Shown here: piece after piece, positions 1-64,000 of the stretch
Position numbering within the stretch: the stretch's first letter is position 1
Layout: the number at the start of each line of letters is the position of its first letter
Source: Acidimicrobiia bacterium
GTDB taxonomy: Bacteria; Actinomycetota; Acidimicrobiia; Spongiisociales; Spongiisociaceae
Direction: 5' to 3'
Assembly (NCBI GenBank): GCA_041576165.1
Contig: JBFGLM010000009.1
Location: 32,001-96,000, forward strand
DNA: 64,000 nucleotides
Program-made: the position numbers and the translations under genes
The notes under the pieces: model-generated
Database searches by the model: none
Seen by the model: the letters and a program-made list of their open reading frames with translations, nothing else
Told to the model about the DNA's origin: nothing

Positions 1-321
1 GTGAGCCCCTCGGACGTCATTCTCGGTGCATCGGCGATCCCGGTGCTGATGGCCATTCTCGGAGGGATTGGGACACTCATAGGGCCTGTGATCGGCGCGT
101 TTGTGATCGTTTTCCTGCGTAACTGGGTGAGCCTGCAGCTGGAGCGATGGCCAACACTCATGGGTCTCATATTCATCTTTGTGGTGCTATTTGCGCGCGA
201 AGGTCTGGTGGGGGCGCTGGCCAGCTGGTGGTACCGGGTGGTCGACCCGAATGGTCGGGGTTCTGTAGTCACTGCTGAAGCTCCCGATCGGCGCGAGACG
301 GTTCTGACCGAACAGGCCTGA
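1..321 (+). CDS. branched-chain amino acid ABC transporter permease (LivM-like), 5' truncated
   Basis: Hydrophobic C-terminal segment ILGGIGTLIGPVIGA...GLIFIFVVLFAREGLVG; directly upstream of Liv-type SBP and ATPases. Confidence 0.85.
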   Translation: MSPSDVILGASAIPVLMAILGGIGTLIGPVIGAFVIVFLRNWVSLQLERWPTLMGLIFIFVVLFAREGLVGALASWWYRVVDPNGRGSVVTAEAPDRRETVLTEQA

Positions 322-380
322 CAAGGGTTCGGCTGGCTCCCATCGTGGGAGCCGAGCGGACGAGTAGGAGGAAACGCAAG

Positions 381-1784
381 ATGAGACAAAGACTACGAAT
401 GTGGCTCGTTCTGGCTGCGGTGTTTGCAATCGTGGCTGCGGCCTGCGGCAGCGGAGATGACGATACGGGTGCAACCGACGCTGCCGAGGAGGCAACAACG
501 ACGGCGGCAGCGGCCGAGGAAACGACTACGACAGCTGCGGGAGACACCACAGAGACAACCGAAGCAGCAGCGGCTCCGACGGGTGACACGATCGATCGGT
601 TGAAGGTCGGCGTGCTGCTCCCGCTCACCGGATTTGTTGCCGGGCCGGGCGAGGACTCGGCACAGGGATTGCAGCTGTTCTTCGATCAGAACGGTGCCAA
701 CGGCGGAACGGAGATCGAGGTCGACGGAATCACCGTCGAGTACATCCTCGAAGACACCGGCTCTGACCCGGCCGTGGCCTTGACGTCGGCCACCAAGCTG
801 GTGGACGTCGACAATGTGGACATCATCATCCCCGGCATCCTGGCCAGCACCGGCGGGGCCGTGGGTGACGCTCTGGGGGATCGCACCGATGTGCTCCTGC
901 TGTCCCCGTATTCGTGCAACGACGACTTCACGCAACGGGCGCCCTTGCAGGGCTATGCCCGGCCCGGTGGTTGGGCATGCAGTCAAACGTCGCACGCGTT
1001 CGGCAAATGGGCAGCTGAGGAAGCCGGGTACCAGCGCATAGCCACCGCCTGCGCCGACTACACGTTCGGGTACGAGCACTGCGGCGGATTCGCCGATGCG
1101 TTCACGGCCTCCGGCGGGGAGATCGTCAACCAGATCTGGTTCCCGCCGCCGACGCAGGACTTCGGCACGTACTCGACTCAGCTCGCTGGTCTCGATGTCG
1201 ACGCAGTCATGGCACTGTCGGTCGGTGGGTCGGCGATCCCGTTCATGACGGCGTACTCGGACTTCGGGCTGAAGCAGAGCGTGCCCCTCCTGGCCGGGGC
1301 CGTGACGACGGACCAGTCGGTGCTGCGGGCCATGGATCGCGAGGTTGCGATCGGCACGATCTCCCACGGCCACTGGGCCGAGGGTGCCGACATCCCTGAG
1401 ACGCAACAGTTCGTCGAGGAGTTCGAGGCCGCGACCGGCAAGATCGCGTCGTACTACGCAGCAGCCAACTTTGCCGCCATGCAATGGATCGTGGCCACGC
1501 TGCGAGAAACCGGCGGCCAGTTCGAGCCCCAGTTGTGGCTCGACACGATGACCGGTGGGATGGAGATCAGCACGCCGTTCGGTCCGCAAACCCTCGACGA
1601 GTTCGGCTCGCCCATTCTGAACGTGTACGTACGCGAGGTCGTGGAACGCGATGACGGCAAGTTGTGGAACGTGCCGATATTCACCTACGAAGGGGTCGAT
1701 CAATTCTTCCCGTTCGACCAAGCGACCTATCTGCAACAACCGGCATACACCAAGGAGTTCCAGGGCAACGGTGTGGGCGGATAA
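381..1784 (+). CDS. Liv-type ABC transporter substrate-binding lipoprotein
   Basis: AGGAGGA RBS before ATG 381; lipobox VAAAC; Thr/Ala/Glu linker; KVGVLLPLTG, EDTGSDP, DYTFGYE periplasmic-binding motifs. Confidence 0.9.
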   Translation: MRQRLRMWLVLAAVFAIVAAACGSGDDDTGATDAAEEATTTAAAAEETTTTAAGDTTETTEAAAAPTGDTIDRLKVGVLLPLTGFVAGPGEDSAQGLQLFFDQNGANGGTEIEVDGITVEYILEDTGSDPAVALTSATKLVDVDNVDIIIPGILASTGGAVGDALGDRTDVLLLSPYSCNDDFTQRAPLQGYARPGGWACSQTSHAFGKWAAEEAGYQRIATACADYTFGYEHCGGFADAFTASGGEIVNQIWFPPPTQDFGTYSTQLAGLDVDAVMALSVGGSAIPFMTAYSDFGLKQSVPLLAGAVTTDQSVLRAMDREVAIGTISHGHWAEGADIPETQQFVEEFEAATGKIASYYAAANFAAMQWIVATLRETGGQFEPQLWLDTMTGGMEISTPFGPQTLDEFGSPILNVYVREVVERDDGKLWNVPIFTYEGVDQFFPFDQATYLQQPAYTKEFQGNGVGG

Positions 1785-1835
1785 AACCATCGAGACGAGG
1801 CCGATGAGCACAGGAGCAGTAGTCTGAGCACCGTA

Positions 1836-2567
1836 TTGAACGTTCAGGACGTGACCGTCCGGTTCGGCGGTGTCACCGCTGTCAACAAGGTGTCCCTCCA
1901 AGTAGAGGCGGGAGAACGGTGGGCGGTGATCGGGCCCAACGGAGCCGGGAAGACGACCCTGTTCCGCACGATCTCTGGTGAGGTTCGCCCTACCGAGGGT
2001 CGGGTAGAGCTCTTCGGTGACGACATGAGCCGCGCTGCGCCTTATCGCAAGGCGCAGCGCGGCGTCGGTCGCACGTACCAAGTGACCGAGCTGTTTCAAC
2101 AGCTCACGGTCGAGGCAAACGTGGTAATCGCCATTCACGCGGTCACGCCAACTCGGTTCATTTTCTGGCGGCCCGTTCGCACGTCTGGCGCACTCAACGA
2201 TTCGATCGAGTCGGTGCTGGGTGCGGTGGGACTCATCAATCAGCGCTACACCGTGGTTTCCCAACTTTCCCACGGCGAACAACGGCAGTTGGAGATTGCG
2301 ATGGCGCTAGCTTCCAACCCGCGGCTGCTATTGCTCGACGAGCCGGCGGCCGGTTTGTCGGCCGCCGAACGCAAAATCATGAAAACCCTGGTCAACGACC
2401 TGCCGCGCGACCTGTCGATCGTGCTGATCGAACATGACATGGACATCGCGCTCGACCTGGTCGACCGGGTGCTGGTACTCGACAACGGCGACATGATCGC
2501 CGAGGGCGAACCCGATGAAATCCGCGTTGATCAGCGGGTCCAGGACGTCTATCTGAGGTACGAATAG
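1836..2567 (+). CDS. ABC ATP-binding protein (LivG-like); start may be CTG 1824
   Basis: Walker A GPNGAGKTT, signature LSHGEQRQLEIA, Walker B LLLLDEPAAG. Confidence 0.93.
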   Translation: MNVQDVTVRFGGVTAVNKVSLQVEAGERWAVIGPNGAGKTTLFRTISGEVRPTEGRVELFGDDMSRAAPYRKAQRGVGRTYQVTELFQQLTVEANVVIAIHAVTPTRFIFWRPVRTSGALNDSIESVLGAVGLINQRYTVVSQLSHGEQRQLEIAMALASNPRLLLLDEPAAGLSAAERKIMKTLVNDLPRDLSIVLIEHDMDIALDLVDRVLVLDNGDMIAEGEPDEIRVDQRVQDVYLRYE

Positions 2568-3280
2568 TGCTGATCGCTGAAGACGTTCACAGCTATTACG
2601 GCACCGCACACATCCTCGATGGTACGAGCCTGCGGGTCGAGGATGGCGAGGTGCTCGGTCTGCTCGGCCGCAACGGCATGGGTAAGACAACTCTCGTCCG
2701 GACGATCGCAGGAATCGATCCCCCGGAGCAGCGGGCGGGCAAGATCAGCTGGCGGGGGGAGGACATCACGAATCTGGACTCTTACGAGATCGCCCGTCGG
2801 GGGATTGGCTACGTCCCGCAGGGGCGCCATGTGTTCGGCAGCTTGACCGTGGTCGAGAATCTCGATGTCGTAGCACGGCGCCCGTTGGAGGAAAGCCGCC
2901 AGGAATGGGACATGGATCGGGTGTTCGAGTTCTTCCCTCGCCTAGCCGAACGCAAGTCGAGCTTTGCCCGGACGCTGTCGGGCGGGGAACAGCAGATGCT
3001 CGCCATCGGGCGTGCCCTGATGACCAACCCGACGCTGCTCCTCATGGACGAGCCGTCCGAAGGTCTGGCACCGATCGTGCTCGGTGTCATCCGTGACACT
3101 CTGGCCAGCCTGAAGGGACCAGGCCTCTCCATCTTGTTGGTCGAGCAGAACCTGGGCCTGGCGCTGTCATTGGGGGATCGGATCAACCTCATGTCTGAGT
3201 ACGGCCACATCGTCTGGGAAGGCACGCCTGACGATCTCAAGGCCGACGAAGACGCCCAACACAGTCACCTGGGCGTCTGA
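2567..3280 (+). CDS. ABC ATP-binding protein (LivF-like)
   Basis: GRNGMGKTT, YVPQGR, LSGGEQQMLAIGRAL, LLMDEPSEGLAP. Confidence 0.93.
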   Translation: MLIAEDVHSYYGTAHILDGTSLRVEDGEVLGLLGRNGMGKTTLVRTIAGIDPPEQRAGKISWRGEDITNLDSYEIARRGIGYVPQGRHVFGSLTVVENLDVVARRPLEESRQEWDMDRVFEFFPRLAERKSSFARTLSGGEQQMLAIGRALMTNPTLLLMDEPSEGLAPIVLGVIRDTLASLKGPGLSILLVEQNLGLALSLGDRINLMSEYGHIVWEGTPDDLKADEDAQHSHLGV

Positions 3281-4194
3281 ACCGTTCCGGCACGGTGGGC
3301 GGCCACTGCGTCGTACACCTCTGGGAACCGTGGGTCGATGTCGAAGTCGTACCCGTCCCAATATCCGTCGCGCTCCGGGGCGTAGCGGCGTGGTGCCACC
3401 ATTCCGGGATGGAGCGCCAGATCCTTCATAGACGCCTCGAGCAGCCGCCATTCCCGTTTAGTTCCCGGAGCCGCTCGCGGGGCCATGATGTGGGCCGTCA
3501 CCCGGCGCCCGTAGCGGAGCTTGTTCGTGAACGGGTGCTCCCACACCCGGTGGGTTCCCGTGATGACAACGGGAAGGACCGGCAGTCCTGCCCGCCGGGC
3601 CAGCCGCAACGCGCCCCGCGCAAACGCCACCTCGAGGCCCAACACCGAACCCTGGGGAAACACCACCACACTCTCACCGCTCGCCACCGTCGAATCGAGC
3701 TGGGCATACACACGGCGTAGTGCGGCCCGAGATGGCGCCCGGGGGATCAGTATCTGCCGGGACGCAGTCAGATAGCGACCGAGAGCAGGCCACTGGAACA
3801 ACTCATCCCGCGCGACAAAACGTACGTCGAGGCCGAGGGCCAGCACCACCAGCGCGTCGGCGAACCCCTCGTGGAGGGCCAGCACCAGGTAGTTGCGACG
3901 CGGGTCGATCTGCTCCCGGCCCGTGATGCGCAGGTCGATTCCCAGATAGCGGGTCGTGGCGCTCGCCCACGCCCGCTCCAACCGATGCAGCAACCTGGGG
4001 TGGCAGGCGGCGGCGGCCAGGGCGCGGCTGGCGGCGCCGACCAGGGCCACCGATCCCGCGATCGTTTGCGCGGTTCGGCCGAGCCCGTCGACCGAGAATC
4101 GCCCTACGTCCCATGTCCGCACCGGCGCCAGTATGGACGCCCGCCGGCCGTACACCGAGACAGGCAGGGACGATGCCTCTTCGCGTGCAATCAC
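3265..4194 (-). CDS. lysophospholipid acyltransferase (PlsC-like); start uncertain
   Basis: HEGFAD (HxxxxD), FVARDELF, VFPQG, FARGA, PVLPVVITG. Confidence 0.75.
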   Translation of the reverse strand: MIAREEASSLPVSVYGRRASILAPVRTWDVGRFSVDGLGRTAQTIAGSVALVGAASRALAAAACHPRLLHRLERAWASATTRYLGIDLRITGREQIDPRRNYLVLALHEGFADALVVLALGLDVRFVARDELFQWPALGRYLTASRQILIPRAPSRAALRRVYAQLDSTVASGESVVVFPQGSVLGLEVAFARGALRLARRAGLPVLPVVITGTHRVWEHPFTNKLRYGRRVTAHIMAPRAAPGTKREWRLLEASMKDLALHPGMVAPRRYAPERDGYWDGYDFDIDPRFPEVYDAVAAHRAGTVQTPR

Positions 4195-4303
4195 TGGCGC
4201 GATCCCGGCAATCCCGGGCTGCGCCGGATAGGCGGCTCAATTCCGTCAGGGCGCCCCAACTCCTGAGCGAGTGGAGCGTTGTCGCCCGATCCCTGGCTGC
4301 CGG

Positions 4304-7261
4304 TCAGCGACCGCCATCCAGACCCTGTCCATCAAGAGCGTCTGGGTCTGACTGGCTTGAATTGTGCTGCACAGACCGCCGCCCTGCCCCCGGTGCCTGT
4401 GAGTCCTGGTTTGTGCGTTCGTGGTCGAGCCGGCGCATCCTCTGGATCGCGCCGATTGCTCCCAGTTCCCCCAATCGGGCGACGGCGGCATCACTGTCGC
4501 CGCCGAGAGCCATAGCGAGAGCGGCCTCGTATGGGAGGCCGAGATCGTCCCATCGCTCCGCAGCCTCGCTGAATCGGCCTCTGAGTTCACTCAAGTACGG
4601 CTCATCGACCGCCGCGTCGCCCATGTCGTGGCCGGCGAGATGCAACCAGCGGGCTAGCTCGCCGCCATAGCGCAGCTCCCCACGTTCGACCGCCAAGTCG
4701 AATGCTCTCAGGGCATCGGTCGTGGTGGCTTCATCCGATGACTCACCGCTGAGCCAATCGACCTCGGCACGAACTGCCGCCGCAGGGGCGATACGCTGAA
4801 CCTCTCCGCTCGGGGCCGCCAGTGCCCAGATCTCTGCGGCGTACTGGACCGCCCGGGCACGATTGCCCCTTCGAAGCGTGATCCTGGTCAGGGCCTCCAG
4901 GGCCGGTACCCGAGATGGGCTTGAGATGGCGGGGCCCTGTAGGCAGCGGTGGGCCAGTTCTACGGCCTCGTCCCAGCGGCCGACCTCCATCAACAGCCAC
5001 GCGAGCGTGCTGCTCAGGTATGTGACGAAGGTCTCTATCTCGTGCTCTGCGGCGTATGCGATCCCTTCTCGCAATCCCTGCTCCGCACGCTCGTATTGAC
5101 GCCGGAGCACCCGCACCCAATTCAGATTGGTGTAGGCGCGGCATGCGTGTTCGGGGTGGCCGGCTGCGATCGCCGCAAGTCGTGCCTCTTCGAGCATCGC
5201 CTCGCCCCGGACGTGATCCGACCGTTCGAGCGCCGTGGCGACATTGATCATGGCGTGGATCCTCGTTTCGACATCGCCGATCGACTCGGCCAGCTCGATT
5301 GCGTGCTCGCCCCAGGTGATTGCCTCCTCGTTGCGATGCGCCAGCATTGCCAGCTGTGAACGGGTGCTGTAGGCGAAGGCAAGCTCTGGCGTGGGGGATA
5401 GGTGTTCGACGGCTGCGGCTGCCGACTCGGCCGCGCTTGCAGCTTCGGTCGGATGGCCGAGCATCCAGTGGAAGCGCGAGATCCACCGATGGTCGCGGGA
5501 CTCGGCTCGCGGATCGGTCGTGCGGTGGATTTCGAGAACGCGCTGCCGCAGCCCTAGCGCCTCGTTCATGTGATTCATGAAGTAGGCGGCGACCGAACCA
5601 CCCTCCAATGCTTCGGTCAGTGCATGCTGCTCGAGTGAGTCTTCGTGGTCGAGCACCCTGGACCAGTGGGCTAACGCCTGTCGGTGGGCGTTAGCAGCCG
5701 AGGCGGCCCTGGCAGCCGCCATGCCGTGGCGAACGATGGCCTCGGGAAGGTCGGCTTCGGCGGCATGGTGGACGAGGCGGGCTGGATCTGCTGACCGGCG
5801 CTCGAGTGCTTCGAGAACCGCCCGGTTGAGTCGTCGCCGCTCGGCCGGCGCCAGGCCAGCCTCGACCGCCCTGCGGGCGAGCTCGTGGCGGTAGCCGATG
5901 CCCTCGGCCAGGATCAGCAGGAGGCGAGCATCCTCGGCTTCCGAGAGCCCGGCAGTCCCGCCGTGCAGCTCAGTCATGACGTCGGCTTCTATTCGGGTGG
6001 GAGCGACCGACACCAACTCGGCGACCTGGCGTGCATCGGTGGACATCTGTTCGACTCGGGCCAGCACCGCATCCTGGACCGAAGCCGGGACCTCGTCGGT
6101 GCCGGACGCCAGGATTTCGCTCAGGAAGAACGGGTTTCCCGACGTGAGGCGGCGGAGCCGTTCAGCTGCCGCCTCGCCGGCCAGCGCAGCGATGGCCGCC
6201 GTTGACAGCGGGGCGAGTTGGAGCCGGGTAACCGCTCCGGCCGGTGCGTTCACGAGGGTGGAGCGAACCCGGGCCGCACCCGTGTCGCGCACTGTGAGCA
6301 CGAGCATGACCGGCAGCTGACCGATACGCCGGGCCAGGTACTTGATCGCATCAATTGTTGCGTCGTCAGCCCAATGCAGATCCTCGATCACGACCAGGCG
6401 GGTCGGGCCGGTTGCCAGCGCATCGTGCAGAGCTGCAAGAATCCGTTCCGGACGCGGGTCGTCAATGAGCGCGGCCCGATAGCCCGGACCGAGGTCCGGC
6501 GCCATGTCGTAGAAGGGGCCGAAGGCGCGCGGTGTCATCAGGTCGTCGCACCAACCCCAGAGAACGGCGCCCGACAGTTCATCGGCGATCGCCCGTACCA
6601 GGCTCGATTTGCCGATGCCTGCTTCGCCGCCGACCAGGACCACATTGCCCTGACCGGCGGCGGCTCGCTCGAACGAAGCCCGCAAGATCCGCAGTTCATC
6701 GCTGCGCTCCAACAGCTCAGGATGGCTCGCAGGCCGGATGGTGGCGGCCGGCTGCGTCGAGGTACCGGCTTCGAGCATCGCCCGATGGATGCGCACCGGC
6801 TCGTCGATGTGTTTGAGCTGGTGATCGCCCAGGTCCTCGAATCGGACCGGCGACCGACCTCGGAGGCTGTCGCGCACAGAACCCGAGATCATGATCCCGC
6901 CCGGGTCGGCAAGCGCCTCCAGGCGGGCGGCGACGTTGACGCCGTCGCCGAACATGTCGCCGTCCTCGGTGACCATCACGTCGCCGACGTTGATACCGAT
7001 TCGCAGTGTCAGCGGCCCGCCCGGCGCGACCCGCTGCACCTCCACAGCAGCGTCAACCGCCTCCGCAACGCTGGCGAACTCGGCGATCACCGAATCGCCG
7101 GCAGTGTTGGCGATTCGTCCGCCATGGCCTTCGATGATGGGATCGACTCGCCGTCGGAGCGCCTGCAGGTCTGCGAGGGTGCTTTCCTCGCTTCTCGCCA
7201 TCGCCGCCGTGAAGCCGGCTACGTCGGCGGCAAAAATGGCAGCCAGTCGACGCTCGGTCAT
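4304..7261 (-). CDS. class III adenylate/guanylate cyclase fused to AAA (STAND) ATPase and TPR-like helical domain
   Basis: RRLAAIFAADVAGF, TAGDS, RIGINVGDV, GDGVNVAARLE; Walker A GEAGIGKSSL; IEDLHWADDAT; start set at ATG 7261. Confidence 0.85.
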   Translation of the reverse strand: MTERRLAAIFAADVAGFTAAMARSEESTLADLQALRRRVDPIIEGHGGRIANTAGDSVIAEFASVAEAVDAAVEVQRVAPGGPLTLRIGINVGDVMVTEDGDMFGDGVNVAARLEALADPGGIMISGSVRDSLRGRSPVRFEDLGDHQLKHIDEPVRIHRAMLEAGTSTQPAATIRPASHPELLERSDELRILRASFERAAAGQGNVVLVGGEAGIGKSSLVRAIADELSGAVLWGWCDDLMTPRAFGPFYDMAPDLGPGYRAALIDDPRPERILAALHDALATGPTRLVVIEDLHWADDATIDAIKYLARRIGQLPVMLVLTVRDTGAARVRSTLVNAPAGAVTRLQLAPLSTAAIAALAGEAAAERLRRLTSGNPFFLSEILASGTDEVPASVQDAVLARVEQMSTDARQVAELVSVAPTRIEADVMTELHGGTAGLSEAEDARLLLILAEGIGYRHELARRAVEAGLAPAERRRLNRAVLEALERRSADPARLVHHAAEADLPEAIVRHGMAAARAASAANAHRQALAHWSRVLDHEDSLEQHALTEALEGGSVAAYFMNHMNEALGLRQRVLEIHRTTDPRAESRDHRWISRFHWMLGHPTEAASAAESAAAAVEHLSPTPELAFAYSTRSQLAMLAHRNEEAITWGEHAIELAESIGDVETRIHAMINVATALERSDHVRGEAMLEEARLAAIAAGHPEHACRAYTNLNWVRVLRRQYERAEQGLREGIAYAAEHEIETFVTYLSSTLAWLLMEVGRWDEAVELAHRCLQGPAISSPSRVPALEALTRITLRRGNRARAVQYAAEIWALAAPSGEVQRIAPAAAVRAEVDWLSGESSDEATTTDALRAFDLAVERGELRYGGELARWLHLAGHDMGDAAVDEPYLSELRGRFSEAAERWDDLGLPYEAALAMALGGDSDAAVARLGELGAIGAIQRMRRLDHERTNQDSQAPGAGRRSVQHNSSQSDPDALDGQGLDGGR

Positions 7262-7492
7262 CGAACCATACTGGCGGATCTTCCCGCTCTCGGCGTCCGA
7301 TCTGCCTGATGATGGGGTAAGCCGGGCGCTCCCTACGAGAACCGAGCTCGATGACGGAAGGACGTCATCTGCGAGGCTCACTGTGCCTCGGCGCACCGAC
7401 ACACCGGACCCAACCTGGCTGATCACATTTGTTGACGCGCAACGGGTCCCCGTAGCACCGCTTGGTGACGTCGTGTTGGCTCCGGAGCGCGG

Positions 7493-8503
7493 TCACCCCG
7501 CCACGGCGTTGAAATCAATCCGCAGCGCTTCGGTCATGACGGCGCAATGGCTCTCGGTCCAGATATCGGCCCCGCCCAGCACCCCGACCCATTTCGCCTC
7601 GACGTCGGCGGCAGCGACCCGCGCCAGCTCTTTGAGATATTCATCGAAGAGGTGCCACAAGTTCACGAACCCGGTGCGGGCTGCGATCGCGAAGAAGTCG
7701 ACGGTTGCCAGTGCGTTACCGGATGCAGCTTGGACGTCGTGCAGGTATTCGCGTGCGGCCTCGATGTCCTCCCGGGTGCCGAGCCGGGTGAGATGGCCGC
7801 CCACAAAGGTCTGCCAGGGAAGCCCGAGAACGAAGTCGTGCACGGCGATGTACCCGGGCACGTCCTCTGCCAGCGCCAGTTCCAGGAATGGGATCCAGCC
7901 CGGGAACATGACATCAACCAGCATCAGGGTTTCGGCGTGCCGCGCCAGCACGATGAGATTGCCGGGTTCGTGTTGGGGTCCCGGATAGATCAATTCGAGC
8001 CTGTGGGGGCCGTGGCCGAGCTTCATGCGGCGTTTGAACGTCCGGTCGGGAACCGGTCGCAGCGGGTCGTTGGCCCGCCGCAGGATGGCGGCTGTCTCCT
8101 CGTGGCCCACGAACGTGACATCGTGATCGAACAGTCGCCCGGCCACACCGATGTGATCACCGTGGGAGTGGCTCAGCACGATGTGGGTCACCGGCTTTGA
8201 CGTGACCTCGGCGATGGCGGCCGGTATGGCAGCCTCCAGGGTGGGCGGAGCGTCGACCAGGATCACGCCCTTCTTGGTCACCTGGAAGATCGATTGATAG
8301 GCGCCTTCCGTGACCCAGTACAGCCCGGCTCCGATCTCTTCGACCAGATATCCCTTGGCCGGGATGGGCGGTCCGAGGGCGCCGGGCGGAACCGGAGCGA
8401 CGTCGTCCGATCCGGTCTGGGCGGCGGCGGCGCCAGCCGGAATCATGGATCCGACGGCGGCCAGCCCGCACGTCGTCAAGAAGCTGCGGCGAGACATGAC
8501 CAT
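7493..8503 (-). CDS. Tat-exported metallo-beta-lactamase-fold hydrolase
   Basis: Twin-arginine SRRSFL signal; LVDAPP; HSHGDHIG (HxHxDH); GGH. Confidence 0.85.
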   Translation of the reverse strand: MVMSRRSFLTTCGLAAVGSMIPAGAAAAQTGSDDVAPVPPGALGPPIPAKGYLVEEIGAGLYWVTEGAYQSIFQVTKKGVILVDAPPTLEAAIPAAIAEVTSKPVTHIVLSHSHGDHIGVAGRLFDHDVTFVGHEETAAILRRANDPLRPVPDRTFKRRMKLGHGPHRLELIYPGPQHEPGNLIVLARHAETLMLVDVMFPGWIPFLELALAEDVPGYIAVHDFVLGLPWQTFVGGHLTRLGTREDIEAAREYLHDVQAASGNALATVDFFAIAARTGFVNLWHLFDEYLKELARVAAADVEAKWVGVLGGADIWTESHCAVMTEALRIDFNAVAG

Positions 8504-8580
8504 TGGGAAACCCCCCTTCTCACGGCTGCCCGCGGAACCTGATACAGCCTACGCATCTGGATCAGGCCGTGACGGAGGGA

Positions 8581-9939
8581 TCACGCGGCGACCGATGCGT
8601 AGACATCGGCGTAGTGGGCGGCCGCTCGGTCCCACGAGAAATCCGCCGCCATGCCGTTGCGCTGTAGTTTGCGCCACTCGGCCCGGCTCTTGCGGAATGT
8701 ACGCATGGCCCGTCTGATCGTCTTGGTCAGGCTTTCGGGGGTGAAGGAGCGGAACCCGAAGCCGGTCGCCACGTCCGGCTGCTCGTCCAGATCGGTCACC
8801 GAATCAGCCAGACCCCCGGTCAGCCGCACCACCGGCACCGAGCCGTACCGCATGGCATACAGCTGGCCCAGGCCACACGGCTCAAAGCGCGAGGGCATGA
8901 GGTAGGCGTCAGTGCCCGCGGAAGTGAGGCGGGCCAGTTCCTCGGTATAGGGGGTATGCCATACGGCCGCGGGGTGGCGGGTCGCCCACGAGTCGACCAG
9001 GTCATCCAGCTCGCCGTTACCGACGAGGATCAACCGCATGCCGTCGTTGATCAGATCGTCGAGGTAGGGATCCAGCAGCCCGATGCCCTTCTGCTCGGCC
9101 ATCCGTCCGACGTTGCCGAAGAACATCCCTTCGGGTTCGAGGCCGGATTGGGCTATCAGGGCTCCTTTGGCGTCGAGACGGCCCCGCAGCCTCCCCCGGC
9201 TGAACGGGCGGGGGAGCACGGGATCGGTGCGAGGATCCCACGAGGTGGTGTCGATTCCGTTCATGATGCCGATCACGTCGTCGCCCCGTGCCCGTACGAC
9301 CGCGTCGAGGCCGCCCGAGATAGCAGCCTCACTCGTCAGCTGACGAGCGAAGCCCGGGCTGACCGTGGTGACCCGATGGGCCCGATCGATCCCGGCTTTC
9401 AGATAGTTCGCTTGCCCGAACCATTCGATTGGCCCTCCCGCGACCAGGTCTGTGGCGTCCAACCCCAGCAGCGCTGCCACCTCCGGGAGCGGTCCGAGCA
9501 GCGAGTACGCGGCGTTGTGCACCGTCAGAACCGAGGGAACCGGACACCGGAGCGCGGCCGCGGCCGCATGGGAATCGTGAAGATGGACGACATCGAAGTC
9601 GCCGGCCAGCTGGCGCACCCGGAGCGCAAAGAGCCCGAACCGGAACCATTGGTCGTCGTATCCGGTACCCGGCTCCGGGCCGTAGATGCCTGGACGGTCG
9701 AAGGCGGCAGGCTCGTCGATCAGCCACACCTCGATGCCGTCGAGTGAATCCTCAAACAGGTCTACGTCGCCCACGGTCCGACCGCTTCCGAGCGCTCGGA
9801 GATGCCGGTACCGGGGAATGGCCACGGTGACGTCGTGCCCGCCCCGGGCCAGTGCTCCCGCCAGACCGCGGACGGCTTCGCCGAGGCCGCCCGTGCGGGC
9901 CAGCGGGGACAGCTCCGCAGATGCCATCAGGATTCTCAT
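8581..9939 (-). CDS. glgA: glycogen synthase (GT5)
   Basis: MRILMASAELSPLARTGGLG, TVHN, NGID, GRMAEQKG, MPSRFEPCGLGQLYAMRYG; ATG 9939 overlaps upstream stop. Confidence 0.9.
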   Translation of the reverse strand: MRILMASAELSPLARTGGLGEAVRGLAGALARGGHDVTVAIPRYRHLRALGSGRTVGDVDLFEDSLDGIEVWLIDEPAAFDRPGIYGPEPGTGYDDQWFRFGLFALRVRQLAGDFDVVHLHDSHAAAAALRCPVPSVLTVHNAAYSLLGPLPEVAALLGLDATDLVAGGPIEWFGQANYLKAGIDRAHRVTTVSPGFARQLTSEAAISGGLDAVVRARGDDVIGIMNGIDTTSWDPRTDPVLPRPFSRGRLRGRLDAKGALIAQSGLEPEGMFFGNVGRMAEQKGIGLLDPYLDDLINDGMRLILVGNGELDDLVDSWATRHPAAVWHTPYTEELARLTSAGTDAYLMPSRFEPCGLGQLYAMRYGSVPVVRLTGGLADSVTDLDEQPDVATGFGFRSFTPESLTKTIRRAMRTFRKSRAEWRKLQRNGMAADFSWDRAAAHYADVYASVAA

Positions 9940-11777
9940 TCGGCTGGCGGGGCGACGTCGACGATCGAGATGGACATCGTGTAGGTGCCGGCGCCTCCGG
10001 TCAGGAAATGGGGCCACAGGATCACACCCTGAAAGACGTCGGTGAAGCCCTGCTCGGTGCGCACCGCAGTGACCAGGGGAGCGTAGAACATGGCGCCGGG
10101 CAGACGGAGGTCGATCACCACCTGGGTGCCGCGTCCGGTGTGCTCGAACCGGAATCGATGCCCGGTGATTGCCCCGGAGTCTTGGAGGTCGAGCCAGTCG
10201 CCGCCATCGACTCGAAGACGGGCGGCACCTTCCCATACCGCCACGGGCAGCTCGGGGCCGAACCGTCCCGCCGGAGCTTCCTCGATCTCGTAGGTCAGCT
10301 CGAGCTGCCGGTCACGGGCGGTAAGCGACTTGACCAGCTTCCAGTCCCCGGTGGCGGCCATCCGCACTCGCACGGAGCCGCGGGAGGACTCCGCGGTTTC
10401 CAGCTCGAATCGGGCTGGGCCAGCATGCGGTTCGAACAAGGCGGAAGGTTTGGCGTCCATGCCGGTCGAGCGGTCGATGAGCCATTGTCGCTCCAGATCG
10501 TCGAACTGCTCGGTGTCCGAGTGATAACGCTCCTGGTGCCGGGCTACCACATCCGCCACGCACCAGCCGCTTGGTTTGTCGTCGTAGTAGTGCAGCGCGC
10601 CGCCCCGATGGAGGACCCAGCTCTGGTCTGGCAACTCGACGTGAATCTCCTCCTCGCCGTCGGCATCCCAGTCTTTGACCGTGAGGTCCGACCAGGTCCT
10701 GGTCCGGCGGCCGGAGTCGACGGCCCGCCGGGCCGCCAGCAGGCGCTCGTTGACGGCTGACCGGAGATGCGGCAGATAGATGCCGCCATATGCGCCGTGC
10801 CAGTAGGCGTCGTTGGTCTGGGCCGCCAGGACGTGTTCGACCGCTTCGGCCGTGAGTTTGGTGTCGGTGAGCGCCAGCATCCTTCGGTACATCACGTTCG
10901 ATTCGGGATACCGGGTCAGGAACTCTTTCCAGGGTGCGGGCCAGCCGCGCTTCTCAGGGTCAGCGGTCAGCCAGCTGTTCATCTGCGAGTAGCTGCCAGC
11001 GCCGAGCGCCACTCGCTGCGTTGGCAGGTCCGCGGCTTCGGTCGGCTGCAGCACTTCGATCCAGTCCTGCGTCGTCACGGCCTCGAACAGGTCACGCAGC
11101 CATCCGTGGCGGTAGACCCGTTCATGGGTCCCCTCCCAGGCACCGAACTTCTCGCCGTCGTCGGCAGCCACAACCAGCGCGTCGGGATCACTGTCATGGG
11201 CCTCGCGCAACCGCTGAAGGATCTCGTCGACATCGGACCCCGGGAGCATTTCCCGGAGCCGGCGGCTGATCGGCAGCACCCGCAGGGTGCAACCGAGATG
11301 GTCCACGGCGGCCGGAATGGTCGGTTCGGCGCCTGCAACCTCAAACAGGGTCTCGTCGAGCAGGGTGTAGCGGATCCCCGCGTCATGAAGGAGCCACGCC
11401 AGCGTTGGTTCCCAGACCCGCTCGGCCAGCCAGATGCCGGTGGGTGTCTGCTGGACGACGGATTCGAGCATCTGACGATGACGTTGCAGCTGGCGACGCC
11501 GCCAGCTGTCGGGCAAGACCGGCAGGATTGGATCATGCATGCCCCCGCCGATGAACTCGATCTGTTCGGTCGATCCGTACAGCTCCTCGATCAGGTCTGT
11601 CCGGTGAGTTTGTGCCCAGTCGAGGAGCGTTCCGCTGTAGTGGGCGCCGATCCGCATCGCGGGAACCGCGGCGAGCGTCTCCAGCAACGGCATATACGCA
11701 TCGTCCACGATCCGGTCGATGACCGAATCGAGGTTGCCGGTGGGTTGATGGCAATGGACCACGAAAACGAACTTCAC
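9936..11777 (-). CDS. GH57 4-alpha-glucanotransferase/alpha-amylase with C-terminal beta domain
   Basis: HCHQPTGN, GIWLAERVWEP (catalytic E), DDGEKFGAW (catalytic D), AQTNDAYWHGAYGGIYLPHLR. Confidence 0.88.
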   Translation of the reverse strand: MKFVFVVHCHQPTGNLDSVIDRIVDDAYMPLLETLAAVPAMRIGAHYSGTLLDWAQTHRTDLIEELYGSTEQIEFIGGGMHDPILPVLPDSWRRRQLQRHRQMLESVVQQTPTGIWLAERVWEPTLAWLLHDAGIRYTLLDETLFEVAGAEPTIPAAVDHLGCTLRVLPISRRLREMLPGSDVDEILQRLREAHDSDPDALVVAADDGEKFGAWEGTHERVYRHGWLRDLFEAVTTQDWIEVLQPTEAADLPTQRVALGAGSYSQMNSWLTADPEKRGWPAPWKEFLTRYPESNVMYRRMLALTDTKLTAEAVEHVLAAQTNDAYWHGAYGGIYLPHLRSAVNERLLAARRAVDSGRRTRTWSDLTVKDWDADGEEEIHVELPDQSWVLHRGGALHYYDDKPSGWCVADVVARHQERYHSDTEQFDDLERQWLIDRSTGMDAKPSALFEPHAGPARFELETAESSRGSVRVRMAATGDWKLVKSLTARDRQLELTYEIEEAPAGRFGPELPVAVWEGAARLRVDGGDWLDLQDSGAITGHRFRFEHTGRGTQVVIDLRLPGAMFYAPLVTAVRTEQGFTDVFQGVILWPHFLTGGAGTYTMSISIVDVAPPAE

Positions 11778-11789
11778 CAGCGGCCTCGC

Positions 11790-12098
11790 TCAGCGTTTCC
11801 AACGGGTGAGGAGCCACACCACGAAGCCGACCGCCGCGCCCCACAGGATGAGTTGGGGGCGTAACAGCAACACGAGCGCCGGAATCCCAATCGTGGCCCA
11901 CGTGCGACGATTCACGCGCCGGAGGTTGGGCAGTACCAGCCAGATCGCACCGAGGATGATCCCCGCCCGCAACACGATGCCGGGCCAACCGGGTTCGGAC
12001 TGGGTGACCATGCCAACTCCACCCGCCACCACCAGTCCGAGCGACAGCACGCCGAGGATTCGGCGCTCCAGATCTCCAGCAGTGGTCTCCGACGACAC
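11790..12098 (-). CDS. small membrane protein
   Basis: Several hydrophobic segments; TACCAT -10-like hexamer 6 nt before GTG 12098; stops just upstream of the GH57 gene. Confidence 0.6.
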   Translation of the reverse strand: MSSETTAGDLERRILGVLSLGLVVAGGVGMVTQSEPGWPGIVLRAGIILGAIWLVLPNLRRVNRRTWATIGIPALVLLLRPQLILWGAAVGFVVWLLTRWKR

Positions 12099-12171
12099 GG
12101 GACGATGGTATCCGGGTTTCGGGCGAGCCGGTTGCTCACCTCGACGGAGAAGGTCGTACACTCTCCGGACC

Positions 12172-12471
12172 ATGCCCATCGACATTGATATCGCGCACGT
12201 AGCGCGTTTGGCCCGCCTGGGACTGAGCGACGAAGAGCTCGCCAAGTACGGCGAGCAGTGCAGCCACATCCTCGAGCATGCAGCCCGGGTCCAAGCTCTC
12301 CCGACCGAGGGAGTGGAACCCACCGCGCATCCGCTACCGATGGTGAACGCGTTTCGCGATGATCAGATCAGGCCGGAGACGATGCTGGATCGGGCCGTCG
12401 CGCTGTCGATGGCCCCGGAGGCAGACGACGTCTACTTCAAAGTGCCTCCGGCCCTGGACGACGAGGGATGA
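12172..12471 (+). CDS. gatC: Asp/Glu-tRNA amidotransferase subunit C
   Basis: [10 protein letters not shown]...VEPTAHP...FKVP; precedes gatA. Confidence 0.93.
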
Positions 12472-13931
12472 CAACGCCTTCGACTATCGTCGCGGCGGCG
12501 GCCGAGCTGCGAACCGGTGAGCTGAGTGCAGTCGATCTGCTCGAGGCGGCGCTGGAACGGGCTGCGCTGACCGAAGCCCACCTCCACGCGTACCTGACTC
12601 TCGATCGCGACAACGCCCGCAGCCAGGCAGAAGCCTCCGACGCGGCAATCCAAGCCGGCGAGGACGCCGGGCCCCTCCAGGGGATTCCCATCGCCCTCAA
12701 GGACAACATGGTCACCGAGGGAGTGGAAACGACCTGTTCGTCGCGGATGCTGTCGGGATATGTGCCGCCCTACGACGCCACCGTGGTCCGGCGTCTGAAG
12801 GCAGCTGGGGCTGTGTTGATTGGCAAGACGAACCTCGATGAATTCGCCATGGGCTCATCCACCGAGAACTCGGCCTACGGCCTGACCCGCAATCCCTGGG
12901 ACACCGAGCGGGTCCCGGGAGGTTCGTCAGGCGGGTCGGCGGCGGTGGTGGCCGCCGGGTCGGCCCTGGCGGCGCTCGGGTCGGACACCGGCGGATCAAT
13001 CCGGCAGCCGGCGGCCCTGTGTGGTGTGGTGGGGTTCAAGCCGACCTATGGCCTGGTCAGCCGGCACGGACTGATCGCGTTCGCTTCGTCGCTGGACCAG
13101 ATCGGACCCCTGACCCGCACTGTGGAGGACGCCTTGCTGGTCTATGAGGCGATCGCGGGCCACGACCCGCTCGACGCCACCTCGTACCGGGGCGACCTGC
13201 CCGACGTGCGGGCCGAATGGGACCGGGGACTGGCTGGCCTGCGGGTGGGCGTCGTGCAGGAGATCTCCAACGATGGGATTGAACCCGAAGTGCTCGAAGC
13301 TTTCCGGCGCACCGTCGACGGTTTGACGGAGGCCGGCGCCAAAGTCGACGAAATCTCGATCCCGGCCGCCGACTATGCGTTGAGCGCCTACTACTTGATC
13401 GCCCCGGCCGAGTGTTCCGCCAACCTGGCCCGCTTTGACGGCGTCCGCTACGGGCTGCGCGAATCGGGGGAGACCGTCGAAGAGATGATGTCTCGGACCC
13501 GGGCGGAGGGCTTCGGCCCCGAAGTCATTCGCCGGATCCTCCTGGGCACCTATGCGCTTTCCGCCGGCTACTTCGACGCCTTCTACGGACAGGCGCAACG
13601 GGTACGGACCTTGCTCCGCAACGAGCTGGCCGACGCGTACGGACGGTTCGACGTGCTGGTCAGCCCGACCAGCCCAGACACCGCGTTCGAGATCGGCGCC
13701 AAGATCGCCGACCCGCTCACCATGTACCTGTCGGACATGTGCACCATTCCCTCCAACCTGTCGGGCGACCCGGCCATCTCGATACCGATCGGTCTCGACA
13801 GCCGGGGCCTGCCGATCGGCTTCCAGGTGATCGCGCCGTCGTTGGGTGAACCGGTGTTGTTCCGGGCGGCTCAGGGCGTCGAGGCCTTGGCCGGCTTTTC
13901 CGCCGTCCCCCGGCTGGTCGAGGAGCTCTGA
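12468..13931 (+). CDS. gatA: Asp/Glu-tRNA amidotransferase subunit A
   Basis: [53 protein letters not shown]. Confidence 0.97.
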
Positions 13932-15373
13932 TGGCGGATCACACCGCGGTCATAGGGATCGAAACCCACGTGGAGCTGGCGACGATGTCGAAGATGTTCT
14001 GCGGCTGCCCGACCGATTTCCACGCCGACCCCAACACGAACATCTGTCCGACCTGTCTCGGATTGCCGGGCGCGCTGCCCGTCCCCAACCAGGCGGCAAT
14101 CGAGATGATCATGAAGATCGGCCTGGCACTGAACTGCACAATTGCCGAACACTCGATCTTCCATCGCAAGAACTACTTCTATGCCGACCTGCCGAAGAAC
14201 TATCAGATCAGCCAGTACGACTACCCCGTCTGCGTGGACGGCAGCCTCGACCTGGTCGACGGCAGCTCGATCCGCATCGAACGGGTTCATCAGGAGGAGG
14301 ACACCGGCAAGTCGTTGCACGTGGGCGGCGACGGGCGGATCACCTCGGCCGAATACTCGTTGCTCGACTTCAACCGCTCGGGCATCCCGCTGGTGGAGAT
14401 CGTCACCCAACCCGACATCACCTCGGCGGCGCAGGCTCGCGTTTATGCCCAGACCCTGCGCGACGTGGTGGCGTCGCTGGGTGTCTCCGATGCCAAGTTG
14501 GAAGAGGGCACGATCCGTTTCGATGCCAACGTTTCGATCAAGGATCCGGACGCGTCCGAGCTTGGCACCAAAGTCGAGATCAAGAACATGAACTCGTTCC
14601 GGTCGCTTGAACGCGCCATTGAGTATGAGATCACCCGCCAGGCAGCGCTGCTCGGCGACGGTGGTCGGGTGCTGATGGAGACCCGGCACTGGGACGAGGA
14701 CGCCGGCGTGACCCGGGGGGGCCGGGTGAAAGAGGGCAGCTCCGATTATCGGTACTTCACCGAGCCGGACCTGGTACCGCTCCACATCCCAGCCGAGTGG
14801 ACCGACAAGGTGAGGGCGGCACTCCCCGAGCTGCCCGGCGCCCGACGCGCGCGATATCAGGCGTTGGGTCTCGACGAGCAGCAGGCCACTGTGCTCGTCG
14901 GCACCGATCCCCAGCTGGCGGCGCTGTTCGAGTCCGCCGTCGCAGCTGGCGCTCCCGCTTCGGCAGCGGCGAACTGGGTGACAGGCGAGATCACTGCCGC
15001 GCTGCGGCGCGGCGAGCAGTCGGTGAGTGATACGCCCCTCGATGGGCCCGGGGTTGCAGAGCTCGTTGCGCTCGTGGGCGAGGGAGTGGTCTCCGCCTCT
15101 GCCGCCAAAGACGTGCTGGCCGGGGTGCTGGCGGGAGAGGGAGGTCCCCGAGCTGTCGCTGAGGCGCGCGATCTGATTCAGATCTCGGACTTCGGGGCCC
15201 TGGAAGCGGCCGTTGACGAGATCATCGCCGCCAACCCGGATGAATTCGCCCGCCTGCGGGCTGGGGAACAGAAGCTGATTGGCTTCTTCGTCGGTCAGGT
15301 CATGCGGTCCACCGGCGGCAAGGCCGACCCGGGAGCGGTCAGCGGGATCGTGCGGGACCGGGCCGGGCTCTGA
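13931..15373 (+). CDS. gatB: Asp/Glu-tRNA amidotransferase subunit B
   Basis: IGIETHVEL, CLGLPGALP, RKNYFYADLPKNYQISQ, VEIKNMNSF, DYRYFTEPDL. Confidence 0.97.
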   Translation: MADHTAVIGIETHVELATMSKMFCGCPTDFHADPNTNICPTCLGLPGALPVPNQAAIEMIMKIGLALNCTIAEHSIFHRKNYFYADLPKNYQISQYDYPVCVDGSLDLVDGSSIRIERVHQEEDTGKSLHVGGDGRITSAEYSLLDFNRSGIPLVEIVTQPDITSAAQARVYAQTLRDVVASLGVSDAKLEEGTIRFDANVSIKDPDASELGTKVEIKNMNSFRSLERAIEYEITRQAALLGDGGRVLMETRHWDEDAGVTRGGRVKEGSSDYRYFTEPDLVPLHIPAEWTDKVRAALPELPGARRARYQALGLDEQQATVLVGTDPQLAALFESAVAAGAPASAAANWVTGEITAALRRGEQSVSDTPLDGPGVAELVALVGEGVVSASAAKDVLAGVLAGEGGPRAVAEARDLIQISDFGALEAAVDEIIAANPDEFARLRAGEQKLIGFFVGQVMRSTGGKADPGAVSGIVRDRAGL

Positions 15374-15378
15374 TCCCG

Positions 15379-16017
15379 GTGGGCTGCCGCCGTCCCGTTG
15401 TCTTCGACCTCGATGGGGTGCTGATCGATTCGGAAAGGCTCGCCTGGGATGCGTGGCGCACCGTGCTTGGCCGATACGAGATGTCGGTGAGCGATGAGGA
15501 TTGCGCCACGCTCACCGGCCGTACCGAGCGGGTCGCATATGAGCACTTCGCGGCCCGGGGCGGGCTCCCCGAGTTCGAGCGGTTCTGGGAAGAGATTGCA
15601 GCCGTGACCTTCGAGCTGTTCGATGCACGGCTGACCGCGTACGAGGACGCCGTCGACACCCTTGATTACCTCACCGACCGGGGCTTTCAGGTGGCGGTGG
15701 CCTCGTCGAGCCCTCGGGCGCGGGTCGATCTGTCGTTGCGATTCGTGCAGCTGGACGGCAGGTTTGATTTCGTCGTTGGTGGTGACGAGGTCGCTAACGG
15801 CAAACCAGACCCAGAGATTTTCTTGGCGGCGGCGGCCGGGCTGGGCGTGGCGGCGTCCGACTGCATCGCAGTCGAGGATGCGCCGGCCGGGGTGCAAGCG
15901 GCCAAAGCTGCCGGGATGCGGGTGGTCGCGGTCGAACGCGGCATGTTCAGCCGGGAAGAGTTGTCCGACGCCGACCTGATCGTGCCCCGTCTGACACCGG
16001 CCCCGTTTCTGGACTAG
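15379..16017 (+). CDS. HAD-superfamily phosphatase
   Basis: FDLDGVLIDSE, ASSS, KPDPEIFL, VEDAPAGVQAA. Confidence 0.9.
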   Translation: MGCRRPVVFDLDGVLIDSERLAWDAWRTVLGRYEMSVSDEDCATLTGRTERVAYEHFAARGGLPEFERFWEEIAAVTFELFDARLTAYEDAVDTLDYLTDRGFQVAVASSSPRARVDLSLRFVQLDGRFDFVVGGDEVANGKPDPEIFLAAAAGLGVAASDCIAVEDAPAGVQAAKAAGMRVVAVERGMFSREELSDADLIVPRLTPAPFLD

Positions 16018-16029
16018 AGGAGGCCCACT

Positions 16030-17256
16030 ATGCGGTTCGAACGAACGAAATTCCCCGGCGGGCTCGGACACCCAGTCTCCGCCCGGCTCGATCTGCCGGT
16101 GGACGGTGAGCCGGTTGCTTACGCCATCTATACCCACTGCTTCACCTGCACGAAGAATCTGCGGGCAGTGGGCCACATCGCCAATGCGCTGACGTCGTGC
16201 GGGATCGCAATGCTGCGCTTCGACTTCACCGGCCTCGGCGAGTCGGAAGGGGATTTTGCCGACACCACCTTCACCTCCAACGTCGAGGATGTGCTGGCGG
16301 CGGCCCGTTACCTAGAGAAGAAATTTGCGGCGCCACGGCTGCTCGTGGGCCATTCGATGGGTGGCACCGTGGCGATCCGGGCGTCCCAACAGCTGCCGGC
16401 GGTGGACGCGGTCGCAGTGATCGGCGCGCCGGCCAATCCGGAGCATGTGCGCCGGCATCTCGGGCACGCAGAGGAAACCATCGAGGAACAGGGGGAGGCC
16501 ACCGTCATGCTCGCCGGGCGCCCGTTCCGACTCAAGCGGGCGTTCCTGGAAGACGTCGAAGCGGCGTCGCTCGAAAAGTCAGTGGTCGGCATGCGCCAGA
16601 GCCTGCTGATCCTGCATTCGCCGACGGACAACTTCGTCGGCATCGAGAACGCGAGCGAGCTGTTCATGACGGCCCGGCATCCCAAGAGCTTCGTTTCGCT
16701 CACCGGGGCCGACCACCTTCTGACGGATGACGCCGATGCGGCGTATGTCGGGCAGGTGATTGCCGCCTGGTCCACCCGCTACCTCGGCATCGACCAGGCA
16801 GCCGTCAAAGCTCCCGACTTCACCTCCGACGCGCCGGAAAGCGTCGTTACCGTACGCACCGAAGATGGATTCCGCACCGATGTGATCGCCAATGGCTTTC
16901 CCTTCGTGGCCGACGAACCGTTCGAGCTGGGAGGCACCAATCTCGGTCCCAGCCCGTACGAATACTTGCTCGTGGCGCTGGGTTCATGCACGTCGATGAC
17001 GATCCGCATGTACGCGGATCGCAAGCGGTGGCCTCTCGAGTCCGTGACGGTCCGGCTCACCCACAACAAAGTCCACGCCCGTGATTTTACCGACGTTGAG
17101 AACACGGAAGGCATGGTGGATCACATCACCCGCACGCTCGACCTCGTGGGTGATCTCGACGATGACCAGCGGTCCCGTCTGGTAGAGATCGCCGAGCGTT
17201 GTCCGGTGCATCGAACACTGCACGGCACGGTGGTGGTGGACACCACGCTCGCGTGA
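16030..17256 (+). CDS. bifunctional alpha/beta hydrolase - OsmC family protein
   Basis: HCFTCTK, RFDFTGLGESEG, GHSMGG; C-terminal ADEP..GG.NLGPSPYEYLLVALGSC...CPVHRTL. Confidence 0.92.
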   Translation: MRFERTKFPGGLGHPVSARLDLPVDGEPVAYAIYTHCFTCTKNLRAVGHIANALTSCGIAMLRFDFTGLGESEGDFADTTFTSNVEDVLAAARYLEKKFAAPRLLVGHSMGGTVAIRASQQLPAVDAVAVIGAPANPEHVRRHLGHAEETIEEQGEATVMLAGRPFRLKRAFLEDVEAASLEKSVVGMRQSLLILHSPTDNFVGIENASELFMTARHPKSFVSLTGADHLLTDDADAAYVGQVIAAWSTRYLGIDQAAVKAPDFTSDAPESVVTVRTEDGFRTDVIANGFPFVADEPFELGGTNLGPSPYEYLLVALGSCTSMTIRMYADRKRWPLESVTVRLTHNKVHARDFTDVENTEGMVDHITRTLDLVGDLDDDQRSRLVEIAERCPVHRTLHGTVVVDTTLA

Positions 17257-17304
17257 TCGGTCCGCTTCCCGCCGTTCACGGCCCCCGCCACTATCCTCGC
17301 ACCG

Positions 17305-17505
17305 ATGTTTCAGTTCTTCGCTCAGGTGGGTGACACGGTCAATGAGGCCAGGAGCCTCTTTGCCGAGAACCTGACGCTGGTCATCGCCATCGGCCTGACG
17401 GCACTGGTCGCCTGGTGGATATTCAAGAAGATCTTCAAGCTCGCCCTCTATGCGGGGGTCGCCGGGTTCATCGCCTGGATCTGGTACTTCAACATACGCG
17501 GGTGA
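17305..17505 (+). CDS. small membrane protein
   Basis: 66 aa, two hydrophobic helices, TATCCT -10-like hexamer just upstream. Confidence 0.6.
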   Translation: MFQFFAQVGDTVNEARSLFAENLTLVIAIGLTALVAWWIFKKIFKLALYAGVAGFIAWIWYFNIRG

Positions 17506-17564
17506 TTCCGACGCGATGATGGGGACCTTGGGTCCCCATCATCGCCTGGCACCTTTCGATGGCA

Positions 17565-18623
17565 TCAGCGCCGGTGACGCCTGGTTCCCCCGTCTTTCAG
17601 CTGTTTGCGCTCGGGTGATTCTCGCTCGGCTGGCCGATCTTCGCTCTTGCGGCCCTCGCGTCCAGCCTCTGACCCGTCACGGCCATCGCGTCCAGCCTCC
17701 GAGCCGTCACGGCCGCCCAATTCGTCGCCGTGCCGCCGCTCTCGTGGCTTGGCGTCGGGATCCTGCCGAGGTGGATCGGATTTCTTGGCTTCTGGGTTGG
17801 AAGCGCTGATGCATTCCCGCATGGCCTGACGGTCACCAAGGTGGGATTCGATGCACGTGAGTCTGGTCGTGATCGGCTCGACGAGACGGGCAATCCGCAT
17901 TTGCGCCTTCTCGGAGAGCTCGGCCAGCGCCTCGTCAGTAATGCCGAAAGCCTCCGGCGTGGGAGCGTCGCCGCACGCGGCTATGTCGGGGGGCTCGGGT
18001 TCGTGGAGACGGTCGCCGATCACGCAACGGCGCCACTCGCGGGCGGCAACCCGATAGTCCGCAACGGACTGCAGCATGGCGGCCACCTCCGGTGGAATCC
18101 GGTGAACTACCGGCTTCTCGTCGGGACGATCGGGATGGTCTTTGGCGCTATCGTCGTGGCCGACCATCGTGGTGTCGGTCGTCGTGGTAGCGGTTGGCGA
18201 CGGCTCCTCCTCGTCTGAGGATTGGTCGGAGGCGACGGCCGGCGGCTGGGCCGCGTCGGCCACCTTCGGCTCCGGCAGGCCCAGCGAGGACGTGATTTGG
18301 CTGACAGCGCTGCCGACCTCGGCCGGCAGAACCCCCGCGTAGGCGGCTCCGCCGGTGGCGATCATGAGCGCAGCGGCCACCCCCGCCACCCGGGCGAGAG
18401 CCGTCATCCTCTGGCGCCCGCCGCGGGGCGGCGCGCTCGCCAGCTCAGCGGCCAGGGTGGCGGCCGCAGTGACGTGGCGGGCAGCGGCATCTTCCGCCGG
18501 CGGATGTTCACGCAGGTTGCGGAGCGTTTCGGCGGCGTCGATGAGCTGCTCGTCGTTCGGGTCTATTTCGAGTTCGGCCGCCAGCTCGTCGCGGCCGGTG
18601 CCGTTCCTTGAGTTCTCAGTCAT
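17565..18623 (-). CDS. putative membrane-anchored anti-sigma factor
   Basis: Directly downstream of ECF sigma; one TM helix (VAGVAAALMIATGGAAYAGVLP); low-complexity linker; four Cys in extracytoplasmic part. Confidence 0.6.
   Translation of the reverse strand: MTENSRNGTGRDELAAELEIDPNDEQLIDAAETLRNLREHPPAEDAAARHVTAAATLAAELASAPPRGGRQRMTALARVAGVAAALMIATGGAAYAGVLPAEVGSAVSQITSSLGLPEPKVADAAQPPAVASDQSSDEEEPSPTATTTTDTTMVGHDDSAKDHPDRPDEKPVVHRIPPEVAAMLQSVADYRVAAREWRRCVIGDRLHEPEPPDIAACGDAPTPEAFGITDEALAELSEKAQMRIARLVEPITTRLTCIESHLGDRQAMRECISASNPEAKKSDPPRQDPDAKPRERRHGDELGGRDGSEAGRDGRDGSEAGREGRKSEDRPAERESPERKQLKDGGTRRHRR
17656..17714. repeat. imperfect 30-bp tandem repeat (2 copies) encoding GRDGSEAGR(D/E)
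   Basis: tcgcgtccagcctctgacccgtcacggcca / tcgcgtccagcctccgagccgtcacggcc. Confidence 0.8.
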
Positions 18624-18648
18624 ACATACGGGTAACCGTACGAACCGC

Positions 18649-19209
18649 TCAGGGGGTTACTCCGAATGCTTGCGATCGCTCGCGCAGCCGCTGCAGTCCC
18701 CGACGCTGAGCCGCTTTGACCGCGTTCTCCTTTTTGCCGAGGATCCGGGCCGTCTCGGCAATGCTCAGGTCGGCCACGATCCGCAGCAGCAGCACGTCAC
18801 GTTGGTCGGGCGACAGCCGGGCCAGCAGGGATGCGATTTCGTCTGTGACCAGCACCTCGATCGCCTCTTCCTCTGTGTCTCCGGTCACCACCACGTCGAG
18901 CGCAACGGATTCACGGTCTAGTTTGCGGCGGGCGTCGACGACCCGGTTGTGGGCCATCATGAACAACCACGACCGGAATGACGACTCGTCCCCAGTGAAA
19001 CGGGCGAGGTTGCGGGCCAGATCGGCGAAGACGTCACCGACGACTCCGTCGGGATCGGCCACACCCTGACCGGCAGCGTAACCGCGGATCGGTCCCGCAT
19101 ATCGATCGTACAGTACCGACCAGGCGAACTCGTTGCCTGTGATGGCGCGTTCTAGGAGCTGTTCGAATGTCGCCTGATGCATCCCCGGCATCCGCCTGTG
19201 TGAGGTCAT
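18649..19209 (-). CDS. ECF-type RNA polymerase sigma factor; start may be ~19181
   Basis: Region 2 FRSWLFMMAHNRVVDARRK; region 4 LSPDQRDVLLLRIVADLSIAETARILGKKENAVK. Confidence 0.92.
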   Translation of the reverse strand: MTSHRRMPGMHQATFEQLLERAITGNEFAWSVLYDRYAGPIRGYAAGQGVADPDGVVGDVFADLARNLARFTGDESSFRSWLFMMAHNRVVDARRKLDRESVALDVVVTGDTEEEAIEVLVTDEIASLLARLSPDQRDVLLLRIVADLSIAETARILGKKENAVKAAQRRGLQRLRERSQAFGVTP

Positions 19210-19341
19210 TGGTTACTCGCACGCTAGGCGTTCGAGGTTCACCGACTCCGGGACTTTGGTTTTTGCGGACGGCCCACCGGCTCATGAGAATGCGCTGGTC
19301 CGGTGCGGGACACCGGGCCCAATCCAGTTCCAGGAGCGTTC

Positions 19342-20925
19342 ATGCGTCCCGTTGTTGTTGTCGCAGAGCAGATCGCCGAAGCGGGCCTCGACGCGCTGGA
19401 GGCGGTGGCCGACGTTCGGGTCGGGGTCGGGCTCGGCCGCGAAGAACTTCGGGGCCTGCTGGCCGACGCCGATGGATTGGTGGTCCGCTCGGGAACCCAG
19501 GTCGATCACGACTTGCTGGGCGCAGCACCCCGGCTGCGGGTTGTTGGCCGGGCCGGGGTAGGGGTGGACAACATCGACCTGGAGGCCGCCACGGCCGCCG
19601 GCGTGCTGGTTGTCAACGCCCCCCAGGCCAACATCGTGTCCGCAGCCGAGCACACCATGGCGCTGCTCCTGGCCCAGGCCCGCCACATCCCGGCGGCGGA
19701 CGCTTCCATGCGAGCGGGCCGATGGGACCGCAAGGTATATGTAGGTGTCGAGCTGACAGGCAAGACCCTCGGCGTGCTCGGGCTCGGCCGGATCGGCACA
19801 CTCGTGTCGCAGCGGGCGTCGGCGTTCGGAATGCGAATTGTGGCGTACGACCCGTACGTGACCGCCCAGCGGGCGCGTCAGCTGGGTGTGGAGCTCGTCG
19901 AGACGCCCAATGAGCTGTTTGCCGCATCCGATTTCATCACCGTTCATCTGCCCAGGACCACCGAAACCGAGGGTCTGGTCGGAGCTGATGCCTTCGCCAA
20001 GATGAAGGACGGTGTGCGAATCGTGAACGCCTCCCGGGGAGGGATCGTCGACGAAACTGCGCTGGTCGACGCGATTCAAACGGGGAAGGTCGGGGGTGCG
20101 GCGATCGACGTGTTCGCTGAGGAGCCCCCGAGCGGCAGCCTCCTTCTTTCGCTGCCCGAGGTGGTGCTGACCCCGCATCTGGGGGCGTCGACAGTCGAGG
20201 CCCAGCAGCGGGCCGGCGCGAATGTGGCTGAAGCGGTTGCGGCCGCCCTGCGCGGGGAGTTGGTGATGTCAGCCGTCAATGTGGATCTTGGGCCGGAGGT
20301 GGCTGACGACGTGCAGCCCTACTTGCCGTTGGTCGAACACCTGGGTCGGGTGCTGGTGGCGCTGGGCGGCGGAGCTCCGCACGAGACGACGCTCACCGCC
20401 GGCGGCCGGCTGGCAGCGTTCGACACAAAAGCCCTGCACCTAGCCGCCCTGAAGGGAATCCTCGCCGGCATCCGCGAAGAGGCAATTTCGTACGTGAACG
20501 CAGCTGCCGTGGCGGCCGAGCACGGCATCATCGTCACCGGCCAGACCGATGAGGAAGCCGCCGAGTATGTGTCGACGGTACGACTCAGCGGAACAGCGGG
20601 CGGCAAGGAGATCTCGGTGGCGGGCACAGTCGGGCGGCGGGGACCAACGCTGATCGAGGTCCGCGGACTGAAGATCGAGCTTCCCGCCCACCAGCATCTC
20701 TTGCTGATCCGCAACGTCGACGTGCCGGGAGTGATCGGGCGGATCGGCACCTACATCGGTGATCTGGGAGTGAACATCCAAGACATGGTCGTCGGCCGTT
20801 CTGAGGTGACCGGGGAGGCGGCCATGATGGGGATCGGAATCAACCGGCGGATGACGCCGGACGAGGTGGCCGGGTTGCGGGCACTGGATGGGGTCACCGG
20901 CGCGGAGTATGTGGGCCTGGAATAG
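19342..20925 (+). CDS. serA: D-3-phosphoglycerate dehydrogenase with ACT domain
   Basis: VGRAGVGVDNID, SAAEHTMALLLA, GLGRIG, NASRGGIVDE, TPHLGASTVEAQ, DVPGVIG; AGGAG RBS. Confidence 0.95.
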   Translation: MRPVVVVAEQIAEAGLDALEAVADVRVGVGLGREELRGLLADADGLVVRSGTQVDHDLLGAAPRLRVVGRAGVGVDNIDLEAATAAGVLVVNAPQANIVSAAEHTMALLLAQARHIPAADASMRAGRWDRKVYVGVELTGKTLGVLGLGRIGTLVSQRASAFGMRIVAYDPYVTAQRARQLGVELVETPNELFAASDFITVHLPRTTETEGLVGADAFAKMKDGVRIVNASRGGIVDETALVDAIQTGKVGGAAIDVFAEEPPSGSLLLSLPEVVLTPHLGASTVEAQQRAGANVAEAVAAALRGELVMSAVNVDLGPEVADDVQPYLPLVEHLGRVLVALGGGAPHETTLTAGGRLAAFDTKALHLAALKGILAGIREEAISYVNAAAVAAEHGIIVTGQTDEEAAEYVSTVRLSGTAGGKEISVAGTVGRRGPTLIEVRGLKIELPAHQHLLLIRNVDVPGVIGRIGTYIGDLGVNIQDMVVGRSEVTGEAAMMGIGINRRMTPDEVAGLRALDGVTGAEYVGLE

Positions 20926-20939
20926 ACCGGTCGGCCGGG

Positions 20940-21392
20940 TCATCCCAGGAACCATTGCAGCAGCCAACCCAGCGCCAACCCCCAGCCGCCGGCGACCAGA
21001 TCGTCGGCGGTGACACCAACGGCGCCGCCCAACCGCTCGGCGGCTGCAACTCCCGGCGCCGTCTTGGTGATGTCGGCGACCCGAAACACCACGAACGCCA
21101 GTGCCGCCCCGGCAGGCCCGAGACCGATGGTGGCCAGCAGTGTCCCGGCTGCCTCGTCCACCACCACCCAGCCCGGATCCCCCTCAGCGGCTGCGAAAGG
21201 ACGGGTCGACCACAGCGACGCGATGGTGACGGCGACAGCGGCGGCCGCCTGGGCCCACCAGCCAACCTGTGCCAGACCCCAGACGAGCAGCAGCGTGGCA
21301 GCGGCGGCCAGGGTTCCGGAGCCCCCGTCGTCGCCGCGAATTCGACGCAGGATCAGACCGGTTCCGAACCAAGATGCGATCACCCGTTGCAC
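20940..21392 (-). CDS. pgpA: phosphatidylglycerophosphatase A
   Basis: ASWFGTG, GSGT, DPGWVVVDEAAG, FRVADITK, GVTADDLVAG; start set at GTG 21392. Confidence 0.85.
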   Translation of the reverse strand: MQRVIASWFGTGLILRRIRGDDGGSGTLAAAATLLLVWGLAQVGWWAQAAAAVAVTIASLWSTRPFAAAEGDPGWVVVDEAAGTLLATIGLGPAGAALAFVVFRVADITKTAPGVAAAERLGGAVGVTADDLVAGGWGLALGWLLQWFLG

Positions 21393-21473
21393 GCGTCCGA
21401 AGTTAGAGGATCCCGGTAGCAGTCGCCCGGCGGCAGCGTATCCGCGATCTTTGGCGGTAGCCTGCGCGGTGAT

Positions 21474-23396
21474 ATGCGTCCCCAGGATCTCAGCCGGTTC
21501 CGCACCGTGGCCCGGCCCCACCTCCACCCCGACGGCCACCGGGTCTGTTTCGACGTCGCCCAGATCGACCTCGATGAGGACCGATATCTGCGCCGCGTGT
21601 GGTTGTGGGATGGCGAAGCCCGCCCGTTCACAGCCGGCCCGGGCGACTCGAATGCCAGGTGGTCGCCCGGTGGGAGCCGGCTCGCGTTTCTCCGCCAGCC
21701 GGGCAAGGACCCGGCTCAGCTGGCGGTGATGCCGGCCGAGGGCGGCGAGGCGGAAATCATCACCGACTTCTCGCTCGGCGTGAATGGCTTTGAATGGTCG
21801 CCCGGCTCGGACCGCATCGCGGTCGAAGCGACAACTTGGCTCTCCGACTGGGCCGAGCTCGATGACGAGGAGCGGGCGCGCAAGCCGCGCAGGGTCGAGC
21901 ACGCTGTCTACCGGTTCGACAACCAGGGGTGGCGCCACGACCGGCGAACCCAGGTGTGGCTGGTGGATCCCTCCGGAGGCGCCGAGCCGGAACGGCTCAC
22001 CGACGGTGAGGCTGACGAAATCGCCCCGGTGTGGAGCCCCGACGGGACCCGGGTGGCGCTGCTCACCGTGCTCGACGACCCCAAACGGATGGCCCCCGGC
22101 ACCGACATCCTCGAGGTCGAGCGGGCCAGCGGTGCGGTCACGATCCGGCACCGCCAGGGCGGCTGGTCGGCGCTGGCGTACCGCCCCGACGACACGTTGC
22201 TGGCGGTAGGCGACGTCGACCCGATGGCGTATCCGAGCCTGTCGACCCTGTGGTCCATCGAGGCCGACGAGCCCCGCGACCGGACCGGCCACCTCGATCG
22301 TTCGATCTGGAGCTTTCTCCTGCCCCCGGAGATGGCTCGACCGGTGTGGCTCGAGGACGGCTACCTCGTCGGCTGGGAGGACAGCGGCCGCCTAGGCGTT
22401 GTCCGCATGGACGCGGCTGGTGGCTGCGAGCCGGTGATCGAGGGCGATCGCTACGTCACGGGCTTCGCCGCCGCCGAAGACGGCTCCCGGATCGTTTTCA
22501 CAGCCACCGACCCGACCAACCCGGGTGAGCTCTATGAGCTGACGGCGGAGGGGGAGCGTCCGCTGACCACCATGAACGACGAGTTCCGGGGCTCGGTACC
22601 CATGTACCGCCCGCACCATTTGCGGGTGACGTCGGACGGCGTCGACATCGACGTGTGGGTGGTGCTGCCGGACGGTGCGGAATCCGTCCCGGTCTTGCTC
22701 AACATTCATGGTGGGCCCGCCAGCCAATACGGCTTCTCGTTCTTCGACGAGTTCCAGGTGTATGCCGGGGCCGGTTTCGGGGTAGTGGCATGCAACCCCC
22801 GGGGCTCGTCCGGCCGCGGGTTGAAGTTCCTGCGAGCCGTGGTGGGGGAGGGGTGGGGTGAGGTCGATGTGGCCGACGTCGCCGCCGCACTGGAGGGAGC
22901 GCTGGCCGCCCATCCCCGGCTGGATGCAGCCCGGGTTGGGATCATGGGTGGTTCATACGGCGGATTCCTCACCGCGTGGATGACGGGTCGCGACCATGGT
23001 TTCGCATCGGCGGTGGTCGAACGGGCCTTGATCAACTGGGAGTCGTTCGCCGGGACGTCCGATATTGCACCCCATTTCTCGGCCTGGTATCTGGGGGCAG
23101 TTCCCCCAGGAGGGCGGGACGTGCTGGGCGCGGTCAGCCCGTCCACGTATGCCGACCGCATCACCACCCCGACGCTCATCATCCATTCCGAGGAAGACTT
23201 CCGCTGCCCCATCGAGCAAGCCGAGCAGCTGTTCATGACGCTGCTGCGCAACGGCGTCGACGTGTCGTTGTTACGTTTTCCAGGCGAGAGCCACGAGCTC
23301 AGCCGCTCCGGCAAGCCGCGCCACCGGGTCGAGCGTTTCGACGCGATCCTGGATTGGCACCGCCGCTATCTGGGGCCGGGGCCCGAATCCAGTTAG
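21474..23396 (+). CDS. S9 family peptidase (acylaminoacyl/dipeptidyl type)
   Basis: Beta-propeller WSPG/WSPDG repeats; IHGGP; GGSYGG; HSEEDFRCP; FPGESHELSRSG. Confidence 0.93.
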   Translation: MRPQDLSRFRTVARPHLHPDGHRVCFDVAQIDLDEDRYLRRVWLWDGEARPFTAGPGDSNARWSPGGSRLAFLRQPGKDPAQLAVMPAEGGEAEIITDFSLGVNGFEWSPGSDRIAVEATTWLSDWAELDDEERARKPRRVEHAVYRFDNQGWRHDRRTQVWLVDPSGGAEPERLTDGEADEIAPVWSPDGTRVALLTVLDDPKRMAPGTDILEVERASGAVTIRHRQGGWSALAYRPDDTLLAVGDVDPMAYPSLSTLWSIEADEPRDRTGHLDRSIWSFLLPPEMARPVWLEDGYLVGWEDSGRLGVVRMDAAGGCEPVIEGDRYVTGFAAAEDGSRIVFTATDPTNPGELYELTAEGERPLTTMNDEFRGSVPMYRPHHLRVTSDGVDIDVWVVLPDGAESVPVLLNIHGGPASQYGFSFFDEFQVYAGAGFGVVACNPRGSSGRGLKFLRAVVGEGWGEVDVADVAAALEGALAAHPRLDAARVGIMGGSYGGFLTAWMTGRDHGFASAVVERALINWESFAGTSDIAPHFSAWYLGAVPPGGRDVLGAVSPSTYADRITTPTLIIHSEEDFRCPIEQAEQLFMTLLRNGVDVSLLRFPGESHELSRSGKPRHRVERFDAILDWHRRYLGPGPESS

Positions 23397-23461
23397 CGGC
23401 ACGCGAATTGTCAGAAGGTTGAAACGACGGCAAACTCGACGCGTCGCCGCGGAGGACCGCC

Positions 23462-24001
23462 ATCGGTCAGCAACCCAATATCGAACTCGACGGGTCCGAT
23501 CTTCCCCGCATCGAGCCCGAACGGGCCGCGGAGCGCCGCTGGTCGCCGAACCGTCCCGGCGAGATCACGGCTCCCTCGGACATGCCCCAGAGCCCAGCCT
23601 TCGGCCGCCCGGGCCCGGACACCGGCTGGGCGCTGCGGCTGCTGCGGTTTGCGGACTATGACCGGATGGCAGCCGGTCCCCACGCCGACGATGTGTTGGT
23701 GGCGCTCATGTCGGCCCGGGCGTCCCGGCTGGGACGAGCTCCGACCAAGGAAGACGTGGAGGCGGCGCTCGTTCTTCTGGGCCTGCAACCCGATGGCCTC
23801 GAAGCCGAGACACTTCGAGTGCTCGCCGATCACCGGGCGGCATGGCTCCACGCCGCCGCTCATGAGTGGTCAAAGGGAACGGCGGCCCTCGAAGCCATCC
23901 CGACCGCGCTCCTGCTGGAGACGCCCATCCATCTGCGGACTCGCCTCAACCAGAACCCGCGCCTGATCGGGTCCGGCCCGCTGGAAGGCCACCCGGTCTA
24001 G
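23462..24001 (+). CDS. conserved actinobacterial hypothetical protein; start ATC 23462 (or ATG 23582)
   Basis: FGRPGPDTGWALRL and RASRLGRAP motifs; open frame extends to an ATC downstream of GGAGGA. Confidence 0.65.
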   Translation: MGQQPNIELDGSDLPRIEPERAAERRWSPNRPGEITAPSDMPQSPAFGRPGPDTGWALRLLRFADYDRMAAGPHADDVLVALMSARASRLGRAPTKEDVEAALVLLGLQPDGLEAETLRVLADHRAAWLHAAAHEWSKGTAALEAIPTALLLETPIHLRTRLNQNPRLIGSGPLEGHPV

Positions 24002-24086
24002 CCTGCCGCGTGGCTCGGCCGTAATCTCCGAGCCAAGGGCGTCCGAAGCTGGGCGCATGTCGACCACGAGCGTCGGATGGGTTGGG

Positions 24087-24848
24087 ATGAAGATCGTACG
24101 AGTACAGACCGAAGAAGGAATTCGCTACGGAGGAGTAGAGGAGGAGGGGATTCGCTTGCACGAGGGGACCCCTCTCGTCGCGTGGGAGCCCACCGAGGTG
24201 ATCCTCGAGTTCGGTCACGTTCAACTCCTCGCCCCGATCTTTCCGACCAAGGTGGTGGCGCTCGGCCGTAACTACGAAGACCACGCGGCCGAGTTCAACA
24301 ATCCAGTTCCGGAGCGCCCGATGATCTTCATCAAACCCAATACGACGGTGATCGGACCCGACGCCCCGATCGTCATCCCGCCCGGATCGACCAACGTCCA
24401 CTACGAAGGTGAGCTAGCGGTCGTCATCGGGACTCTGGCGAAACGGGTGGCGGCGGAGGACGTTCACAGCGTCATTCTCGGCTACACCATCGGCAACGAC
24501 GTCACGGAACGGGACCATCAACAGCAGGACGGTCAGTTCACCCGCGGGAAAGGCTATGACACCTTTTGCCCGCTGGGGCCGGCCATCGAAACCGAGTTCG
24601 ATCCGCTCGAGCCCGTGTTCGTCGAGACCCGGCTCAACGGCGAATTGAAACAGAGCGCCTCGATTCAGGACATGGTGTTCGGTGTGGCCGAACAGATCGA
24701 GTTCATCTCGAACATCATGACGTTGCTGCCCGGCGATGTGATCCTCACCGGCACCCCGTCAGGCGTCGGCCCGATGAAGCCGGGCGACGAAGTTGAAGTG
24801 TCGATCGACGGGATCGGGAGCCTCCGCAATCCCGTGGTGGCTACGTGA
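24087..24848 (+). CDS. fumarylacetoacetate hydrolase family protein
   Basis: GRNYEDHAAE, FIKP, HYEGELAVVIG, GNDVTERD, KGYDTFCPLGP, GDVILTGTPSGVG; usual position before gltX. Confidence 0.93.
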   Translation: MKIVRVQTEEGIRYGGVEEEGIRLHEGTPLVAWEPTEVILEFGHVQLLAPIFPTKVVALGRNYEDHAAEFNNPVPERPMIFIKPNTTVIGPDAPIVIPPGSTNVHYEGELAVVIGTLAKRVAAEDVHSVILGYTIGNDVTERDHQQQDGQFTRGKGYDTFCPLGPAIETEFDPLEPVFVETRLNGELKQSASIQDMVFGVAEQIEFISNIMTLLPGDVILTGTPSGVGPMKPGDEVEVSIDGIGSLRNPVVAT

Positions 24849-26311
24849 GCGTGCGACTGCGCATCGCGCCATCGCCGACCGGACTGCTCCACGTTGGGAA
24901 CGCCCGCTCGGCCGTCTTCAACTGGCTCTACGCCCGGCGGATGGGCGGCACCTTCATCGTGCGGGTGGACGACACCGACCGGTCGCGCAGCGAGCCGCAG
25001 TATGAGGACGACCTGCTGGCCGGCTTTCGCTGGTTGGGCCTGGACTGGGACGAGGGGGTGGAGGTTGGTGGTCTCCACGGCAGCTACCGGCAGAGTGATC
25101 GGATCGACCGGTACCGGGAGGTGGCCGAGAGCCTGATCGAGCGGGAGCTGGCCTATTACAGCTTCCGGCCCTCCGAGGAGCTGGAGGAGCTGCGGACCCG
25201 GGCACAGAAAGAGGGAAAACCCCCTGGTTTCTACATACGCGGCCCGGAGATGCCACTGGACGAGGCGCAGGAGCGGGTCGCAGCGGGCGAGGCCGCGGTC
25301 GTTCGCATGGCGATCCCCGACGAGCTGGTTGTCTTCGACGATGTTGTGCGGGGCGACATGGAATTCACTCACGCCGCCATCGACGACTTCATCATCCTGC
25401 GCTCCGACGGGTCGCCCACATATCACCTCGCTTCTACGGTGGACGACGTCGACTACGAGATCACCCATGTCGCCCGGGGTGAGGACTTGCTCTCTTCGAC
25501 CCCAAAACACATTGTCCTGACCGACGCGATGGGCGCCACCCGTCCCACGTACGCCCATCTCCCGCTGCTGTTCGGCCCGGACGGCAAGAAGCTGTCGAAG
25601 CGTCACGGCGACACGTCGGTGCGGGCCTACCGGGAACAGGGGATCCTGGCGGACGCGATGTTCAACTACATGAGCCTGCTGGGCTGGTCACTCGATCCCG
25701 AGAACGAGGTTTTCAGCCGGGAGGACGCGGTTGCGGCGTTCGACCTGGCCGATGTATCGAAGAGCCCGGCCGTGTTCGATCCGAAAAAGCTTCAATGGAT
25801 GAACGGGCTGTACATTCGCAAGATGGCCGCGGCCGACTTCCAAGTGCGAGCCACCGCCGCATTGGAGGAGGATGTGGGCCGCGACCTGACCGCCGACGAG
25901 CGGGCCCAGCTGGCCGAGGTGGCGCCGCTCGCGCAGGAGCGGGTGGCGCTGCTCACCGAGATCGCCGACAGCGTGCGCTACCTGTTCGTCGACGACATCG
26001 AGACCGACGAGGCGGCCTGGGGAAAGACTATGAAAACGGACGCACCGCGGGCAGTGGCGGCCGCCATTGCGGCCTTGGAGGCGCTCAAAGAGTGGTCGAC
26101 GCCCGGGATCGAAGCGGCCTTGAAGGCCATGCTGGACACCGAGGAGCTGAACCCGCGCAAGGGCCTTCAGCCGTTGCGAGTTGCGATCTCGGGGTCGAAC
26201 GTGTCGCTGCCCCTCTACGAGTCGATGCACGCCTTGGGCCGGGACCGCACGCTACAGCGGCTGCGGGCAGCGGGGGAGCGCCTGGCCAGCGAGGGCGCCG
26301 CCCGCGAGTGA
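24845..26311 (+). CDS. gltX: glutamate--tRNA ligase
   Basis: RIAPSPTGLLHVGN (HIGH), RVDDTD, ITHVARGEDL, KKLSKRHG (KMSKS). Confidence 0.96.
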   Translation: MSVRLRIAPSPTGLLHVGNARSAVFNWLYARRMGGTFIVRVDDTDRSRSEPQYEDDLLAGFRWLGLDWDEGVEVGGLHGSYRQSDRIDRYREVAESLIERELAYYSFRPSEELEELRTRAQKEGKPPGFYIRGPEMPLDEAQERVAAGEAAVVRMAIPDELVVFDDVVRGDMEFTHAAIDDFIILRSDGSPTYHLASTVDDVDYEITHVARGEDLLSSTPKHIVLTDAMGATRPTYAHLPLLFGPDGKKLSKRHGDTSVRAYREQGILADAMFNYMSLLGWSLDPENEVFSREDAVAAFDLADVSKSPAVFDPKKLQWMNGLYIRKMAAADFQVRATAALEEDVGRDLTADERAQLAEVAPLAQERVALLTEIADSVRYLFVDDIETDEAAWGKTMKTDAPRAVAAAIAALEALKEWSTPGIEAALKAMLDTEELNPRKGLQPLRVAISGSNVSLPLYESMHALGRDRTLQRLRAAGERLASEGAARE

Positions 26312-26365
26312 CGTTTGGTCGATGACGTAGTGGGGCGGGCATCGGCCTAAGATCTGTCTGCTTCT

Positions 26366-26438
26366 GGCCCCGTCGTCCAGCGGCCTAGGACGCCGGCCTT
26401 TCAAGCCGGTAACGCGGGTTCGAATCCCGTCGGGGCTG
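26366..26438 (+). tRNA. tRNA-Glu (anticodon UUC), CCA not encoded
   Basis: Acceptor GGCCCCG/CGGGGCT; anticodon arm CCGGC-CTTTCAA-GCCGG; T arm GGGTTCGAATCCC. Confidence 0.96.
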
Positions 26439-26537
26439 CGAGGTTAAAACCCCTGGTCAGCGGGGGTCTCAGCTGGTCTGAGGCTCACCAGCCGCCACGG
26501 TTTGGGCCACGCCTGGGCGACGAACGGATTGCGCGAT

Positions 26538-26830
26538 TGCTGTGCTCCTTCGGTTGATACTGGACGTTGTGGCTCCGGTAGGTGGGTTCCACTTTGTGGA
26601 CGCGGTTCCGGTTGCTGGGCGACGGTGGCTCCGGTTCCTGGGTGACATCTGCTGGTTCCATGCTCCTCGGCTGGTCCGAGGAGGTCGTGTTGGTGGAGCT
26701 GGGTGTTGTGGAGCAGCGGTATCAGGCGGTGTTGAAGGTGTTGGCGGGGGCGTCGGTGACGGGGGTGGCTTGTCGGTATGGGGTTGCTCGTCAGACGGTG
26801 CACACGTGGCTGCGGCGGTATGCCGCCGGT
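26538..26830 (+). mobile_element. IS481-family left end and truncated transposase (N-terminal HTH only)
   Basis: GAGGAGG RBS then LVELGVVEQRYQAVLKVLAGASVTGVACRYGVARQTVHTWLRRYAAG; no integrase core follows. Confidence 0.75.
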
Positions 26831-26832
26831 GA

Positions 26833-27250
26833 GCGAACTCGTGGTGCACCACGTTGTGGCCGCGTTCGGGATGGCGCGCCGCCGCCAGGGCGGCGTCCCA
26901 GGCGACCAGGACCGGCCCGTGGAGGAGGGCCTCACCGGAAAGCGCGGTCGGCGCGTGGCGTTCGATGCCGTCGCCGATGACGTGCCGGCCGCGGCGGATC
27001 ACCGTGGACGGGTAGACGATGATCGCGCCCACGTCCCGGTACCACTCGTGACCGAGCCCCAGCACCAGCAGCGAGGCCTCGGCGGCGATGGTGACCTTCA
27101 CGTCCTCGCAGGCTTCGAACCCGGCGGCGGCCTCGAAGGTCTTCGTGGCCAGGAAGATGCGCACGAGGTCCTCGAGGCGGGATCGCTCGTCGGCGTTCAG
27201 TTCGTTCCACCAGCGCAGCCGGTCGGCAGTGAGGCTGGCTCCATGCACCT
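26833..27250 (-). pseudogene. MtfA/M90-like zinc peptidase fragment
   Basis: FLATKTFE...VTIAAEASLL...IIVYPS...SGEA..HGPVLVAW...GHNVVHHEFAH, then abrupt loss of similarity. Confidence 0.75.
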
Positions 27251-27298
27251 GAACGGCGTGGGTCCTGAGCTTGGATGACCGCGACCCGGAGGGGGTGC

Positions 27299-30200
27299 CT
27301 AGCGTCTGCTGGAGGCCATGTCGAGCACGCCCCCCAGTCCGAGTGTCTCGGCCGTGGCGCGAGCTCGGGAGAGGAGGTCGACGGACCGTGCCGGGTCGCT
27401 TTCGGCGAGAGCTCCTCCGTGTGCCGCTTGCGTCAGCGCTGTGAACGCCGGTGCCTGGAGCCGTTGGTGGATCGCTGCCGCCGCGGTGAAGGTGGCGTCG
27501 GCCGCGGCGGCATCGCCGAGAATCGTGTGCATCAATCCGACGAAGAATTGGCCGGCAGGGAGGGGAGTCCACGGAACCCCGCTCATCAGGTCGCTCACGG
27601 GTTCGAAGGCCGTGATCGCGGCCTCAGCCCACGCTGGATCGCCGAGGTGCCACACGGCCATGGCGCAGGTAGCGAGAGCGATGCTGCCGAGGAATAGCTC
27701 GGGAAGACGAGGCAGGCGGTCAAGGCGCACCCGATGGAGCAGCTCCCGGGCCGCCGACTCGTTGCCGCCAGCGGCCTCCGTCCAAGCCAGCGTGCACCGT
27801 GTCGGCTGGCCTCCGAATCGCTCGTGGAGGGCAGCCACTCGCTGCCGGGATGCTGCGATGTCTCCCTCGAGCCAGTCGATCACCAGCCGTTGCCACATGT
27901 GGGTGCCTAGCGATGAGTCGCCCCAGCCTCCGATTTCTGCGGCCCGGTCCGCTGCCGTCTTTGCCAAGGGCAGGCGGCCCTCGACAATGGCGACGGCCGC
28001 CTCGAGCTGAAAGCCGACGGTTGCGATCCAATCCGGGGTTCGGGGATCGTCGGGCTCGAGGGCTGCGACCACAGCCCGGTAGGCCTCGCCGTCGGCGCGC
28101 CAGTACTGCGGACACGACACGCCAGTGGAGTAGCCTGCGGCCACGGGCACATCGAGGAGTTGAGGTAGCCCGGTGTTTGTGTGGGCGCTCATCTCGGCGA
28201 GTTCTTGCTCGATCCGATCCACCTCTTCGAGAGCTAGTGGGCAGTTGATGGCGATGTGTCGCGTGACCAGCGTGGCCGCCAGGGTTGCCGGGTTGGGCTC
28301 ATCGCGAGCCAGCGCCACGGCTTCTGCGGTCACCCGATCGCGTTCGCCGAGGGGAGCGGTGAAGATCGAGAAAGCGGCCAGGCCGGCCTGGAGCCTCGCC
28401 CGGCTCAGCCGATCGTCGGCGGGACAACGTTCGAGCGCGGCCTGCAGCAGCTGTGGTGCGCGCGGGTCGAAGTTGGCATACCACGGATTACCCGCCCAGC
28501 AGCCGAGGGCCGCCTCGGTGAGCAGGTCGAACTGGTCCTGTTCGATCGCCCCGGCGGCCGCTCCTTCGAACCAGGGGACGCCCGCGGCAGCCCGGCCGGC
28601 GAAGTTGAGCGCGTTGCCGATCTCGAGTGCCAGTTCGGCACGCACAACCGGATCGTCTGCTATCGCGAGTGCGCCCTCGAGCAGCGATACCGCCTGGTCA
28701 GGGCTCCCCTTGGTGACGGCTTCCTTGGCTGCGCTTCGCGTCGCACCGATCGCGTCGGCCTTCCCCACGAGCGGTGTGGCAGCAAGGAGGTGATGCGCGA
28801 CCTCCGCACTCGGGCCACCCCGCTGCTCCAGCGCGGCGGCGAGGTCCCGGTGAATGCGCGTGCGGCGGCTTCGCGACGTGTTGGCGGTGATGACATCGAC
28901 CATGAGGCGATGGGTGAACTGGTAGCGATCGAATCGATTCGGCACCTCGATGAGAAACCGCGCCGCTGCTGCCTCCTCGACGGCGTGGACGGCGTCTCTC
29001 TCTCCGAGGCCCGTGATCTCCGCGATCAAGCCGAGGTCGAACTCCGCACCCGCGACTGCGCCGGTAGTGAGCAGGTCTACGGTGGCGTCACCCAACCGGC
29101 CGACTCTTGACTCCAAGAGGGCCTGAATCGACCGGGGCACGGCTGCGGAGCTCTCGCTGTGATCGCGCGCATAGCGGACAAGTTCGGACACGAAGAAGGG
29201 ATGTCCTGCGGTCTGTTCCCAGAGCGCTTCGGCGTCAACATTTGCCTGGCTGCGGTCGACCAGCAACCGCAAGTCGTCGGCATCGAGGCCACCAACCTCC
29301 AAGACCTGCACCTGGGGGAGTCGTTCCAAGCTCCCCAGCCAGGTGGCGCCCTCGTTTCCTGGTTCACCTGCGCCATCGCGGCACGTGACGAACAACCCCA
29401 CAGCCCCTCCATCGGCTTGGTGCAGCATACGTTCGAGGAGGATCCGTGTAGCCGGATCGGCCCACTGAACGTCGTCGATGAGCAAGGCGGTGGCTTGACG
29501 AGATGCGGCCTCCCGCACGATTCGGTTGAGGCCGGCCAGCAGTCGCCAGCGCTCGGTTTCCGCGTCGGGATCGGGCGTCCCCACGCTGACCCCGGCGTGC
29601 GCCGCGAACGCCGGGAAGTGGCGGCCAACCTCGTCGAGATAGGGGCCGGCGTCCGCTTTCACGGTCGCAGCATCCTGGTTCCGGAGGTACATATCGACAG
29701 CGCCCTGAAACGGAAGCAACGGCGCGGTCATTCCCTCCTCGCATCGGCCGCTGAGCACGAGCCCGCCGGCGGCCCGAATCTCCCGAGCCGTCTCGACGAG
29801 AAGCCGAGTCTTGCCCACCCCGGCCTGGCCCACCAGGAACACAGCAACGCACGCGCCCGCGGTAACTTCCATCCAGATGTCGTGGAGCACCTTCAGCTCT
29901 CGGACGCGACCAACGAAGGGGAACTCTTCGTCAACCAGAATCCCGACCCCCGCAGGGGCTGGGATGGGAGTCTCCGACCAATCGAGAGCCCAGCACCGAA
30001 CGCTCCCGAGCCCTTTGAGCTCGATGTCACCGCGATCGATCAGTGGGAATCCCTCCCACGAGCCGGCGAGCGTCCGGACGACGTCAGAGACGAGGATCTC
30101 GTCATCGGCCGCAGCCGCGCACAGACGGGCCGCTTCAACCACCGGGGTGCCGAACACATCCCCCCCAACCTGGGATACGTCGCCCGCGCTGAGACCTACG

Positions 30201-30493
30201 CGCAACTGGATCGGCCCGCCCTCGCGGCGAGTAGCGGCGCGGTTGCATACCACGATCTCGGCCGCCGACGCCAGCGCAGCTCCAGCGCTCGTGAAAACCG
30301 CCATGACGCCGTCGCCCGTCCCCTTCACGACGCGGCCCTGGTGACGCTTGATGACCTCAATCTGCGTCGATTCCACCATTTCGCGCAGCTTCTCGGCCTT
30401 CGCGTCGCCAAGACGCCGTCTGCCCTCGGTGGAACCGACCACGTCGGTGAACAAGACAGTGGCCGTTCCGAGCTGGCTTTGTTCCACTGCCAT
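27299..30493 (-). CDS. class III nucleotide cyclase - AAA (STAND) ATPase - helical repeat protein
   Basis: TVLFTDVVGST, KGTGDG, RVGLSAGDV, FGTPVVEAARLC; Walker A GQAGVGKTRL; IDDVQWAD; GHPFFVSEL; start set at ATG 30493. Confidence 0.85.
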   Translation of the reverse strand: MAVEQSQLGTATVLFTDVVGSTEGRRRLGDAKAEKLREMVESTQIEVIKRHQGRVVKGTGDGVMAVFTSAGAALASAAEIVVCNRAATRREGGPIQLRVGLSAGDVSQVGGDVFGTPVVEAARLCAAAADDEILVSDVVRTLAGSWEGFPLIDRGDIELKGLGSVRCWALDWSETPIPAPAGVGILVDEEFPFVGRVRELKVLHDIWMEVTAGACVAVFLVGQAGVGKTRLLVETAREIRAAGGLVLSGRCEEGMTAPLLPFQGAVDMYLRNQDAATVKADAGPYLDEVGRHFPAFAAHAGVSVGTPDPDAETERWRLLAGLNRIVREAASRQATALLIDDVQWADPATRILLERMLHQADGGAVGLFVTCRDGAGEPGNEGATWLGSLERLPQVQVLEVGGLDADDLRLLVDRSQANVDAEALWEQTAGHPFFVSELVRYARDHSESSAAVPRSIQALLESRVGRLGDATVDLLTTGAVAGAEFDLGLIAEITGLGERDAVHAVEEAAAARFLIEVPNRFDRYQFTHRLMVDVITANTSRSRRTRIHRDLAAALEQRGGPSAEVAHHLLAATPLVGKADAIGATRSAAKEAVTKGSPDQAVSLLEGALAIADDPVVRAELALEIGNALNFAGRAAAGVPWFEGAAAGAIEQDQFDLLTEAALGCWAGNPWYANFDPRAPQLLQAALERCPADDRLSRARLQAGLAAFSIFTAPLGERDRVTAEAVALARDEPNPATLAATLVTRHIAINCPLALEEVDRIEQELAEMSAHTNTGLPQLLDVPVAAGYSTGVSCPQYWRADGEAYRAVVAALEPDDPRTPDWIATVGFQLEAAVAIVEGRLPLAKTAADRAAEIGGWGDSSLGTHMWQRLVIDWLEGDIAASRQRVAALHERFGGQPTRCTLAWTEAAGGNESAARELLHRVRLDRLPRLPELFLGSIALATCAMAVWHLGDPAWAEAAITAFEPVSDLMSGVPWTPLPAGQFFVGLMHTILGDAAAADATFTAAAAIHQRLQAPAFTALTQAAHGGALAESDPARSVDLLSRARATAETLGLGGVLDMASSRR

Positions 30494-30846
30494 TGAGCCT
30501 ACCGATGGCCGGTCGAACGCGGCGTGGCCGCTACGTGCTCGGAGCCACCACCCGGCATCTGAGGACGGCCTGTGCCTACTCAGGCCGACCACCTGGGCCG
30601 CCCCGTCATCCTCGGCCTCGTGGTCACAGGCCTCCCCATCGCCCGGAACATGGGCCCTGCCCGTCGAGTCCGAATCGATACACGGTGACGATCCAACAAC
30701 CGGCGGCGTATGCCGCCGCGCCCATCGGCTGCTCTGACCCACACGAGACCATCCCCGATCACCCGCTCTGCTCGATAACGAACCGACACGTGAAGCGAGC
30801 CGATCGGCACCTCGGCGCTCGGTCGAGGCGAGGTGTCGCGTCGGCT

Positions 30847-31485
30847 TCATGGCGACGTAGCAACGGTCTCGATTTGTCGGCAGGTGGCTTCGAGCGCAGC
30901 ATCCCGATCGACGAGTTCTGACAGCTCTTGCGACCGGGTCGCCGTGTCCCAGCTGAGGGACAACTCCACCGCTTGCAGGGCCCGCGTGCCGCGGAAACGA
31001 CCCATGGGGAGGAGACCACCTGCTCCCAGGTCGGCCAGGCGCGAGCCGTTGTCTGGCTGATCGAACCCTGAGTAGGGCCACGAGGTGGGGGATGCCGGCT
31101 GCGAGTGCCTGCGCGATGCTGCCAATGCCGCCGTGGGATACCAGGGCGCGTGATCGGGGTAGCAGCCGCGTGAACGGCGCGTAGGTTTCGTGACGAATCG
31201 TCGGTGGCAACGAATTTGGTACCACGGAGGCGTCGCGGGTCACGAAGACCCCACGAAGGTCCAGGGTTGCACAGATCGACTGGGCCGTGCGGAAGAATGT
31301 GGCGGCGCGGATGTTGGCGGTGCCGGCGGTGAACACCACGGGCGGTGTCCCCCGGGCGATCCAAGCCTCCAGCTCGCCGCCGAGCGGTTCGGCATCGTCG
31401 TAGAGCGGGAACCCGGTGAGGCGTACGAATTTCGGCCAGTCGGGCTGCGGCGGGCCATACCACTCGGGGAACAAACCGAGATGGC
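30847..31485 (-). pseudogene. GT1 (RhlB-like) glycosyltransferase C-terminal fragment, frameshifted
   Basis: GLFPEWY.PPQPDWP, TGFPLYD, VFTAGTAN, HGGIGSIAQALAAGIP then FDQPDNGSRLADLG in another frame. Confidence 0.75.
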
Positions 31486-31570
31486 GGAGCGGGCCGGGAT
31501 CGAGAAGCGGGTCCATCCGGATGGCCTGCGGCATACGATGGCGTTCGAGCTGATGATGGAAGGCGTTGCA
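31481..31570 (+). pseudogene. tyrosine recombinase C-terminal fragment
   Basis: AERAGIEKRVHPDGLRHTMAFELMMEGV resembles the HPHxLRH box II (His to Asp). Confidence 0.65.
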
Positions 31571-31838
31571 TGTCTCCTTCGACCTTCACCCTAAAAGGGC
31601 GATGACGCCGGCTTTGCATGACATGGAATCCCGGTTCGTGCCCCGCTTCGCCTAATGAGCTCCATGCCGCCGACGGAGAACGCGTCATGCGCGCCAAATG
31701 GGAGTGTTAGATCGGCCGCGAAAAGCGCTCAAACTCTCGCAATGGCACCCGGACCCAGATGGCTCTGATCCGGATCGATATCACGCCGTGTCCGACTCGC
31801 GCAGACCGGCAGCTCCGTGCGACGTCATGGCAGAGGTG

Positions 31839-32120
31839 TCACACCTGTTCGATGATTGCCCCGTACCGTTGCTGCGCCGCCTGCGCAGAAGTTCCGAGCA
31901 GCTCGCCGATCCTCGCCCAAGAGATACCGGCAGCACGTGCCGCGGCCACTGCGTCGAGGATCTGACGTTCGCTCCGGGCGCGGGCCATCGCGGCCCGCTG
32001 GAGCGAATACTCTTCGATGGGCGATTCGTCGCCCTCGGCTGGCTCGTAGTCTTCGAATCGCTGCGCCAGCTCGTCGGCGTGGTCGAGGATCTCTTGGATA
32101 GATCTAGGCATCACGGTCAC
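31839..32120 (-). CDS. putative antitoxin / small HTH protein
   Basis: Acidic N-terminus plus AVAAARAAGISWARIGELLGTSAQAAQQRY HTH; GTGA overlap with upstream gene. Confidence 0.7.
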   Translation of the reverse strand: MTVMPRSIQEILDHADELAQRFEDYEPAEGDESPIEEYSLQRAAMARARSERQILDAVAAARAAGISWARIGELLGTSAQAAQQRYGAIIEQV

Positions 32121-32338
32121 CTCAGAAATCGTGGTCGGGCCGCCATGGCGTGAACAATGAACTCGATACCTTCACCGACCGCCACGCCTATCTCGAGCAT
32201 GCGCCCAGCTTGGTCGGGGCCGATCAGCATGACGAGATCGTCGAGATCGAAAACTCGGATGGGGTTGCGGTAGGCATGAAGCATGTCGTTGTCACGGACC
32301 CCGTGCTTGCGGGCGCTCATCAGGATCACCGGATCCAC
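32117..32338 (-). CDS. putative small toxin (RelE/BrnT-like fold)
   Basis: 73 aa; SARKHGV..DMLHAYRNP...LIGPD..GRMLEIG...IVHAM.ARPRFL; coupled to HTH gene. Confidence 0.6.
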   Translation of the reverse strand: MDPVILMSARKHGVRDNDMLHAYRNPIRVFDLDDLVMLIGPDQAGRMLEIGVAVGEGIEFIVHAMAARPRFLR

Positions 32339-33037
32339 GCCATCAACTTAGCTTGATGATCTTTGATTGTCCATGCGTGGTGTTGGTCCAGGGATCGTTG
32401 TCGGTAGCCGCAGCCCGGTCACCAGCCATGTCGTTCGTCAGGACGATGACCGTGCCACCTGGTGTGGGTTTGTGGGCGAGCTTGTTCTCGGCGCCCGAGC
32501 CGCTGCCTTCAACAAAGGCAACGCCAATTATCTTCAAGTCATGTCCGACTATCAGCGATGGGTCGAAGAGTCCCATCCCGAGTCGTATGACGAGATGTTC
32601 GTCCGGAGTTCACCCACCATGCTCCCGGAGAGCATGGAGTTGCAGAGCCAGATGATGGCCGAGTTACTTCGACACGGCAGCGTGACCGAACTAACCGATG
32701 GCGCCAGCGGAACTCGGTGAGACCGGGATGGGGCCGCACAGTGGAACCCGCTGGTCATCGGAGGCGGGTCTGAACAGCTCAGGCGCGTGCTTCGGTATCT
32801 ATCCGGCGTCTTCGCCTCGTCGTGGGAGTCGGTCAAACATGTCAACGAGCTGTTGGAGCGCTCTCCACGCACGCTCATGGTGAGTATCCATAGCCTTCAG
32901 GATCTCTCGCTCGGGATCAGGCTCATGTTCCTGTCTCCACCGAGGCTCGGTGAGCTGGCCCATAGTGGGTCGGAGGTAGCCGAGGTGGTAGCAAGATCTG
33001 ATTTCGTTGACGCCTCGGGCCACAAGCCCGCAAGTGT

Positions 33038-33200
33038 GAGGAGAACGATCACCGAACGCCGCCGATGCAAATCCGCACCCACGTAAGGTGTCATCAGAGA
33101 GTCTCCTCGCATCGGTTGTGATGACACCCCGAGTCTCGCCTCGGGACACAAGAGCGGGGAGGCTCCCGCTCTTCATCGCATCACGTCGAGGGGCGATTCA
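33038..33200 (-). mobile_element. IS110-family relic: upstream non-coding end plus first ~19 codons of the recombinase
   Basis: GAGGAG RBS then MTPYVGADLHRRRSVIVLL, resembling the first strand of the DEDD RuvC domain. Confidence 0.6.
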
Positions 33201-33398
33201 TAACTGCCGCATCGGTGGGGCCTCGAACGTGCGAGAGCCGTGTTGGTGCGCGTGGTCATGGGCGAGGCTCTCAGGAAGGATGGCCCTAGCGACGCCGACG
33301 TAGGAACCCTCATACTCGATAGCGGCAGCCGGGGCTGGGAACGAGTGGGTTCGCAATCCCGGTGATAGCCGGGATTGCGAAGATTGGGGGAGGTAGCT

Positions 33399-33890
33399 AT
33401 GAAGCGAGCGACTGTCGTTCTTCTGTTCGGCTTGCTGTTCATGACGGGGCTCACGTCCGTTGGCGCGGCACCGCCCGACAACCCGTTTGTCGGGTCGTGG
33501 GAGAGTGTCTATCTCGACGAGAGCAATGACATCGGCGAGCTACTCGGCGAGCGCGCCCTGAGGTTCCAGATTGGGGGCGGGAAGGGCCACATCCACGGTA
33601 CGGCCAACCCCACCGGTATCTGCTACGCGCAGTATGAGGAGTTGATGCGCAGTTCATCCCTGGGGTGGGGCGCCATCGTCAGCGAGGACCCATACGTCTT
33701 CGAAGGCTATGTGGATGTCTACTGCCACACCGAGCAGGGCAAGCAGCTGGCGTTCGAGGGCTTCCGGCTCGAGTACCAATACGATCCCGACACCGACACC
33801 CTCATCGCGCTTCACTACCCGGAAACGGCTCAGTTCAACTGCCTGTGGCGATCTGGTTCGGATCGGTCAGTCTGCCCGCCATCCGAGTGA
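33399..33890 (+). CDS. secreted hypothetical protein
   Basis: GGGAGG RBS; signal peptide MKRATVVLLFGLLFMTGLTSVGA; PFVGSWES; four Cys. Confidence 0.7.
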   Translation: MKRATVVLLFGLLFMTGLTSVGAAPPDNPFVGSWESVYLDESNDIGELLGERALRFQIGGGKGHIHGTANPTGICYAQYEELMRSSSLGWGAIVSEDPYVFEGYVDVYCHTEQGKQLAFEGFRLEYQYDPDTDTLIALHYPETAQFNCLWRSGSDRSVCPPSE

Positions 33891-34025
33891 CGTAAGGAGA
33901 CAGACCACCGGGAGGGCGGAACCAGCGACAGCTCGTCGAGCGCCATGACCGAACCACCGAGCCGATCACCAGTCGGGCGCCCTAGCGAGCACTTCGCCGA
34001 GTGCTTGGTATCAGCACGTCGTGCG

Positions 34026-34424
34026 CTAGCGGTGGATGACAGTGGCGACACCGGGAAGGTCGGTGAATGCCTCCTGATCGGCGGTCACGATAGACCGATC
34101 GGTAGCTCGAGCGGTCGCAGCGATCAGCAGGTCGTGTGCACCGCGTGGGCGGCCCTGGTCGCGAACGGCGACAAGGAGGTCAGCGTGCTCGACCGCAACC
34201 TTGCGGTCGTAGGCAATGATGGGGAGCGACTCGAGGATCTCTTCGACGTAGACCTGGCGGGCATCCCGCCGCTTGCCAGAGGCAAGCCTGACTCCAACGA
34301 GCAGCTCGGCGACGGTGACGGCCGCAATGGCCACGTCGTCGTCATCGTCGATGGCATCGTCGAGGGTGACGTCGCCACGCGCGGCATCAATCAGGAAGGT
34401 AGTGTCGAGGAGGAGAAGACTCAT
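34026..34424 (-). CDS. vapC: PIN-domain toxin (VapC family)
   Basis: LLLDTTFLID, TVAELLVG, AHDLLIAATA, IVTAD..AF. Confidence 0.92.
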   Translation of the reverse strand: MSLLLLDTTFLIDAARGDVTLDDAIDDDDDVAIAAVTVAELLVGVRLASGKRRDARQVYVEEILESLPIIAYDRKVAVEHADLLVAVRDQGRPRGAHDLLIAATARATDRSIVTADQEAFTDLPGVATVIHR

Positions 34425-34663
34425 GCCCGGTCTTCAATCTCCAGCAGTCCTCGGAGATCGGTCAGTTCCTGCGACCACGCCGGATCGGGCCGGTGCCGGC
34501 GCAGGAGCGACTTGACTTCGGCGCCACGTCCGCTGGATATCGGTTCGAGATGCGCGACCGCCTTGCCGCGGCGAACGATGGTATAGCGCTCGCCGCGGTG
34601 TTCAACACCGTCGAGTAGATCGGCGAAGTGACGAGCAGCGTCAGTAGCAGTGATATCCGGCAT
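34421..34663 (-). CDS. Phd/YefM-family antitoxin
   Basis: ITATDAARHFADLLDGVEHRGERYTIVRRGKAVAHLEP; ATGA overlap with vapC. Confidence 0.9.
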   Translation of the reverse strand: MPDITATDAARHFADLLDGVEHRGERYTIVRRGKAVAHLEPISSGRGAEVKSLLRRHRPDPAWSQELTDLRGLLEIEDRA

Positions 34664-34965
34664 GTGATCAGATTATCAGATTCGAACTTCGAGATGAACG
34701 CCTTTGTCGTGCCGATCACCAAATCGGGTACACGAGCGAACCACTCGAGTGTTCGAGATCGGCACGTCGTGAGCAGTCCCTCGCTGCAGCACCGAGTGCG
34801 GCGTGGTGCGGCGTGTGCGCAGCGGCCGGCCGCCGCTCCTCGCGTTAGGCAATCCCACGCCGGTTGCCGGATCCCGGACGCTGGTGGGTGCGCGAGATTG
34901 CTCAGGGTGGTGCGTGAGCTGTGCGGCTGATTCCGGGTGCTGGTGGCTTCCGGCGGCGGGTCGGG

Positions 34966-35565
34966 TCAGAGTCCGAGCCTGGTGCGGATGGTGGCGCGGA
35001 TGGCTTGGAGGATGGTGGGGTCTTCGTGGAGGAGGTAGGCGATGTCGGCGCCGGTGAGCATGGTGCTGAGCTCGAGGGTGAGTTGTTCAGGATCGGTGTC
35101 GGTCGGTAGTTCGCCGGCTTCGATGGCTTGTTTGGCGTTCTCGGTGAGGAGACTGGTCCATTGCCTCTGTTCGTCGGCGACTCGGTCGCGGACAGGTCCG
35201 GGTCGGTTGCTGACTTCGGAAGCAACGGAAGCGAAGAAGCACCCGCCCGGGAACACGCGTCGTTCGACGTGATCGAGATACTCGAGGCACAGCGCGAGAA
35301 GCTGGTCTCGGCCGGGTAGAGCTTTGAGGGCGGGGCCGATGACCTCGTTGATGAACACGTGGCGGGCCTTGTCGATGGTGGCGAGTTGGAGCTCTTCTTT
35401 CGAACCGAAGAGCCCGAAGACGCCGCTCTTGCTCATCCCGCTCACTTCGGCCAACCGCCCGAGCGACAACCCGTCGAGGCCTTCGACGGTGGCGAGCTGG
35501 GCGGCGGCGTCGAGAATCGCTTCTCGAGACCGCTCGCCATCTGAGCGTGTCTTCCGGCTCGTCAT
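34966..35565 (-). CDS. TetR-family regulator
   Basis: SREAILDAAAQLATVEGLDGLSLGRLAEVSGMSKSGVFGLFGSKEEL; FPGGCFF. Confidence 0.93.
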   Translation of the reverse strand: MTSRKTRSDGERSREAILDAAAQLATVEGLDGLSLGRLAEVSGMSKSGVFGLFGSKEELQLATIDKARHVFINEVIGPALKALPGRDQLLALCLEYLDHVERRVFPGGCFFASVASEVSNRPGPVRDRVADEQRQWTSLLTENAKQAIEAGELPTDTDPEQLTLELSTMLTGADIAYLLHEDPTILQAIRATIRTRLGL

Positions 35566-35589
35566 CGGGGCCTTCTTGGTCGTATCACC

Positions 35590-35643
35590 TTGACAAGATA
35601 GCACGCACGGTCGTACGCTCTAATGACTTCGCACGATCGTGCG
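35590..35643 (+). promoter_or_regulatory. sigma-70-type promoter with probable TetR operators
   Basis: TTGACA 35590-35595, 18 bp, TACGCT 35614-35619; perfect palindrome CGCACGATCGTGCG 35630-35643; related CGCACGGTCGTACG overlapping the spacer and -10. Confidence 0.7.
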
Positions 35644-35663
35644 GACTAAGGGAAGGAGCAGCG

Positions 35664-36221
35664 ATGACCGACCAGCATTCCATTGTGGCGACCCGACAGG
35701 CACCACTGCGGCGGATCTACACCGGGGACGGCACCCAGGCGATCACGGTGAAACGGGTCCGCACCGTGCAGACCCCCACCACCGATGCGTGGCACGGCAC
35801 CGTCGAAGCCGTCGACTACCCAACCGTGCAATGGGAGTATGGGATCGACGCCAAAGTCGGCGGATACGACGATCTGCCCAACCCCGGGCACATACTCTGC
35901 GCAGCCCTCGCCGCCTGCATGGACAGCACCGTGCGCATGATCGCCGACCACCTCGGTGTGAGGATCGAGAACCTCGAGGTGGAAGTCGTCGGTGAGGTGG
36001 ACGTGCGCGGATGCATGGCCATGGACTCCACGGTCCGATCCGGATTCCAGCAGCTGCGATGCGAGATCCGGCTCCAACCCGCCACGGGAGTCGAGGAGCG
36101 ATTGGTCCGGATGCTGCTGCACCAAGCCGAGAAGCTCTGCGTCACCCTCGACACGCTCCGCACCGGTGTCCCAGTCGCCGTGGAGGCCCATCTGGGTGTC
36201 CCTGCCGAAACCCCGGCCTGA
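35664..36221 (+). CDS. OsmC-family protein
   Basis: GAAGGAG RBS; VGG..DLPNPGHILCAALAAC...DVRG...AEKLCVTLDTL. Confidence 0.85.
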   Translation: MTDQHSIVATRQAPLRRIYTGDGTQAITVKRVRTVQTPTTDAWHGTVEAVDYPTVQWEYGIDAKVGGYDDLPNPGHILCAALAACMDSTVRMIADHLGVRIENLEVEVVGEVDVRGCMAMDSTVRSGFQQLRCEIRLQPATGVEERLVRMLLHQAEKLCVTLDTLRTGVPVAVEAHLGVPAETPA

Positions 36222-36543
36222 CCGCAGTTCACCACGCCGATTACCAAATACGGCGCAGGAACGACGATTTCGCAGAGTGCGCTGGATCGGCAGTTATGGG
36301 GGTAATCGTGTCAAACGATTTCGAGATATGGGGGTAAGCGTGGTTCACGGGGTGTGCTGCTGGTTCGGTCGAGGAGCATCTGGAAGAGGTCGACGCAATG
36401 GTGTTGCCCGTGGGCGGCGCCGTGGTCGCGTTGAGCCTGGAGCACCGGTTCGAACGGCGCGCGGGCTCCCAGGTGGACAAGCTTCTCTTCCGATGCGTCA
36501 CGATCGTGTGCCGGTTCGAACGTAGTTCCGTCGGGGCTGCGCC

Positions 36544-36566
36544 GGTTTCGGCCTTCGGCCGAAGCC
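36544..36566 (+). terminator. GC-rich hairpin right after the attR-like repeat
   Basis: GGTTTCGGCC-TTC-GGCCGAAGCC; no U-tract. Confidence 0.4.
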
Positions 36567-36898
36567 GTCACCGAGTTTCCTGCGGGTGCATCACACCCTC
36601 AACGACCATGGCCGCCGTCGTCGCCTGGACCCGGCGCGTCGTCGCAGGTGTTGTAGGTGTTTGCGTATGCTCCCGGTCAGGTCGCCGTGCAAATGGTTCA
36701 GGATTTGTCTTATTGGGCCCCACCGCACGAGTTCCTTCGATCCGCTCAGCTGGCCAACGGCCTTTGCTGAGCTGCCCGGGCCGGGGCATACTCCTCTCCT
36801 AGCAGGGACCCTCGACGCGTGATCTGGGATCTCCACCCCTGACGGCCCGCCCCGCGCCGCATCGTGCACGCGTCCTACCAGCAGGAGCGAACACAGCA

Positions 36899-39604
36899 AT
36901 GTCCAATACAAAATGGGTCTACCGGTTCGACGAGGTCGATGCTGCCGAAGCGCACGTCGACGGCGATTGGGAGTCGGTGCGCGGCCTCCTCGGCGGCAAA
37001 GGCGCCAACCTCGCCGACATGACACGGCTCGGTGTCCCAGTTCCGCCTGGATTCACGGTAACCACCGAGGCGTGCCTCGCATACCTCGAAGCCGACGAGC
37101 AGTTGCCCGAAGGGGCCTGGAAGCAAATCGAAGCAGCGCTTGCATCCATCGAGTCTGCGACCGGAAAGCGGTTCGGCAACGCGTCGGACCCGCTCCTGGT
37201 ATCGGTCCGGTCGGGAGCCAAGTTTTCGATGCCCGGCATGATGGACACCGTCCTGAATATCGGTCTCAACGACGAAGTGGCCGAAGGCATGGTCGCCCTC
37301 ACGGGCGACGAGCACTTCGTCTACGACTCCTACCGGAGGCTCATCCAGATGTTCGGATCCGTGGTGCTCGGTCTCCGCGACGAGCTGTTCGAGCATGTGC
37401 TCGAACGGTCGCGGATCCGGCGGGGCGCGGAGTCGGACGCCGAACTGACCGTCGAGGACCTCCGCTCGATCGTCGACGAGTTCAAGGGTATCGCAGTGCG
37501 TTTCCCCGACGAGCCGATCGAGCAGCTGCGGCTCGCCACCGAGGCGGTGTTCAAGTCGTGGAACGGCAAGCGCGCCGTCGACTACCGCAACGCCGCAGGC
37601 ATCGACCACGGCCTCGGCACGGCGGTCAACATCCAGACGATGGTCTTTGGAAACATGGGCGACGACTCGGCCACCGGCGTCGCCATGTCGCGGAATGCGA
37701 CGACCGGTGAGAATGAGATCGAAGGCGACTTCCTGGTGAACGCCCAAGGCGAGGACGTCGTGGCCGGGATTCGGCCGACCCAGCGGATGGCCGACATGGC
37801 CGTGGAGATGCCCGCGCTCTACGAGGAGTTCGCCAATATTGCGCGGACCCTCGAGGCGCACCACCGCGACATGCAGGACATGGAGTTCACCGTCGAGAGC
37901 GGGAAGCTCTGGCTGCTGCAGACCCGCGACGGCAAGCGGACCGCCCAGGCGGCGGTTCGGATCGCCGTCAGTCTCGCCGAGGAGGGTCTCATCGACCGGA
38001 CCGAGGCAGTCATGCGGGTTCAGCCCGAACAGGTCGATTTCTTCCTGCACCCGCAGTTCAGCCCGGAGACCAAGAAAGCCGCGCAGCTCCTTGCGTCCGG
38101 GCTCAACGTTTCCCCCGGCGCAGCTGTCGGTGTCGTCGCCTTCGATGCCGACCTCACCGAGGAGTGGGCGAAGGAACACGGCCGGGACGTGATCATGGTG
38201 CGGCCCGAGACGAAGCCCGACGACGTGCACGGAATGCTCGCCGCAAACGGGATTCTCACGAGCCGCGGCGGGCGCACGAGCCACGCCGCACTCGTCGCTC
38301 GCCAGTTTGGGAAACCGGCGGTCGTCGGCGTAAGTGAGCTGCAGATCGACCTGCAGAGCCGGATGATGTCGGTGGGCGACACCGAGGTCGAGGAGGGCGA
38401 CTGGATCTCGCTCGACGGCACCACCGGCGAGGTGTACCTCGGCAAGCTCGATTCGATCGTGCCCGACATCGAGGACCCATGGCTCATGACGCTGCTCGAA
38501 TGGGCGGACGAGCTCCGCACGCTCGATGTGCGGGCGAATGCCGACTACCCGGTGGACGCTCAGCGGGCCCGGGCGTACGGCGCGCAAGGGATTGGGCTCA
38601 CCCGCACCGAGCACATGTTCTTCGAGACCGAGCGGCTGCCCATCGTACAGACGATGATCATGGCCGAGTCGCCCGCCGAGCGCCGTGAGGCGCTCGAGGC
38701 GCTACTCCCGCTGCAGCGGTCCGACTTCGAGGGCTTGTTCCGGGCAATGGACGGGCTCCCGGTGATCATCCGGCTCATCGACCCACCGCTCCACGAATTC
38801 CTCCCCGAGGAGCGGGCGCTCACTCGACTTCTCGCGGACCACAAGATCCGCTTGTCGCACGCCGGCACGCTCGACGAGATCGAGGAGCTCCTCGCGCAGG
38901 TCGAGGAGGAGGAGCACATGCTCGCCCGCGTCGAGGCGCTGCACGAGGCGAACCCCATGCTCGGCACCCGGGGCGTGCGCCTGGGCATCATGCTCCCCGA
39001 CCTCACGAGGATGCAGGTCCGAGCGATCTTCCAGGCGGCCTGCGCGGTGGCCCGCGATGGGGTCGACGTGCACCCCGAAGTGATGATCCCGCTCACCAGC
39101 CACGTGAACGAACTCGCCCGCCAGCGCGCCGCCCTGGAGGCCGAGGCGCACGCCGTCATGGAGGAGGAGGGCCTCGAGGTCTCATACATGTTCGGGACGA
39201 TGATCGAGATTCCGCGGGCGGCGCTCACCGCCGACGAGATCGCCGAGTACGCCGAGTTCTTCTCCTTTGGGACGAACGATCTCACCCAGACGACGTTTGG
39301 GATCAGTCGTGACGACGCCGAGGCCGGCTTCCTCCTCGCCTACCTGCAGGAGGGCATCCTCGAGGACAACCCGTTCGATACGCTCGACCGCAACGGCGTC
39401 GGAAAGCTCATGGGCCAGGCCGTGGCGGCCGGCCGAGCAGTTCGGTCGGACCTCGAGGTCGGAATCTGCGGAGAGCACGGAGGAGACCCCCGCTCGATCG
39501 CCCTGTGCCAGGAGCTCGGGATCGACTACGTGTCGTGCTCACCGTTCCGGGTGCCGATCGCCCGGCTGGCCGCGGCCCAAGCCGCCGTGCGAGCCGAAAG
39601 CTGA
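36899..39604 (+). CDS. ppdK: pyruvate, phosphate dikinase
   Basis: LGGKGANLA, VSVRSGAKFSMPGMMDT, GGRTSHAA (phospho-His), SFGTNDLTQ, GICGEHGGDP. Confidence 0.97.
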   Translation: MSNTKWVYRFDEVDAAEAHVDGDWESVRGLLGGKGANLADMTRLGVPVPPGFTVTTEACLAYLEADEQLPEGAWKQIEAALASIESATGKRFGNASDPLLVSVRSGAKFSMPGMMDTVLNIGLNDEVAEGMVALTGDEHFVYDSYRRLIQMFGSVVLGLRDELFEHVLERSRIRRGAESDAELTVEDLRSIVDEFKGIAVRFPDEPIEQLRLATEAVFKSWNGKRAVDYRNAAGIDHGLGTAVNIQTMVFGNMGDDSATGVAMSRNATTGENEIEGDFLVNAQGEDVVAGIRPTQRMADMAVEMPALYEEFANIARTLEAHHRDMQDMEFTVESGKLWLLQTRDGKRTAQAAVRIAVSLAEEGLIDRTEAVMRVQPEQVDFFLHPQFSPETKKAAQLLASGLNVSPGAAVGVVAFDADLTEEWAKEHGRDVIMVRPETKPDDVHGMLAANGILTSRGGRTSHAALVARQFGKPAVVGVSELQIDLQSRMMSVGDTEVEEGDWISLDGTTGEVYLGKLDSIVPDIEDPWLMTLLEWADELRTLDVRANADYPVDAQRARAYGAQGIGLTRTEHMFFETERLPIVQTMIMAESPAERREALEALLPLQRSDFEGLFRAMDGLPVIIRLIDPPLHEFLPEERALTRLLADHKIRLSHAGTLDEIEELLAQVEEEEHMLARVEALHEANPMLGTRGVRLGIMLPDLTRMQVRAIFQAACAVARDGVDVHPEVMIPLTSHVNELARQRAALEAEAHAVMEEEGLEVSYMFGTMIEIPRAALTADEIAEYAEFFSFGTNDLTQTTFGISRDDAEAGFLLAYLQEGILEDNPFDTLDRNGVGKLMGQAVAAGRAVRSDLEVGICGEHGGDPRSIALCQELGIDYVSCSPFRVPIARLAAAQAAVRAES

Positions 39605-39867
39605 ACCGCACGGAAACCGCCCCGTGCCGCGCACCCGCGGATGGCAGGCGCATGATCAGCTCGCATAGTGCGATCACGGGTGGGTTGCGACGCGGATTCT
39701 CGGTGTCGGGTCGTCCTCGACGAGCTTCAACGGGTATCGCCGGCTGGCGTCGTGGCGGTGGTCCTATGGTGAGCTCACACCGGTCGGGGTCGAGTCCGTG
39801 ACGACCCAATCGGAGCCTCCGCCGGGACGCCGGCGAGGCGGCCCGACCCAGGAGTGGCGATGATCGC

Positions 39868-40172
39868 CTACGCCTCGCTACTGCAGCCGGGCGCAGCATT
39901 GGGCCGCCAGCGTAGGATCGCCAGCCAGTCGATCACTCCCACGAGATCCCGACCCTGCCCGAGGACATTGTCGTGATGAACGTCACGATGGATGACGCCT
40001 TGCGCCAGCTTCGGAGGTGCCGAGCCGGCTACCTCCCGAGCTCGTTCCCAGAGCCCGGGTCTCAGCACAAATCGCCCAGCGGCCGTTTCCAACCTGCGTA
40101 CGCTCGCGGTGGTCGCGCTGTCCAGTGGCTCGATGTTGGCGATGGGCTGGCCGAGCATGCCGTCCAACCACA
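39868..40172 (-). pseudogene. aminoglycoside-phosphotransferase/kinase-like relic with internal deletion
   Basis: RFVLR N-lobe joined almost directly to IHRDVHHDNVL...VGVIDW. Confidence 0.55.
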
Positions 40173-40415
40173 TCCGCACTCGTGGCTCAATCCCGTGTGA
40201 GTGCAGAGCCTTCGTCCGCCTCATCGTTCCAGACCTGGCAGAGCCTGGCAACGAGGCGATCATCGAAAGGGCGCTCCGGGGGCTTCAGGAAGATACGAAG
40301 ACCAGCCTCTGGTGCTCTGGGCGCTCAGGTCGAGAGCTGAGCCCATGATTCTGCAGCGACCGCAGCGAAGACAGGGCCGGTAGAGTCGGGCCTCGCCGGC
40401 CGCAGAGGAGTTGGG

Positions 40416-41627
40416 ATGTCAAGCGGGGCCACCCTCGAGGGACCGCTGCACGGAGTTCGGGTGCTCGACATCGCCACGATGCTCGGCGCGGGCCACTGTT
40501 CGTCGCTGCTCGCCGACTTCGGCGCTGACGTGATCCATCTCGAATTACCGGGTCGCGGCGACAGCCTGCGGGGCATGGGCCCGTTCAAGAACGGCCACTC
40601 ATTGCGCTGGGCGGTCGTCGGCCGGGGGAAGAGGTCGATCACCGTCGATCTGCGCACGCCAGAGGGCCAGGCCATCGTGCACCGGCTCGCCCGCAAGTCC
40701 GACGTCGTCCTCGAGAACTACCGGCCGGGCACGATCGCCCGCTGGAACCTAGGTTTTGAGACGCTGTGCGAGATCAACCCCGACATCGTCCTGCTCAGTC
40801 TGTCCGGGTACGGCCAGACGGGACCGAAAAGCCACTTGGCGGGCTTCGGCAGAGTGATCGAAGCAGCAAGTGGACTGATGAACCAGACTGGCGATCCGGC
40901 AGGACCGCCCTATCAGATGGGCGTGCCCCTCGTCGACTACGTCGCCGGTACCTTCGGTGCGATGGCGGTGGTCATGGCACTCTACGACCGGGCCGAACGC
41001 GGAGGGCGAGGGCAGTGGATCGACCTGTCCCTTTACGAATCGGTGATCCGGCTTCTCGACTCTCTCCTGACCAGGGAGGATGTTCTCGGGGAGACGCCGA
41101 CCCGGATGGGCAACCGCTACGTGAACGTAGCCCCCTCCGACGTCTACCGAGCGGGGGACGGACGGTACTTCTTTCACAGCTCCGCGACGCAGAGCGTCTA
41201 CGTCAGGCTGATGAAGGCGATTGGGCGCCCGGACCTCGTGACCGACGAGCGGTACGCGACGAACGTGGCCAGAACCGCCGGGGGCGGGGACATCAACGAC
41301 ATCGTCCAAGCCTGGTTCTCAGAGCGCGACACCGAGGAGATCATGCGGGTGATGGAAGCACATGACGTTCCGATCTCGCCCGTGAACACTACAGCCGAAG
41401 TGGTAACCGACCCCCAGCTGCACGAGAGGGAATCGCTGATCCGGGCCGCCTACGCCGACATCGGCGACGTGCTGATGCCGGGCGTCGTGCCGAAGCTCTC
41501 GCGAACGCCAGGATCGGTCCGCCATGCCGGCCCGCCCCTTGGTGCCCATACCGATGAGGTCCTCGGTGAGTTGCTGGGTATGGGACCTGACGAAATCACT
41601 GCCCTGCGCGAGCAAGGAATCGTCTGA
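40416..41627 (+). CDS. family III CoA transferase (CaiB/BaiF)
   Basis: GPLHGVRVLD, LADFGADVI, GRGKRSITVDL, ENYRPG, SGYGQTGP, LVDYVAG, GQWIDLSL. Confidence 0.93.
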   Translation: MSSGATLEGPLHGVRVLDIATMLGAGHCSSLLADFGADVIHLELPGRGDSLRGMGPFKNGHSLRWAVVGRGKRSITVDLRTPEGQAIVHRLARKSDVVLENYRPGTIARWNLGFETLCEINPDIVLLSLSGYGQTGPKSHLAGFGRVIEAASGLMNQTGDPAGPPYQMGVPLVDYVAGTFGAMAVVMALYDRAERGGRGQWIDLSLYESVIRLLDSLLTREDVLGETPTRMGNRYVNVAPSDVYRAGDGRYFFHSSATQSVYVRLMKAIGRPDLVTDERYATNVARTAGGGDINDIVQAWFSERDTEEIMRVMEAHDVPISPVNTTAEVVTDPQLHERESLIRAAYADIGDVLMPGVVPKLSRTPGSVRHAGPPLGAHTDEVLGELLGMGPDEITALREQGIV

Positions 41628-41639
41628 AGGGGTCCGACC

Positions 41640-42524
41640 ATGGAAGCAATCCGCAGCCTTTTGAGCGTTCCCGGGAACCGTGATCGCATGATCGCCAAGG
41701 CCCCCGACGTCGGGGCCGACGCCCTCATCCTGGACCTCGAGGACTCGGTGCCTGAGGATCGCAAGGCGGAGGCGCGGGAGATGACTGCCGGGTTCCTGGG
41801 GGAGGACGCGGGCGGAGCGATCACCTACGTTCGCGTGAATGCATTGGAGTCCGGTCACCTGGAGGCGGACCTCGATGCGATTGTTCGTCCCGGACTGGCG
41901 GGGATCCAATGCCCCAAGACCGATGTTCCCGCCGTGGTGCAGACGGTCGACCGGATGCTGCACGAGCTCGAGGCCGATCGGGGCCTGGAGCCGAACTCCG
42001 TCGAGCTGATCGCCGGGGTCGAATCCGCGGCCGGGGTATTTCATTGCTACGAGATCCTGTCGGCGGCGCGCCGGGTGAGCTCAGTGGTCGTTGGCGTCGC
42101 GGAGAACGGGGACCTGCAGCGAGACGTTGGCTTCGTCCACAGCCCGGAAGGCCTCGAGTCCTTGTACATCCGATCCAAGGTGCTGCTCGAAGCCCGTCAC
42201 GCCGGTATCACCAACCCGCTCGACGGTACGTTCAGCGACCTGGCGGACATGGAGGGTTTCGAGGCCGAGGCCCGTCGGGCCCACAACCTCGGATACAGAG
42301 GGAAGAAACTGATTCACCCCAAGCAGGTGGAGCCAACCAATTCGATCTTCATGCCAACGGCGGCAGAGCTGGATTTCCATTCACGCGTGATCGAGGCGAT
42401 GAAAGCTGCGGAGAGTGGAGGCCACGCCTCGACAACGGTGGACGGGAGAATGGTCGACATCGCGATGGTGGCAAACGCCAGGCAGGTGCTCGAATGGGCC
42501 GAGCGGCTCGGGATCGAGATCTAG
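41640..42524 (+). CDS. CitE/malyl-CoA-lyase-like CoA ester lyase
   Basis: RSLLSVPG, ILDLEDSVP, YVRVN, CPK, VES, GKKLIHPKQV, GRMVD. Confidence 0.9.
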   Translation: MEAIRSLLSVPGNRDRMIAKAPDVGADALILDLEDSVPEDRKAEAREMTAGFLGEDAGGAITYVRVNALESGHLEADLDAIVRPGLAGIQCPKTDVPAVVQTVDRMLHELEADRGLEPNSVELIAGVESAAGVFHCYEILSAARRVSSVVVGVAENGDLQRDVGFVHSPEGLESLYIRSKVLLEARHAGITNPLDGTFSDLADMEGFEAEARRAHNLGYRGKKLIHPKQVEPTNSIFMPTAAELDFHSRVIEAMKAAESGGHASTTVDGRMVDIAMVANARQVLEWAERLGIEI

Positions 42525-42530
42525 GACGGC

Positions 42531-43625
42531 TCACGCGCCATAATCGGCCGGATCGATCCCCAGTAGGTGGACGGCGTTGAGGCCGCAGATGAGCTCACGG
42601 TCGTGCTCGGAGAGGCCATCCGTCTGATACACCAGCTCGATCGGCCGGTAATCGGCCATGTCCGCCGGGTAGTCGGTGCCCAGCACGACGTGGTCGGCCC
42701 CGAACTTCTGCACCAGGTAGCTGAGCTGATCAGGAGCGAAGACCAGCGTGTCGACATGGAAGCGTGTCAGGTAGGTGCTGGGAAGCTCATTGATGTGGTC
42801 CCGGCAATCGGGCCGCACGCCGAAGGCGTGATCCATCCTCGCTCCATACGCCGCAGCGAAGGCCCCACCGTGGGACAGGTAGATCTTGAGGTCCGGGTGG
42901 CGCGCCATGACTCCGTCGAAGATGAGGTAGTGCACGGCCACTGTGGTGTCGAGCGGGTTGCCGATCACGTTTGCCAGGTGGTGGCGTGACAAACGCGGGC
43001 TGACGAAGGATGCGGGATGAATGAAGACGGCTACGTCCAGGGCCTCGCACCGATCCCAGAAGGGCTCCAGGCGCTCGGCTGACAACTCCTCGTCCATCAC
43101 CCGTGCCCCGATCTGAATCCCCTTGAATCCCAGTCCGTAGATACAGCGGTCCAGTTCCTCGAGGGCATGGTCGGTGGACTGGAGGGGGACGGTCCCCAGT
43201 CCCACGAATCTGCGCGGATGGGAGGCAACCGCGGCTGCGATGCCGGCGTTCACCATCCGACTCACCTCGGCGCCGATATCCGGATCCACCATGTAATACA
43301 TCTGTGGCGGCAGGCACGAGAGGGCCGCTACGTCGATCTGCATGGCATCCATGTCGCGCACTCGGGTGTCGATGTCGGTCCACTCTGCGACCCGAGTCGC
43401 ATGGATCCGTTCGTAGATCTCTCGGCTTCTCTGATCGGAAACCCGGTAGGCCGTGATGGCTTTCTCGGTTGGCAGGTGGGGTGCGACGAACTCTGCGGCC
43501 GCGAGCACCTTGAAGTGGTTGTGCAAATCCACGGTGAGTGTCGCTGGGCGCGCGCCCGGCTCGTCCAGATGTGGGCGGGCCGCCGTCGGCCCAAAGGGAT
43601 CGAGGGGAATCTTGGGTTCTGCCAT
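42531..43625 (-). CDS. amidohydrolase-2 family protein (ACMSD-like decarboxylase)
   Basis: VDLHNH, VPLQ, FIHP, IGNPLDTT, SHGG, VLGTDYPADM. Confidence 0.88.
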   Translation of the reverse strand: MAEPKIPLDPFGPTAARPHLDEPGARPATLTVDLHNHFKVLAAAEFVAPHLPTEKAITAYRVSDQRSREIYERIHATRVAEWTDIDTRVRDMDAMQIDVAALSCLPPQMYYMVDPDIGAEVSRMVNAGIAAAVASHPRRFVGLGTVPLQSTDHALEELDRCIYGLGFKGIQIGARVMDEELSAERLEPFWDRCEALDVAVFIHPASFVSPRLSRHHLANVIGNPLDTTVAVHYLIFDGVMARHPDLKIYLSHGGAFAAAYGARMDHAFGVRPDCRDHINELPSTYLTRFHVDTLVFAPDQLSYLVQKFGADHVVLGTDYPADMADYRPIELVYQTDGLSEHDRELICGLNAVHLLGIDPADYGA

Positions 43626-43673
43626 CCGAACGTCCTTCCGGGTCGAATCGGTCGCGGGGTTCCTCGGTCGATC

Positions 43674-44642
43674 TCAGCTCGGCCGAACGGGGAGGACCTC
43701 ATCGACCTGTGCGAGAACCTCAGGCCCGACCGCCCAGGTCGAGGCGGCAACATTGGCCTGAACCTGCTCCGGTGTGGTGGCACCGGCGATCACCGACGCG
43801 ACTCGGCGGCGGCTCAAAAGCCAGGAGATCGCCAGCTCGAGAATCGTGTGATCATAGGCTTCGGCGATCCCGGTCAGACGCTCGACGGTGTCGAGGACAT
43901 CGTCGTGGAGACCGAGGTGGGGCCGGGCCTCCCAGAAGGCCAGGCGGGTGCCCTTGGGCGCCGCCGCGCCTTTCCGGTACTTGCCGGTGAGGAGCCCACT
44001 GGCGATGGGGAAGTAGGGAAGGAACGCCATGTCGAGGTCGTCACAGGTCGGGAGCACGTCCGCCTCTGCCCCGCGCACGAGCAGCGAGTACTCGTTCTGC
44101 ACGCTGGAGAATCGCACGGTGCCGAGATCATCTGCCACCGCGGCGGCTTGCACGAGTTGGTCGGCGCTGAAGTTGGAACAACCGATCACGCGCACCTTGC
44201 CTTCGTCGACGAGTTCCTGAACGATGCCGAGCGTCTCGCTGATGTGGGAGTCGCGGTCCGGCCGGTGCATTTGATACAGGTCGATGTGGTCAGTGCCCAG
44301 CCGCCTCAGGCTGTCCTCACACGCGCGACGAACCCACTCTCGCCCTCCGCCTCGCATGCTGTTGTCCGTCTTGGACATCGAAATCCCGAACTTGGTCGCC
44401 ACGATCACCTGATCGCGGCGAGCTCCAAGGGCGGCGCCCAAGAACTCCTCGGAAACGCCGGTACCGGAGTATGGATGGTCGCCGTATCCGTAGATGTCGG
44501 CGGTGTCGAAAAACGTTATGCCGGCGTCGAGGGCCGCGTGCACGACGGCCGTGCTGGAGGCACGATCGAGCTTGCGCCCGAAATTGTTACATCCCAGCCC
44601 GACGGCGGAGACCGAGAGTGCACCGATGCTTCGAGCTTCCAT
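43674..44642 (-). CDS. aldo/keto reductase
   Basis: GLGCNNFG, FDTADIYG, ATKFG, SLRRLGTDHIDLYQMH, GCSNF, QNEYSLL. Confidence 0.94.
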   Translation of the reverse strand: MEARSIGALSVSAVGLGCNNFGRKLDRASSTAVVHAALDAGITFFDTADIYGYGDHPYSGTGVSEEFLGAALGARRDQVIVATKFGISMSKTDNSMRGGGREWVRRACEDSLRRLGTDHIDLYQMHRPDRDSHISETLGIVQELVDEGKVRVIGCSNFSADQLVQAAAVADDLGTVRFSSVQNEYSLLVRGAEADVLPTCDDLDMAFLPYFPIASGLLTGKYRKGAAAPKGTRLAFWEARPHLGLHDDVLDTVERLTGIAEAYDHTILELAISWLLSRRRVASVIAGATTPEQVQANVAASTWAVGPEVLAQVDEVLPVRPS

Positions 44643-44839
44643 GCCTTCGACTCCTTCGACGGCCCGTTGCCGTCATCGTATGCAGCCGTCCCCTTCGCCG
44701 CAGCGTGGCCATCTGCCGGGGCAGGATGAGCCTCCGGGGTGAGCGTGTAGACGGCAACATCGTCCGCGTTTCTCCGGAGCGAACATGGGGCGTCTCCGGC
44801 CCGCGCCCGAGCATCGCCGAAACGGCAGCGGTCGGCGAT

Positions 44840-45053
44840 GCCCGGACGCGACCCTCACCGTTTGTATCAACTGGATGTGGCGGTCGATGTTCTCCTGTTT
44901 GAACCGTGGGTGAATGCGCCGCCTTCCCCGATGTCGTGTTCGCCCTTTGTCTCGCCCGAGAGGAACAGACCGGTAGCTGCTCACCAGAGCAACACCGTCC
45001 AGCCCGATCGCCGAGACCGATTCGCCGGCAGAGCCCAGTTGCCGTTGCTTCAA
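44840..45053 (-). pseudogene. second aldo/keto reductase relic
   Basis: LKQRQLGSAGESVSAIGL followed shortly by HPRFKQENIDRHIQLI; middle missing. Confidence 0.5.
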
Positions 45054-45230
45054 CGGTTCACACGGCAAGTCCCTCGACCGGTCAGAATGCTAGGTCCTCT
45101 CCGGCCCAGCGATCGTTGGGCGAGGTCGCCGCGTACCGGAATGGAAGGCGCCCGAGTTGCTGGCTGGGCCGGGGACAGCTGGACATATCGATGGTGATCG
45201 ATGTATCATACAAGAGTCACGAGGTACATC

Positions 45231-45995
45231 ATGACCGACATCACCGACATCCACATCGAGAAAGACATCAAGGAAGCCGTACGGGCGCGGTACGCCACCG
45301 CCGCATTGCGAATCCTGGACCAGAACGACACCGGGTGCTGCGGGCCGGAAGCGGATACCACCGACGAAGGCCGCTTCGGCGCCTCAGTGTATGATTCCCT
45401 CGCCGCGGCCGAGCTCCCCGACTCCGCCACGCTGGCGTCGCTGGGGTGCGGCAACCCCACCGCCGTCGCGCAGCTCGCCGAGGGCGCAACGGTGCTCGAC
45501 CTCGGCTCAGGCGCCGGGCTCGACGTCTTCCTCTCGGCTCGGCGGGTTGGCGCTTCGGGGAGGGTCTACGGACTCGACATGACCGACGAGATGCTCGAGC
45601 TGGCGCGTCGCAACCAGGCCGAACTCGGGATCGAGAACGTCGAGTTCCTCAAGGGGGATATCGAGGCTGTGTCCTTGCCCGACGACTCGGTCGACGTGGT
45701 GATCTCCAACTGTGTGATAAACCTCTCCACGGACAAGCCGGTTGTCTTCAGCGAGGCGCACCGGGTACTCCGCCGGGGCGGCCAGTTCGCAGTGACCGAC
45801 GTCGTCACGACCCGACCGTTCACTGAGGACGAGAAAGCCGACATGGCCTCCTGGACCGGCTGCATCGCGGGCGCCCTCACCATCGCCGAGTACGAGGACG
45901 GCCTGGCCAAGGCCGGCTTCTCCGCCATCGAGATCGAGGTCACCCACGAAGTCGGCCCCGACGCGGTGAGCGCCATCATCCGCGCAACCGCCTAA
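45231..45995 (+). CDS. arsM: arsenite S-adenosylmethionine methyltransferase
   Basis: VRARY, GCCG, SLGCGNP, VLDLGSGAGLD, GLDMTDEML, ISNCVINLS, WTGCIAGAL. Confidence 0.9.
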   Translation: MTDITDIHIEKDIKEAVRARYATAALRILDQNDTGCCGPEADTTDEGRFGASVYDSLAAAELPDSATLASLGCGNPTAVAQLAEGATVLDLGSGAGLDVFLSARRVGASGRVYGLDMTDEMLELARRNQAELGIENVEFLKGDIEAVSLPDDSVDVVISNCVINLSTDKPVVFSEAHRVLRRGGQFAVTDVVTTRPFTEDEKADMASWTGCIAGALTIAEYEDGLAKAGFSAIEIEVTHEVGPDAVSAIIRATA

Positions 45996-46372
45996 GAGGC
46001 ACCTCGGATGGGGCGAATGGCAATGAGCCTTGAAGCGGGTGCCGTGGCCCGAGCGGCCCGGCTGGAAGAGCCAAGAGCGGACAATGACGGTCGTCTGGCG
46101 AGAGGCGCCTGCGCCTATCCGCTGACGCCCTGAGCCTGCGGACGACTGGGCCCGGCTGGAACTGATCTGCACCCGCGAAGCTTGGTGGCCTGGAGCTGGG
46201 TGTCGTGGAGCACCGCACGATCGGATATCAGTCGGGGCGGGAGGGGGTAGCGCTGGTGCGTCACCTTCGGCGCGGTGTCGGGCGAGCTGCGTCACAAGCT
46301 GGTCGATCAGAGCGCGCCACGGAGCGACGCCGGGTGGCAATGACGACGAGCCGAATGCAGGGTTCAGGGTGC

Positions 46373-47308
46373 TCAGCGGGTTTCTTGGTGGCTAGCCCAC
46401 GGGATGGGGTCGCTCAACTCGCCGAGGAACGTCCCGTGGCCGTTGAGATTGCGGAAGGCGAGCCACACCTTGGTGCCGTCGTATTTCTCGATGAGTCGTC
46501 CGGAGTACAAGTCAGGCAATAGGGCCGGCGATGCCCGGCTGATGTCGTACGGGCCGAGCGGGGACGAGACGTCCAGCACGTAGGTGGCATCACTGGGACG
46601 GGTTTGCAGCCGTGCCCGACGAGCCGCGGACACGAGATTTCCCTGACAACTGAAGACCAGCACATACCGTTTGTTCACCGGTACCAGCTGGCTGACCTCG
46701 AGGTGCCCAAACTCACCGCTTCCAGTGAGCGGTGGTGCGACCTCCCATTTTGCGAGATCGGGGGAGAGGGCGTGTCCGATCACACCTCGCCCGTCGGGAG
46801 GGCCTTCGTTGACCCGCGCAGTCACCAGGGCGTGGAACATCCCGTCGGGGCCTTTGAACACCCACGGGTCCCGCCACGCCTCCTCGTACCAGTCGTGCTC
46901 CTCAATCGTCTCGTACCAGCGAGCGTCTGCGGAGAACAGCGGGCCCGGCCGTTTCTCCCAACCCATCAAGTCGTCGGAAACGGCAACTCCAATCCGTTGG
47001 GAGACGACGCCGTTCAAGAGCGATGCACCGGTGTAGAACATGTGCCAGACACCTTCATGCCGGACGATGCTCCCGGTCCAGATGGCCAAGGCATCCCACG
47101 AGCCCGGCTCACCAGGCCCGATCGCATCATCGAGGACCGTCCATCTACACAGATCTTCCGACACGGCATGTCCTACAGACGCGTGGGCGTGGCGCAGGTT
47201 GGGATCGCCGAGGGCCCGCGGCGCCTGCAAGTAGAACGCGTGATAGCGGCCGTCGGCCCGGGCGGTCCAGAAGTCCCAAATCCACCTGTCTTCGAGTCGA
47301 AGGCCCAA
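46373..47308 (-). CDS. GH32/GH68-clan beta-fructofuranosidase-like hydrolase
   Basis: WIWDFW, GHAVSEDL, WTGS, WRDP, GHLEV five-bladed propeller motifs. Confidence 0.85.
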   Translation of the reverse strand: MGLRLEDRWIWDFWTARADGRYHAFYLQAPRALGDPNLRHAHASVGHAVSEDLCRWTVLDDAIGPGEPGSWDALAIWTGSIVRHEGVWHMFYTGASLLNGVVSQRIGVAVSDDLMGWEKRPGPLFSADARWYETIEEHDWYEEAWRDPWVFKGPDGMFHALVTARVNEGPPDGRGVIGHALSPDLAKWEVAPPLTGSGEFGHLEVSQLVPVNKRYVLVFSCQGNLVSAARRARLQTRPSDATYVLDVSSPLGPYDISRASPALLPDLYSGRLIEKYDGTKVWLAFRNLNGHGTFLGELSDPIPWASHQETR

Positions 47309-47317
47309 GGTCGCCCC

Positions 47318-48193
47318 CTAACCCTTGACCCCCGACGAGGCGACGCCCTGGACGAACTGTCGCTGGAAGATCAAGAAGATGATGAGGAGCGGCAACGTCA
47401 TCAGGACCGTATAGGCCATGATGTCGCCCCACGACACAGGTGGCGTTGTCTTAAACACCCCGATTCCCACTGGGAGGGGGCGCACGTCGATACCGCGGGT
47501 GACAATCGAGGGCCACAAGAACTGACCCCATGAGAACAGGAAACCCAGGATGGCCACTGTCGCGTAGGCGGGCTTGGCGAGTGGAGCTACCACCTTGGTG
47601 AATACCTCCACCGGGCCGGCCCCGTCGATCATTGCCGCCTCCTCGAGCGACCTGGGGATGCCGAGGAAGAACGTGTAGAACAGGAAGATGAACAACGGAT
47701 TTGCCACAAAGGGCAGGATCTGGATCTGATATGTGTCCAGCCATCCCACCTCGGCTCCCATGAACAGCAGCGGCACTGCCAGCGCCTCGAACGGGATGAT
47801 GATGAGCGCGATCACCACGCCGATGAGGATCTGCCGACCCTTGAAACGAAGCCTGGCAAGGGCGTAGCCGAACAAACTGTTGACGATCAGGCCCAAACCG
47901 ACGATTGCGCCTGAGATCAGTACCGAGTTTGCAAAGACCCTGAACAGGCTGGCTCTCTCGATCGCGTCCTGGAAGTTCTCCAGCCCGACAAATGGGGTCG
48001 GTATGAACGCCGCCAGCGATTGACTCTTGGCGAGCACCTCATCGTCCGGGATCAACGCCGAAGCCGCCATATAGACGAGAGGGAACAGGAAGAAAATCGC
48101 CAGAACGGTCATGACGGCGTAAAGAGCCCATCGCCAGAAAGGATTCGCTCCAACGCTCCGGCTGGGGCCGGTCTCCACGTGCCCGGTGGTCAT
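47318..48193 (-). CDS. carbohydrate ABC transporter permease
   Basis: GYALARLRFKGR, IPRSLEEAAMIDGA (EAA loop), WGQFLWP; ATG 48193 overlaps upstream stop. Confidence 0.92.
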   Translation of the reverse strand: MTTGHVETGPSRSVGANPFWRWALYAVMTVLAIFFLFPLVYMAASALIPDDEVLAKSQSLAAFIPTPFVGLENFQDAIERASLFRVFANSVLISGAIVGLGLIVNSLFGYALARLRFKGRQILIGVVIALIIIPFEALAVPLLFMGAEVGWLDTYQIQILPFVANPLFIFLFYTFFLGIPRSLEEAAMIDGAGPVEVFTKVVAPLAKPAYATVAILGFLFSWGQFLWPSIVTRGIDVRPLPVGIGVFKTTPPVSWGDIMAYTVLMTLPLLIIFLIFQRQFVQGVASSGVKG

Positions 48194-49125
48194 CGCGCCT
48201 CCTCCTCCTTGAGAAACCTCCGCTGGATCAGTGTCAGCACGAGCACGATCACAAAGAAGATGACGGCGATCGATGAGCCGCGACCAATCGATTGACGACC
48301 GAAACCCACATCGACCATGTGCACCATGGTCGTCCTGGTGCTGTCGAGCGGGCCACCCGGTGATCGCGGCATCAGCGTCGGCTGATCGAACAGTCGCATC
48401 GCCAGGATCGTGGTGACGGTGAAGACGAAGATAAGAGCGTTGCGGATGCCGGGGATCGTGACGTTGATGAACTGCTTCCAGGTGTCTGCACCATCGATGG
48501 AAGCTGCCTCGTAGAGCTCCCCGGGCACGTCTTGAAGGGCGGCGAGGATGATGACCATCTGAAATCCGACTCCCTGCCAGATCGAGACGACGATGATCGC
48601 CCACATTGCCCAGGTGGGGTCGTTCAGCCAGTCCGGGGTGAAGTTGCCGAACGTGATGACCTCGAAGAAGCCGTTGACCAGACCGTTGACATTGAACAGG
48701 AGCACCCAGATCGTGGCAGCTGCAGCCATGACAACGGTGATGGGTGTGAAGAACACGGTCCGGAAGAAGACCCGCCCAGTGATCCGCTGGTTGACCATGA
48801 CCGCCAGCAAGAGCGCGAAAGCCGTTTGGAACGGCACCACGAAGGCGGCGAATCGGAAGTTGTTCCACAGCGACTTCCAGAACAGCGGGTCAGACAGTTC
48901 GTCGATGTAGTTCTCCAAACCGATGAACCGCGTTGGTAGGGGCGAGATGAGGCGCTGGTTGGTGAAGGAGAACCAGATCGCCAAGGTGAAGGGTAGGACG
49001 ATGAACAGGAGCAGCAGCACCGCACCGGGGAGTATGAACATCCAAGCCGCGCGGCTCTCGGAGGCCGCCGGCTTGCTCTTGCCCGAGGGCGCGGCCGCCT
49101 CAACCGTTGTTGGAGCCGCCGTCAT
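48190..49125 (-). CDS. carbohydrate ABC transporter permease
   Basis: FIGLENY, WQGVGF, LQDVPGELYEAASIDGA. Confidence 0.92.
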   Translation of the reverse strand: MTAAPTTVEAAAPSGKSKPAASESRAAWMFILPGAVLLLLFIVLPFTLAIWFSFTNQRLISPLPTRFIGLENYIDELSDPLFWKSLWNNFRFAAFVVPFQTAFALLLAVMVNQRITGRVFFRTVFFTPITVVMAAAATIWVLLFNVNGLVNGFFEVITFGNFTPDWLNDPTWAMWAIIVVSIWQGVGFQMVIILAALQDVPGELYEAASIDGADTWKQFINVTIPGIRNALIFVFTVTTILAMRLFDQPTLMPRSPGGPLDSTRTTMVHMVDVGFGRQSIGRGSSIAVIFFVIVLVLTLIQRRFLKEEEAR

Positions 49126-49207
49126 GTCGTCTCACCTTTCTCCCTGAGGTCGTCACGTCATGGTGAGGGAGGGGGGCTTGCGATCGTCCCCTCCCTCACC
49201 GGTCCGC

Positions 49208-50542
49208 TTAGGGGGCCGGGTACCCCTCATTGGCATCGACATCGGCATCAATCGCGGCCGCTGCGTCATCCAGCGCCTGCTGAACATCCGCTCCGAGCAG
49301 GATCTCGTCCATGGCCCCCCAGAATTCGGAGGTGACCGTGGGATAGCCGGGTGTGATGGGCCGCGGTACTGCGATCTCCGGCGCGCCTTCGAGCTGTTGA
49401 ACGAACAGCTCGAGCGGGCCGCCTTCGGCATAGTTGGCCGACTGCGCCAGCGCCGACTTGGTCGATGGGACTGCCCCGTTCACATCGGTGATCTTGAGCA
49501 CCGACTCGTCCGAGATGGCGAACTCGATGAATTCCCATGCCGCGTCGGGGTCGACGTCGGCGCCGGCCGACGTGATCGCCCACGCCCAGGAGCCCATGCC
49601 GGTCTTGGTGCCCTCCCCGAAGTCGGGCAGCGGCATCACAATCAGATCGTCGCCGACCGCTTCTTTGTAGGGGTTGTACATCCAGTGCCCAACCCAGGAA
49701 ATGGGCGCCTGACCCGAAGTGAAGTTGGTGTCATCGGCTGCGTCGGTGTCGATCAGTCCTTCTTCCGCCCAGCTCTGGAACGTAGTGAGCGCCTCCACCA
49801 CTTCCGGCGCGTTCAGTACGCCGTCCGCCTTGAGGGTGTCACGGTCAATCAGATCTCCGCCGGCAGACTGGGTGATTGGGCTGAAGCCGTATGTCATCCA
49901 CTCGCCCTGGGTTCCATACCAGATCTTGATGTCGAGTGGATTCTCGAACCCCGCCGCCTGGAGATCGCGCAGGATCTGCTCGGTCTCCTCAGCCGTCCAG
50001 GCATCGTCCGGCCCGGTTGGGATGCGGGCGCCGACTCCTTCGAGCGCCGACCTCCACGCGTACATGCCCAGGCCCGAGTCGAAGCTCCCCACGCTGTACA
50101 GATCGCCCTGATAGGAACCGCCGGCAACGATGGAAGGCAGCAGGTTGTCCCTTACGTCACCCGAGATGCACTCCTCGAGCGAGACGATGTGTCCGCTCCA
50201 CGCCAGGTTGGCGAGGTTGGGGCCATCGAAGTCCAACAACGCCGGCAAGTCCCCGGCAGCTGCGGCCGCGTTGACCTGATCGGTGTACTGGCCCTCAGGG
50301 ATCAGCGTCAGATTCACGGTGAGGCCCATCTCCGCGCCGACCGTCGCGTTGAAGTCGTCGACCATCTGCCGATAGGCATCTGCCTCGGCACCCTCGTGCG
50401 CCCACGCCTCGATCGTGCTGACTTCGACCTCGCCGTCGCAGGACGCTCCGGCTGCACCGTCGGAACCGCCACACGCGGCGGCGACGAGCGCCACGACGCC
50501 CAGGGTGATCCCCAGTCGCCGTGCTCTTCGCATTCGCTTCAT
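49208..50542 (-). CDS. sugar ABC transporter substrate-binding lipoprotein
   Basis: Lipobox VAAAC; FDGP, GHW, GMGSWAWAI, PRPITPGYP. Confidence 0.9.
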   Translation of the reverse strand: MKRMRRARRLGITLGVVALVAAACGGSDGAAGASCDGEVEVSTIEAWAHEGAEADAYRQMVDDFNATVGAEMGLTVNLTLIPEGQYTDQVNAAAAAGDLPALLDFDGPNLANLAWSGHIVSLEECISGDVRDNLLPSIVAGGSYQGDLYSVGSFDSGLGMYAWRSALEGVGARIPTGPDDAWTAEETEQILRDLQAAGFENPLDIKIWYGTQGEWMTYGFSPITQSAGGDLIDRDTLKADGVLNAPEVVEALTTFQSWAEEGLIDTDAADDTNFTSGQAPISWVGHWMYNPYKEAVGDDLIVMPLPDFGEGTKTGMGSWAWAITSAGADVDPDAAWEFIEFAISDESVLKITDVNGAVPSTKSALAQSANYAEGGPLELFVQQLEGAPEIAVPRPITPGYPTVTSEFWGAMDEILLGADVQQALDDAAAAIDADVDANEGYPAP

Positions 50543-50554
50543 TGCTGTTTCCTC

Positions 50555-51613
50555 CTATTCAGTGGTTGCGGGCTCGTAGATGCCCGGCTCCGTCACAGAC
50601 TCCCGAATGACCAGCGGACAGGGCAGCCGGTGCTGTACGGCCGGCAAATGCTCGCCCTTGATCATTCGTTCCAGATGCTCGACCGCCCAGCGTCCCATCT
50701 CATAGTGCGGTAGCTGGATGGTCGTGAGACCTGGGTCCAGCCACGGAGCGATCGTTTCCAGGTTGTCGAACCCGACGACCGAGAGGTCGCCTGGGATAGC
50801 GAGGCCGAGCCGGCGGGCCGATTGATACGCCCTGAGCGCGGTCAGGTCGTTGAAACAGAACAACGCCGTGGGCCGGTCGGCGCGTGCCAGCAGCTGTTCG
50901 ACCCCGGGCGAGCGACCACCCGGCTCGAGACTGTCGAACACGACGAGCGACTCGTCGAAGGTCAGTCCCGCCGACTCCAGCGTGGCCTGGTACGCCGTGA
51001 ACCGCTCCTCGGCGGCAGGAACCGGATCGGTGTTCTGCACGTACCCGATTCGCTCGTGCCCCATCTCGAGCAAATGCTGAACTGCCGCGGCAGCGCCTCC
51101 CATTTCATCGGGGACGACACTCGGCAGGGAGGAGTCCGGATCACGGGCATCGAGCAACACCACCGGCATCTCGGCCACCATGCTCGGGACCATGACGATC
51201 TGGTGGTGCATTCGGGCGTAGAGGAGCCCGTCGACCCGCCGGTCGAAGACGGCCATGAGCGCCGCATGTTCCATCTCGGCGTCGCCCTCGGTGTCGATGA
51301 GGATGAGGACATGGCCGGCTTTCCAGGCGGCCTCCTGGGCGCCGCGGATCATCGCCCCGGAGAACGGTTTCGTGGCGATCTCGTCGGAGATCAGACCGAT
51401 GGTATGGGTCTTCTGGCTCCGGAAGCTGCGGGCCAGCGCATTGGGCCGGTACTGCAGGCGGGCGGCAGATTCCCGCACACGGGCAATGGTCGACTCGGGG
51501 AAGGCATCGACCTTGCCGTTGAGAATGAGCGAGGCTGTGGCGGGCGACACATTCGCCGCGGCGGCGACGTCCTTGAGCAATGCCTTCTTGCTCGTGTACT
51601 CGCTCACCGTCAC
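50555..51613 (-). CDS. LacI-family regulator
   Basis: LKDVAAAANVSPATASLILN, YRPNALARS, FCFND, DLSVVGFDN, LTTIQLP. Confidence 0.95.
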   Translation of the reverse strand: MTVSEYTSKKALLKDVAAAANVSPATASLILNGKVDAFPESTIARVRESAARLQYRPNALARSFRSQKTHTIGLISDEIATKPFSGAMIRGAQEAAWKAGHVLILIDTEGDAEMEHAALMAVFDRRVDGLLYARMHHQIVMVPSMVAEMPVVLLDARDPDSSLPSVVPDEMGGAAAAVQHLLEMGHERIGYVQNTDPVPAAEERFTAYQATLESAGLTFDESLVVFDSLEPGGRSPGVEQLLARADRPTALFCFNDLTALRAYQSARRLGLAIPGDLSVVGFDNLETIAPWLDPGLTTIQLPHYEMGRWAVEHLERMIKGEHLPAVQHRLPCPLVIRESVTEPGIYEPATTE

Positions 51614-51641
51614 AGCGCTCCCCGTCCCCAGAAACCGTGAC

Positions 51642-51692
51642 TTAACCGATTTATTGAACCGATTTATAGTCGTCGTTGGGCAGCTGTGTCAA
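51642..51692 (-). promoter_or_regulatory. promoter and tandem LacI-type operators
   Basis: Minus-strand TTGACA (51692-51687); quasi-palindromes TTAACCGATTTA 51642-51653 and TGAACCGATTTA 51655-51666 with central CG. Confidence 0.7.
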
Positions 51693-51946
51693 CCGGGGAC
51701 AAGGGCTGCCTAGCTTCGCATTGGGGGATAGACGTTCACAGCACGGCTCGCGAGAGAGCCGAAATCAGTGGGGACTACCAAGCGGTTCCAATCAGCCACT
51801 GGAGTCTCCGGTTGCGCACCGGTCGCCGGGTGGGCGGCGGACCGCAGCACGATCAGCCGGCTATCCAAGACTGAGAGGCCCGTTAGTCGGTGCTCGAAGC
51901 GGTCCCAATCTCCGACGGCTGGGGCTCGGCCAGCTTCGGCCTGCGA

Positions 51947-52780
51947 TCAGCTTGATCGAGCAGTGTTTCGAGCCGTGACCTGTTCGGAGGGAAACGCGCC
52001 TGCTATCCCGCCGTAGAGGCCGAGTGCGATGTCGGCGCCTGACGTCGCCCCGGCTGCGGCGAGCCGTTGACATGCCGCCTCGCACTCACCTGCGTCACCG
52101 GCGATCGCCGCCGTAAAGATCTCGTGGACGGGAGCGATGGCTTGTCCGACGGCCGCACCGCGGAGGTAGGCCAGGCTGATGGTGCTCGTCAGGTGTTGAG
52201 CCTCCCGGCCGATCTCCCAGCTGCCCGGGGCGAGCCGTCCCAAGGCCACCGAGGCCACCAGGAAACCGGCGATCACATCATCGCCCGCGGGCGTAAGCCC
52301 AGGACCGAAACCGAGCAGGCTCCCGCGAGCGTCGAGGTCGAGCGGGTCGGCAGCCCGCGACAGTCGCGACAGGCGTGCCGAATAGGGCGGGGCCATCAGC
52401 GCCGACGCCTGTGCGTGCGGGGCAAGCGCCGTCGTGAGTATGGGACTGGCCGCGGCTACTCGAGCAGGGTGCGGCAGCCGGCCAACCCACGATGCGCCAC
52501 CGGCCAGATCCACACGCCGGCCGTCTAGTTTGATCCGGTCGCCGGTGACCGGCATTTCGCTTCCGGGCTCCGCCTGCAGTTGATCGGCTGTGGTCGTGAC
52601 GTGGATCGGACCCGGTGGAACGTCCCGGCTCGTCAGCACGATCACCTCATCACCGGATTGTGCGTACACGGCCCGCGGGAAAGCTGCGATCACCCGCCAC
52701 GGCCCCATCATCCGTCGCAATGCCGTCATGGCCATGGAACCGATTGTCGTGGCTGTGACCGAGGTATTGGGGAGCATCAC
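51947..52780 (-). CDS. DUF2877 / YlbF (AllH)-like protein
   Basis: LLGFGPGLTPAGDDVIAG, TSTIS, GATSGADIALG; GTGA overlap with DUF1116 gene. Confidence 0.85.
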   Translation of the reverse strand: MMLPNTSVTATTIGSMAMTALRRMMGPWRVIAAFPRAVYAQSGDEVIVLTSRDVPPGPIHVTTTADQLQAEPGSEMPVTGDRIKLDGRRVDLAGGASWVGRLPHPARVAAASPILTTALAPHAQASALMAPPYSARLSRLSRAADPLDLDARGSLLGFGPGLTPAGDDVIAGFLVASVALGRLAPGSWEIGREAQHLTSTISLAYLRGAAVGQAIAPVHEIFTAAIAGDAGECEAACQRLAAAGATSGADIALGLYGGIAGAFPSEQVTARNTARSS

Positions 52781-54204
52781 GCCAGCTTCTCATCGAGCGC
52801 CAGGAGAGCATCCCGGAACACGGACATTGGAGCCACAGCCACGCCGGCCCCCACCTGGCCGCTGCCGTCCGACTTGTGGAGGATGCCCGTGTTGATGGCA
52901 GGGGCGATCTGCAACTCGATCACCTTCCGCACGTCGACCCCGACAGGCGTGCCGGCGTAATCGAGCACCGGCAGTGTGAACCGGGAGCTGCGCCCCAGTG
53001 CGATGTGCGCCATCTCCTCGGTCACAGCCCGGGCGTCGGCCATGGTGCCGCCCACGAATGCTGCCACCGCCGGAGCGCCCGCCGCCGCGGGTCCCCCGAG
53101 TCCGATCAGCTCCAGCACGGCGCTGTCCCCGATGTCGGGAGCGCTCGACTCGGGCCCGTAGCCCGAGTAGTACATCGCATGCTCAACCGGCGGAGCGGAT
53201 GCGGTGAACCAGCCATCACCGGCCCCTGTCACCTGCACGCCGAACGTGGTGCCGTTCCTGGCCATGGTGACAACTGCGCTGGAGTCTGGGACTTCGCTTG
53301 CCCACGCAGTCGTCACCTTGGCGGCGGCCATCGCGATGTTGAGGAAGAACAGGTGGTTACTGCTCCAGTAGCGGGCGAATTCGGACAAGCCGGCATGGGC
53401 GGTCTCGACCAGATCGGCGAACAGACTCCGAAGCAACAGGTTCCCGGTTGCCTGGGTCCGCATGTGGAGGTCGTCGCCCATCTGCACACCCTGGGCGGCC
53501 AGGGCGAAGACGTTGACCGGCTCGGCGGTCCGCAGCGCGGCGGCGAGCAGCGGGCCCCCTACGTCGGCGAGCCACCGCAAGCGATCCACCGCCTCGGGGG
53601 CGTCGACCCCGAACCAGGCGGTCCTGCCCGGGCCCTGGTTGAGCGGCGAGAACGCCCGGCGATCGTCCATGCCGACCACAAACATGGGAGTGGACGGGCC
53701 CATCGCCGACGCCATCGGCACCACCGTGGAGTGATGGTTGGCGGAACCCAGCGTGACGCGGCCTCCGGCCACCAGGCCGGACGCTTCCTCGTGATCTGCG
53801 GCCCAGCCTTCGGCCAATATGGCGGCGAGCACCGACCGGCGCAGAGGATCGCAGAAGTCCGGCCAGTCGAGCGGCGGTCCACAATGCAGGATCGTGCGGT
53901 CCGTCATGTTCGGAACGACTTCGCGAGCGGGCCGCACATCCGTCAACAGCGGCGTCGCAGTATCCAGGCGGCGGAAGACCTCGGCATTTGCCCGGTCGAT
54001 GCGCTCGGCGTGTTGTCCGAACAGCCGGGTCAGCGCGGCGATCGCCGCCTCGTCGCCGGCGGCCGGAATTCGCCAATCCACCGAGACGACTTCGTGGCCC
54101 TGGGCGCGCACAGCCTCGGCGAGGAGGTCGAGACCGACGTTCACCACCCGCACCTCCTGCGGCAGACGGGGCGGTGTCGGCTGGTCGATAAACTCGTCAC
54201 TCAT
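52777..54204 (-). CDS. DUF1116 / YlbE (AllG)/YahG-like protein with N-terminal VNVGL..VDW module
   Basis: ILHCGPP, MGDDLHMR, HLFFLN, MARNGTTFGV, PDIGDSA, PAINTGILH, GQVGAG. Confidence 0.88.
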   Translation of the reverse strand: MSDEFIDQPTPPRLPQEVRVVNVGLDLLAEAVRAQGHEVVSVDWRIPAAGDEAAIAALTRLFGQHAERIDRANAEVFRRLDTATPLLTDVRPAREVVPNMTDRTILHCGPPLDWPDFCDPLRRSVLAAILAEGWAADHEEASGLVAGGRVTLGSANHHSTVVPMASAMGPSTPMFVVGMDDRRAFSPLNQGPGRTAWFGVDAPEAVDRLRWLADVGGPLLAAALRTAEPVNVFALAAQGVQMGDDLHMRTQATGNLLLRSLFADLVETAHAGLSEFARYWSSNHLFFLNIAMAAAKVTTAWASEVPDSSAVVTMARNGTTFGVQVTGAGDGWFTASAPPVEHAMYYSGYGPESSAPDIGDSAVLELIGLGGPAAAGAPAVAAFVGGTMADARAVTEEMAHIALGRSSRFTLPVLDYAGTPVGVDVRKVIELQIAPAINTGILHKSDGSGQVGAGVAVAPMSVFRDALLALDEKLA

Positions 54205-54580
54205 GCGAACGGTTTCCTCCGTGTGGGAGGGTGATTATCGATGCCGCGTGTTCGTGCGGGATTTCGAGCTGGTGGTCGACGAACCCACCGAGGTCGGCGG
54301 CACCAATACCGGACCCCGTCCGACTGAATTGATGTTGTCCGCCGTCGCCTCCTGTTTCGCACTCGCGATTGCCCACGTGGCCCGCAAGCACGACCGGCCG
54401 CTCGATGATCTGCAGGTCACCGCCTCTGGCGAGTACGACGGGCCCCGTTTCAGCAAGGTGTCGGTCATCGCGTCGTCCGCGATCCCCCAGGAGGACCTGC
54501 AATGGCTGGCCGATCGCGCCAGCCGCGTCTGCTACGTCTCGAACTCGTTGGGGTGCGACTTCGCTTATCGGGTCGAGTGA
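54203..54580 (+). CDS. OsmC-family protein, antisense within the cluster
   Basis: VDEPTEVGGTNTGPRPTELMLSAVASC...CYVSNSL; ATG 54203. Confidence 0.85.
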   Translation: MRTVSSVWEGDYRCRVFVRDFELVVDEPTEVGGTNTGPRPTELMLSAVASCFALAIAHVARKHDRPLDDLQVTASGEYDGPRFSKVSVIASSAIPQEDLQWLADRASRVCYVSNSLGCDFAYRVE

Positions 54581-54581
54581 C

Positions 54582-56084
54582 TCAGACAGCACCTGCTACC
54601 GCCTTCGTGCGTTCCACAACGTCATGCTCGGCCTGGTCGAAGAGGTCGATGAACCGGCGGGCCCGTTCTCGGGCTGAGGTTGCCGTCTCGCGCACGTGAC
54701 CCGCCATCCCAACGACTAGATCCGGCTTAGCTCCGCCCTGACCATGCCGGGTCTGGACTATTTTGCGCGGATCGAGCACATCCCGCAGATCGACGTCTCG
54801 GAGGCCGATCGGGGAGCCCAGGATTTCGGCGGCAGCCTCGTCGATCAGCTCGCCCGTCATGTCGACCCCCCGCATTCCGGCGGCGCTCGCCCTCCGCACC
54901 GCGTTGCCAACCACCCGGTAGGCAGTCCGATAGTCGACGCCGGCCTCGAGCATCACTACCTCGGCCAGGTCGGTGGCCTGAGAAAAGCCGCCCTCGAGTT
55001 CGCTGTACAGGCGGGCGCGGTTGACCGATACGGTCGAGACGACCTCGCGCATGAGCTCCGTGACCCGGAGGGCGAGATCCATCGCGCGGGGCACCTCGCC
55101 ATAGGCGTAGATGTAGTTGTCGCTCCGCGCCGAGGGTGTCTTGATCACAGAGAGGAATCCGGCCAACCGCCCGATCAGCACCCCTGATGCGCCCCGCACG
55201 ATCGACAGCGCGTACGGGTTTCGCTTCTGGGGCATCAGCACGCTGGCCCGGGTGTACGGCCCGGCCAGATCGACGTAGTCGAACTCGGGGCTGGCCCAGA
55301 TCTCGAGGTCCTCAGCGAGCTTGCTCTGATTCGAGACCAGGCTGGTAGTCGTCGACAAGACCGAGACCAACACGTCGGTCTGCCACATTGCGTCTCGGGT
55401 GTGTTCGATGATGCCTTCGAACCCGAGTGCATGGGCAAGGACCTGGCGATCGGCCAGCAGCCGCGTGCCGTTGACACAGCCGGCCCCGCCGGGGCTGAGG
55501 TTCACCGACTGGAGCTCCGAGATGAGGCGCTCGATGTCGCGCAGCGCCGGCGGGGCAAATCCCAGCACGTAATGGCCGAACGTCGAGGGCTGGGCATGCT
55601 GTAGATACGTCTGATCCGGCATGTAGGTTTCGGCGTGATCAACCGCCAGATCGGCGAGCGCCAGGGCGAAATCGGCGCCGGCGCGAGCGACGTTCGCGCC
55701 CATCCGGCGCAGCACCACCCGCATGGCCACACGGGCGGCTTCCCGTCTCGGACGTCCGGCGTGGAGCCAGCCGGTTGCGTCTCCGATCTGAGCGGTGAAG
55801 TGCCGTTCCCGGCAGTTGTACGTCTCGCCGTAGGCAGGGTCGTAGGGAAACTCGTCCGCCGGGGTGGCGTGGGCATCGAGCAGTACCCGGGCAAGGTCGC
55901 GGAGAGCCGGCTTGGGCACCAGGTCGCGGGCCGCCAGGTCGAGGATGTGAGCCATGTCGGCCAGGTTGAGGCCGTGATGGAGGAACGGTGCGTCGTCGAT
56001 CTCGGTCGCGAACCCGGCATCGATCAGCGTCTGTGCCGGAGCGAGGGAGGAGGGCCCTGCCAGCCGGTTGGTTACCTCGGTCAC
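54582..56084 (-). CDS. argininosuccinate-lyase-like protein (XcbC-like)
   Basis: LHAGRPRRE, MPDQTYLQHAQPSTFGH, ASVLMPQKRNPY, ATDLAE, YRTAYRVVG; catalytic motifs differ from ArgH. Confidence 0.8.
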   Translation of the reverse strand: MTEVTNRLAGPSSLAPAQTLIDAGFATEIDDAPFLHHGLNLADMAHILDLAARDLVPKPALRDLARVLLDAHATPADEFPYDPAYGETYNCRERHFTAQIGDATGWLHAGRPRREAARVAMRVVLRRMGANVARAGADFALALADLAVDHAETYMPDQTYLQHAQPSTFGHYVLGFAPPALRDIERLISELQSVNLSPGGAGCVNGTRLLADRQVLAHALGFEGIIEHTRDAMWQTDVLVSVLSTTTSLVSNQSKLAEDLEIWASPEFDYVDLAGPYTRASVLMPQKRNPYALSIVRGASGVLIGRLAGFLSVIKTPSARSDNYIYAYGEVPRAMDLALRVTELMREVVSTVSVNRARLYSELEGGFSQATDLAEVVMLEAGVDYRTAYRVVGNAVRRASAAGMRGVDMTGELIDEAAAEILGSPIGLRDVDLRDVLDPRKIVQTRHGQGGAKPDLVVGMAGHVRETATSARERARRFIDLFDQAEHDVVERTKAVAGAV

Positions 56085-57049
56085 ATCGAATCCTTTCGCA
56101 CGACCGCCTCGAGGATGGTCGCAGTGCCACCGGTATGCCAGAAGATGACCGGGCCACGGAGGTCGCCGGCCAGGCCCACCAAGGCGGCGAACGCTTTCGC
56201 CGTGTAGATGGGATCGAGCAGGAGCGACTCAGCGCGCCGGGCGAGGACGGCCGCGGCGACGGCCTTCCCCCACACCTTTCCATACCCGGGACCGCGGGCA
56301 TCGACCACGTCAGGGACGTTCGATGGAGCCGAATTTCCGGCGAGGTCGCTGCACTCTTCGGCAAGCTGGTGGATCCGAGAGATGGCCTCGTCCTGGCTGC
56401 GGCTGACGGAGGCACCGACTAATGGCCAGTCGGCTCCAACGGCGGAAAAGCCCGAGACGATCCCGGCCAGCGTGCCTCCGGACCCCACCGGAACCATTAT
56501 CGCGGCGGGTTCAATGGCGGCTGTCCGGAGCTGGTCCGCCAGCTCGGTTGCGGCCCGGTGATAGCCCAGTGCCCCAACTGCGGTAGCTCCGCCGCGGGGA
56601 ATGATGTACGGCGTGCCCCCGGCCGCTGCGATCTCGCTCGCCCGCGTACGCGCCAGCTCATCGACCGTTGACCGGTCCGGGTTGCCGGTGAAGTGAGCCA
56701 CCGCCCCGCTCTCCTCCGCCAGTCGGAGGTTCACAGGGGGTGCGTCGGGTCGGCTCCCGTAGAGGATCAGCTCGCAGTCGAGCCCGAGCACTTCGGCGGC
56801 TGCAGCTGTGGTCTGGCACAGATTGGAGCGGGGTCCGCCGCACACGAGGATGGACGTCGCGTCAATCTCGCAGGCATCCGCCAGCAGAAACTCGAGCTTG
56901 CGGACCTTGTTCCCGCCCAGGCTGAAACCGGTCAGGTCGTCGCGCTTGATGTGAAGCGCCACGAGCCCGAGCCGCTCTGCGAGCCTGGGTGCGGGGTGCA
57001 GCGGCGTCGGATAGAGGCCGAGAGAAAGCGGCTCGACGTGCCCATTCAT
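56081..57049 (-). CDS. PLP-dependent D-cysteine desulfhydrase/ACC deaminase family enzyme (XcbE-like)
   Basis: KRDDLTGFSLGGNKVRKLEFL, SNLC, VGSGGTLAG, LDPIYTAKA, FWHTGG; ATGA overlap. Confidence 0.88.
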   Translation of the reverse strand: MNGHVEPLSLGLYPTPLHPAPRLAERLGLVALHIKRDDLTGFSLGGNKVRKLEFLLADACEIDATSILVCGGPRSNLCQTTAAAAEVLGLDCELILYGSRPDAPPVNLRLAEESGAVAHFTGNPDRSTVDELARTRASEIAAAGGTPYIIPRGGATAVGALGYHRAATELADQLRTAAIEPAAIMVPVGSGGTLAGIVSGFSAVGADWPLVGASVSRSQDEAISRIHQLAEECSDLAGNSAPSNVPDVVDARGPGYGKVWGKAVAAAVLARRAESLLLDPIYTAKAFAALVGLAGDLRGPVIFWHTGGTATILEAVVRKDSM

Positions 57050-58419
57050 GGCCACTCGTCAGACTCGTCCTGGCGCTCGGTGGTCGCACGAGCGACCGCC
57101 AGGTCGACCATCTCCGCCGCTGCATGTACCGGAGGCGTGTCCAACAGCTCCTCGATCGCCTCGAGAGTCAGGTGCTCGGCGAGTGCGGGTTGGGACAGGA
57201 TGGTTTCTTTCAAGTCACGCCCTGCCGACCAGCCGTCGCGCAGCGCGCTGAACAGCGCGTCCTGGGCACGGTGCTTGCCCAGCGATGTTGCCAGGGTTGC
57301 CAGTACCGCTTCTGATGCCCAGTAACCTCGAGTCTGATCGAGGTTGCGCCGCATGGCGTGCGGATCGACGTCGAGACTGCCCACGAGGTCCCGAGTGATC
57401 CGCAGCGAGGCACCCGTCAGGAGGCAGATCTCGGGAAACGCCACCCACTCCACCTTCCATCCTCGCCCGTCACGCTCGTGGCTCTGTACCGATCCGTCCA
57501 GAATCGTCTGCGCATGGGAACGGATCAGCCGCCCGAGGGTGACGAGGTGCTCGGATCCTTCCGGGTTGCGTTTGTGGGGCATAGTGATGCTGCCGACCGC
57601 CGCTGTGGAGCCGGCTTCGCCGAACTCGCCGATCTCCGGACGTTGGAGCTCATAGATTTCGTCGCCGATCCGAGCGAGGGTTGTGGCGATCATCGCCATG
57701 AGCAGACTGAATTCGACGACCCGGTCGCGGGTGGTCGTCCAGGAGACCACGGGGTCGAACAGCCCCAGCAGGCTGCAGTAATCGGCGCGTACCGCCAGGC
57801 CGTGGTCGCCGAAGAACGCAAGAGTGCCGACAGAACCGGCGAGTTGGCCGACCAGCCACCTGGTCTGACCCTCTCTCAACCGATGCAGGTGACGACGTAT
57901 CTCGTCGGCCCAGGTTGCGATTTTGAAGCCGGCCGTGATCGGGGACCCAATCTGTCCGTGTGTCCGGCCGGCCATGACCGTGGATCGGTGGCGGACCGCC
58001 ATATCGAGGAGGTCCTTCTCGATTGCGCGCAGGTCGCGCCACGCGACGGCGCCCATTCGTTTCATCGTCAGTGCGGCCCACGTGTCGGTGATGTCCTGCA
58101 CGGTGGCGCCGTAGTACACGTACTGCGAGACGTCGGGAGGCAGCACCTGCTCGAGTCCCCGAATCAGGCCCAGCGTGGAATGAGACGTCGCCCGGGTTTC
58201 GGCTGCGATGTAGTCGAGGTCGAGACGATCCGTGTGGGCGTGGGTCGCGATCTGGGCGGCGGCTGCGTGCGGGATCAGCCCGTTCTTCGCCTGCGCATCG
58301 GCAAGCGCTACCAGGATGTCAAGCCAGGCGTCCAACCGCCCGGCCTCGCTGAAATGATCGCGCAACTCGTCCGTTCCCCAGAGGTGCGCATACATGCTGG
58401 AGTCAGCGATGCGGGACAT
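57046..58419 (-). CDS. adenylosuccinate-lyase-like protein (XcbD-like)
   Basis: YYGATVQDITDT, AGRTHGQ, GQLAGSVGT, GSITMPHKRNPE, HERDGRGWKVEW; start set at ATG 58419. Confidence 0.82.
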   Translation of the reverse strand: MSRIADSSMYAHLWGTDELRDHFSEAGRLDAWLDILVALADAQAKNGLIPHAAAAQIATHAHTDRLDLDYIAAETRATSHSTLGLIRGLEQVLPPDVSQYVYYGATVQDITDTWAALTMKRMGAVAWRDLRAIEKDLLDMAVRHRSTVMAGRTHGQIGSPITAGFKIATWADEIRRHLHRLREGQTRWLVGQLAGSVGTLAFFGDHGLAVRADYCSLLGLFDPVVSWTTTRDRVVEFSLLMAMIATTLARIGDEIYELQRPEIGEFGEAGSTAAVGSITMPHKRNPEGSEHLVTLGRLIRSHAQTILDGSVQSHERDGRGWKVEWVAFPEICLLTGASLRITRDLVGSLDVDPHAMRRNLDQTRGYWASEAVLATLATSLGKHRAQDALFSALRDGWSAGRDLKETILSQPALAEHLTLEAIEELLDTPPVHAAAEMVDLAVARATTERQDESDEWP

Positions 58420-58420
58420 G

Positions 58421-59332
58421 TCACCGTGGCGACGGGTCGACCGGCTGCGAGGCCTCGGCTCGGGGGGAGCTCGACGCACTCCCGGCCAGCGCGACTGCGG
58501 CCTCCAGCCCGGCCCGCACGCCGTCCAGCGTCGATCCCCAAGGAACGTAAACCGTGCCACTGCGCACTTCCATGCCCGATTCGAGCAAGCAGCATTTTGT
58601 GAGGATGACTGCGCCATCGGGTGCTGGCCGCCGCTTCGGGCAGAAATCGACGATCGGAGCGGCCTCGCCGTAGAACCACGTGTGGATCTGCTGAGACCGG
58701 GTGCAGCCAATCAAGGTCCAGTCGCGCTTGGGAGGGCGCTGATCGAGATAACTGATGTCGGCGCGGCCTCGGTCGGACGCCGCGCCCGCACACGGTAGGA
58801 GGTACGGACCGTCTCCCACGATGAGGGCGTCCAGATCCTGGATGTCGGCGATCAGCCGGATCGGGGGGAGATCCTCGGAGACGTCGATGATCCGTTGTGC
58901 TTGGTTCAACAACTTCGCCGGATGGGGTGGAGTCACGTCCCGTATGACGATCTCCAGGGGTTGGGGATCCACGATGAAGCTCACATGTTCATATGCGCCG
59001 ACGACGACGACGCAGCGCCTGCCCGGCGCCTCTCGGTGGGCGACCGCCGCCAGGTTCGACGGGATGCCCGTATCGAGGTCGGGATCCCGAACCAGAACGG
59101 TTTCTTCAGGACTGGCGACCAGCTCCACCCGAGTCACGGGGGAGAACAGTGGCTCCTCCGAAGCCTTGTCTACCGCGATCAGCGCGGTGTCGTCGCCGGA
59201 GATCACCACGATGTATGACGTACGTCGGTACACCTCACGCCCGGTGAAGAATTGTTCCAGCGCGTCGGGGTGGAGATCGAAATCGACTTCGGACACGGCA
59301 ACGTTGCGGTACTGGTCGGGAGTGAGGTTCAT
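58421..59332 (-). CDS. conserved Cys-rich protein of unknown function
   Basis: 303 aa coupled to comA by ATGA; YRRT, G.YEHVSFI, LLPC, LIGCTRSQQIH, DFCP, LTKCCLLE, VPWG. Confidence 0.8.
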   Translation of the reverse strand: MNLTPDQYRNVAVSEVDFDLHPDALEQFFTGREVYRRTSYIVVISGDDTALIAVDKASEEPLFSPVTRVELVASPEETVLVRDPDLDTGIPSNLAAVAHREAPGRRCVVVVGAYEHVSFIVDPQPLEIVIRDVTPPHPAKLLNQAQRIIDVSEDLPPIRLIADIQDLDALIVGDGPYLLPCAGAASDRGRADISYLDQRPPKRDWTLIGCTRSQQIHTWFYGEAAPIVDFCPKRRPAPDGAVILTKCCLLESGMEVRSGTVYVPWGSTLDGVRAGLEAAVALAGSASSSPRAEASQPVDPSPR

Positions 59333-60105
59333 GAGGCGTCGCCGCCCGGGGTCAAACCCTCGCCGAGCGTGTCGGCCCGGAGGCCGCGCCGGAGCGCCTC
59401 GAGCGCCAGCACTCCGTCGGGTGCAATGTTGCCGAGGGACACATTGGATCCGAACGCACGGATGAAGGCGACCTGCTGATGCGTTTGGGGAGCTTCGAAC
59501 ACGACCCGATCGAGCGGGACTGCGTTGACAATGGAATCAACGATGTTCCAGCGCAGTGATCCGTCTGATGAGTAGAGACCCGCAGTGCCGCTCTGCCTGC
59601 CCTCGGCGATGAGCCAGCTGGCGCCCGCGTCGAGGTCCTCGCTCATCTCGTGTGCCCAGGTTTCTGGTTCCATCGTCTCGGAGGGATCCTTGCTGCCGGC
59701 TTCGGCCAACACCTGGAACCGGCCGGAGGCCCGCTCGATCAGCTCTCGTTTGGCCGCCCGACCTATGCGGCCGAGGCTGTCGGAGACCTCGAGGCACGGG
59801 AACCCGATATCTCGCGCCCAGGCGAGACATTCGTCGGTGCTCGACTCCAGCCAGGCCGCTTCGAGTAGCGTGCCGCCAACACAGGCGAGGACGCCAGCGT
59901 CCCGAAGGAGCTGCACCTTCTTGTCGATGGTTGGGTCGAGAAAGCTCGTTCCAAACCCGAACTTCCAGATGTCGGTGTACTCGGCGGTGACGTCGAGCAA
60001 TCCCCGGACGTGCTCGATGGGGACGCCCGTGTCGATGACGTGGGTGAGCCCCGACAGGCGCGGCTTCGCCGTGCGGTCGCGCCGGCCAACCGACCAGGGC
60101 GTCAC
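59329..60105 (-). CDS. comA: phosphosulfolactate synthase (ComA/XcbB family)
   Basis: KPR..GLTHVIDTG, DIWKFGFGTS, GGTLLE, LEVSD, EAGSKD, AEGRQSG, FEAP, LEALRRGLRADT; AGGAG RBS before GTG 60105. Confidence 0.9.
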   Translation of the reverse strand: MTPWSVGRRDRTAKPRLSGLTHVIDTGVPIEHVRGLLDVTAEYTDIWKFGFGTSFLDPTIDKKVQLLRDAGVLACVGGTLLEAAWLESSTDECLAWARDIGFPCLEVSDSLGRIGRAAKRELIERASGRFQVLAEAGSKDPSETMEPETWAHEMSEDLDAGASWLIAEGRQSGTAGLYSSDGSLRWNIVDSIVNAVPLDRVVFEAPQTHQQVAFIRAFGSNVSLGNIAPDGVLALEALRRGLRADTLGEGLTPGGDAS

Positions 60106-60219
60106 GTGCCGTCTCCTATACTCAACGTCTGTGCACTTTACTACCATCGTAGAGCGGCCAACCGGGGTCCGACCGGACCGGTGCACCCTGGGTTCATGCT
60201 ACGAGCCCTGCAGTCTCCC

Positions 60220-61170
60220 ATGACCGACCTGGAGCACGTGGTCGCCGCGTTCCGTGACCATGCCGGGGTTGCCCAGAAAGCGCCGATCCGGGTTGTGTCC
60301 GACCTGGTGGGCACGAGCGATTGGCTCACAGGGCCCGGTGACGACGCGGCGTTCGTGCCGACGGGCGGCGGGCGCATCGTCGTCGGAGGCGAGGCCATGT
60401 TTCCGCCTTTCGTCGACGCCGACCCTCGCGGAGCCGGCTTTGCGGCGGTACTCACCAACGTGAACGACCTGGCGGCAATGGGGGCGGTGCCGCTCGGCAT
60501 TCTGGATACGATCGTGGGGCCGGCAGATGTGGCGCAGCTGGTCCTCGCCGGAATGCGTGACGCCAGCGCCATGTACCAGGTGCCGATCATCGGCGGTCAT
60601 CTGACGGTGCGCGATGGGCCGGCGGCGGTTTCGGCGTTTGGTATTGGAGAGGCGAGCGAGCTGCTGTCGGTGCGCAACGTCGAGCCGGGCCAGGCCATTC
60701 TCCTGGCGTGCGCACTGGACGGAACCATGCGAGAAGATTTCCCCTTCTTCGCCTCTTTCGAGCAGCGGCGTGATCAGATGGCCGGGGACGTGCGCACGCT
60801 GGCCGAGGTCGCCCGCTCCAAAGGAGCAGCGGCTGCCAAGGACGTGAGCATGGCCGGGCTGCTTGGATCGCTCGCCATGTTGCTGGAGGCACGTCAGGCG
60901 GGCGCCCTCGTCGACCTCGGGGCGATCCCGGTACCGGTCGGGGTGCCGATCGAGCAGTGGCTCATCTCGTTCCCGGCCTATGCCTTCTTGCTTTGTACAG
61001 ACCGAAGTCTCGTCGATCATTGTCGCCGTCCCTTCCTGGACCGGGGGCTGACGTGCGATGTGATTGGTGAGGTGACCGATTCGGGAGCGCTCGTGGTAGC
61101 AAGCGGAGACGTGCGCGCAACGGTTGTGCAGTTCCCGGATGACGCGTTGACCGGAATCGCCCCCCTGTAG
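60220..61170 (+). CDS. AIR-synthase-related (PurM/HypE/SelD fold) protein, sll0787/NitF-like
   Basis: GDDAAF, FVDADPRGAGF, NVNDLAAMG, IIGGH, AAKDVSMAGLLGSLAMLLE, WLISFP. Confidence 0.88.
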   Translation: MTDLEHVVAAFRDHAGVAQKAPIRVVSDLVGTSDWLTGPGDDAAFVPTGGGRIVVGGEAMFPPFVDADPRGAGFAAVLTNVNDLAAMGAVPLGILDTIVGPADVAQLVLAGMRDASAMYQVPIIGGHLTVRDGPAAVSAFGIGEASELLSVRNVEPGQAILLACALDGTMREDFPFFASFEQRRDQMAGDVRTLAEVARSKGAAAAKDVSMAGLLGSLAMLLEARQAGALVDLGAIPVPVGVPIEQWLISFPAYAFLLCTDRSLVDHCRRPFLDRGLTCDVIGEVTDSGALVVASGDVRATVVQFPDDALTGIAPL

Positions 61171-61180
61171 AGTCCAGCGG

Positions 61181-61708
61181 CTACGGCGTGAGCGGGATCC
61201 GCATCAGTTGGTGCATCACGCCGTAGGCGGGTGCCGGTTGCCCGTCCTGGTGCCAGCCGAGGTGCTCGAAGAACCGGACGTTCGAGAGCTGCACGGTCGC
61301 GATCATCTCCGCACCCCCGAGCCGGCCGGCCGTGCGCACTGCGGTCTGGACCAGGCGCTTGCCCACGACCATCCGGCGGAACGCCGGAAGGACGGCGAGC
61401 CGGTCGCCCTTCCACAGCCCGTCATCATCGATCGGATAGATCCTGACGGTGCCGGCGGCGACGCCCTGCACATCGGCCACGAGGTGGACGGACGATTCGT
61501 CGCGGTCGTGGGCGTCTTCGTCTGTGCCCGCAAAGATCTCCTGTTCGACGACGAAGACCTCGTGCCGGAGCCGGGCGCATATCGATCGTTCCTCAGACGT
61601 TGCCGCAGGGCGGCACACAACCTCGGGCCGCCCTCTGGTGAGCGGCTCGAGGTCAATTGACGGATCGAACGGGGATACGAGTTCGGTCGCGGTCCGCTGA
61701 CGGCTCAC
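61181..61708 (-). CDS. GNAT acetyltransferase, MSMEG_0567 N-terminal/NitE-like
   Basis: LRHEVFVVEQEIF.GTDEDAHD, GTVRIY, WKGDRLAV, ATVQLSNVRFFEHLGW, HQLM. Confidence 0.88.
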   Translation of the reverse strand: MSRQRTATELVSPFDPSIDLEPLTRGRPEVVCRPAATSEERSICARLRHEVFVVEQEIFAGTDEDAHDRDESSVHLVADVQGVAAGTVRIYPIDDDGLWKGDRLAVLPAFRRMVVGKRLVQTAVRTAGRLGGAEMIATVQLSNVRFFEHLGWHQDGQPAPAYGVMHQLMRIPLTP

Positions 61709-62825
61709 GGCGGCGGTACTCCTCTTCGATCAGGCTCATCCCGGAGCATGCCTGGCACCGGGCGCAGCCGGCCGAGACGGTCCAGGATCCGATTCCCCGA
61801 TCCACCAGGTAGGGCACGACCCGGCGATAGATCGATTCCGTGTACGCGGCATCTGGCGGCAGCAGGTCCTCGAGCAGGCTTCCTGGAACGGGCCGGAGCG
61901 GGACAATGAACGGGTAGACCCCCATGTCGATCGCCCGTTTGCAGCCCGCCACGGTCAGGTCGGGATCCTCGCCCATCCCCAGAATCACATAGGTCGATAC
62001 CTGGCCTTCACCAAAGACGTCGACCGCTCGCTCCCAGGCCGCGAAGTACCCCTCGATTCCGGTTCGCGCCTTCGGCGGCGCCACATTCGCGAGCGTCTTG
62101 GGATCGAATGATTCGACATGAATCCCGACTGCACCGACACCCATGTCGCGGAGCCGATCGAGGGTGTCGAGGTCGTCGGGCGGCTCAAACTGAGCCTCGA
62201 CCGGAAGACCGCTGGCGTCGTGCATTGCCTGGGCGCACTTGCCCAAGTAGAGCGCGCCCTTGTCGTGTCCGTACGTGCTGCCCGTCGTCAGCGTGATGTC
62301 GACTGCACCGTCGAGCTCCTTGGCCGCCACGGCCACCTCAGCCAGATGCTCCGGGCGCTTCGCCGGGATCGTGTTGCCGGACTCGAGCGACAGCTCGATC
62401 CCGCAGAACTTGCATTGATCGCTCGTGTTCCAGTAGGCGCATTTCTGGACAACCGTGCTGGCTAATGAATCCAGATGCAGCAGTGCGATCTTCCAGTATG
62501 GGATACCGTCTTCGGTGCTCATGTCGTAGAACTTGGGCCGCGGGGCGACTTCCGCCGATGCCAGACGTTCCGGTCCTTTGAAGATGCCCCAGCTACCCAG
62601 CAGATCCTGGCGCAACACGTACGGCGAGTCCTTGACGAAATCTGCGCCTACCGGTGCGGTGACGTAGACGCCTTCGATGCTGATCATCCCGGCGTCGGAT
62701 GGCCCGGCGCCGCCGACGCGGGTGGTATCGGCGCTGCGCTCGATGCGCAGGCCGACACTCTGGATGTCTGCGATCAGCGGCGCCAGCTCGGGCCGCATCG
62801 CGGAATGGCTACCAGGCTGCGCCAT
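61653..62825 (-). CDS. radical SAM protein, MSMEG_0568/NitD-like
   Basis: GGAGPSD, RPKFYD..T.DGIPYWKIALLH, LASTVVQKC-x8-CKFC, AQFEPP, GQVSTY, C-terminal GCARCQACS. Confidence 0.9.
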   Translation of the reverse strand: MAQPGSHSAMRPELAPLIADIQSVGLRIERSADTTRVGGAGPSDAGMISIEGVYVTAPVGADFVKDSPYVLRQDLLGSWGIFKGPERLASAEVAPRPKFYDMSTEDGIPYWKIALLHLDSLASTVVQKCAYWNTSDQCKFCGIELSLESGNTIPAKRPEHLAEVAVAAKELDGAVDITLTTGSTYGHDKGALYLGKCAQAMHDASGLPVEAQFEPPDDLDTLDRLRDMGVGAVGIHVESFDPKTLANVAPPKARTGIEGYFAAWERAVDVFGEGQVSTYVILGMGEDPDLTVAGCKRAIDMGVYPFIVPLRPVPGSLLEDLLPPDAAYTESIYRRVVPYLVDRGIGSWTVSAGCARCQACSGMSLIEEEYRRREPSADRDRTRIPVRSVN

Positions 62826-63669
62826 AGAGCTCCTCGAAGTTTTGATGGAACACCCGGTTCTTCAGCTCCTCGCTGACGTCGGTGCCCTCGATCTTCCAGT
62901 ACTCGCCCCAGAAGTCGCTCCAAGGCTCATCCGAGGCGAACAGCACCCGGTCCTCGCCGACCCCCCGCTTCTCGATTTCGTGGAGCAACCACCGGGTGCC
63001 GAACCCGACGGTCCAAGTCGTATCGGCATAGACCTTGTAGCCCTCTTCAACCCAGTCGAGGAAGCGGGGCACCAGTTTGATGTGCCCGCTCACGCCACCG
63101 CCGAAATGTACAAGGTACATCTTCACGCGTTTGCCGTACTCCTCGACCAGGGGGATGTAGTTGTTGATGTCCGACCCGCCGCCGGGGCTCGTGTGGAAGT
63201 GGAACACCAGGTCGTGCTCTTCGGCCGCATCGAAACAAGCATCCGCCACTTCGCGCGTGTCATCGTCCCATTCGTTCGGGTTCGGGTTTCCGCCCAGGAG
63301 GAACGTCGTCTTGAGTGCGACCACCCGGCCCTCGCCGGCATGGCCGAGCGATTCGAGCGTCATGTCCTTGTTCTGTGGAAGGAACGAGACCCACAGCGCG
63401 CCCGCCAGCCGGTCGCTGGTCGTCACCGCGTCGAGCATGACCTCGTTCAGCGAGAACGGCTGCGACTGGACGGGGATTCCGTAATTGGGGATCACCAGAC
63501 CCCGCTCAACGCCATACGAATCCAGATGTTTGATATAGGCCGCCGTGTCCGGAAAGTCATAGACGGTGGGGCTCACCGGTTCCTTCAAGTCGTAGAACTG
63601 CCACGGTTCCATGGCGCCGATGTGGCTGTGTCCGTCGATCACTGGTCGGGATACCTTCGGGGAACTCAT
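62809..63669 (-). CDS. amidohydrolase-family metalloenzyme
   Basis: IDGHSHIG (HxH), FHFHT, LVHFGGG, VLFASDEPW; GAGGGAGG RBS. Confidence 0.88.
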   Translation of the reverse strand: MSSPKVSRPVIDGHSHIGAMEPWQFYDLKEPVSPTVYDFPDTAAYIKHLDSYGVERGLVIPNYGIPVQSQPFSLNEVMLDAVTTSDRLAGALWVSFLPQNKDMTLESLGHAGEGRVVALKTTFLLGGNPNPNEWDDDTREVADACFDAAEEHDLVFHFHTSPGGGSDINNYIPLVEEYGKRVKMYLVHFGGGVSGHIKLVPRFLDWVEEGYKVYADTTWTVGFGTRWLLHEIEKRGVGEDRVLFASDEPWSDFWGEYWKIEGTDVSEELKNRVFHQNFEELYGAAW

Positions 63670-63676
63670 GAACCAT

Positions 63677-63819
63677 CCTCCCTCGATCGCCAGGTGAGTG
63701 CCCCTTCGTGCCGGTGGCGGGGCTCACCGGGTAGGTCGCTGCGAAAATGCCCGGCTGCCAGCTGCCGAGGTGGCCATTTACTTTCCGCAACGTCCATCTT
63801 CTATCTGACACACACTATA
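63677..63819 (-). promoter_or_regulatory. -10 element and structured 5' leader of the amidohydrolase-radical SAM-GNAT unit
   Basis: Minus-strand TATAGT at 63819-63814; two long hairpins (63791-63738, 63728-63693) before the RBS. Confidence 0.5.
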
Positions 63820-64000
63820 AACCACTGGTCCCTGTGGCTGCAGTGACGGCAGTGCCGCCGGTACACGCTGTACGTGCCGAGCTCGGCGCCGATTCCGGCC
63901 CACAATTGTGGGACCGGCATCAACTATCCTCAACATTGCATGGCTTTTGGTGGACGGCGCGGCGACGGGTGCTGCGATTCGGGACGAGACTCCCGATGAG

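Follow-up and report, generated by a model that had tools for sequence, protein, structure and literature searches.

An Acidimicrobiia genome carries, in a 64,000-nucleotide stretch of DNA (the window) and continuing beyond its end, a gene island that brings together a coenzyme M (CoM)-type xcb gene set, a Nit1C-like module and AllF/G/H-like genes, and that is conserved as a multi-operon assembly among Actinomycetota. That it functions as a unit, outside alkene metabolism and with its four parts acting as proposed below, is in our judgement an evenly balanced proposition. Such a unit would be linked to stress, would make CoM or a thiol closely resembling it for some use other than alkene metabolism, and would be coupled to the gpr/Nit1C-type module. 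Finding CoM genes where alkene metabolism is absent suggests that the cofactor has a role not recognised so far. The sequence-only reading of this DNA knew of no description joining the three modules, and a full-text library search of the literature has likewise found none.

Extent and organisation of the island

All twelve genes of the sequence-only reading are present at their coordinates, in its order when read from 63669 to 51947, and family matches uphold the CoM-type, Nit1C-like and AllG/AllH-like identities it gave to the modules. Packing is tight, with neighbours overlapping by 4–17 nt or separated by 1–10 nt. The strands alternate, which makes at least five transcription units within the window, and the 12-gene stretch is more than one operon. 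The extent of 11.7 kb was also too short. In the sequence of the same genome (locus L002) the island continues past 63669 and reaches about 7.4 kb beyond the window, to a window-equivalent position of about 71385, so that from its start at 51947 it comprises at least 20 genes, about 19.4 kb and some seven transcription units. The part beyond position 64000 encodes more of the same system: carbamate kinase (CK), FdrA/AllF, the glycosyltransferase (GT) MSMEG_0565, a conserved unknown protein, MSMEG_0572, a small ORF, a CoADR-type flavoprotein and an HTH-cupin regulator. It contains no epoxide-CoM genes, whose presence there the sequence-only reading had named as a refutation. On the left, below 51613, family matches identify a LacI regulator and a sugar ABC transporter, neither of which is among the ORFs with matches in at least five of 80 related loci; this border is real.

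Conservation of the gene set

Relatives of XcbA were found on contigs of 433 species, and the best 80 of these, nearest to the query, were compared; 43 of the 80 loci have full 10-kb flanks. At least three xcb genes, at least three Nit1C-type genes and at least two of AllG, CK and FdrA occur together in 30 of the 43, and at least one Nit1C-type gene is present in 40 of the 41 xcb-bearing loci with full flanks. The set is maintained despite rearrangement (for example L031, L034 and L019 with L180). Chance adjacency had been named as the other outcome that would sink the proposal; the adjacency of the modules is not due to chance. When 401 genomes were sampled evenly across the phylum, XcbA occurred in 11, which are not independent since eight belong to one family; eight of the 11 have readable context, and all of these show the island.

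Conserved proximity could also arise if the island were a neighbourhood of stress genes, where a CoM thiol system, the gpr-type module and a carbamoyl-catabolic module (OXTCase plus CK) share regulation under nitrogen or oxidative stress and exchange no intermediates. The modules do occur separately: canonical Nit1C loci (L138–L141) lack AllFGHK and xcb, and a variant in three genomes of one family (L142–L144) combines Nit1C with AllFGHK in the absence of xcb, CoADR and OsmC. In Pseudonocardia-type loci a block of xcb, OsmC, CoADR and 0572 lies 15–20 kb from the radical SAM gene, and the alternating strands and multiple transcription units fit the same explanation. Against it, the parts are interleaved, with AllG/AllH at one end, CK/FdrA at the other and xcb between them; the AIRS-like gene is present in 34 of the 43 full-flank loci and always back-to-back with ComA; the gene set has been reassembled after rearrangement in distant lineages; and XcbA proteins of the island type form their own clade apart from the alkene type (SH-aLRT 98%), which argues for long joint evolution. 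We regard co-regulated but biochemically independent modules as unlikely.

The coenzyme M-type genes

The xcbB(comA)-A-D-E-C set is complete. ComA/XcbB phosphosulfolactate synthase (59329..60186, minus strand; start probably near 60090–60147) matches Pfam ComA with 255.8 bits and TIGR03849 with 232.3 bits (cut-off 280). The next gene (58421..59332, minus), earlier called a Cys-rich unknown, belongs to the XcbA family (DUF7714; NF052538, 310.2 bits against a cut-off of 150; PF24830, 283 bits) and encodes a putative [2Fe-2S] reductase; its residues C181, C210, C231, C247 and C248 are common to the XcbA proteins of JS614 and Py2 and invariant in 19 relatives. In the Xcb pathway, XcbA is the [2Fe-2S] reductase of the last step, and the Py2 protein has been studied biochemically (PMC9457059). 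An XcbD-like protein of the adenylosuccinate-lyase family (57046..58419, minus; NF052536, 577.6 bits, cut-off 600), an XcbE-like PLP enzyme (56081..57055, minus; NF052537, 264.2 bits, cut-off 450; second-ranked model CuyA, 231.5 bits) and an XcbC-like aspartase/fumarase-family lyase (54582..56084, minus; NF052535, 419 bits, cut-off 575) follow. The XcbC-like protein would eliminate phosphate from phosphosulfolactate and the XcbD-like protein would add cysteine to sulfoacrylate.

Each of these Xcb proteins is the top match in its genome of the respective JS614 or Py2 counterpart. ComA is 48% identical to that of JS614, and identities to JS614 and Py2 are 47 and 38% for XcbC, 44 and 41% for XcbE and 50 and 42% for XcbD. 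From this homology, together with a gene order identical to that of Nocardioides JS614, we infer a CoM-type product: the xcbB-A-D-E-C set, which branches separately from its alkene-type counterparts, would convert PEP, sulfite and cysteine into CoM or into a sulfonate thiol much like it. The scores of XcbC, XcbD, XcbE, ComA (TIGR03849), FdrA, arcC and the AIRS-like protein fall short of curated NCBIfam cut-offs, and altered specificities are therefore possible.

Absence of alkene-pathway genes

According to two reports, the sole established use of the bacterial Xcb pathway is epoxide/alkene metabolism (PMC9457059, PMC11507031). The island might simply provide CoM for the metabolism of epoxides/alkenes or vinyl chloride, the catabolic genes lying elsewhere in the genome, and such genes could be missing from the assembly (96.5% complete, 161 contigs). 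The searches that the sequence-only reading had proposed speak against this. Neither this genome nor five other carriers contain a PF02332 di-iron monooxygenase (SDIMO), while the JS614 plasmid used as a control gave two matches; tblastn of EtnA and EtnC against this genome returned zero matches; the best matches to EaCoMT, at 28–30% identity, are short proteins of a generic MetE-like kind encoded on other contigs, and the best to 2-KPCC reaches 28%. No epoxide-CoM or alkene genes were found in the flanks of the island, and its XcbA falls outside the alkene-type branch. An ordinary alkene-related supply is accordingly extremely improbable.

Thiol-redox genes

The thiol would be kept reduced, and spent on peroxide or disulfide stress, by a set comprising a CoADR/Nox-type flavoprotein with one Cys, a peroxidase of the OsmC/Ohr type, the DsrE-like MSMEG_0572 and a 78-aa ORF. 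The OsmC/Ohr-type peroxiredoxin (54203..54580, plus strand; start at ATG 54203 or at GTG 54221 or 54248; Pfam OsmC, 59.7 bits) has two Cys in the usual OsmC positions, which we take to be the catalytic ones. Beyond the window, the CoADR-like flavoprotein (L002:7198-8520, minus) has a single Cys (YSPCGIPF) that aligns with a Cys-containing stretch of its top PDB match, a Nox/CoADR-class enzyme, and is presumably the redox Cys. MSMEG_0572 (L002:6286-6771, minus; 214.4 bits, cut-off 109.85) carries a Cys that at least 95% of 56 sequences share; the conserved unknown protein hyp239 (L002:5658-6377, minus) and the small conserved ORF of 78 aa (about L002:6948-7190, minus) lie on either side of it. 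Of the 43 full-flank loci, 42 encode OsmC and 34 CoADR, and both are absent from all seven Nit1C-type loci without xcb; the thiol set tracks xcb. This pattern and the protein families suggest the thiol use proposed here. A CoM disulfide reductase and a CoM-dependent methanoredoxin do exist in methanogens (PMC7278568).

Carriers of the island such as Nocardioides, Pseudonocardia and Streptomyces already possess mycothiol, so that the need for a further redox thiol is not obvious.

The nitrogen-starvation core

The Nit1C/gpr core consists of GT 0565, GNAT 0567, radical SAM 0568, the PurM-like protein and 0572. The MSMEG_0568-family radical SAM protein (61653..62825, minus; TIGR04043, 372.9 bits, cut-off 303.7) has the Cys motif C-x8-C-x2-C and is encoded in 34 of the 43 full-flank loci; in five of five tested genomes whose locus lacks it, the gene is located elsewhere. 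The MSMEG_0567/Sll0786-family GNAT (61181..61708, minus; TIGR04045, 103.3 bits, cut-off 68.45) occurs in 36 of the 43. The sll0787-like protein of the PurM/AIRS superfamily (60196..61170, plus; start at ATG 60196 or 60220) scores 244.8 bits with TIGR04049 (cut-off 321.3), followed by methanogenesis marker 2 (180 bits) and, weakly, HypE (24 bits). The GT MSMEG_0565 (about L002:4469-5641; 356.6 bits, cut-off 259.85) is a GT4 enzyme; its next-best NCBIfam matches are MshA and BshA, which catalyse the opening steps of the mycothiol and bacillithiol pathways. In M. smegmatis, nitrogen starvation raises expression of the MSMEG_0565-0572 operon more than 500-fold, and its deletion leads to peroxide sensitivity (PMC6039565); the latter phenotype gives the core a redox link.

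Since the variant of L142–L144 exists without xcb, the Nit1C/AllFGHK part needs no CoM or thiol, and xcb may be a building-block feeder instead of a source of redox cofactor. In a biosynthetic scheme of this kind xcb would supply CoM, sulfoacrylate or 3-sulfopropionyl-cysteine, which the Nit1C-type core tailors into a new sulfonated metabolite, low-molecular-weight thiol or cofactor; AllFGH/CK would act anabolically as a carbamoyl donor, and CoADR, OsmC and 0572 would serve the product. The core is indeed fixed while the feeders vary, from xcb to the aminotransferase, luciferase-like monooxygenase and PLP decarboxylase of the xcb-less variant and the nitrilase and flavoprotein of canonical Nit1C. 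The sub-cut-off Xcb scores and the relationship of the GT to MshA and BshA agree with it, and the island holds the usual low-molecular-weight thiol toolkit of GT4, GNAT, disulfide reductase and Ohr/OsmC peroxidase. However, the island retains each of the five Xcb steps, down to the closing reductase XcbA, which argues for CoM itself, more than an early intermediate, as an end product, and no conserved ligase, NRPS, PKS or exporter was found in the island. The E. coli AllFGH and AllK homologues are catabolic, and canonical Nit1C has been tied to nitrogen/cyanide assimilation and NADPH balance, with no known metabolite. We consider the biosynthetic scheme a tentative possibility, which we do not favour over a CoM-type thiol as the product.

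Proposed carbamoyl chemistry

The AllH-like (DUF2877) subunit (51947..52780, minus; PF11392, 78.3 bits, cut-off 25) belongs to a divergent family, with homologues at 40% coverage or more in 16 of the 43 full-flank loci, and the AllG-like (DUF1116) subunit (52777..54204, minus; PF06545, 214 bits) is found in 37. The window end cuts the carbamate kinase gene, leaving its 5' part (63747..64000, plus; start probably near 63990–64002); the full ORF (L002:1747-2934) scores 279.9 bits with NF009007 (cut-off 266) and 330 bits with TIGR00746 (cut-off 358). FdrA/AllF (L002:2931-4469) comes next, and the presence of these two genes beyond the window makes carbamoyl chemistry more plausible than it was for the sequence-only reading, whose thiocarbamate/thiocyanate intermediate would be a conjecture. 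The Amidohydro_2 (PF04909, 60.6 bits) metal-dependent hydrolase/decarboxylase-family protein (62809..63669, minus), for which a sequence search found no PDB relative, is 87–89% identical among Acidimicrobiia loci, 74–77% to those of families f20/f28 and 67–68% to the xcb-less variant. AllFGH is OXTCase and YbcF a catabolic CK (PMC11326118, PMC9843812). That an OXTCase-like AllF/G/H complex, a CK and an amidohydrolase stand where canonical Nit1C has its nitrilase and flavoprotein suggests that the nitrogen of a module intermediate leaves as a carbamoyl group, passing through carbamoyl phosphate to NH3, CO2 and ATP.

Regulation

The HTH_3-cupin regulator (L002:8756-9385, minus) closes the island. 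An operator-like 18-nt motif (63920..63937, minus) in the divergent amidohydrolase/carbamate-kinase region is identical in this locus, L010 and L011, and a second copy, whose 14-nt core has one mismatch, is located at window-equivalent 71425, 40 nt upstream of the HTH-cupin gene. Allowing up to three mismatches, the core has three occurrences in the cluster, where 0.43 would be expected given its 103 hits in the genome. The HTH-cupin protein probably activates the island that encodes it, and the inducing condition would be one of stress. About 110–150 nt upstream of the amidohydrolase start, a conserved block some 45 nt long, which includes a -10-like hexamer TATAGT (63772..63818, minus), is near-invariant across this and four other Acidimicrobiia loci; it has no Rfam match.

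Comparison with known systems

The ComA-XcbA-XcbD-XcbE-XcbC order is the same in the island and in Nocardioides JS614, at 44–50% identity. In contrast to canonical Nit1C, the island has both AllFGHK and xcb, and where canonical Nit1C has a nitrilase and a flavoprotein, the island has AllF/G/H, carbamate kinase and the amidohydrolase, an OXTCase-like set that would take their place.

Gene content and extent of the island

The twelve genes listed by the sequence-only reading were recovered as the same twelve ORFs, filling window positions 51947-63669. That reading had also proposed inspecting the DNA past position 64000; the next 16 kb were examined (locus L002, in which position p corresponds to window position 62000+p), and the island continues there with more genes of the same system (L002:1747-9385). 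Its left border is formed by a LacI regulator and a sugar ABC transporter. The minus strand then encodes an AllH-like protein (51947-52780; PF11392, 78.3 bits) and an AllG-like protein (52777-54204; PF06545, 214 bits). Library scans identify, in order, an OsmC protein on the plus strand (about 54203-54580); an XcbC-like lyase (54582-56084), an XcbE-like PLP enzyme (56081-57055), an XcbD-like lyase (57046-58419), an XcbA-family/DUF7714 protein (58421-59332) and ComA (59329-60186), all on the minus strand; an sll0787-like PurM/AIRS protein on the plus strand (about 60196-61170); and, again on the minus strand, an MSMEG_0567 GNAT (61181-61708), an MSMEG_0568 radical SAM protein (61653-62825) and a PF04909 amidohydrolase (62809-63669). 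Past the window end the plus strand carries carbamate kinase (L002:1747-2934), FdrA/AllF (L002:2931-4469) and an MSMEG_0565 glycosyltransferase (about L002:4469-5641), and the minus strand carries a conserved protein without a family, hyp239 (L002:5658-6377), an MSMEG_0572/Sll0783 DsrE-like protein (L002:6286-6771), a flavoprotein of the CoA-disulfide reductase (CoADR)/Nox class (L002:7198-8520) and an HTH_3 plus cupin regulator (L002:8756-9385). The alternation of strands indicates several short, partly divergent operons and not a single operon. With this extension the oxamic transcarbamylase (OXTCase) set is complete (AllF, AllG and AllH plus carbamate kinase), flanking the xcb genes on either side.

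If the ATG at 54203 is the true start of OsmC, this codon and the start codon of the divergent AllG overlap within a CATG palindrome (window 54202-54205), leaving no room for an intergenic promoter. The cysteine spacing of the radical SAM protein (61653-62825) is C-x8-C-x2-C (CAYWNTSDQCKFC) as opposed to the canonical C-x3-C-x2-C, and the protein has a C-terminal CxxCxxC motif as well; sequence searches of the PDB returned no relatives of it or of the amidohydrolase. Approximately 4 kb past the island lies the beta subunit of an alternate (N-type) F1F0 ATPase (L002:13163-14626, plus strand; TIGR03305, 729.9 bits against a cut-off of 752).

Coenzyme M genes without an alkene pathway

The sequence-only reading had likened ComA, two lyases and a PLP enzyme to the Xcb coenzyme M (CoM) pathway of alkene oxidisers. 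The Xcb assignment was borne out, and the gene that it had left as a Cys-rich unknown is xcbA, since library scans place the product of 58421-59332 in the XcbA family; in Xanthobacter XcbA is described as a [2Fe-2S] protein that forms CoM by reducing sulfoethanethioaldehyde (PMC9457059). All of xcbA-E are thus encoded, clustered at 54582-60186, and for each ORF the matching Xcb/ComA model is the best NCBIfam match. XcbA passes its cut-off (310.2 vs 150 bits); XcbD (577.6 vs 600), XcbC (419 vs 575) and XcbE (264.2 vs 450 bits) fall below theirs, as does ComA with TIGR03849 (232.3 bits, cut-off 280), and the Pfam ComA model is passed. Five cysteine columns are common to the XcbA proteins of the island, Nocardioides JS614 and Xanthobacter Py2, and do not vary among 19 relatives. 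A quick maximum-likelihood tree (IQ-TREE; midpoint root, for display only) groups the 84 island-type XcbA rows in one clade with 98% SH-aLRT, which leaves out JS614, Py2 and two short-contig sequences from the phylum sample described below. On the JS614 plasmid an FAD-dependent oxidoreductase adjoining comA (L088:17662-19032) is 28.5% identical to the CoADR-like protein of the island, so that a relative of the flavoprotein disulfide reductases neighbours xcb in both contexts.

In alkene oxidisers these genes supply CoM for epoxide metabolism, and the search of the genome for alkene monooxygenase, EaCoMT and 2-KPCC that had been suggested at the outset was carried out. The genome (96.5% complete, 161 contigs) encodes no PF02332 di-iron monooxygenase (SDIMO), and an identical search detected both subunits on the JS614 plasmid as a positive control; five further island carriers have no PF02332 match either. 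EtnA and EtnC found no match in the genome, the best matches to EaCoMT (28-30% identity) are short, generic MetE-like proteins encoded on other contigs, and the best match to 2-KPCC is 28% identical. The alkene/epoxide explanation was therefore rejected, and it is very improbable that the CoM genes of the island serve alkene metabolism. Four short MetE-like (Meth_synt_2) paralogs are encoded on contigs C83, C45, C43 and C106 (L004-L007); the PRK09121 'methionine synthase' model is passed by one and PRK06520 by one, and none is close to EaCoMT. They match generic methionine-synthase models and were rejected as EaCoMT orthologs.

Conservation of the island across genomes

XcbA has 1965 relatives at E<=1e-5 in a large protein collection. 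An alignment built from 19 of them was used to scan one genome per species (185,579 species), yielding 433 stretches that encode an XcbA relative, of which the best 80 were examined with up to 10 kb per side and compared by tblastn with 18 island proteins. Among the 43 of these best 80 loci that have full flanks, the xcb genes are nearly always together (XcbD, XcbC and ComA in 41 each, XcbE in 38) and are accompanied by OsmC (42), AllG (37), MSMEG_0572 and GNAT (36 each), FdrA (35), and AIRS, radical SAM, carbamate kinase, glycosyltransferase and CoADR (34 each). AllH (16), hyp239 (11) and amidohydrolase (9) are divergent or lineage-limited. At least three xcb genes, at least three Nit1C-type genes and at least two of AllG, carbamate kinase and FdrA occur together in 30 of the 43, and of the 41 loci with xcb genes, 40 contain one or more Nit1C-type genes (Nit1C/gpr being the cluster of the MSMEG_0565-0572 type). 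The co-conservation of comA with the MSMEG_0567, MSMEG_0568 and AIRS families, which the sequence-only reading had proposed to check, is thus strong among these loci. Two proteins without relatives in the family libraries recur here as well. A more sensitive search finds the hyp239 family in 39 related loci, mostly directly upstream of the radical SAM gene; it is a family of ~200 residues, mostly helical-looking, with invariant A, R, R and G and near-invariant Y, L, E and W, and no relative in Pfam, NCBIfam or the PDB. Between the CoADR-like gene and MSMEG_0572 sits a conserved ORF of ~78 residues (about L002:6948-7190, window-equivalent about 68948-69190, minus strand) with the signature WLRxNSEHYLL...MPGSHRxxW; tblastn finds it in 41 of the 80 loci, and neither Pfam nor NCBIfam has a family for it.

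The gene set is kept despite rearrangement, for example in loci L031 and L034, and in Microbacteriaceae XcbA has been relocated beside the flavoprotein gene with ComA-XcbD-E-C 10 kb off on the same contig. Five genomes have no radical SAM gene within 10 kb of the locus, and all five encode a cut-off-passing MSMEG_0568 protein elsewhere. Co-conservation among the best 80 of 433 loci, survival through rearrangements and these five genomes led us to reject chance adjacency: this is one conserved island. A less biased sample, of 401 genomes drawn evenly from the phylum, contains 11 with XcbA, 26 with a strong MSMEG_0568-family match (>=266 bits) and six with both; all eight XcbA genomes with readable context show the island, and the other three have XcbA on contigs of <=6 kb. 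No P-value is given because kin are not independent, eight of the 11 XcbA genomes coming from one family.

By their records, the carriers among the best 80 loci belong to Acidimicrobiia (the nearest, with 63-68% XcbA identity), Nocardioidaceae, Pseudonocardiaceae, Streptosporangiaceae, Intrasporangiaceae and Microbacteriaceae, and further include a Streptomyces, a Planosporangium and one MAG labelled Dormiibacterota. A locus labelled Acidobacteria (L011) has an island collinear with those of the Acidimicrobiia and an XcbA that nests within their clade, which suggests a binning or label error. Two MAGs labelled Nostocoides and Nocardioides (L084 and L085) have identical XcbA sequences.

The Nit1C-type core and a putative carbamoyl branch

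Four Nit1C markers are clustered in the island and score above their cut-offs, namely glycosyltransferase 0565 (356.6 vs 259.85 bits), GNAT 0567 (103.3 vs 68.45), radical SAM 0568 (372.9 vs 303.7) and 0572 (214.4 vs 109.85); the AIRS-like protein stays below both of its models (TIGR04049, 244.8 vs 321.3; TIGR04050, 147.9 vs 312.2 bits). The island encodes no Nit6803-type nitrilase (best in the genome 171.1 bits against 502.6, on another contig) and no MSMEG_0569 flavoprotein (best 391 bits against 498.35, on other contigs), and its ORFs scanned against NCBIfam include no match to MSMEG_0570. A canonical Nit1C cluster elsewhere in the genome was considered and rejected, as the second radical SAM match reaches 47 bits and neither nitrilase nor MSMEG_0569 reaches its cut-off. 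Here the OXTCase-like/carbamate kinase branch takes the place of the nitrilase branch of Nit1C. The components of the former are all encoded: FdrA matches NF004760 with 407.1 bits (under the cut-off of 433), carbamate kinase passes NF009007 (279.9 vs 266 bits) and falls under the arcC model (330 vs 358), and AllG, carbamate kinase and FdrA are co-conserved in 34-37 of the 43 full-flank loci (of the best 80 of 433). In E. coli, AllFGH is described as converting oxalurate and Pi to carbamoyl phosphate and oxamate, and AllK as then yielding ATP (PMC11326118; PMC9843812).

Seven loci that have the radical SAM gene without XcbA separate these modules. Four canonical Nit1C loci share only 0572, radical SAM, GNAT, AIRS and glycosyltransferase with the island, at 32-47% identity. 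An xcb-less variant in three genomes of one family has AllG, AIRS, GNAT, radical SAM, amidohydrolase, hyp239, 0572 and carbamate kinase, with FdrA and glycosyltransferase in one locus; the three loci contain no xcb, CoADR or OsmC, and in these genomes ComA occurs only as a lone distant copy. CoADR and OsmC are found in none of the seven loci without xcb, compared with 34 and 42 of the 43 full-flank loci among the best 80 of 433. AllFGHK, amidohydrolase and hyp239 hence go with the Nit1C-type core, and CoADR and OsmC track xcb. In one variant locus a class I/II aminotransferase, a luciferase-like monooxygenase and an Orn/DAP/Arg-type PLP decarboxylase lie between carbamate kinase and FdrA (L142:13202-17271). 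Such 'feeder' genes varying around a constant core, together with a glycosyltransferase resembling MshA/BshA, speak for a biosynthetic island, one that would modify CoM or an Xcb intermediate to give a new metabolite or thiol, a reading that we consider unlikely and nonetheless a serious contender.

Thiol-redox proteins

The flavoprotein comprises Pyr_redox_2, Pyr_redox and Pyr_redox_dim domains and shows the features of the Nox/CoADR class, including the single N-terminal cysteine, which lies in YSPCGIPF and aligns with that of the best PDB match (6pfz). The nearest proteins in the PDB are NADH oxidase and CoADR (E 1e-57 to 1e-47), together with CoA-persulfide reductase, and the flavoprotein scores under the CoADR equivalog cut-off (236.6 vs 578.8 bits). 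OsmC retains both of its cysteines, and one cysteine of the 0572 protein is conserved in >=95% of 56 sequences, canonical Nit1C included.

Candidate regulatory DNA

An 18-nt motif in the divergent amidohydrolase/carbamate kinase region (window 63920-63937) is identical in two related loci, and a second copy lies 40 nt upstream of the HTH-cupin regulator gene (L002:9425-9438; one mismatch in a 14-nt core). The recurrence of the motif suggests that the island regulator controls its own gene and at least the radical SAM and carbamate kinase operons. It is also conceivable, if unlikely, that the modules are co-regulated and biochemically independent of each other. Upstream of the amidohydrolase a 45-nt block with a TATAGT hexamer (window 63772-63818) is near-invariant in five loci; neither the block nor the 18-nt motif matched an Rfam family. 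The amidohydrolase/carbamate kinase intergenic region also contains three perfect or near-perfect palindromes of 14, 12 and 13 nt (window 63861-63910), which are not conserved in aligned relatives. The search for known RNA elements returned nothing at E<=1 apart from one sub-threshold sRNA match inside allG, taken as chance (18.8 bits against a cut-off of 45), and the promoter/terminator scan gave no excess over shuffled background. No RNA dataset is listed as containing the locus; the DNA datasets that contain it are metagenomes.

A candidate mechanism and its implications

We infer a mechanism that joins a CoM thiol system, a Nit1C-type core and a carbamoyl branch under stress induction, and we give it an even chance as a whole. 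XcbB/C/D/E/A would make CoM, which the flavoprotein, OsmC and 0572 would keep up and use as a thiol. The Nit1C-type core would process a nitrogenous intermediate, the nitrogen of which would exit as a carbamoyl group via AllFGH and carbamate kinase. The inducer would be nitrogen or oxidative stress. The counterpart in M. smegmatis offers precedents: MSMEG_0565-0572 is reported to be induced more than 500-fold by nitrogen starvation via GlnR, its deletion to render the cells peroxide-sensitive and its expression to raise NADPH/NADP (PMC6039565), and cyanide assimilation in Pseudomonas is likewise reported to be tied to Nit1C. In methanogens CoM is described as a redox thiol served by CoM disulfide reductase and methanoredoxin (PMC7278568).

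A bolder proposal, which we regard as a long shot, has CoM as a widespread cofactor of aerobic Actinomycetota (hundreds of non-alkene species) and, in the island, as the thiol on which carbamoyl and cyano groups are shuttled. Carbamate kinase and an AllFGH-type transferase, with the CoA(thiol)-binding fold of its FdrA subunit, would link carbamoyl phosphate reversibly to S-carbamoyl-CoM; the PurM/HypE-like enzyme would convert the latter to S-cyano-CoM and back; and the CoADR-like protein, OsmC and 0572 would maintain the thiol. Cyanide, nitrile or ureido nitrogen would thereby yield NH3 and ATP under nitrogen starvation by a new route.

A full-text literature search, like the sequence-only reading before it, found no description joining the three modules. 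Nor did it find, in main texts, a description of xcb genes in non-alkene Actinomycetota, or any paper on XcbA as a protein family (DUF7714/PF24830). According to a 2024 paper, CoM biosynthesis genes are known solely from methanogenic archaea and from aerobic bacteria that use alkenes (PMC11507031), and the archaeal-type comABCDE reported in a few bacteria in a 2021 preprint represent a different pathway from Xcb. The island places a complete bacterial CoM pathway in many soil and marine Actinomycetota, without alkene genes, and cultured carriers among Pseudonocardia, Planosporangium, Nocardioides and Streptomyces make direct testing possible. If CoM is truly made, its biological range and roles are far wider than assumed, and environmental detection of CoM or ComA could no longer serve as a marker of methanogens or alkene oxidisers. 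The island would also provide a handle on two long-open problems, the chemistry of Nit1C/gpr (cyanide assimilation, peroxide resistance and NADPH balance) and the range of substrates accepted by the newly discovered AllFGH family of transcarbamylases.

Comparison with known systems

The annotated plasmids of Nocardioides JS614 and Xanthobacter Py2 provided the reference proteins for comparison with the Xcb operons of alkene oxidisers. The island has the gene order ComA-XcbA-XcbD-XcbE-XcbC of Nocardioides sp. JS614 pNOCA01 (44-50% identity) and all five families of Xanthobacter autotrophicus Py2 xcbABCDE (36-42%). In contrast to these operons, it is without an EaCoMT, alkene monooxygenase, 2-KPCC or hydroxypropyl-CoM dehydrogenase context, it is chromosomal and set among Nit1C, AllFGHK and thiol-redox genes, and its XcbA belongs to a separate clade. 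With Nit1C/gpr (MSMEG_0565-0572, Synechocystis sll0783-0787 and the Pseudomonas nit genes) it shares glycosyltransferase, GNAT, radical SAM and 0572, and a PurM-like gene adjoining GNAT. It differs in that its AIRS-like protein is unfused and sub-cut-off, its radical SAM protein is 44-46% identical to canonical ones, and it contains AllFGH, carbamate kinase, amidohydrolase, hyp239, xcb, CoADR and OsmC in addition. Four families are common to E. coli allF-allG-allH-allK (FdrA-like, DUF1116, DUF2877 and carbamate kinase), but in the island they are divided between its two ends, the FdrA and arcC matches are sub-cut-off and no allantoin genes are among the ORFs scanned.

The occurrence of a PurM-superfamily protein near carbamoyl-phosphate-handling genes and a thiol recalls HypF/HypE, which synthesise the cyanide ligand of [NiFe] hydrogenase. 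This likeness is an analogy only: the HypE model matches the PurM-like protein weakly, with 24 bits, far under the cut-off of 251.6, and the island is without a HypF-type carbamoyltransferase, HypC or HypD. Low-molecular-weight thiol systems (CoA/CoADR, CoM disulfide reductase/methanoredoxin, mycothiol/bacillithiol with the GT4 enzymes MshA/BshA, and Ohr/OsmC) are called to mind by a flavoprotein, OsmC, a GT4 and a GNAT beside a thiol operon. By sequence the flavoprotein is nearest to NADH oxidase/CoADR and not to a CoM-specific enzyme. The island is kin to the Xcb operon, Nit1C/gpr and allFGHK singly, yet fails the defining features of each: those of Xcb because it has no epoxide genes and sub-cut-off XcbC, XcbD and XcbE, those of Nit1C because it lacks the nitrilase and the flavoprotein and its AIRS-like protein is sub-cut-off, and those of allFGHK because the ORFs scanned give no allantoin context. 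There is a real chance that it holds new chemistry.

Follow-up and report, generated by a model that had tools for sequence, protein, structure and literature searches.

We found that the window, a stretch of 64,000 nucleotides from an Acidimicrobiia bacterium, carries on its minus strand (54582-60105) the five genes of a Xanthobacter-type coenzyme M (CoM) pathway. Our preferred reading, which we consider probable, is that they form a complete CoM operon without a role in epoxide or alkene metabolism, fixed in a nitrogen-starvation-type supercluster of about 19 kb, where CoM would serve on site as a thiol carrier or cofactor.

The genes lie in the order xcbB(comA)-xcbA-xcbD-xcbE-xcbC (B-A-D-E-C). 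Read directly from the sequence, the junctions are an ATGA overlap (xcbB/xcbA), a TGA-C-ATG with a 1-bp gap (xcbA/xcbD), a second ATGA overlap (xcbD/xcbE, with an alternative xcbE GTG start 6 nt further upstream) and a GTGA overlap (xcbE/xcbC); the five linked genes listed in the initial annotation were all found in place, on the minus strand. Overlaps of this type are common within operons of high-GC bacteria, and those of xcb show a single transcription unit and nothing unusual in themselves. The signal beyond chance is the gene content, because the five genes recur in identical order in 64 of the 80 XcbA loci that we examined (the best 80 of 371). The first gene starts with GTG at 60105, with AGGAG 7 nt upstream, and the divergent intergenic region in front of it (60106..60195) is the presumed promoter site for both xcbB and the AIR-synthase-like gene on its other side; inspection of this region gave neither a sigma-70-like nor a GlnR-box-like site.

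In searches with curated HMMs, the Xcb families were the best-named family for all five proteins, which we also compared with reference sets of 19–22 alkene-type proteins per Xcb family. XcbB (59329-60105), the predicted phosphosulfolactate synthase (PEP + sulfite), matched Pfam ComA (E 5e-76), scored 232 bits on TIGR03849, below the archaeal cut-off of 280, and keeps 46 of the 51 residues invariant in 19 alkene-type XcbB. XcbA (58421-59332; NF052538 310 bits, cut-off 150; Pfam DUF7714 E 2.7e-84) corresponds to the [2Fe-2S] thioaldehyde reductase that forms the CoM thiol in Xanthobacter. It keeps 52 of 67 alkene-type invariant residues, its cysteines 181, 210, 231, 247 and 248 were present in 84/84 aligned rows, and its AF2 model (pLDDT 90) had no clear fold relative in the PDB; to our knowledge, this protein does not occur other than in the CoM pathway. 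XcbD (57046-58419), an adenylosuccinate-lyase-like (purB-like) candidate 3-sulfopropionyl-cysteine synthase, scored 577.6 bits on NF052536 (cut-off 600) versus 277 bits on the purB model, with 101 of 112 invariant residues kept. XcbE, a PLP enzyme of the D-cysteine desulfhydrase family (56081-57049 with an ATG start, or to 57055 with GTG), scored 264 bits on NF052537 (cut-off 450) versus 231 bits on the CuyA model, and its translation contains GGNKVRKLE, which we take to be the PLP-lysine motif of the family. XcbC (54582-56084), an argininosuccinate-lyase-like (argH-like) protein predicted to eliminate phosphate from phosphosulfolactate to give sulfoacrylate, scored 419 bits on NF052535 (cut-off 575) versus 251 bits on the argH model, and keeps all 77 of its 77 invariant residues. 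Three of the curated models (XcbC, XcbD and XcbE) therefore score below the NCBI cut-offs; we regarded the XcbC and XcbE scores as no worse than those of Nocardioides JS614, whose alkene-type cluster on pNOCA01 reaches 378 bits (XcbC) and 315 bits (XcbE) on the same models.

By sequence, the five genes are orthologues of the CoM pathway genes xcbABCDE of Xanthobacter autotrophicus Py2 described by Wu et al. 2022 (PMC9457059), with which the Xanthobacter chemistry given in the initial annotation also agrees. We infer CoM as the product: XcbB would join sulfite to PEP, XcbC would eliminate phosphate to give sulfoacrylate, XcbD would add cysteine, XcbE would use PLP to cleave and decarboxylate the adduct to sulfoethanethioaldehyde, and XcbA, with its [2Fe-2S] cluster, would reduce this to 2-mercaptoethanesulfonate. 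XcbE, the most diverged step, keeps 61 of 74 alkene-type invariant residues, and supercluster-type proteins (defined below) keep on average 76% for XcbE and 86% for XcbA; because these are the most diverged steps, the final two reactions could yield a modified product.

The Py2 genes (plasmid pXAUT01, Xaut_5051-5055) encode the same five families, one per step, with 36-42% identity to the window proteins and the five XcbA cysteines conserved. They differ in order (A-B-C-D-E) and in following directly after 2-hydroxypropyl-CoM lyase (EaCoMT), 2-KPCC and two dehydrogenases, none of which is in the window genome. The B-A-D-E-C order is shared, at 43-49% identity, by the CoM genes of ethene/vinyl chloride oxidisers, which lie on pNOCA01 in Nocardioides sp. 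JS614 and on plasmids in Mycolicibacterium chubuense NBB4. There, too, xcb adjoins a flavoprotein resembling CoA-disulfide reductase, in which the single cysteine is the same. However, that flavoprotein is just 31% identical to the one near the window operon, xcb is otherwise surrounded on these catabolic plasmids by SDRs, CoA-transferases and genes of EaCoMT/2-KPCC type, and their XcbC falls outside the clade holding the window XcbC.

The xcb operon is embedded in the conserved block of about 19 kb. On one side, on the minus strand, are an AllH-like subunit (51947..52780; Pfam AllH E 8.5e-22, weakly conserved in sequence) and the AllG-like subunit of an oxamate-carbamoyltransferase-type enzyme (52777..54204; Pfam AllG E 2.4e-63), followed by a plus-strand OsmC-like gene of the peroxiredoxin family, convergent with xcbC and with an uncertain start (54203..54580; Pfam OsmC E 4.1e-16). 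On the other side we found an sll0787-family AIR-synthase-like gene on the plus strand (60196..61170, ATG at 60196 or 60220; TIGR04049 245 bits, cut-off 321; the next family, methanogenesis marker 2, at 180 bits) and, on the minus strand, an MSMEG_0567/Sll0786-family GNAT acetyltransferase (61181..61708; TIGR04045 103 bits, cut-off 68), an MSMEG_0568-family radical SAM protein (61653..62825; TIGR04043 373 bits, cut-off 304) and an Amidohydro_2 hydrolase (62809..63669; PF04909 E 2.7e-16). A plus-strand carbamate kinase (63996..64934; TIGR00746 330 bits) crosses the window end at 64000. Further along contig C9, in window-equivalent coordinates, are FdrA/AllF (64931-66469; NF004760 407 bits), the MSMEG_0565 glycosyltransferase (66466-67641; TIGR04047 357 bits, cut-off 260) and, on the minus strand, an MSMEG_0572-family protein (68286-68771; TIGR04044 214 bits, cut-off 110), the CoA-disulfide-reductase-like flavoprotein (69198-70520; Pyr_redox_2, single Cys42 conserved) and an HTH-cupin regulator (70756-71385).

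We surveyed this context in 80 XcbA loci of species genomes, the best 80 of 371 by similarity to the window XcbA, a choice that favours its own type: 48 were of supercluster type, 20 of alkene type, none of both and 12 without an assigned type. All five xcb genes were present in 45 of the 48 supercluster-type loci. The same 48 loci included the AIR-synthase-like gene (40), GNAT and AllG (37 each), carbamate kinase (33), radical SAM and FdrA (32 each), glycosyltransferase (30) and flavoprotein (28), each of which was found in 0 of the 20 alkene-type loci. Where AllG is present, its gene usually comes right after xcbC, downstream and in the same orientation. The dominant gene order was allH allG xcbC E D A B / airs / gnat rsam / ck fdrA gt / coadr. 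The OsmC-like gene was rarer (8/48), and the hydrolase was found in 5 of the 48 loci and in 9 of 20 regions around the radical SAM gene (L129, L133-L140). As an unbiased check, 400 genomes drawn evenly from the phylum gave xcb genes in 11, with supercluster context in 7, alkene context in 3 and no assigned type in 1. XcbA was present in 10 of them: 3 with EaCoMT, 5 with the radical-SAM supercluster, 1 with a flavoprotein orthologue 8 kb from xcbA and 1 with neither; the eleventh (G509) combined an XcbC orthologue at 61% identity with the flavoprotein. On a plasmid of Methylocystis iwaonis, xcb genes are again paired with this kind of context, beside a true Nit1C cluster. Finally, three high-quality genomes of one family (f63) had the supercluster, including a flavoprotein orthologue (56-57% identical), without XcbA. 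Because the block occurs there without XcbA, CoM is a recruited add-on, and neither the cluster nor the flavoprotein strictly requires it.

In the XcbC tree, all 45 supercluster-type rows and 2 unlabelled ones formed one clade of 47 rows (SH-aLRT 93), which includes the window XcbC and is nested among alkene-type XcbC. Quick trees of XcbD and XcbA needed 3 and 5 changes of the context label, respectively, and thus do not show a single origin.

The surrounding block resembles two known systems. According to PMC6039565, the gpr cluster MSMEG_0565-0572 of M. smegmatis confers GlnR-dependent peroxide resistance and raises NADPH/NADP. It is equivalent to the Nit1C / sll0783-0787 nitrogen-starvation cluster; homologues of MSMEG_0565, 0567, 0568 and 0572 exceed the curated cut-offs in the window cluster, and the sll0787-type protein is present below its own. 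We found no Nit6803-type nitrilase and no Pnap_2097/MSMEG_0570 homologue, and the window cluster instead has AllFGH-like genes, carbamate kinase, the flavoprotein and the xcb operon, whereas the canonical gpr loci among the sampled genomes of the phylum (L128-L132) lack xcb. PMC11326118 describes E. coli allFGHK as an oxamic transcarbamylase with a catabolic carbamate kinase; the window cluster has all three subunit families and the kinase, but its subunits are split over two divergent units flanking xcb, and the cluster showed no allantoin genes. The supercluster brings together four gpr/Nit1C-type components (the MSMEG_0565, 0567, 0568 and 0572 homologues) plus the sll0787-type protein, a carbamoyltransferase of AllFGH type along with carbamate kinase, and a single-cysteine flavoprotein of the CoA-disulfide-reductase type. 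CoM would most likely be a small thiol carrier or cofactor of this pathway, and the flavoprotein may keep it reduced or free it from a disulfide or thioether.

Alternatively, the operon could make a sulfonate building block (CoM or an earlier intermediate, for example 3-sulfopropionyl-cysteine). The neighbouring enzymes (glycosyltransferase, GNAT, the AIR-synthase-like ATP enzyme and radical SAM) would then elaborate it into a larger molecule, such as a low-molecular-weight thiol that is both glycosylated and acetylated, in the manner of mycothiol or bacillithiol, or a secreted natural product, free CoM not being the working cofactor. Beyond its own family, the named families closest to the glycosyltransferase include MshA (E 4.8e-29) and BshA (1.1e-22), and the cluster has a GNAT and an amidohydrolase, as does mycothiol synthesis (Msh enzymes). 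The low conservation of XcbE and XcbA, the OsmC-like gene and the redox phenotype of gpr also fit. We nevertheless consider this rather unlikely: the glycosyltransferase/GNAT/radical SAM/AIR-synthase core occurs without any xcb gene in the canonical gpr loci and in family f63, therefore its substrate cannot generally be a CoM-derived sulfonate, and all five xcb genes are kept, among them the gene of XcbA, which forms the thiol and retains its five cysteines.

We know of no bacterial users of CoM other than alkene/epoxide enzymes. The genome is a MAG (96.5% complete, 7.5% contamination, 161 contigs), in which absences mean 'not found' and are not proof. No EaCoMT was found in it (best match 27-28% identical, 56 bits, or 116 bits by tblastn, where the true EaCoMT of alkene-type loci reaches about 590 bits) and no 2-KPCC (best match 26-27% identical), in line with the earlier placement of the operon outside alkene metabolism. 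The archaeal ComB-E route, also described as absent, was not recovered either: ComB (PF04029) was not found in the genome, with the positive control matching in 7 of 14 genomes, and ComD gave a sub-cut-off match alone (65 versus 148 bits). Nine further genomes with supercluster context, including the isolates Nocardioides guangzhouensis 130, Pseudonocardia sp. TRM90224 and P. ailaonensis, had no EaCoMT above 74 bits. CoM might still serve the detoxification of epoxides, alkenes or other electrophiles through an EaCoMT-unrelated transferase or distant MetE-like proteins, its neighbourhood being coincidental. Three MetE-like open frames (contigs C83, C43 and C45) are 24-28% identical to EaCoMT, and on the Methylocystis plasmid stop-broken EaCoMT fragments lie about 20 kb from xcb genes of this type, which suggests an alkene-type ancestor and agrees with the nested XcbC clade. 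This is very improbable, however, as the MetE-like genes do not lie near the cluster and comparable weak matches occur across genomes generally, EaCoMT, 2-KPCC, the SDR pair and the CoA-transferases are missing from all 48 supercluster-type loci, and AllG/AllH and the AIR-synthase-like gene accompany xcb too constantly for this to be coincidence.

The genome has its own ArgH (contig C7, 30% identical), which branches outside all XcbC sequences with a branch length of 4.6 changes per site, and a PurB-like gene (C38, 39% identical). The genome's paralogues keep fewer alkene-type invariant residues (ArgH 41/77, PurB-like 69/112, PLP enzyme 45/74); the xcb lyases did not group with them, and xcbC and xcbD as housekeeping argH and purB are ruled out by the separate copies, the tree and the invariant residues. 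It is hardly credible that diverged paralogues of arginine, purine and cysteine metabolism account for the lyases and the PLP enzyme, beside a ComA making sulfolactate for another purpose, with no CoM-type thiol formed: matches to the models of ArgH, PurB and D-cysteine desulfhydrase do reach E 1e-65 to 1e-82 and three Xcb models stay under their cut-offs, but the Xcb models are the top match for each protein by 33 (XcbE over CuyA) to 300 bits, ArgH is a distant outgroup lacking much of what XcbC keeps, and the pathway-specific XcbA is present above its cut-off.

The initial annotation had proposed a new lineage and a new use for CoM. The lineage is new at class level, the nearest relatives being Acidimicrobiia MAGs, and so is the context, but the phylum Actinomycetota was already known for CoM. 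The presence of xcb in a nitrogen-starvation-type cluster points to a second use of CoM in soil and sediment actinobacteria.

Five open reading frames on the minus strand, spanning 54582-60186, were contiguous, with overlapping or abutting junctions, in the order xcbB (comA), xcbA, xcbD, xcbE and xcbC. The junctions read, in that order, ATGA, TGA-C-ATG, ATGA (or a GTG start 6 nt upstream) and GTGA, and comA/xcbB starts with a GTG at 60105 that has an AGGAG 7 nt upstream. The initial annotation had described a coupled operon of comA, an unknown gene, a purB-like gene, a PLP enzyme and an argH-like gene at 54582-60105, and both its coordinates and its description were correct. In Pfam and NCBIfam searches the top family of each protein was ComA (Pfam, E 5e-76), XcbA (DUF7714; 58421-59332; 310 bits, above the cut-off of 150), XcbD, XcbE and XcbC; all five families of the coenzyme M (CoM) pathway are thus present and clustered. 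The last three proteins scored below their NCBIfam cut-offs (577.6 bits against 600, 264 against 450 and 419 against 575, respectively), with the purB, CuyA and argH models at 277, 231 and 251 bits. These sub-cut-off scores are uninformative, since XcbC and XcbE of the alkene-type cluster of Nocardioides JS614 also fall below the cut-offs (378 and 315 bits, respectively); the functional family extends beyond what the cut-offs admit.

At the positions that are invariant in 19-22 alkene-type proteins, the window proteins kept 46 of 51 residues in XcbB, 52 of 67 in XcbA, 101 of 112 in XcbD, 61 of 74 in XcbE and all 77 in XcbC. The paralogues of the same genome kept 41 of 77 (ArgH), 69 of 112 (PurB-like) and 45 of 74 (PLP enzyme), and the genome's own ArgH was a distant outgroup in a quick 70-row XcbC tree, from which rows with less than 80% coverage were excluded. 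Judged by sequence, the proteins are orthologous to the characterised Xcb enzymes and not to housekeeping ArgH/PurB, and the grouping of the lyases with these housekeeping enzymes, named beforehand as a refutation of the initial annotation, did not occur: the tree sets XcbC apart from ArgH, and the invariant residues set XcbC and XcbD apart from the ArgH and PurB-like paralogues.

According to the available text of PMC9457059, in Xanthobacter Py2 XcbB forms phosphosulfolactate, XcbC sulfoacrylate, XcbD 3-sulfopropionyl-cysteine and XcbE sulfoethanethioaldehyde, which the [2Fe-2S] protein XcbA converts to CoM; that text does not say which XcbA cysteines bind the cluster. Five cysteines were invariant in all 84 aligned XcbA rows and are candidates for binding the [2Fe-2S] cluster and for forming a redox disulfide. 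The AlphaFold2 model of the window XcbA was confident (pLDDT 90, pTM 0.83), and no convincing fold relative was found in the PDB: the best Foldseek match had E 4.6e-3 and TM 0.15 (all TM at most 0.2), and the best match of a wide VIA-align search (Z 6.4, rmsd 3.7, 97 residues aligned) was a generic alpha/beta fold under the tool's meaningful level. phmmer found no Xcb enzyme sequences in the PDB.

We searched the genome of origin (5.1 Mb, 161 contigs, completeness 96.5%, contamination 7.5%) for known CoM-using enzymes. No epoxyalkane:CoM transferase (EaCoMT) was found, the best match being 27-28% identical (56 bits, or 116 bits by tblastn), while true EaCoMTs scored 313-366 bits in a phylum sample and about 590 bits in alkene-type loci. 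Neither did we find a 2-ketopropyl-CoM carboxylase/oxidoreductase (2-KPCC), with a best match of 26-27% identity and 72-94 bits against about 500-545 in alkene-type loci. PF02332, for the soluble di-iron alkene monooxygenase (SDIMO), had no match in this genome, but its control was silent in every genome too, and a Pfam scan of 44 long ORFs, taken from six loci of the alkene type, yielded no monooxygenase usable as a query. With neither EaCoMT nor 2-KPCC found in the genome, the suggestion that the operon stands outside alkene metabolism is borne out. The accompanying claim that the archaeal ComB-E route is absent stood for the two enzymes that our search covered: ComB (PF04029) had no match, with its control positive in 7 genomes, and for ComD (TIGR03845) the genome's match reached 64.7 bits, below the cut-off of 148.

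The operon is surrounded in the window by genes for AllH, AllG, an OsmC-like protein, an MSMEG_0567 GNAT, an MSMEG_0568 radical SAM protein and an Amidohydro_2 protein, while an sll0787-type AIR-synthase-like gene (60196-61170) is divergent from xcbB. Beyond the window, the same contig encodes carbamate kinase, FdrA/AllF, an MSMEG_0565 glycosyltransferase, an MSMEG_0572-family protein, a flavoprotein resembling CoA-disulfide reductase (CoADR) with a single cysteine, Cys42, and an HTH-cupin regulator. The second-best NCBIfam match of the AIR-synthase-like protein was methanogenesis marker protein 2 (TIGR03267, 180 bits, E 5.8e-53), a family from the other group of organisms that use CoM. At 54203-54584 the stop codons of the convergent OsmC-like gene and xcbC are 1 bp apart, and the longest OsmC reading, starting at 54203, directly adjoins the AllG start on the opposite strand (54204); with no space left for a terminator or promoter, one of the starts is probably further in. 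A few genes away from the cluster there is an ArsM-type arsenite methyltransferase gene (45201-45995; NF008823, 304 bits against a cut-off of 263), next to sugar ABC-transporter and LacI-family genes. Directly past the cluster on the contig (positions 13164-19001 of the fetched locus L097) are alternate F1F0 ATPase genes, namely F1 beta (TIGR03305, 730 bits), F0 A (TIGR03306, above the cut-off) and F0 B.

Scans of 53800-61300 gave no promoter-like sites and two terminator-like sites against 2.6 expected. The motif GTNAC-N6-GAAAC, which we take to be the GlnR-box consensus, had 15 matches in the window against 8 expected, none of them in the intergenic region between xcbB and the AIR-synthase-like gene. 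Among listed sequencing runs, the stretch occurs in 14 DNA runs, which belong to 5 studies and of which the best four carry the label marine metagenome, and in no RNA run.

We then surveyed the context of xcbA across one genome per species (185,579 species), in which 371 stretches encode an XcbA relative, and analysed the best 80 of these 371, nearly all from Actinomycetota. Context was assigned by tblastn within ±10 kb, loci being called alkene-type with an EaCoMT of at least 300 bits or a 2-KPCC of at least 380 bits. Among these best 80 loci, 48 had the supercluster context (the conserved block of about 19 kb around xcb), 20 were alkene-type, none was both and 12 were neither, the latter being short contigs or having SDR/CoA-transferase genes alone. 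Each supercluster gene was absent from all 20 alkene-type loci. The gene order of the supercluster was nearly fixed among the 48 loci, and mapping the ORFs of our own contig on them showed that the conserved block reaches from AllG to the regulator. A search of 9 further whole genomes of the supercluster type, including three isolates, yielded no EaCoMT.

An even draw of 400 other genomes from the phylum contained XcbA in 10: three with an EaCoMT (48-52% identical), five with the radical-SAM supercluster (where xcb shares its contig or at least its genome), one with a flavoprotein orthologue 8 kb from xcbA, and one with neither. An eleventh genome had an XcbC of 61% identity and the flavoprotein, both on small contigs. 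Within the window's own class the trait is patchy, with XcbA in 2 of 300 other genomes. One sampled genome (G607, contig C1, 1711476-1713075) carries an otherwise full supercluster in which comA and xcbA each match as two adjacent pieces in different frames, which suggests frameshifts, by decay or assembly error.

A tblastn search of plasmids with XcbA recovered six records, namely those of Py2, Nocardioides JS614, M. chubuense NBB4 (two) and Methylocystis iwaonis (two). The B-A-D-E-C order of the window is common to JS614, NBB4 and Methylocystis, whereas in Py2 the genes run A-B-C-D-E and immediately follow those for EaCoMT, 2-KPCC and the dehydrogenases. On the M. iwaonis plasmid NZ_CP143315.1, xcbBADEC lies divergent beside a true Nit1C cluster (nitrilase, rSAM, GNAT, AIRS, Pnap_2097). 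About 20 kb away, at 175033-175373, EaCoMT is represented on this plasmid only by two fragments, broken by a TAG and 50-63% identical to residues 14-129 of Py2 XecA, which may be the remnant of an alkene-type ancestor.

The genes that accompany xcb resemble two known systems. AllFGH with carbamate kinase forms the oxamic transcarbamylase system of E. coli (available text of PMC11326118), and MSMEG_0565-0572 of M. smegmatis is gpr, a GlnR-dependent peroxide-resistance cluster (available text of PMC6039565). In our cluster the glycosyltransferase, GNAT, rSAM and MSMEG_0572 homologues of gpr/Nit1C exceeded their cut-offs, and the AIR-synthase-like protein was present below its cut-off. A Nit6803-type nitrilase and Pnap_2097/MSMEG_0570 were found neither in our cluster nor in any of the 48 related loci. 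The supercluster is a derived relative of gpr/Nit1C, which has seven or eight genes including the nitrilase, the MSMEG_0569 flavoprotein and MSMEG_0570/Pnap_2097, and not a member of it. Five canonical gpr loci (L128-L132), in turn, lack both xcb and the AllFGH genes.

The supercluster also occurs in genomes without XcbA, and together with the xcb-free gpr loci this indicates that it predates xcb and can work without it; so the xcb operon was recruited into the supercluster and the combination then spread. In the XcbC tree, 45 supercluster rows and 2 unlabelled ones grouped in a single clade (SH-aLRT 93) that sits within the alkene-type sequences. In quick trees of XcbD and XcbA the context types clustered strongly, needing 3 and 5 changes where shuffled labels needed 24 and 27, and a single origin of the context types was not seen. 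Two XcbA-less supercluster genomes of one family (G432 and G618) each have an XcbC-like lyase elsewhere (39-40% identical), and G618 additionally a ComA homologue elsewhere (293 bits); they may have a sulfonate route that is incomplete or of another kind. In ranges of ±10 kb the flavoprotein was seen only with xcb, but we rejected it as CoM-specific when a search of the whole sample placed orthologues (56-57% identity) in three good XcbA-less genomes of one family, directly outside the fetched ranges.

A complete, conserved CoM-type pathway thus stands in fixed synteny with genes of the gpr type and genes for carbamoyl transfer and a disulfide reductase, and no known CoM-using enzyme was found. 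From the gene content, we infer that the operon would make CoM from PEP, sulfite and cysteine, that the supercluster pathway would use CoM as thiol carrier or cofactor, and that the CoADR-like flavoprotein would recycle it. One less likely rival is that a larger thiol or natural product derived from CoM is formed instead. Another, judged unlikely, is that an epoxide transferase of an unrecognised kind uses CoM; supercluster genes and alkene-type context did not coincide at any of the best 80 loci. That the xcb genes are non-CoM paralogues, as the sub-cut-off scores might hint, is opposed by the conserved invariant residues.

In one version of the cofactor reading, modelled on HypF/HypE logic, an AllFGH-type enzyme would transfer the carbamoyl phosphate of carbamate kinase to or from the CoM thiol, and the AIR-synthase-like ATP enzyme would interconvert S-carbamoyl-CoM and S-cyano-CoM. 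In this scheme a one-carbon nitrogen unit (cyanide, cyanate or ureide) would be assimilated with CoM as its carrier, and recycling of CoM would fall to the CoADR-type flavoprotein and the DsrE-like protein. The related Nit1C cluster has been linked to cyanide assimilation in the accessible literature, which fits such a carrier. It is possible, if rather doubtful, that CoM is a dedicated small-thiol cofactor of a widespread actinobacterial nitrogen-starvation/redox pathway, and that this is a commoner bacterial use in Actinomycetota than alkene oxidation.

To our knowledge, the only established role of CoM in bacteria is to carry epoxide-derived groups in organisms that oxidise alkenes or vinyl chloride. 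The accessible text of a 2024 paper (PMC11507031) names methanogens and alkene-utilising bacteria as the only known carriers of CoM biosynthesis genes, that of PMC8727900 describes xcb genes solely within etn clusters, and a bioRxiv preprint on Desulfobacterota, as far as available, concerns archaeal-type comABCDE, not xcb, in bacteria. We found no report tying xcb to Nit1C/gpr, AllFGH or carbamate kinase in the literature searched, which left out most subscription journals. Most sampled xcb clusters of Actinomycetota lie in a different, highly syntenic context without a known CoM user, and thus probably serve an unknown CoM-dependent process. Caution is accordingly needed before metagenomic xcb genes are taken to indicate degradation of alkenes or vinyl chloride. 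The question is directly testable in cultured carriers, such as Nocardioides guangzhouensis 130, which has the full cluster, and Pseudonocardia sp. TRM90224. The association with xcb offers a chemical handle on the uncharacterised nitrogen-starvation clusters of the gpr/Nit1C type, and a CoM-dependent process is probably present in common soil and sediment actinobacteria.
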